From assembly GCA_964496415.1 (NCBI GenBank), contig CAZBZN010000015.1:1-16294 (forward strand): a DNA stretch of 16,294 bases, read 5' to 3'. A model generated the notes under the pieces. That model worked only from the letters and a program-made list of their open reading frames with translations, was not told the DNA's origin and made no database searches. The DNA is from Candidatus Micrarchaeota archaeon. GTDB lineage: Archaea; B1Sed10-29; JAJRYS01. Positions 1 to 16,294 of this stretch are shown here, one piece after another. The position numbers and the translations under genes are program-made. How positions within the stretch are numbered: position 1 is the first letter of the stretch; each line of letters starts with the position of its first letter.

Positions 1-180
1 CTACCCCCTTCCTTAGGGAAGACACCAAAGGTTTCTTCCTCTACCATCTTCCCTTTCCACTGGACTGAAGGCCGAAGGCCTGAAGTCCTGTAAATGCAGG
101 CTTTTTGAAGCCTTAGGGGATTGAGAACCACGTTAGTGGTTCGAACATCCCCTGTCCGCCAGCCGTACGCGGCTGCCCGC
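1..180 (-). ncRNA. Structured GC-rich RNA of unresolved identity, truncated by the window edge (candidates: rRNA-operon 5' leader/spacer, or part of SRP or RNase P RNA)
   Basis: Much more GC-rich than the rest of the window, has no ORF, and is tiled with hairpins: 16-23/46-53, 62-66/84-88, 98-103/108-113, 115-121/147-153 enclosing 125-131/136-142, and 160-165/170-175. Two A.C mismatches on + become G.U pairs on -, which favours the minus strand. An AT-rich TATA-like tract lies at 184-196. Confidence 0.5.
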
Positions 181-213
181 AAGCTTTAAATTAAAGTAAT
201 CTTAGTTAGTATC

Positions 214-858
214 ATGGACTTTGCATTGTTAATTCACTTAACAGCAGTAGTGGGTTTTGCGTTGTTGCTTGTAAAGCAAACAACTGTGCTTGTTAATAGT
301 TCGAAAAGATTTTTCTTTTTAGGATTGATGAGTTTTGAAGTCATAAGCGTGATGCAGGTCTTATACAAGTTCTTCTTAAGCAAAGAACTCGCGTTGTATG
401 CTGCTTTAATCGAGTTTTGTTTTATGGTGTTAGCAATGTTGTTTTTGTTTTTTTCAGTCACTCATCTTTTCAAAGAGCATTTAGGAAAACTGGAAAAAGC
501 TTCTGCGGTAATCGGCATAGTAATAATTGCATGGGTTCTCATAGTAAAACCAATAATAATTCACAGTGTTAATGGAGCAAACCAGGCCTTTCTAACAAAA
601 GAAACAGCTCTCGTAGCTCTTTCTTACGCGTTTCTTGTTGGAGTGATAACAATAAGGAACTTGTTTAAAATAAAAGAAAGATTAAGAGGTGAGTTAAGAG
701 AAAAAATAAAAAAGTTTACTATTGGCTTAGGATTGCTTGTAATCATTGGAGTCGTGCTTGGTGGTGTTTCTCAATTACTTCATACAAGAAGCTTTACTGT
801 GATTGCGTTGCTTGCATTTGCTGTTTATGTTTACCCGTTGTTTGGTGGCAGGGGTTAA
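214..858 (+). CDS. Stand-alone 7TM membrane protein, HisKA_7TM-like sensor domain (paralogue 1)
   Basis: Seven hydrophobic segments. KRFFFLG after TM1 and ELREKIKKF before TM6 are echoed in 7033..7665 and 7666..8295. Confidence 0.65.
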   Translation: MDFALLIHLTAVVGFALLLVKQTTVLVNSSKRFFFLGLMSFEVISVMQVLYKFFLSKELALYAALIEFCFMVLAMLFLFFSVTHLFKEHLGKLEKASAVIGIVIIAWVLIVKPIIIHSVNGANQAFLTKETALVALSYAFLVGVITIRNLFKIKERLRGELREKIKKFTIGLGLLVIIGVVLGGVSQLLHTRSFTVIALLAFAVYVYPLFGGRG

Positions 859-1544
859 GCTTTTTGGAATAAGTTTTTCTTTTTTTCAATAACTTCTCCA
901 TTTTCTCTTAAAACTTCTATCAGCGCCTTGCAAAATTCTTTGTTCACTTTTATTTTTTTTGCTAGGTCTTCTATCACTTTAGGGCTTTCTAAAGCTTTTG
1001 TAATCAGTGGCTTCATTTCTTCAACTTTTGACTTCAGCACAACATAATACTTCTTGTCAAAGCCTCTTACTCCAGTAACTTCACCTGACTTACCTTGCTC
1101 TAAGAGCATTTCTTCTAATTCTCTTGCTTCTGAAGGGTCTTCAATAACCACATAGCCCTGTGAGTAAAGTTTTTCAACAAGTGGATTATAAGAGACAACT
1201 AATGGAAAGACTTCTTTTTTGATTCTAAGCAGTTTCTTGCTTCCTTTTTTTGACTCAAAAACTATGCCTTTGTTTATTAAGTCTTCAAGAACCATTACTT
1301 CTTCCTTTGATAAGAGCTTAAGAATCCTATCTTTAGTTCTTTCATAATGTTTTACTGAATTCATTTTCCTTAGTACTTCAAGTTCTTTGCTTGACAAAAG
1401 AGGCTTTGAAATGATTACTTTCCCTGACTCTATTTTGAACTCTAACTCATCACCTGGTTTTACTCCTAATGTTTTGACTATTTCTTGTGGGATCTTAACG
1501 TATACTTCTTTTTTAAACTCATGAGTTTTTGCTTTAACCATCAC
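855..1544 (-). CDS. AbrB/MazE/SpoVT N-terminal DNA-binding domain protein with probable C-terminal winged helix
   Basis: N-terminal VYVKIPQEIVKTLGVKPGDELEFKIESGKVIISK is an AbrB signature. C-terminal IEDLAKKIKVNKEFCKALIEVLRENGEVIE looks wHTH-like. Confidence 0.75.
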   Translation of the reverse strand: MMVKAKTHEFKKEVYVKIPQEIVKTLGVKPGDELEFKIESGKVIISKPLLSSKELEVLRKMNSVKHYERTKDRILKLLSKEEVMVLEDLINKGIVFESKKGSKKLLRIKKEVFPLVVSYNPLVEKLYSQGYVVIEDPSEARELEEMLLEQGKSGEVTGVRGFDKKYYVVLKSKVEEMKPLITKALESPKVIEDLAKKIKVNKEFCKALIEVLRENGEVIEKKKNLFQKA

Positions 1545-1576
1545 GCTTATTATGGCTGTTAAGTTAATAAATAATT

Positions 1577-2761
1577 ATGCCTGAGCAATGCGTGAGATGC
1601 AAAGGAACAAAAATGCTTTGTAATAGGGAAAAATGCCCTATTCTTGAAAAATTAAAGTTTTTGAAAAAACTTGAGACAAGTGAAAAAATAGAAGGTGAAA
1701 CAGTAAGCGTGATGATAGGTCATTATAATTATCCTAAAGTCTTTGCAGGGCCTCTTACTGGAAGAAGTTTGCTTCTTGAAAAAGACCCTTCTAACTGGAT
1801 TGAGAAAAGCATTAAAGAGATAATAGCTTACAGGTGTTCTTTGATAAGAGGGAAGAAACCAGTAAAAGTCGCAGATGTTAATTCTAAGCAAGTTGAGCCT
1901 CTTCAAGAAATTGCCTTAAGCAGAAAAGAAGTAATGACCGAAGTAGAATACTTTGAAAAACCAAAGCCAGTATTAAGTTTTTCTTCAACAACAGCTCCTT
2001 ATGGTCCTTCAGCTGGTTTTAAAAAAATAATCATTGAAGAAAACCCCAAAGTTCCACGTGCGGTTGACAGAATAGTTAATGATGAAGTAAAAGCAGTTGA
2101 AGCAGTTTCTTTCCTTCACAGTAAAGGAATCAGTGTTAATCAAATTCAGGAGTTGTTTTCAGTTGGCTTGCTTGGAATAAAAAGAAAACTCGTGCCAACA
2201 AGATGGAGTATTACTGCTGTTGATGACACTGCTTCTAAAAACTTGCTTGAAAAAATAAGAGAATACAAGAAGCTTGAAGATTACTTAGTTTTTACTTCTG
2301 AATACTTGTCAAATCATTTTGAAGTGATAATGCTTCCAGCAAGCTGGTCTTACGAGCAAATAGAGTATTATTCTCCTGGAAGCACTTGGGTAGAGCCATG
2401 GGAAAAACCAGTAATAATGCAAGATTGGGAAGGCTTCAGGGGAAGGAAAAACTATGCTGAAAACGTTGAAGGAGGGTATTATGCTGCAAGGCTTAGTGTC
2501 ACAGAGTACTTGGAGAAAATAAAAAGACAAGCAAGCGTGATAGTGTTAAGAGAGATAAGAAAAGGCTATTATGCTCCTCTTGGAGTGTGGCAGGTAAGAG
2601 AAAACGTTAGAAAAGCGTTAGAATCAAAGCCAGAAAAATACTCTTCTTTTGAAGAGCTAGCCGAAGCTGTAAGTTCAAGAATAAGTTTCAAAACCTGGGT
2701 TAAGCATTCAAGACTAGCTTTGCTTGAAAAAAGTAGAAAAATGCTAATTAAATTCATGTGA
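1577..2761 (+). CDS. nreA: Archaeal Nre family DNA repair protein
   Basis: N-terminal CVRCKG-x3-LC-x4-CPIL zinc motif, plus RKLVPTRWSITAVDD, GGYYAARL, YYAPLGVWQVRENVR and a C-terminal PIP-like tail (RKMLIKFM). Confidence 0.92.
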   Translation: MPEQCVRCKGTKMLCNREKCPILEKLKFLKKLETSEKIEGETVSVMIGHYNYPKVFAGPLTGRSLLLEKDPSNWIEKSIKEIIAYRCSLIRGKKPVKVADVNSKQVEPLQEIALSRKEVMTEVEYFEKPKPVLSFSSTTAPYGPSAGFKKIIIEENPKVPRAVDRIVNDEVKAVEAVSFLHSKGISVNQIQELFSVGLLGIKRKLVPTRWSITAVDDTASKNLLEKIREYKKLEDYLVFTSEYLSNHFEVIMLPASWSYEQIEYYSPGSTWVEPWEKPVIMQDWEGFRGRKNYAENVEGGYYAARLSVTEYLEKIKRQASVIVLREIRKGYYAPLGVWQVRENVRKALESKPEKYSSFEELAEAVSSRISFKTWVKHSRLALLEKSRKMLIKFM

Positions 2762-2762
2762 C

Positions 2763-3695
2763 CTACAATTTTCTCTTTATTGGTATTTCAAACTCAACTG
2801 TTGTTCCTTTGCCAAGGCCTTTGCTTTTTACTCTTATTTTTCCTTTATGCATTACTATTATTTGCTTGCAGATGTTTAAACCAAGTCCAGCTCCTTCTTT
2901 TTCTTGTTCTGCTTTGAAAAAATAAGAAAACACTCTTGAAAGCTCATCTTTGCTCATTCCCCTGCCATGGTCTTTTACTTTTACCACTACTGCGTTTCTT
3001 TTCTTTTCAACAGTTACTTCTATTGGGCCCTTGTCGTCAAATTTAATCGCGTTAGTAAGCAAGTTGACCATTACTCTTCTTATTTTTTCAGGGTCAAAGT
3101 AAAACAAAGGAATCCTTGGTATCTTTTTTTTAACTTTAAGCTTTTTTGCTTCAAGTAGAGGTTTCACTTCTTCCAAAGCTTCATTTATCACTTTAGAAAA
3201 GCTGGCTTTTTTAAAGAAGGGTCTTTCTGCGCCTGCTTTTAGCCTTTCAAAATCTAATAACTCATCTAACAACTGCTTTAGCTTTTCAGAGTTTCTTTTT
3301 ATCATCTCAGCATGCTCACGTGCTTTTTCTTCTTTAACTTCAGAAACTAAAAGGTCAGCTGAAAGCATTATGGAAGTAAGAGGAGTTCTTAACTCATGTG
3401 AAGCTACTCTCATGAATTCTGTTTTAAGCTTGTCAAGTTGTTTTAACTCTTCATAAGCTTTTTCTGATTCTTCAAGCAAGCTTAACAAAGCTTTTCTTGA
3501 AGCTTCAAGTCTTTTTGACTTCTCCTCAAGCTTTTTATTAACCTTCATTATTTCTTCTGTTTTTTTCTTCAATTCTTTTTTAAGAGAATTAACCCATCTA
3601 GAATAAACTAAGATAAAAACAAGAAATAACAAAATAAAAAAGAACAAGAATAACATAATGATCATAAAACTTTTTTCAAAAGCAAAAGCATTCAT
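2763..3695 (-). CDS. Histidine kinase (1 TM, coiled coil, HisKA, HATPase_c) with no recognisable sensor domain
   Basis: H-box ASHELRTPLTSI, N-box NLLTNAIKF, G1 DHGRGM, F-box VFSYFF, G2 GAGLGL. Confidence 0.95.
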   Translation of the reverse strand: MNAFAFEKSFMIIMLFLFFFILLFLVFILVYSRWVNSLKKELKKKTEEIMKVNKKLEEKSKRLEASRKALLSLLEESEKAYEELKQLDKLKTEFMRVASHELRTPLTSIMLSADLLVSEVKEEKAREHAEMIKRNSEKLKQLLDELLDFERLKAGAERPFFKKASFSKVINEALEEVKPLLEAKKLKVKKKIPRIPLFYFDPEKIRRVMVNLLTNAIKFDDKGPIEVTVEKKRNAVVVKVKDHGRGMSKDELSRVFSYFFKAEQEKEGAGLGLNICKQIIVMHKGKIRVKSKGLGKGTTVEFEIPIKRKL

Positions 3696-4084
3696 TTACT
3701 TCTCCTCTTTCTTTTTACTAAAAGTCTTGTCAGCTTGTCAAGTTCTTCAAAAACTGATTCAAGTTCTTTTTCTTTGTCCTGTAGCTGGGATTCAAGCTGT
3801 TTATTGTTTAAAACCTGATTCTTTGCTTCATAAGAGAACCATAAAAACATTAACGCGAAGACAAGCAAGCTGACTTCTACGAAATAAGCAAAATTATAAT
3901 CTATAATGTAAACAATGATACTTACTGCTAATAGTGCTAAACTAAGAGCAGCTCCTGAACCTATTATCAACAATTGACTTCTGTATTTTAAAAACCCACT
4001 CATTAATAACAAGTAAGAAAGCACTATTACTGTTGTTGAAAGGACTATTATGAACAATCCTATTCCTGTAGCTGCTGAGAGCAT
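3692..4084 (-). CDS. Small 3TM membrane protein with C-terminal coiled coil, translationally coupled to the histidine kinase
   Basis: Three hydrophobic helices followed by a heptad-rich tail (LESQLQDKEKELESVFEELDKL). Its stop overlaps the kinase start by 4 nt at 3692-3695. Confidence 0.75.
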   Translation of the reverse strand: MLSAATGIGLFIIVLSTTVIVLSYLLLMSGFLKYRSQLLIIGSGAALSLALLAVSIIVYIIDYNFAYFVEVSLLVFALMFLWFSYEAKNQVLNNKQLESQLQDKEKELESVFEELDKLTRLLVKRKRRSK

Positions 4085-4105
4085 AGTCTAATTAAAAGAA
4101 CAAGA

Positions 4106-4115
4106 GTATAAAAAT
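4106..4115 (-). promoter_or_regulatory. TATA box for the 3TM/histidine kinase operon (probably leaderless)
   Basis: Minus-strand TTTTTATA lies about 25 nt upstream of the ATG at 4084, with no SD. Confidence 0.5.
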
Positions 4116-4120
4116 CTGAC

Positions 4121-4483
4121 TTAAATTTTTTTCTTTATCTCTTTAAGCAGGGTTTTTGAATCAAATGGTTTTTCAATAAACCCAATGCTCTTGTTTATTG
4201 CTTTAAGGTCTTTTTTCACTCCAGTCATCTTATCAGAAATTGCCGTGATTACTATTACTGGTGTTTTTATCTTAGCTTCTTTCATTTTCACCAGCAGTTC
4301 ATTTCCAAGTTTTAATGGTAGTATTATATCTAATAACACTAAGTCATATTTTCCTGTTTTAAGCTCTTTAAATGCTTTGTCAACAGTATCTACTGTTTTT
4401 GAAGAATACCCCTCTCGCTCAAGGATCTGAGTTATCACTTTCGCCTCGTCTTCTTCGTCTTCAACTACTAAGATCTTCTTCAT
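4121..4483 (-). CDS. Stand-alone response regulator receiver (CheY-like) domain
   Basis: KILVVEDE acidic pocket, phospho-acceptor LLDIILP, VIVITA, FIEKPF. No output domain. Confidence 0.95.
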   Translation of the reverse strand: MKKILVVEDEEDEAKVITQILEREGYSSKTVDTVDKAFKELKTGKYDLVLLDIILPLKLGNELLVKMKEAKIKTPVIVITAISDKMTGVKKDLKAINKSIGFIEKPFDSKTLLKEIKKKI

Positions 4484-4504
4484 GAAATAAACTAAGAAAA
4501 AGAA

Positions 4505-4519
4505 GTATAAAAACTTTTC
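4505..4519 (-). promoter_or_regulatory. BRE/TATA promoter for the receiver gene (probably leaderless)
   Basis: Minus-strand GAAAAG-TTTTTATA lies about 25 nt upstream of the ATG at 4483. Confidence 0.5.
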
Positions 4520-4522
4520 AGA

Positions 4523-4702
4523 CTAACTTATTTCATATGTTCCTTTAACTAAGCAATTAAACTTCAAGTACTTGTACAGGTTAGTTTTAAGGTTTTTTAA
4601 AGCTTTTTCTTTTTCTTCTTCTGTGAGTTTTCCTTTTTTAACGCTTTCCATTAAGTCAAAGTGCCTTTTAACAACTACGGATATTGCATGTTTTGAATCC
4701 AT
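4523..4702 (-). CDS. Small hypothetical protein, 59 aa, absent from the ORF track (MDSKHAISVVVKRHFDLMESVKKGKLTEEEKEKALKNLKTNLYKYLKFNCLVKGTYEIS)
   Basis: Translated by hand from ATG 4702 to TAG 4523. A strong GAGGTGA SD sits 7 nt upstream, abutting the V4R gene stop. The ORF fills the only large gap in the cluster. Confidence 0.75.
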   Translation of the reverse strand: MDSKHAISVVVKRHFDLMESVKKGKLTEEEKEKALKNLKTNLYKYLKFNCLVKGTYEIS

Positions 4703-4714
4703 GAATGCGTCACC

Positions 4715-5500
4715 TCACCTTGCAAGACTATAAACTTCAAACTCGCAGTAGTCATCTCCCATTCCCCAGCATTTTGTCTCATTAACTGTTACTGACTCCA
4801 TTTTCTTAAACTCTGCAAAAGCTCCTCTTATAAGACCTCTTGAGAAATTACATAACTTCTTATTAACTGGAGCTACTCCTGAACAAAAAGCACATTCCTT
4901 TACTCTTAAAACAGCTTCAATTGTTATAGCTGACTTCTCTGGCTTCATCTCTTCAACCACTCCCAAGCCTTTTTCTAAGAAAACTCTTTTAATGAGCTTC
5001 AGTAATTCTTCTTTGCTTGAAGGCGAATTAACTCTAACAATTCTTCTTCCTACAAGTTCTCCAGCTTGAGTGCTAATTCTTTCAGCTTGGAAGTCACCTG
5101 AAATGTCATAGATTGCAAAAAACATGTTTCTAAGCACTTCCAAATCAACTTTAGTTCCTTCTTTTTTCCTTAGTTCTTCTTCAACTCCTCCTAATTCTTC
5201 CCTGTAACCATTAGCAATCACTTGCTTTGAAGAAACCTTTACTCCAGTAATCCTTATTATGTCTTCTATTATTGAGTAAATCTCAACACTTGCTGTTAGT
5301 AACAAGTCTTTTATTTCTTCAAAACTCTTGCCAGGATAAAAAACTCTTATCTTGCCACTTGGAAAAACTTTAACTTTTAAGCCCTTCACTTCAGTAAGAA
5401 GAACATTCTCATCATACCCTTTCTCAAAATAAGAAAGCTTTGAAAGCTTTTTCAAATTTATTTTTTCTCCAATCTCATAAGTAAAGCATTCTGCCTTCAT
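4715..5500 (-). CDS. V4R (4-vinyl reductase) ligand-binding domain protein with N-terminal TBP-like domain
   Basis: C-terminal VKECAFC...LCNFSRGLIRGAF...VNETKCWGMGDDYCEFEV is a V4R signature. N-terminal KINLKKL...VKVFPSGKIRVF..GKSFEEI resembles a single TBP repeat (less certain). Confidence 0.85.
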   Translation of the reverse strand: MKAECFTYEIGEKINLKKLSKLSYFEKGYDENVLLTEVKGLKVKVFPSGKIRVFYPGKSFEEIKDLLLTASVEIYSIIEDIIRITGVKVSSKQVIANGYREELGGVEEELRKKEGTKVDLEVLRNMFFAIYDISGDFQAERISTQAGELVGRRIVRVNSPSSKEELLKLIKRVFLEKGLGVVEEMKPEKSAITIEAVLRVKECAFCSGVAPVNKKLCNFSRGLIRGAFAEFKKMESVTVNETKCWGMGDDYCEFEVYSLAR

Positions 5501-6187
5501 TTAAAGCACTTCCTCAAGAAGCACAACTATTCCTTCTTTTGTTATCTGGAAAGGGAACATTCCCTGAGAATGGTCTGTTCCTCTCATTTTTAATACTTCT
5601 AATGCTCTTATCCTCTGGTTCTTTTTAGGCATGTTATAAAGCATTATCACTCCATCAACCACGAATTCTTCTAACCCGAACTTTACTTCTTCCCTCACGC
5701 TATATGGCTTTTCAGCAGTAATAACTGCAGTAGCATCAATAGAAGAAAGAAAGTCAAGCAAGTTGAACAATCCTTTCCTGAACTCAAGATCATCTTTAAA
5801 AAATAACCTTAGCATTGTAAGAGTGTCAATGACTATCCTCTTAGCTTTGTGAGTAACTGAACAAGACTGAACCACATCCATTAAGTGTTGGAAGTTATAA
5901 CGGTCGATGTCTATGACCATTAATTTTCCATCATCAATAGCTTTTCGAATATCCCAGTTAAAAGCAGCTTCCATGTCACGGATTATCCTTTCGCTTTTTT
6001 GTTCAAGAGTGATGAAAACTCCTTTTTCACCAAGCTCTACTCCTTTCATCAAGTACTGCATTCCAAAACTTGTCTTTCCAGTACCAGGACCACCTGCGAC
6101 AAGAACATGATGGTTTTTAGGAACTCCTCCTCCAAGCATTTTATCCAAGCCATTTATTCCAAGAGGGATTTTTTCAACAGGCATCAT
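5501..6187 (-). CDS. Single-domain KaiC/GvpD/RAD55 family ATPase (CI-like)
   Basis: GINGLDKMLGGGVP, Walker A GGPGTGKT, Walker B RIVIDT, FGLEEFVVDGVI, RALEVLKMRGTDH with the K-x-R finger intact. Confidence 0.93.
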   Translation of the reverse strand: MMPVEKIPLGINGLDKMLGGGVPKNHHVLVAGGPGTGKTSFGMQYLMKGVELGEKGVFITLEQKSERIIRDMEAAFNWDIRKAIDDGKLMVIDIDRYNFQHLMDVVQSCSVTHKAKRIVIDTLTMLRLFFKDDLEFRKGLFNLLDFLSSIDATAVITAEKPYSVREEVKFGLEEFVVDGVIMLYNMPKKNQRIRALEVLKMRGTDHSQGMFPFQITKEGIVVLLEEVL

Positions 6188-6316
6188 ACCACCGTTTATG
6201 AATAATCAAAAAGAGCTTTTAAAACTTTCCTAAAAACCATGGTTTAAGCAAAAAAACATAAATCTTTTTAAAAAATCTTTTAAATTAAAATAGTTTTATT
6301 TTAAACAGGAGATGAA
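6188..6316. promoter_or_regulatory. Divergent promoter region between the two KaiC-like operons
   Basis: TTTTAAAA TATA-like tracts near 6217-6224 and 6265-6285. SD GGTGG for the minus gene and AGGAG for the plus gene. 12-bp palindrome AAACCATGGTTT at 6234-6245. Confidence 0.55.
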
Positions 6317-7036
6317 ATGATAGAGAGAATATCAAGTGGGATTAGTGGCTTAGATTCGTTACTTCAAGGAGGCTTTCCAAAAGGAAGTGCTTCATTAATA
6401 GTAGGGCCTCCTGGAAGTGGAAAAAGCACGCTTGTAAGGGAAATAACTTACTCTTCACTAAAACAAAACTTAAAAGTAATTTATATCACTACCACAGAAC
6501 CAGTATCTAATGTGCTAAAACAAATGAGAATAAACGGATGGGAAGTAAACGGGTATGTTGGAAAAGAACTGATATTCATAGACGGTTATTCATGGAGAGT
6601 GCCATCAGAACTAAGAGAAAAACAAGAATTCCAACTCTCGTCAATTGTCAAGCTTAATGAATTAGACAACTTGGTTTTAAAAGCAATTCAAAAACTTGGA
6701 AGTGAAAAAGGAAAAATAGTAATGATTTTTGACACTGTTTCTGACTTATTGCTTCACAGTGAAAAACAATCAGTCTTTAAGCTCCTTCAATTGATAACTG
6801 CTAAAATAAAAGCAGTGAACGGCACGAGTTTCATAGTCTTAGAAGGAGGGCTTCATGAACCAAGAGACGTTGCAACAATCTCATACATTACTGACGGAAC
6901 TATTGAAATGAAAATAGAAGAAGACAAAAGATATTTAAGAATCGTTAGAATGATTGACACTGTTCATCCTTTAAAATGGATATTATTTGAAATAGGGCAT
7001 GGAATAACAATTAAAGTGGAGGAGTTCTTCAAATGA
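6317..7036 (+). CDS. Single-domain KaiC/RAD55 family ATPase (CII-like, arginine finger degenerate)
   Basis: SSGISGLDSLLQGGFP, Walker A GPPGSGKS, FIDGYSW, IFDTVS, TISYITDGTI. RIVRMIDT replaces the usual KMRG. Confidence 0.9.
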   Translation: MIERISSGISGLDSLLQGGFPKGSASLIVGPPGSGKSTLVREITYSSLKQNLKVIYITTTEPVSNVLKQMRINGWEVNGYVGKELIFIDGYSWRVPSELREKQEFQLSSIVKLNELDNLVLKAIQKLGSEKGKIVMIFDTVSDLLLHSEKQSVFKLLQLITAKIKAVNGTSFIVLEGGLHEPRDVATISYITDGTIEMKIEEDKRYLRIVRMIDTVHPLKWILFEIGHGITIKVEEFFK

Positions 7037-7665
7037 TAGAAATACTGTACATAGCAGCAGAAGCATTATTAATTTATTACTTACTTTACTTCAGGAACAA
7101 ACTAAGAGACCCTACAAAAAGATACTACTTTTATTCATTGCTAAGTATAGCTTTGTGGGTGTTTTTTGACTACTTACTCATGAAAGCTCCTTCCCTGGAA
7201 ATAGCAACAGCAGTGTTTTACTTTGTGCTCTTATCAGTAAGCAGTGCTTTTTCTTTCTTTTACCTCTGTAGTTCTTCCTTTGTAAAATGGTGTGATAAAA
7301 AATGCAAGCTTGAAGCAACTCTTCCTTTCATCCCAGCAATTGGAATGATCTTATTCAACAAGACAAATGTTTTAATAAGAAAAGAATTCGGATTTCAAGT
7401 AGTCCCAAACTTATGGGAATTAGCATGGATAGCAACAGGAGTAATCTTAGTCACTTATGGTTTAATAATTCTGTATGAAGTGATGAAAAAAGTAGAAAAA
7501 CCAGAACTTAAAAAGAAAATGAGAATCCTGCTAATAACTTTAAGCCTTGCAGTGGCAGGAGGGGTAATAGGAATCCTACTTACGTTTTACGGGTGTCCTA
7601 GTTCTATTTCCCCAATGCTAACAACTTTCATAATCTCTTTTTCAATACTCGCATTTAAAAAATGA
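7033..7665 (+). CDS. Stand-alone 7TM membrane protein, HisKA_7TM-like (paralogue 2)
   Basis: Seven hydrophobic segments, KRYYFYSLLSIALW, FGFQVV, ELKKKMRIL. ATGA overlap with the upstream ATPase stop. Confidence 0.7.
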   Translation: MIEILYIAAEALLIYYLLYFRNKLRDPTKRYYFYSLLSIALWVFFDYLLMKAPSLEIATAVFYFVLLSVSSAFSFFYLCSSSFVKWCDKKCKLEATLPFIPAIGMILFNKTNVLIRKEFGFQVVPNLWELAWIATGVILVTYGLIILYEVMKKVEKPELKKKMRILLITLSLAVAGGVIGILLTFYGCPSSISPMLTTFIISFSILAFKK

Positions 7666-8295
7666 TTAAGTTGAAAAAGCAGGATATGCTATTAAAAGAC
7701 TTAAACCAGTGAACAAAGAAGCAAAAGAAGGAATGTTAAAGAAGGAAGAGAACACGGTTGCTGTTACTGCTGAAAACCCTGCAAGCACTGCTGAAATCAT
7801 GACTACTTTTAGCTTAAGCCTTAAGTCAGTTCTGGTTACTCTTTCAAGTACTTTTCTTAAAACAAAAGCACCATAAAGCAAAACCAGTAAAGAAACAATC
7901 ATCCAAATCCTAACATGAGTGAAGTAAACTGCCTGATAACCATAGCCAGTCAAGACAACCTCATAAAAAGGAATCTCTGCTACTGACAAAAACAAAGGCA
8001 AACTAAACAAAAAGCAATGAGATAATCTTACTTTCTTTACAAAAGAAATACAAGTCAGAAAAAAGAAGCCAGCTGAAAGAGAAATACTAATTTGCATGAA
8101 AGAGTAAAAAAGCAAAGCTAAAGGCTTCTGTGAAGCATTAACGTATAAGAAATTAAACAAAAGCCAAAAGCAAACAGAAGTTATTGAAAGAAAGTAATAT
8201 TTTTTCGGCTCGTAGTCCAAGCCATTAGCTACTTTTTTCAAAAACAAAAGCATGAAACAAAGCACTGCTATTAATACAAGAGTCCAATAGTACAT
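7666..8295 (-). CDS. Stand-alone 7TM membrane protein, HisKA_7TM-like (paralogue 3)
   Basis: Seven hydrophobic segments, KKYYFLSITSVCFW, YGYQAV, DLRLKLKVV. Convergent with paralogue 2, stop codons abutting. Confidence 0.7.
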   Translation of the reverse strand: MYYWTLVLIAVLCFMLLFLKKVANGLDYEPKKYYFLSITSVCFWLLFNFLYVNASQKPLALLFYSFMQISISLSAGFFFLTCISFVKKVRLSHCFLFSLPLFLSVAEIPFYEVVLTGYGYQAVYFTHVRIWMIVSLLVLLYGAFVLRKVLERVTRTDLRLKLKVVMISAVLAGFSAVTATVFSSFFNIPSFASLFTGLSLLIAYPAFST

Positions 8296-8326
8296 AAACT
8301 ATTTTTAAAAAATTCTTATTTAAAAA

Positions 8327-9824
8327 TCATAAGCTATTAAATCTTTTAGAAAAATAACTGCCAAGATCAGTTATTTTAATCCTTTCTTGCTGCGCAGTGT
8401 CACGATTTCTTACAGTAACAGTGTCATCTTCCAAAGACTCGTAATCAACAGTAACTGCAAAAGGAACCCCTATCTCATCAACCCGAGCATACCTCTTCCC
8501 AATACTTCCAGAATCATCATACACTACCTCAAAATCACTGTAAAGCATTTCATAGACTTGTCTTGCTTTTTCATCCAAACCATCTTTCTTCATTAAAGGA
8601 AAAACTGCAATCTCATAAGGAACTACTTTTAAGTCAAGTTTAAGTAAGTTCTTCCCATCTCTCTTAGTAAAACCATTATCAATCAAAGCAAAAACACAAC
8701 GGTCAACCCCAAAACTTAACTCAAGCACATGAGGGACAAACTTTTCACCATCCTTCAAAACCTTAAGATTCTCACCTGACTCTCTTTCATGAGCAGAAAG
8801 GTCATGATCCCCTCTATAATGAAAACCAGCAACCTCCAAATATGATCCGAACATTGGGAAGTAAAACTCTGCATCAAAATGAAGCTTATTATAAAAAGCC
8901 CTTTCTTCCTCGTTTTTTTCATAAAACCTAAACTTCTCCAAAGGCAAGCCAAGACTTTCAAAAAACTGCTGCATACGAGCCAAGTAATAAACAAAAAACT
9001 CATCATACCCTTTCTCCACTAACTCTTTGCAAGAAACCACCTGCTCTCCTTTTTCTCTTTCACCAGCAAGCACTACTCTTACCTTATAATCCTTAACTTC
9101 AGAAAACCTGTCATGCTTTAATGCTTTAGGGTTGAAAAAAATCTGGCATTCTGCTTGAGTAAACTCCCTCATCCTAAAAAAAGCTCTTCTTGGAGAAATC
9201 TCATTCCTAAACGCCTTCCCAATAACACACAAGCCAAAAGGAAGCTTTTCACGATTAGCAGCATACTCTCTTTTAAAATTAACGTACGGAAGCTGAGCTG
9301 TCTCAGGCCTAAGGTAAGCCCTTGAAACATTATCAAGCACTCCAAATTCAACATCAAACATCAAGTTAAGAGTAGTAACCTCTTCAAAAGCCCCGCCACA
9401 CTTAGGGCATTTAATCCCATGCTTTTTCATTAACTCTTCAAGTTCTTTTACTGAGACTCCTTCAAAACTCTCGCCAAGCTCTTTTTCAAGAATCTGGTCA
9501 GCTCTTTCAACAAAACCACACCTAGAGCACTTCACCACAGGATCTTCAAAATGCTCTAAGTGNNNNNNNNNNCTCTAAGTGACCGCTTGCCTTCCAAATC
9601 CTTTCATGAGTAAGCACTGCAGGCTGAATTTCAAAAAAAGGTTCTTTAAGTTTTTTAGTGAAATAATAAAGCCAATACTCTTCAAACTTTCGTTTTATCT
9701 TAGCACCTACAGAACCATAATCATAAACTCCTGTAAGTGAGCCGTAAAGCTCACTTGAAGGATAAAACACTGCTCTCTTCAAACAAAACTCCATTACTTC
9801 ATCATACCTTGACTTCTCCTTCAT
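8327..9824 (-). CDS. glyS: Glycine--tRNA ligase (archaeal/eukaryotic homodimeric type); one gene of about 492 aa interrupted by a scaffold gap
   Basis: YDYGSVGAKIK, WKASGH, YLRPETAQ, GKAFRNEISPR...RMREFTQAE, PHVLELSFGVDR, anticodon domain SIGKRYARVDEIGVPFAVTVD. CTCTAAGTG is duplicated on both sides of the Ns, and collapsing it restores the frame. Start taken at ATG 9824 (MKEKSR). Confidence 0.95.
9563..9572. other. Assembly gap (10 N) with a 9-bp duplicated overlap
   Basis: CTCTAAGTG occurs at 9554-9562 and at 9573-9581. Confidence 0.95.
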
Positions 9825-9879
9825 GAATTGTTTTTTAAACCAGCAAAGCATAAATATCTTTTGGTTACAAGGTGAGCTC

Positions 9880-10650
9880 ATGGACTTAAAACAACTAAGA
9901 GAAAAAACAATTAAAAAAACAAGAGAACAAGTAAAAGAAAAACTTCTTCAAAAAGACAGGTTAATAATTAATTTGACAAGGACAATTTCAACTATTGACA
10001 AAACCACTAACTTATTATTTGAACAACTAAGAGAGCTTTACGGACTGCATTTCCCAGAGCTTTCAAGACTAAGAAAAAACATTGACCAATACCTTGAAAT
10101 AGTAGTGAATTATGGGAAAAGAGAAAACATTCCAGAAGAGCATGAACTAAAACAAAAAGCCAAAGAGTCAGCAGGCGTTGAACTTGGAGAAAAAGAAATG
10201 AAAGCAATAATCAGTTTTGCTGAGAAAATAAAAGCACTAAGAGAAGAAAGAAAAAAACTTGAAAAACTGCTTGAAGAAAAAGTAAAAGAACTAACGCCAA
10301 ACGCATGTGAAGTAGCAGGACCTCTAATAGTAGCAAAACTAATAACCGAAGCTGGTTCTTTGAAGAAACTCGCAGAACTTCCATCCTCAACAATTCAAGT
10401 AATGGGTGCTGAAAAAGCTTTATTCGCTCACTTGAAAAAAGGAGTAAAACCCCCAAAGCATGGGATAATATTCCAGCATCCTTTAATCCACAAAGCTCCT
10501 AAAAAACAAAGAGGACCAATAGCAAGAAAACTAGCTTCAAAACTCTCAATAGCATTAAAAGTAGACTACTTTAAAGGAGAATTCATCGGAGACAAACTAA
10601 AAAAAGAATTAGAAGAAGAAATAAAAACACATAAAATCAGAAAAACATAA
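9880..10650 (+). CDS. nop5: Nop5/Nop56/58 C/D box sRNP scaffold protein (short form, 256 aa)
   Basis: LRELYGLHFPEL, LAELPSSTIQVMGAEKALFAHL, PPKHGIIFQHP, RGPIARKLASKLSIALKVDYF. Start placed at ATG 9880, behind GGTGA SD at 9871-9875. Confidence 0.95.
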   Translation: MDLKQLREKTIKKTREQVKEKLLQKDRLIINLTRTISTIDKTTNLLFEQLRELYGLHFPELSRLRKNIDQYLEIVVNYGKRENIPEEHELKQKAKESAGVELGEKEMKAIISFAEKIKALREERKKLEKLLEEKVKELTPNACEVAGPLIVAKLITEAGSLKKLAELPSSTIQVMGAEKALFAHLKKGVKPPKHGIIFQHPLIHKAPKKQRGPIARKLASKLSIALKVDYFKGEFIGDKLKKELEEEIKTHKIRKT

Positions 10651-10693
10651 AAAATTTTAATAATAATTGGTTATTAGTCTAAAGGTGGGATTT

Positions 10694-10897
10694 ATGAAAA
10701 CTACAACTAAAGTGATATTAGATGAAAAGTTAGTTTACAGCTTTCTAAAACACTTAAACTTAGTGCTAAAAGATGTTGAAAGGATAGAAGAACAAATAGC
10801 AATGAATAAAGCACTTCAAAGACTCGAGGAGATAAAAAAAGGAAAAGCAAAACTAGTCTCAGAAGAGGAATTTGAAAAATTATTTAAGAGGCTTTAA
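10694..10897 (+). CDS. Putative type II antitoxin (RelB-like)
   Basis: 67 aa from ATG 10694 with an AGGTGG SD. C-terminal RLEEIKKGKAKLVSEEEFEK is typical of archaeal RelE partners. Stop lies 1 nt before the toxin ATG. Confidence 0.7.
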   Translation: MKTTTKVILDEKLVYSFLKHLNLVLKDVERIEEQIAMNKALQRLEEIKKGKAKLVSEEEFEKLFKRL

Positions 10898-10898
10898 A

Positions 10899-11186
10899 AT
10901 GAAAAGCCAAAAAGTAGGATTTCATCCTAATTTTATCAAAGACATAAAAAAATTTAAAAAAAAAGAACAGGACATTATTCTTAAGAAAATAAATGAAATC
11001 AAAGAAAATCCTGAAAGAAAAAGACTTCATTATACAAACAACTGCTACTCTGTTCGGTTCAAAAATTTCAGAATAATCTATTATTACCATAAAAAAGAAG
11101 TCTGGTTCTTGACAGTAGAAAAAAGAAAAAAAGTATATGACTCTTACCTTAAAAGATTAAAAGAAATGATTAAAAATTTTAAGTGA
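10899..11186 (+). CDS. RelE/ParE family toxin
   Basis: Basic 95-aa protein: FHPNFIKDIKKF, INEIKENP, YSVRFKNFRIIY, VEKRKKVY. Confidence 0.85.
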   Translation: MKSQKVGFHPNFIKDIKKFKKKEQDIILKKINEIKENPERKRLHYTNNCYSVRFKNFRIIYYYHKKEVWFLTVEKRKKVYDSYLKRLKEMIKNFK

Positions 11187-11192
11187 ACTGCT

Positions 11193-11861
11193 ATGAAAGA
11201 GATTTTTCCAGGAGTTTTCAAACAAGAAAAAGAGTTGTACACTTTAAACAAAACTCCAGGAGTCAAGGTTTATGGTGAAAAATTAGTTAAGGTGAGTGGA
11301 AAAGAATACCGCCAGTGGAATCCTTTCAGGTCAAAGCCAGCAGCAGCTATTCTTAAAGGCTTAAAAAACTTTCCAATAAAGCCAAAAAGTAAAGTACTAT
11401 ACCTTGGGATAGCTGAAGGCACTACTGCTTCTCATTTTTCAGACATAGTATGTGAAAAAGGAATAATAATAGGAATTGAAATTTCACCAAAGCCCTTTGA
11501 AAAACTATTGCTCTTGTGTGACGAAAGAGAAAACATAATCCCAATAATTGCAGATGCTAACAACCCAGAACAATACTTTGAAGTAATGAAAGAAGTTGGA
11601 AAAGTTGACGTGATATACCAAGACTTAGCTCAAAGAATACAAGCAAGCATTTTCTTAAAAAACGCTGACTTATTTTTAAAACCAAAAGGCTATGGGGTTT
11701 ACATGGTGAAAGCAAGAAGCATTGACGTGACCGAAAAACCATCACAAGTGTTTAAAAAAGAAGTTGAAAAAATAGAAAAAGCAGGTTATTCTGTTATTGA
11801 AAAGCTTGAACTCAACCCGTTCCATGAAGGCCATGCTTGTTTAGTCATTAAGAAGGAATAA
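11193..11861 (+). CDS. flpA: Fibrillarin-like rRNA/tRNA 2'-O-methyltransferase
   Basis: VYGEKL, EYRQWNPFRSK.AAAIL.GL, VLYLGIAEGTTASHFSDIV, NIIPIIADA, VDVIYQDLAQ, KARSIDVT, LNPFHEGH. Confidence 0.97.
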   Translation: MKEIFPGVFKQEKELYTLNKTPGVKVYGEKLVKVSGKEYRQWNPFRSKPAAAILKGLKNFPIKPKSKVLYLGIAEGTTASHFSDIVCEKGIIIGIEISPKPFEKLLLLCDERENIIPIIADANNPEQYFEVMKEVGKVDVIYQDLAQRIQASIFLKNADLFLKPKGYGVYMVKARSIDVTEKPSQVFKKEVEKIEKAGYSVIEKLELNPFHEGHACLVIKKE

Positions 11862-12285
11862 GGTACTCTGGAACGTTAAACACTGTTAGTTTTTCTCCAG
11901 TGAAGAAAAGCTTTCCGTCAACAGTAATATATGAAGTCACTGTGTTTGAAGCGTTTTCATTTGAAAGCACTACTGTAAGCTTGTATAACCCATGTTCTTC
12001 TGTTATTTCAGGAATGCTTACTTTCGTTCCTTCTTCAACAAGATTTGTTTGAATAAAATTCAAAGCAGCTTTCTTTGCTTTTTCAGGGGAAAGCTTTAGT
12101 TCACTAGAAGTCATTATCAAGTACACTGAAAATAAAGCAACAGCAGTAATCAAAGCAGCTGCTACAAAAGTAACCAAAGCAACGTCCCTGTTCCACTCAA
12201 TGCCTTGTTTTGTTTTGGTTTTAACAACTTTCCTTACTCTCTTTTTCTTAGCATTTTTTCTCTTAGCTTTTTTCACAGCCATCAT
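11848..12285 (-). CDS. Membrane-anchored protein homologous to the N-terminal (DsbC/DsbG-N-like) region of the adjacent oxidoreductase
   Basis: Basic N-terminus, one TM, then SPEKAK...GLYKLTV...TSYITVDGKLFF, matching SPIKAK...SVYEINL...ASYLTLDGEYFF in 12294..13226. GGTGA SD at 12289-12293. Confidence 0.7.
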   Translation of the reverse strand: MMAVKKAKRKNAKKKRVRKVVKTKTKQGIEWNRDVALVTFVAAALITAVALFSVYLIMTSSELKLSPEKAKKAALNFIQTNLVEEGTKVSIPEITEEHGLYKLTVVLSNENASNTVTSYITVDGKLFFTGEKLTVFNVPEYLIPS

Positions 12286-12293
12286 AAATCACC

Positions 12294-13226
12294 TTAACAG
12301 ACCCCAGTAGGACCTGATGAAGAACTGCTTAACTGAGCAGAACATTCCTCAGGAGGATTAATGAAAGCACTGCAAACAGCTTGTTTGTAAGCTTCAGAAG
12401 TCCTTGAGCCAGAGTAAAGCTTGTCATTAATGAAAACAGTAGGAGAACCACTCACTTCATAAATGTTGGTTAACTGTTCATCCTCTTTCATTAACTGCAC
12501 TCCTTCCTCATCAACACAGGCTTCTATTTTTGACTCATTAACGCCAACTGCTTCAGCAGCTTCCTTCCAACAGGAGTTTATTGTCTGCAAGCTGCAGTTG
12601 TAGTTAACGTAATCCAAGTAATCCCAGAACTTTTCAGGGTAGTATTTGTAAATACATGCTTGTCTCATGTCTTCCTGTGCTTCTAAAGAACCATGCAAGG
12701 AATAAACAGTATCATTGACAACCCTAACAATGAACACTGGTTCAAAAACTGCTTTTCCTTCAAGCAATCTTGCAACAGGACTTAAAGCTTTTTCAGCTTG
12801 TCTTCCAAAAGGACAGAAACTCATCACAAAGAATTTCACTTCTGGCTTTTCTGTCTTCTCATAACCCTCCGAAGTTTCTTCAGTTTCATTAATCAAGTCA
12901 GAAACCAAGAAACCCTGTGGGAAAAAATATTCACCATCTAAAGTAAGATAAGAAGCAAAGTTTTGGCTTTTACCATTAGCTTCAATGCTTAAGTTAATCT
13001 CGTAAACGCTTCCTTTAAGCTCTATTGAATCAATTGAGTAATTAAACTGCGGCGGGACAAGCTTGTTCAAAATCTTCTCACTCACCTGCTTTGCTTTAAT
13101 TGGCGAAACAGCATTATGCTGGTAACCAAAACCAGAAACATACATCAAGAAAACGCCAACCAAAAGAACCGTCAGCACGACAACACTTACCTTTAAAATT
13201 CTTATTTTTTCCTTTTCATCAGCCAC
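12294..13226 (-). CDS. Membrane-anchored thioredoxin-fold protein, DsbA/GILT-like
   Basis: N-terminal TM, FFVMSFCPFG active-site region, GILT-like SLHG..E..ED.RQAC, cis-Pro VSGSPTVFIN, Cys-rich C-terminus. Confidence 0.8.
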   Translation of the reverse strand: MADEKEKIRILKVSVVVLTVLLVGVFLMYVSGFGYQHNAVSPIKAKQVSEKILNKLVPPQFNYSIDSIELKGSVYEINLSIEANGKSQNFASYLTLDGEYFFPQGFLVSDLINETEETSEGYEKTEKPEVKFFVMSFCPFGRQAEKALSPVARLLEGKAVFEPVFIVRVVNDTVYSLHGSLEAQEDMRQACIYKYYPEKFWDYLDYVNYNCSLQTINSCWKEAAEAVGVNESKIEACVDEEGVQLMKEDEQLTNIYEVSGSPTVFINDKLYSGSRTSEAYKQAVCSAFINPPEECSAQLSSSSSGPTGVC

Positions 13227-13230
13227 TTAA

Positions 13231-13917
13231 TCATCTCCCTTTAAATTTCTTTTTCTTTAATTTTCTGCTATTTTGTAATCCATAAAAATCAAGAGTCTTT
13301 TGTTTAAAATTTTTATTGTTCACATTTAATAACTTTCTATGTCTTAAATCTAAAACCAACTCCGCTAAGTTTTTAGGCGTTATTATAATTCCAAATTCTT
13401 CAAGACTTGATTGCTTAACTTTTCCGTAAGAAGGTGTGGGTAATCCGAACTCTATTCCTTCAACATACTTCTTTCTTTGAAACTTTCTTAGTTTATCATC
13501 AACAAGGAAACCTTCCTTTTTAGTTTTTTTCTTAACATAACCATTTGTATTCAATTGCTTAGCAATAAATGATGAAATCTCTTCAGAAAACTTTGAATTA
13601 ATAAATACTCTATTACCCTCTTTAATAAACAATTTGATACTCTCTCTTAATTCCTCAAAATTAGGAATATTCTCCTTTAACCATTCAGAAAAAAATTCTC
13701 TTCCTTCCTTTGTCAATAATGCTCTTTTCAAAGCTTCTTCTTTTAACATCATTTCTTTTTTATAGTCCAGGCTATTCTCTTTTCTTAATCTTTTTATCTC
13801 TTCTTCTAGTTCCTTAGGAAATAAACCAGAACGCTTGAGATCATTATATAGCTTATTAACCCTATCTTTAGGAAACAAAACTCCAACAACATCCAAATAC
13901 AGATCCATACCTGTCAC
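13231..13917 (-). CDS. Divergent HAD-superfamily (phosphatase-like) protein
   Basis: Motif I-like LYLDVVGVL at the N-terminus, helical cap, motif II-like EGNRVFINSK..EEISSFIAKQL, motif IV-like FLVDD. Start is GTG 13917 or ATG 13908. Confidence 0.55.
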   Translation of the reverse strand: MTGMDLYLDVVGVLFPKDRVNKLYNDLKRSGLFPKELEEEIKRLRKENSLDYKKEMMLKEEALKRALLTKEGREFFSEWLKENIPNFEELRESIKLFIKEGNRVFINSKFSEEISSFIAKQLNTNGYVKKKTKKEGFLVDDKLRKFQRKKYVEGIEFGLPTPSYGKVKQSSLEEFGIIITPKNLAELVLDLRHRKLLNVNNKNFKQKTLDFYGLQNSRKLKKKKFKGR

Positions 13918-14678
13918 TTTTCCAATAACTCTGAAAGTTTTGGCCAGTAATAATTTTTCATTTCAAGAATATACTGCATATCATTAATCAAATTACTCCA
14001 CCTTTGTAAAGCTTCTAATTTGTCCTTACTTAAAAAACTCAACCTTTCAAGAGCCTCTTTTCTTTTATTTTTTTTATCTCTATTTTCAAAAGAAGCATAC
14101 TTCAAAATCCCTATATCACCCTTAATATGCTTAATAAAAGGGTGTTTTTCAACTAATTTAGGATCTTTTAATTCTTTTAAAATTTCAAAAATATAAGCCT
14201 CTTTATCTAAGGTAATTAAATCTAAAAAAGTTTTATTCACTTCTTCTTTACTCATATTAGGAACAAAACTTTCAAGAAGTTTTTTGAATTTTCTAGTAAA
14301 CAAAGAATAATAAGGCGCAGTGAGAAAGAAATAACCAAAAAATCTCAATGAATACTCATAATTAAATTTTGGATCTTCTCTTTTTATTGCTTCATCCATT
14401 TTTTTCATGCACTTTTTCATTATTTCAATTACATGAGACATAGAATCATATGAACTGCATAGCTCTTTTAATTTATCATTTAATTTTTTCAAATCACTTT
14501 CTTCTATTTCAATACCATATTCAGTTAATCTAAGAAACACCTCTTCTCCTAAAATTTCATGAATAACTTTCATTATTCCCCTGTATATCATCTTGTCACT
14601 TTCATCAAGGGCAAGTCTTTTCTTTTTAACTTTTCCTGAAAAATCCTTTGAATAAGTTATTGAATAATAAGTCTTCAA
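13914..14678 (-). CDS. Hypothetical mainly alpha-helical protein, possibly the detached substrate-binding domain of a PEP-utilising/rifampicin-phosphotransferase-like enzyme
   Basis: 254-aa ORF coupled on both sides by 4-nt stop/start overlaps. Family resemblance judged by eye only (LDLITLDKEAYIFEILKEL...KHPFI...). Confidence 0.45.
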   Translation of the reverse strand: MKTYYSITYSKDFSGKVKKKRLALDESDKMIYRGIMKVIHEILGEEVFLRLTEYGIEIEESDLKKLNDKLKELCSSYDSMSHVIEIMKKCMKKMDEAIKREDPKFNYEYSLRFFGYFFLTAPYYSLFTRKFKKLLESFVPNMSKEEVNKTFLDLITLDKEAYIFEILKELKDPKLVEKHPFIKHIKGDIGILKYASFENRDKKNKRKEALERLSFLSKDKLEALQRWSNLINDMQYILEMKNYYWPKLSELLEK

Positions 14679-16294
14679 CCTTTTATCACCCTAACTAGCC
14701 CTTTAACACCGTCAACAATAACAAAATCTCCTGTGTTAATAATTCTTGTAGCTTCTTTAATTCCATTAACACATGCTTTTTCAAATTCTCTACTTACAAT
14801 AGCTAAATGAGATAAAAATCCTCCTCTCTCCCCCACAAATCCCTTTGCTTTGATTATAAAAGGAACAACAACAGGTGTGGAATCCGTTATTACTACTATT
14901 TCATCATCTTTTATTTCAAGAAGATCCTTTTCATTGGATATCACTCTAGCAAATCCTTCTGCTTTGTATGGAGAAATAGGATTACCCTTCAACAAGATTA
15001 CTTTTTTATCCTCTTTATCTCTTTCAATCTTTCTTTTTAATAAAAAACCATCCTTCCAACCGTCATAGAAAGCTTTTTTTAACAAATATTTTATAAGTTC
15101 TTTATTGAAATAGCACCTAGCATCTTTATTATCAAATCCTCCAGAGCAATAAAACCTTCTAGCAGAACATCCGCCGCCACAAACAAATTTAAAAGCACAT
15201 TTAGAGCAATCTTCATTGTTATCAACTAAGGTTTTTTCTTTTATTTCGCTAACTATCTTATTGTAGAAAATTTTTTGAGGTTGGGAATTATATTTGCCTA
15301 AAATAAACCTTTTATCACCAACAAATTCTTCACATGGATAAATATTACCATCTGGACCTAAAGCAAGCATATCTCTTCCAGCACCACACGGCGAATGCAT
15401 ACATCGGTAATAATAAGATTGATTCTTTAAAATAGAAAAAATAATATCAACATTTCTAAACTTTATCATTTTCTTTTTGTCTTTAATACCCTCATTGTAC
15501 CTGCTTATTTTCTCCATCAAAAACAGGTAAAGTTCTAACAATTGTTCATCAGATATCAAAAGGTCAGCAGCTTTACTACCTCTCCCAAAAGGGTACATTG
15601 GATTTAAACTAAAAGAATTTAGGCCTTCTTCAACTAAAAAGTTAAAATAATCCTCTTTATGCTCCCAAGTAATCTTAGTAGCAACACTTATAATACCAAA
15701 TTTAATATTATGCTCTTTTAACTTCTTAATCCCATTCATAGTTTCATCAAAAGTCCCCTCTCCGTTGGGCTTTACCCTCTGTTTGTCATGAATCAATTTA
15801 GGACCATCAATACTAACCCCAACACCAATTTTGTTCTCTTTTATGAAATCACATACTTCATCATCTATTAAAGAAGCATTAGTTTGCATGTCAAATCTAA
15901 GATCTAACCCAGATTCTTTAGCGTAATCAACAATTTTTTTAATTTTCTCAAATTCCAACAAAGGTTCTCCACCGTGAAATTCAATAGCATACTTATCAAA
16001 ACCCCAATCGTTTTCTTTCAAGTTATCTATAAAACCAAAAGCATCTGACAAACTTAATGAATGCCCTTTTCCAGCATTAGCGTAACAGTACTTGCACCTG
16101 TAATTACAAGAATTTGTCATGTGGTATACTATGAACAATCTTCCTGAAATATCTCTAAAATTAGCAGGATCAAAAAAGGGTTTAAAAAATTTCTTTTCAG
16201 ATTCACTTAATTTCTTCTTGCCAAGAACAGAAAGAGCTTCATCATCAACAATAACCCAGCGACGATTATTTTCATTAAGAACAAATGATAAATC
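14675..16294 (-). CDS. Radical SAM/SPASM peptide-maturase-like protein with N-terminal RRE-like region and C-terminal PEP-utilising mobile (phosphohistidine swivel) domain; 5' end is outside the window
   Basis: CNYRCKYC, FHGGEPLL, QTNA, VSIDGP..IHD..R. SPASM CMHSPCGAG...IYPCEEF...CSKCAFKFVCGGGC...C. C-terminal ERGGFLSHLAIVSREFEKACVNG..ATRIINTGDFVIVDGVKGLV. The frame stays open from 16138 to the edge (DLSFVLNENNRRWVIVDDEALSVLGKK...). Confidence 0.9.
   Translation of the reverse strand, partial: DLSFVLNENNRRWVIVDDEALSVLGKKKLSESEKKFFKPFFDPANFRDISGRLFIVYHMTNSCNYRCKYCYANAGKGHSLSLSDAFGFIDNLKENDWGFDKYAIEFHGGEPLLEFEKIKKIVDYAKESGLDLRFDMQTNASLIDDEVCDFIKENKIGVGVSIDGPKLIHDKQRVKPNGEGTFDETMNGIKKLKEHNIKFGIISVATKITWEHKEDYFNFLVEEGLNSFSLNPMYPFGRGSKAADLLISDEQLLELYLFLMEKISRYNEGIKDKKKMIKFRNVDIIFSILKNQSYYYRCMHSPCGAGRDMLALGPDGNIYPCEEFVGDKRFILGKYNSQPQKIFYNKIVSEIKEKTLVDNNEDCSKCAFKFVCGGGCSARRFYCSGGFDNKDARCYFNKELIKYLLKKAFYDGWKDGFLLKRKIERDKEDKKVILLKGNPISPYKAEGFARVISNEKDLLEIKDDEIVVITDSTPVVVPFIIKAKGFVGERGGFLSHLAIVSREFEKACVNGIKEATRIINTGDFVIVDGVKGLVRVIKG

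Follow-up and report, generated by a model that had tools for sequence, protein, structure and literature searches.

A radical SAM/SPASM enzyme fused to a phosphohistidine swivel domain in a DPANN archaeon, with a candidate precursor peptide

The fusion gene and its surroundings

The window, i.e. the whole stretch of 16,294 nucleotides that was analysed, ends within a gene on the reverse strand in which a radical SAM/SPASM enzyme is joined to a C-terminal swivel domain of the PEP-utilizers type. Three further genes follow downstream in the same direction. In detail, the following features were assigned:

14675..16294, minus strand: radical SAM/SPASM-swivel fusion gene, 539 codons plus stop, 5' end beyond the window
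16133..16294, minus strand: N-terminal segment (residues 1-54) with a conserved block, FVLNENNRRWVIVDD...LSESEK, taken from the alignment
15635..16120, minus strand: radical SAM core (residues 59-220), PF04055, E 7.7e-21
15110..15388, minus strand: SPASM domain with full Cys pattern, PF13186 at residues 303-366
14975..15073, minus strand: linker joining SPASM to the swivel (residues 408-440, approximately), place of the gene overlap in split relatives
14699..14911, minus strand: PEP-utilizers swivel (phosphohistidine) domain, PF00391, residues 462-532
13914..14678, minus strand: 254-aa protein whose family is very rare, the gene start overlapping the stop of the fusion gene
13231..13917, minus strand: 228-aa protein, HAD-like as judged by motifs and structural matches
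12294..13226, minus strand: 310-aa membrane-anchored DsbA/thioredoxin-like protein, co-directional

The fusion gene forms a single frame of 539 codons without internal stops which is still open at the window's end, as the earlier note had read it from the letters alone. Contig C25 overlaps the window's end by an exact match of 55 nt, the only such match among all contig ends, and supplies about eight further N-terminal codons (MLMERLDK). The gene start, the upstream region and the candidate precursor assigned to the fusion gene all rest on this 55-nt overlap between the window's contig (C15) and C25.

The radical SAM core was recognized by Pfam with 75.4 bits (cut-off 29.5) and carries the motif CNYRCKYC, a CX3CX2C arrangement with C63, C67 and C70 at 16085-16108. 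The SPASM model PF13186 scored 21.5 bits, which equals its cut-off; the cysteines follow as C-X12-G-X4-C, then CSKCAFKFVCGGGC (CX2CX5CX3C) and then a later Cys, giving the full seven-Cys pattern for two auxiliary clusters. PF00391 scored 66.9 bits on the fusion protein against a cut-off of 23.1 (71.4 bits in the genome search), and the swivel contains GGFLSHLAIVSRE with a candidate carrier His, His496 of the partial protein (codon 14807-14809), in the context GGxxxH..RE. Pfam matches and sequence motifs thus bear out the core, the Cys-rich SPASM domain and the swivel with its His as they had been noticed before.

For the N-terminus, the earlier description as RRE-like can be kept as a tentative one only. 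No PqqD/RRE match was obtained by Pfam in the whole fusion protein, nor any profile match in the N-terminal segments of three family members at E values up to 10. The segment of the fusion enzyme is short, with about 62 residues ahead of the cluster, and the block listed above is common to all swivel-paired radical SAM enzymes in the alignment.

Five other genomes all have two separate genes that overlap in different frames, and the swivel is absent from all 120 database relatives listed, so that a frameshift error in assembly or sequencing which merged two overlapping genes had to be considered. The junction was checked on contigs from two studies, one run of each, which had been assembled independently. 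The bridging contigs cover 14300-15202 and 14300-15167 and show no insertions or deletions; contig X2 carries 19 substitutions (8 conservative residue changes) and contig X1 carries 12 (4 residue changes), both without stops. These strain substitutions concentrate in and beside the linker at 14975-15073, again without indels. The source sample of the window itself may be among these runs; the junction-bridging contig from the other run has 13 differences and its frame is still open. As the junction is spanned in both studies by contigs that differ from the window in substitutions alone, the fusion does not stem from faulty assembly. We consider a merging error extremely unlikely, the reality of the fusion gene practically certain, and the interval a genuine, nearly whole gene for a radical SAM/SPASM peptide maturase with a C-terminal swivel domain.

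Occurrence of the gene pair and its candidate precursor

The comparison set comprised 31 genomes of this DPANN phylum, the genome of the window being denominated G000. In G004, G011, G013 (two pairs), G021 and G027 a related radical SAM/SPASM gene is followed on the same strand by a stand-alone swivel gene, the two ORFs overlapping by 8-88 nt, so that the pairing, including the fusion, is found in 6 of the 31 genomes. The fusion gene is thus the hard-fused form of a recurrent DPANN gene pair, in which a radical SAM/SPASM gene precedes an overlapping swivel gene. The fused form itself was found in G000 alone among the 31 genomes and the listed database relatives. With regard to the concern of the earlier note that the fusion might be a singleton, the fused form was indeed found in this genome only, but its neighbourhood is conserved and a candidate precursor is present.

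The paired radical SAM enzymes formed one exclusive clade in 0 of 100 bootstrap NJ trees. A metagenome scan for wider families returned solely a contig identical to G011, and when the Atlas was queried by features of the fusion protein, only radical SAM/SPASM clusters came up, all scoring below 0.9 and none with PF00391. Radical SAM/SPASM maturases and swivel domains of the PEP-synthase type are each well known. Their conserved partnership, here within one polypeptide, may be new; our literature searches found no description of this pairing or of such a pathway, in line with the initial statement that no characterised enzyme has this fusion.

In G011 the order is precursor, radical SAM/SPASM gene (45% identity), separate swivel (52%), and then a 261-aa and a 206-aa homolog of the downstream proteins. 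Only in G000 and G011 does the pair occur together with the 254-aa and 228-aa proteins, which are for this reason placed outside the constant core; in G004, G013, G021 and G027 the core unit consists of precursor, radical SAM gene and swivel. The 310-aa DsbA/thioredoxin-like protein is absent from the conserved G011 cassette and hence probably lies outside the system.

Each of the six genomes' cassettes contains, directly upstream of the radical SAM gene, an acidic and aromatic-rich ORF of 35-48 residues. The peptides of G011, G013, G021 and G027 contain the core W(I/T)DTY(G/S)(D/E) at the same position and on the same strand, whereas those of G004 and the second G013 pair match the motif loosely only. 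In G000 the candidate is a 43-aa ORF on C25, directly upstream of the fusion gene, with GAGGTGAT as Shine-Dalgarno sequence 5 nt ahead of its ATG and YIDRYGD, a close variant, as its core. The pattern [WYF]ID.YG[DE] has 2 matches in the 1,374,642 six-frame residues of G000, both directly upstream of the fusion gene, and 0 matches in 10 shuffles. The peptide triplets are W/Y-I/T-D and Y-G/S-D/E, the third position always being acidic. Conserved Cys residues and His-Xaa-Ser repeats are lacking in the candidate precursors, and the G011 peptide has no Cys at all.

It is likely that this is a RiPP-type system with the peptide as its precursor, which would define a new precursor family in DPANN archaea with a sharply conserved acidic-aromatic core. 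The upstream search that had been proposed thus provided a short precursor candidate on C25, but no PPDK_N or transporter.

Recoding of TGA, including selenocysteine, in the second peptide copy was considered and rejected, as 133 of 334 long frames end in TGA and the search for a suppressor or Sec tRNA was negative. A tRNA-like stretch on C25 gave no tRNA by ARAGORN and no match in Rfam.

Relatives of the maturase and of the downstream proteins

Among the NCBIfam models the fusion protein scored best with HxsB (181.9 bits, cut-off 370), PapB (180.5, cut-off 340) and CbpB (177.2, cut-off 375). The CbpB/HxsB-type likeness suggested before therefore holds with respect to the best models, but at only about half of their cut-offs. 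The triceptide models GrrM/OscB (133.8 bits, cut-off 310), YhhB (121.4, cut-off 445) and AmcB (110.1, cut-off 425) matched with E values of 7e-39 to 1e-31, and models of the anSME and NirJ/AhbD type with 7.6e-44 to 1e-26, while no PqqE or MftC model is among the best 25 of 103 NCBIfam matches. In the PDB, the fusion protein matched CteB (5wgg) with E 6e-38, anSME being second-best. As all NCBIfam maturase models stay far below their cut-offs, the cross-link chemistry can only be guessed.

Anaerobic sulfatase maturases and heme/NirJ-type enzymes are radical SAM/SPASM proteins whose substrate is a protein or a small molecule. The matches to their models, together with the second place of anSME in the PDB, would be consistent with a similar substrate here, in which case the small upstream ORFs, as predicted from the sequence, would not be substrates. 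This is however very unlikely, given that the core motif occurs in G000 only upstream of the fusion gene and recurs at the same place and strand in four other genomes, that the 43-aa ORF has a Shine-Dalgarno sequence, and that the best-scoring models are peptide maturases.

Triceptides have been described as carrying aromatic-to-C-beta cross-links on Omega1-X2-X3 motifs (PMC11499958). The triceptide synthases HtkB, HaaB, ChlB, YhhB and GrrM/OscB resemble the present enzyme in that a radical SAM/SPASM protein stands beside a short known or candidate precursor with repeated aromatic-X-X triplets. In contrast to those systems, the third position is always acidic here, the host is a DPANN archaeon, the swivel is fused or adjacent, and the scores are far below the cut-offs; no description of a swivel domain in triceptide systems was found in our literature searches.

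The best-scoring relatives belong to the CteB/SCIFF, PapB, QhpD and HxsB/CbpB families. The targets of PapB and QhpD are side-chain carbons of Asp/Glu, and this residue type is the one conserved here. Precursors of thioether maturases contain Cys motifs and those of HxsB contain His-Xaa-Ser repeats, whereas the candidate precursors have neither, and among the 120 relatives listed none of these families has a swivel domain. Radical SAM/SPASM enzymes also serve the peptide-derived cofactor pathways PqqA/PqqD/PqqE and MftA/B/C; PQQ joins Glu and Tyr. The likeness would consist in a short peptide in which an acidic residue is cross-linked to an aromatic one, and in an operon that is kept even in small genomes; unlike in those pathways, no PqqD/RRE match was obtained and none of the other pathway genes were seen.

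The model of the 254-aa protein shows a small beta-sheet and a helical bundle (pLDDT 82.8), in agreement with the earlier description of a helical protein at this place. In its family E239 is invariant in 8/8 members, K241 is shared by the 6 closer ones, and an NYYWP motif is conserved. The only full-length structural match of the model was rifampin phosphotransferase (RPH, 5hv1_A), with 216 residues aligned by VIA at an rmsd of 5.1 and a Z of 7.3, a value in the range called common for helical models. The aligned RPH stretch (chain 328-682) lies inside the RIF-binding domain (327-754), and an ungapped extrapolation of the VIA ranges, made without a residue-level alignment, would place E239 at RPH 667. 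The Atlas's own model of the protein best matched a cluster with PPDK_N and Rph_4th, outside the ATP-grasp (TM 0.48, 181 aligned). Foldseek on the model returned generic helical repeats only (best E 0.16), and a sequence profile run against the PDB did not find RPH. The models thus suggest a weak resemblance to the RPH substrate-binding domain over the full length.

By word-based searching, 2 relatives of the 254-aa protein were obtained. A scan of the genome collection yielded the G011 record and, apart from it, just a weak Wolbachia match (E 8e-4), which was taken as spurious. When the family was compared by hhalign with the proteins that partner the other three orphan swivels, the probabilities were 0.2-0.4%, and with the N-terminal extension of the long radical SAM forms 1.4%, so that a relationship was seen in neither case.

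For the 228-aa protein, all 50 of the 50 VIA matches listed (best Z 9.9) and the top Foldseek matches (best E 8.4e-3) are HAD-superfamily folds, in line with a Rossmannoid HAD fold bearing a cap, so that the assignment as HAD-like made in the earlier note agrees with both methods. The model has a pLDDT of only 69.5, its C-terminal third being poorly modelled. The Pfam HAD models all remained below threshold, and word-based searches gave no relatives. The protein is conserved in the G011 cassette, and a paralog is found beside another orphan swivel on contig C7.

A complete HAD motif I reads DxDx(T/V), the Asp+2 being the general acid/base. In LDVVGVL of the 228-aa protein the nucleophile Asp9 is kept and Asp+2 is Val, so that the motif is incomplete; the C7 paralog has Glu at this position. 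Nucleophile Asp, S/T motif and DD motif are kept in 3/3 members of the family. According to its model, the protein has a HAD-like fold; it shares this fold, as well as the conserved nucleophile Asp, S/T and DD, with HAD phosphatases and P-type ATPase P-domains, and differs from them by the Val in place of the general acid/base.

The swivel domain and the proposed pathway

The swivel His is invariant in all 7 rSAM-associated swivels and in 11/11 swivels compared, and so are the following R-E in the 11, at identities of 31-52%. The swivel motif has been given as T/SXXGGXXXH (PMC12167813); the T/S at -8 is replaced by Gly in the G000 swivel, and 3 of the 7 rSAM-associated swivels, those of G013a, G021 and G027, have a degenerate GG ahead of the His. 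In a profile search of the PDB, RPH (5fbs/5hv1) matched residues 415-537 of the fusion protein with E 3.6e-12.

Neither a PPDK_N (ATP-grasp) or PEP-binding domain nor a transporter was found upstream, and the six cassettes likewise contain none; near the cassettes, too, ATP-grasp and PEP-binding domains are lacking. G000, G011, G004 and G013 each have one PPDK_N, in a PpsA-like gene of 758-775 aa elsewhere (in G000 on C26), and in G021 and G027 PPDK_N occurs only within full-length PpsA and PPDK. A stretch of 3.4 kb in G016 combines a stand-alone PPDK_N (E 1.2e-98) with a swivel and with a 284-aa protein that is related to the 254-aa one.

The two-component dikinases HpeHI, CreHI and PpsAB are described as split RPH homologs which have their domains distributed over several polypeptides and phosphorylate phenolic hydroxyls (PMC12167813). 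The cassette in the window shares with these enzymes and with RPH the His swivel and a separate protein weakly like the RPH substrate-binding domain. It differs in that the swivel is joined to a radical SAM enzyme instead of a substrate-binding domain, that the 254-aa protein falls far short of the 428 residues of the RIF-binding domain and shows no sequence similarity to it, that no ATP-grasp belongs to the cassette, and that the presumed acceptor is a ribosomal peptide.

That the swivel acts as a phosphoryl carrier seems to us a matter of nearly even chances, leaning slightly towards the negative, and the transfer to a peptide is inferred. As a tentative mechanism, the radical SAM/SPASM part would take a hydrogen off the acidic residue that closes each aromatic-X-Asp/Glu triplet and cross-link this residue to the aromatic ring, in a triceptide-like cyclophane chemistry. 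The swivel His would receive its charge in trans; the most likely source is the ATP-grasp of the one PpsA-type enzyme in the genome, an alternative being a stand-alone PPDK_N as in G016. It would then hand the phosphoryl group to a Thr or Tyr hydroxyl of the peptide, at a site formed by the 254-aa protein, and the 228-aa HAD-like protein might remove or relay the peptide phosphate. A RiPP-type pathway which couples radical cross-linking with His-mediated phosphoryl transfer in this manner is the reading we put forward, at a probability that falls just short of one half.

In a RiPP cassette of this kind the swivel might also work without phosphate, as a docking or peptide-recognition module that, for instance, substitutes for a full RRE or bridges the maturase and its partners, the His being structural. 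Such a role would fit the lack of a phosphoryl-donor domain in any of the six cassettes, the degenerate GG motif of three swivels, and an N-terminal segment that is short and without RRE match, so that leader binding could lie elsewhere. In addition, pyruvate kinase 2e28_A is among the PDB matches of the fusion protein, and its C-terminal swivel-like domain is not known to have a phosphotransfer role. However, the His and the R-E behind it are invariant in swivels that share 31-52% identity, the partners resemble a substrate domain of RPH and a phospho-enzyme of the HAD type, and G016 joins the same module to a stand-alone ATP-grasp. On balance, we regard mere docking as rather unlikely.

Less probable still is that the swivel is phosphorylated by the PpsA/PPDK of the cell or according to PEP status and gates the radical SAM enzyme, so that maturation would track the energy state and the peptide would stay unphosphorylated. 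ATP-grasp and PEP-binding domains indeed occur in these genomes within central-metabolism enzymes only, and the core unit of G004, G013, G021 and G027 has no substrate-binding partner. Against this stands that no precedent was found in the literature searches and that the RPH-like and HAD-like proteins in G000 and G011 suggest a small-molecule or peptide phospho-acceptor.

Returning to phosphoryl transfer onto the peptide, a true carrier role of the His would mean that radical cross-linking and the phosphorylation of a ribosomal peptide are combined in a novel manner, and the dikinase logic of RPH and HpeHI would be extended from small molecules to peptides. A more far-reaching and quite speculative version, which we consider improbable, is that the W(I/T)DTY(G/S)(D/E) core is turned by the cassette into a small product that is both cross-linked and phosphorylated, e.g. 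a cofactor or signalling molecule comparable to PQQ or mycofactocin, with the phospho-His swivel as obligatory partner of the radical SAM enzyme and with several swivel-plus-partner modules sharing the single PpsA ATP-grasp as charging station.

The genomes of these DPANN organisms measure 0.3-1.3 Mb, and the retention of a multi-gene peptide pathway in genomes of this size suggests an important role, possibly in dealings with the host cell.

Domain architecture and integrity of the fusion gene

The gene that joins a radical SAM/SPASM (rSAM/SPASM) maturase to a phosphohistidine swivel domain belongs to a Candidatus Micrarchaeota genome (G000) of 687 kb in 41 contigs (91% complete, ~33% G+C, fibrillarin and Nop5 genes present) and is located at the end of the window, itself the complete contig C15 of 16,294 bases:

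14675-16294, minus strand: fusion gene, a single frame of 539 codons running off the window end
residues 59-220, minus strand: Radical_SAM domain (Pfam, E 7.7e-21)
residues 303-366, minus strand: SPASM domain (Pfam, 21.5 bits, at the cut-off)
residues 462-532, minus strand: PEP-utilizers swivel domain, PF00391 (Pfam, 66.9 bits against a cut-off of 23.1)

The protein sequence contains CNYRCKYC and GGFLSHLAIVSRE and shows the SPASM cysteine pattern in full, and the swivel histidine (His496) is indeed encoded at 14807-14809, as the earlier note had it. The proposed likeness to HxsB and CbpB holds in so far as both rank, together with PapB, among the top NCBIfam models (~180 bits), but each reaches only about half of its cut-off. 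An RRE-like N-terminus had also been suggested; a profile search of this segment gave no RRE match, though the alignment shows it to be conserved.

The stretch was found in two public runs (X1 and X2) from two studies, both labelled as hydrothermal vent metagenomes; one may be the window's own source and the other represents a diverged strain with the frame kept. Run contigs span the linker between SPASM and swivel (14300-15202 and 14300-15167) with zero insertions or deletions, and the 19 substitutions in X2 (8 residue changes) and 12 in X1 (4 residue changes) are all conservative at the protein level and leave the frame open. Because contigs of both runs bridge this junction, the point at which the earlier note had wanted confirmation from reads, without indel or frame break, we take the fusion as a real gene, and an artefact can practically be dismissed. 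The substitutions of both runs concentrate in the SPASM end and the linker (window 14969-15212).

The end of C15 and the start of another contig, C25, share an exact overlap of 55 bases, the only one among all G000 contig ends; C25 was analyzed separately and not merged. There the gene starts with MLMERLDK after a G-rich, Shine-Dalgarno-like run, and the window misses only ~8 codons. Two different X1 contigs extend past the window end (16265-16294) and one X2 contig extends 185 bases beyond it; from these alternative continuations it follows that strains differ just upstream, at the gene start and the peptide genes.

Pairing of maturase and swivel in related genomes

Among 8000 scored proteins, 810 were relatives of the fusion protein at E up to 1e-10. 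PF00391 occurs in none of the best 120 of these 810, and the closest of those listed, P0002 (60% identity) and P0004 (46%), both stop right after SPASM. An rSAM match at E up to 1e-30 was obtained in 8 of 41 related genomes, and these matches were compared with all swivel domains of the 31 genomes of this DPANN phylum. A swivel gene lies directly downstream, on the same strand, in G004, G011, G013 (two tandem pairs), G021 and G027, with rSAM and swivel ORFs overlapping by 8-88 bases; with G000 included, the combination, split or fused, is present in 6 of the 31. No swivel was seen near the rSAM matches of G032 and G038, outside the phylum. In the alignment the G000 linker (LLKGNPISPYKAEG) corresponds to the junction of the split pairs, read in one frame. 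The carrier histidine is kept in all seven rSAM-associated swivels and all 11 swivels compared, the GG ahead of it being degenerate in three. A swivel that acts as a non-phosphorylated docking module is a rival reading that we consider unlikely.

In a crude NJ tree, G000, P0002 and G011 form a clade (100%) that groups with swivel-less bacterial forms of ~700 aa, and G004, G013a, G021 and G027 form a second one (98%). Both are separate from the unpaired rSAM/SPASM paralogs of G000, and an exclusive clade of all paired enzymes appeared in 0 of 100 bootstraps. Locus L032 (G013 contig C30, 2933-7699) holds two complete tandem peptide/rSAM/swivel sets whose enzymes fall into different parts of the tree. 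G000 also carries three consecutive rSAM/SPASM-type genes (466, 317 and 339 aa) on contig C8 (L025, 6768-10029, minus strand) and further copies on C24, C3, C10 and C7, a high total for a 687-kb genome.

Candidate precursor peptides

Short ORFs precede the maturase genes:

C25, same strand as the fusion gene: candidate precursor ORF of 43 codons (MKIFSINSKNSKVCSYMIEYDDYGYIDRYGDNYSVSAYIDSSH), GAGGTGAT 5 bases before ATG
C25 (L006) ~110-238, minus strand: second peptide copy (MKVFSLGVRCKTKLS, TGA, WGPWIDNYGEHNGYDQ...; motif …WIDNYGEHNGY…), between the 43-codon ORF and the fusion gene
G011, upstream of the rSAM gene, same strand: …KWIDTYGDTGGQY…
G013, upstream of the rSAM gene, same strand: …GTWIDTYGEREEDE
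G021, upstream of the rSAM gene, same strand: …GTWTDTYSDSDSD…
G027, upstream of the rSAM gene, same strand: …YVDTWTDTYGDLG

The motif [WYF]ID.YG[DE] has two matches in 1,374,642 six-frame residues of G000, both directly upstream of the fusion gene, and none in 10 shuffled genomes. The ORFs start with M(K/Q)(V/I/A)(W/F). Only a loose match to the motif was seen for the peptide of G004 and for the second one of G013. A substrate other than a peptide is, beside these ORFs, highly improbable. The core is a series of aromatic-X-Asp/Glu triplets and thereby resembles the triceptides, whose defining feature is, in an excerpt of PMC11499958, the Omega1-X2-X3 pattern. Since no Cys is conserved in the peptides, thioether chemistry as in the best-scoring maturase families is unfitting.

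The second copy is broken by an in-frame TGA. Since TGA is an ordinary stop in G000 (it ends 133 of 334 long frames) and a search of the genome found no suppressor tRNA, this copy is probably a decayed duplicate. Also on C25 (L006, ~560-760, minus strand), a tRNA-like beginning (GGGCCCATAGCTCAG...) and end (...GGGCCCACCA) are separated by ~120 extra bases; this stretch, reported by neither ARAGORN nor Rfam, may be an intron-bearing archaeal tRNA.

The upstream region yielded a short precursor candidate of the kind that the earlier note had proposed to look for, but neither PPDK_N nor a transporter. The rest of the window holds no transporter or protease, and its genes are unrelated.

Phosphoryl donor, downstream proteins and predicted mechanism

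None of the six cassettes (peptide ORF, rSAM/SPASM gene and swivel) encodes an ATP-grasp or PEP-binding domain, and PPDK_N domains of these genomes occur only in full-length PpsA/PPDK genes elsewhere. Together with the missing RRE match and the lack of the downstream 254-aa and 228-aa proteins in 4 of the 6 genomes, this argues against a simple dikinase. A role of the swivel as a regulatory phospho-switch appears improbable. G000 has five swivels versus one ATP-grasp. Three further stand-alone swivel genes of G000 keep the histidine (C36, L022:3343-3666; C7, L023:7356-7679; C5, L024:6052-6336), and their downstream neighbours, with which they overlap, encode proteins of 316-343 aa without a Pfam family, two of these partners being weakly related (E 5e-6).

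G011 shows the same order as G000: peptide, rSAM/SPASM, swivel and homologs of the 254-aa (261 aa) and 228-aa (206 aa) proteins. The 254-aa family is very rare, with two relatives by word-based search, 8 proteins among 1.84 billion representatives (itself and one probable false match included) and presence in 3 of the 31 phylum genomes. Its model is confident (pLDDT 82.8). Foldseek found nothing with it, and most rows of the exhaustive aligner VIA are three-helix bundles over ~100 residues. Rifampin phosphotransferase (RPH, 5hv1_A) aligned over the whole model (216 residues, Z 7.3, rmsd 5.1), its chain range 328-682 falling within the RIF-binding domain (327-754; PMC4844700). Independently, the best match of the Atlas's own model (TM 0.48) is to a PPDK_N + Rph_4th cluster and lies outside the ATP-grasp. 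As both scores lie within the range reachable by chance for helical proteins, and the family's sequence profile did not retrieve RPH, the resemblance of the modelled protein to the RPH substrate domain is best treated as a lead that has support but falls short of proof. The neighbours of a swivel in G016 are a 284-aa relative of the 254-aa protein and a stand-alone PPDK_N, an arrangement consistent with a split dikinase:

L020 (G016 contig C14) 1-3346: tandem of 254-aa-like gene, swivel, second 254-aa-like gene, 110-aa ORF and stand-alone PPDK_N ATP-grasp

No rSAM gene was seen on this stretch, which begins inside its first gene.

The HAD-like call on the 228-aa protein was borne out by two methods: 50 of 50 among the VIA matches listed are HAD-superfamily folds (best Z 9.9), as are the top, weak Foldseek rows. 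The nucleophile Asp is kept, Asp+2 is replaced by Val, and a paralog adjoins another orphan swivel on C7.

We class the locus as an rSAM system of RiPP type whose partner domain is without precedent; the literature searched yielded no paper on an rSAM/SPASM maturase linked to a swivel. The reading we favour, tentatively, is that the rSAM/SPASM part would cross-link the aromatic-X-acidic triplets of the peptide, that the swivel histidine, which a PpsA-type ATP-grasp would charge in trans, would pass on its phosphoryl group, at the 254-aa protein, to the peptide, and that the HAD-like protein would remove or relay this group. HpeHI, CreHI and PpsAB, described in an excerpt of PMC12167813 as split RPH homologs acting on phenolic hydroxyls, provide precedents.

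The 310-aa DsbA-like protein was excluded from the system; its gene is not conserved in G011. It and a 145-aa protein (window 11848-13226, minus strand) each have an N-terminal membrane anchor, followed by segments similar by eye (…YEINLSIEANGKS…YLTLDGEYFF and …YKLTVVLSNENAS…YITVDGKLFF). Elsewhere in the window, a protein with a MazE-like domain and an ORF for a ParE-family toxin were noted (855-1544 and 10872-11186), the latter between the Nop5 and fibrillarin genes, as well as a histidine kinase, a 130-aa ORF and a response-regulator receiver (2763-4483, minus strand), adjoined by KaiC-like ATPases and a V4R-domain protein.
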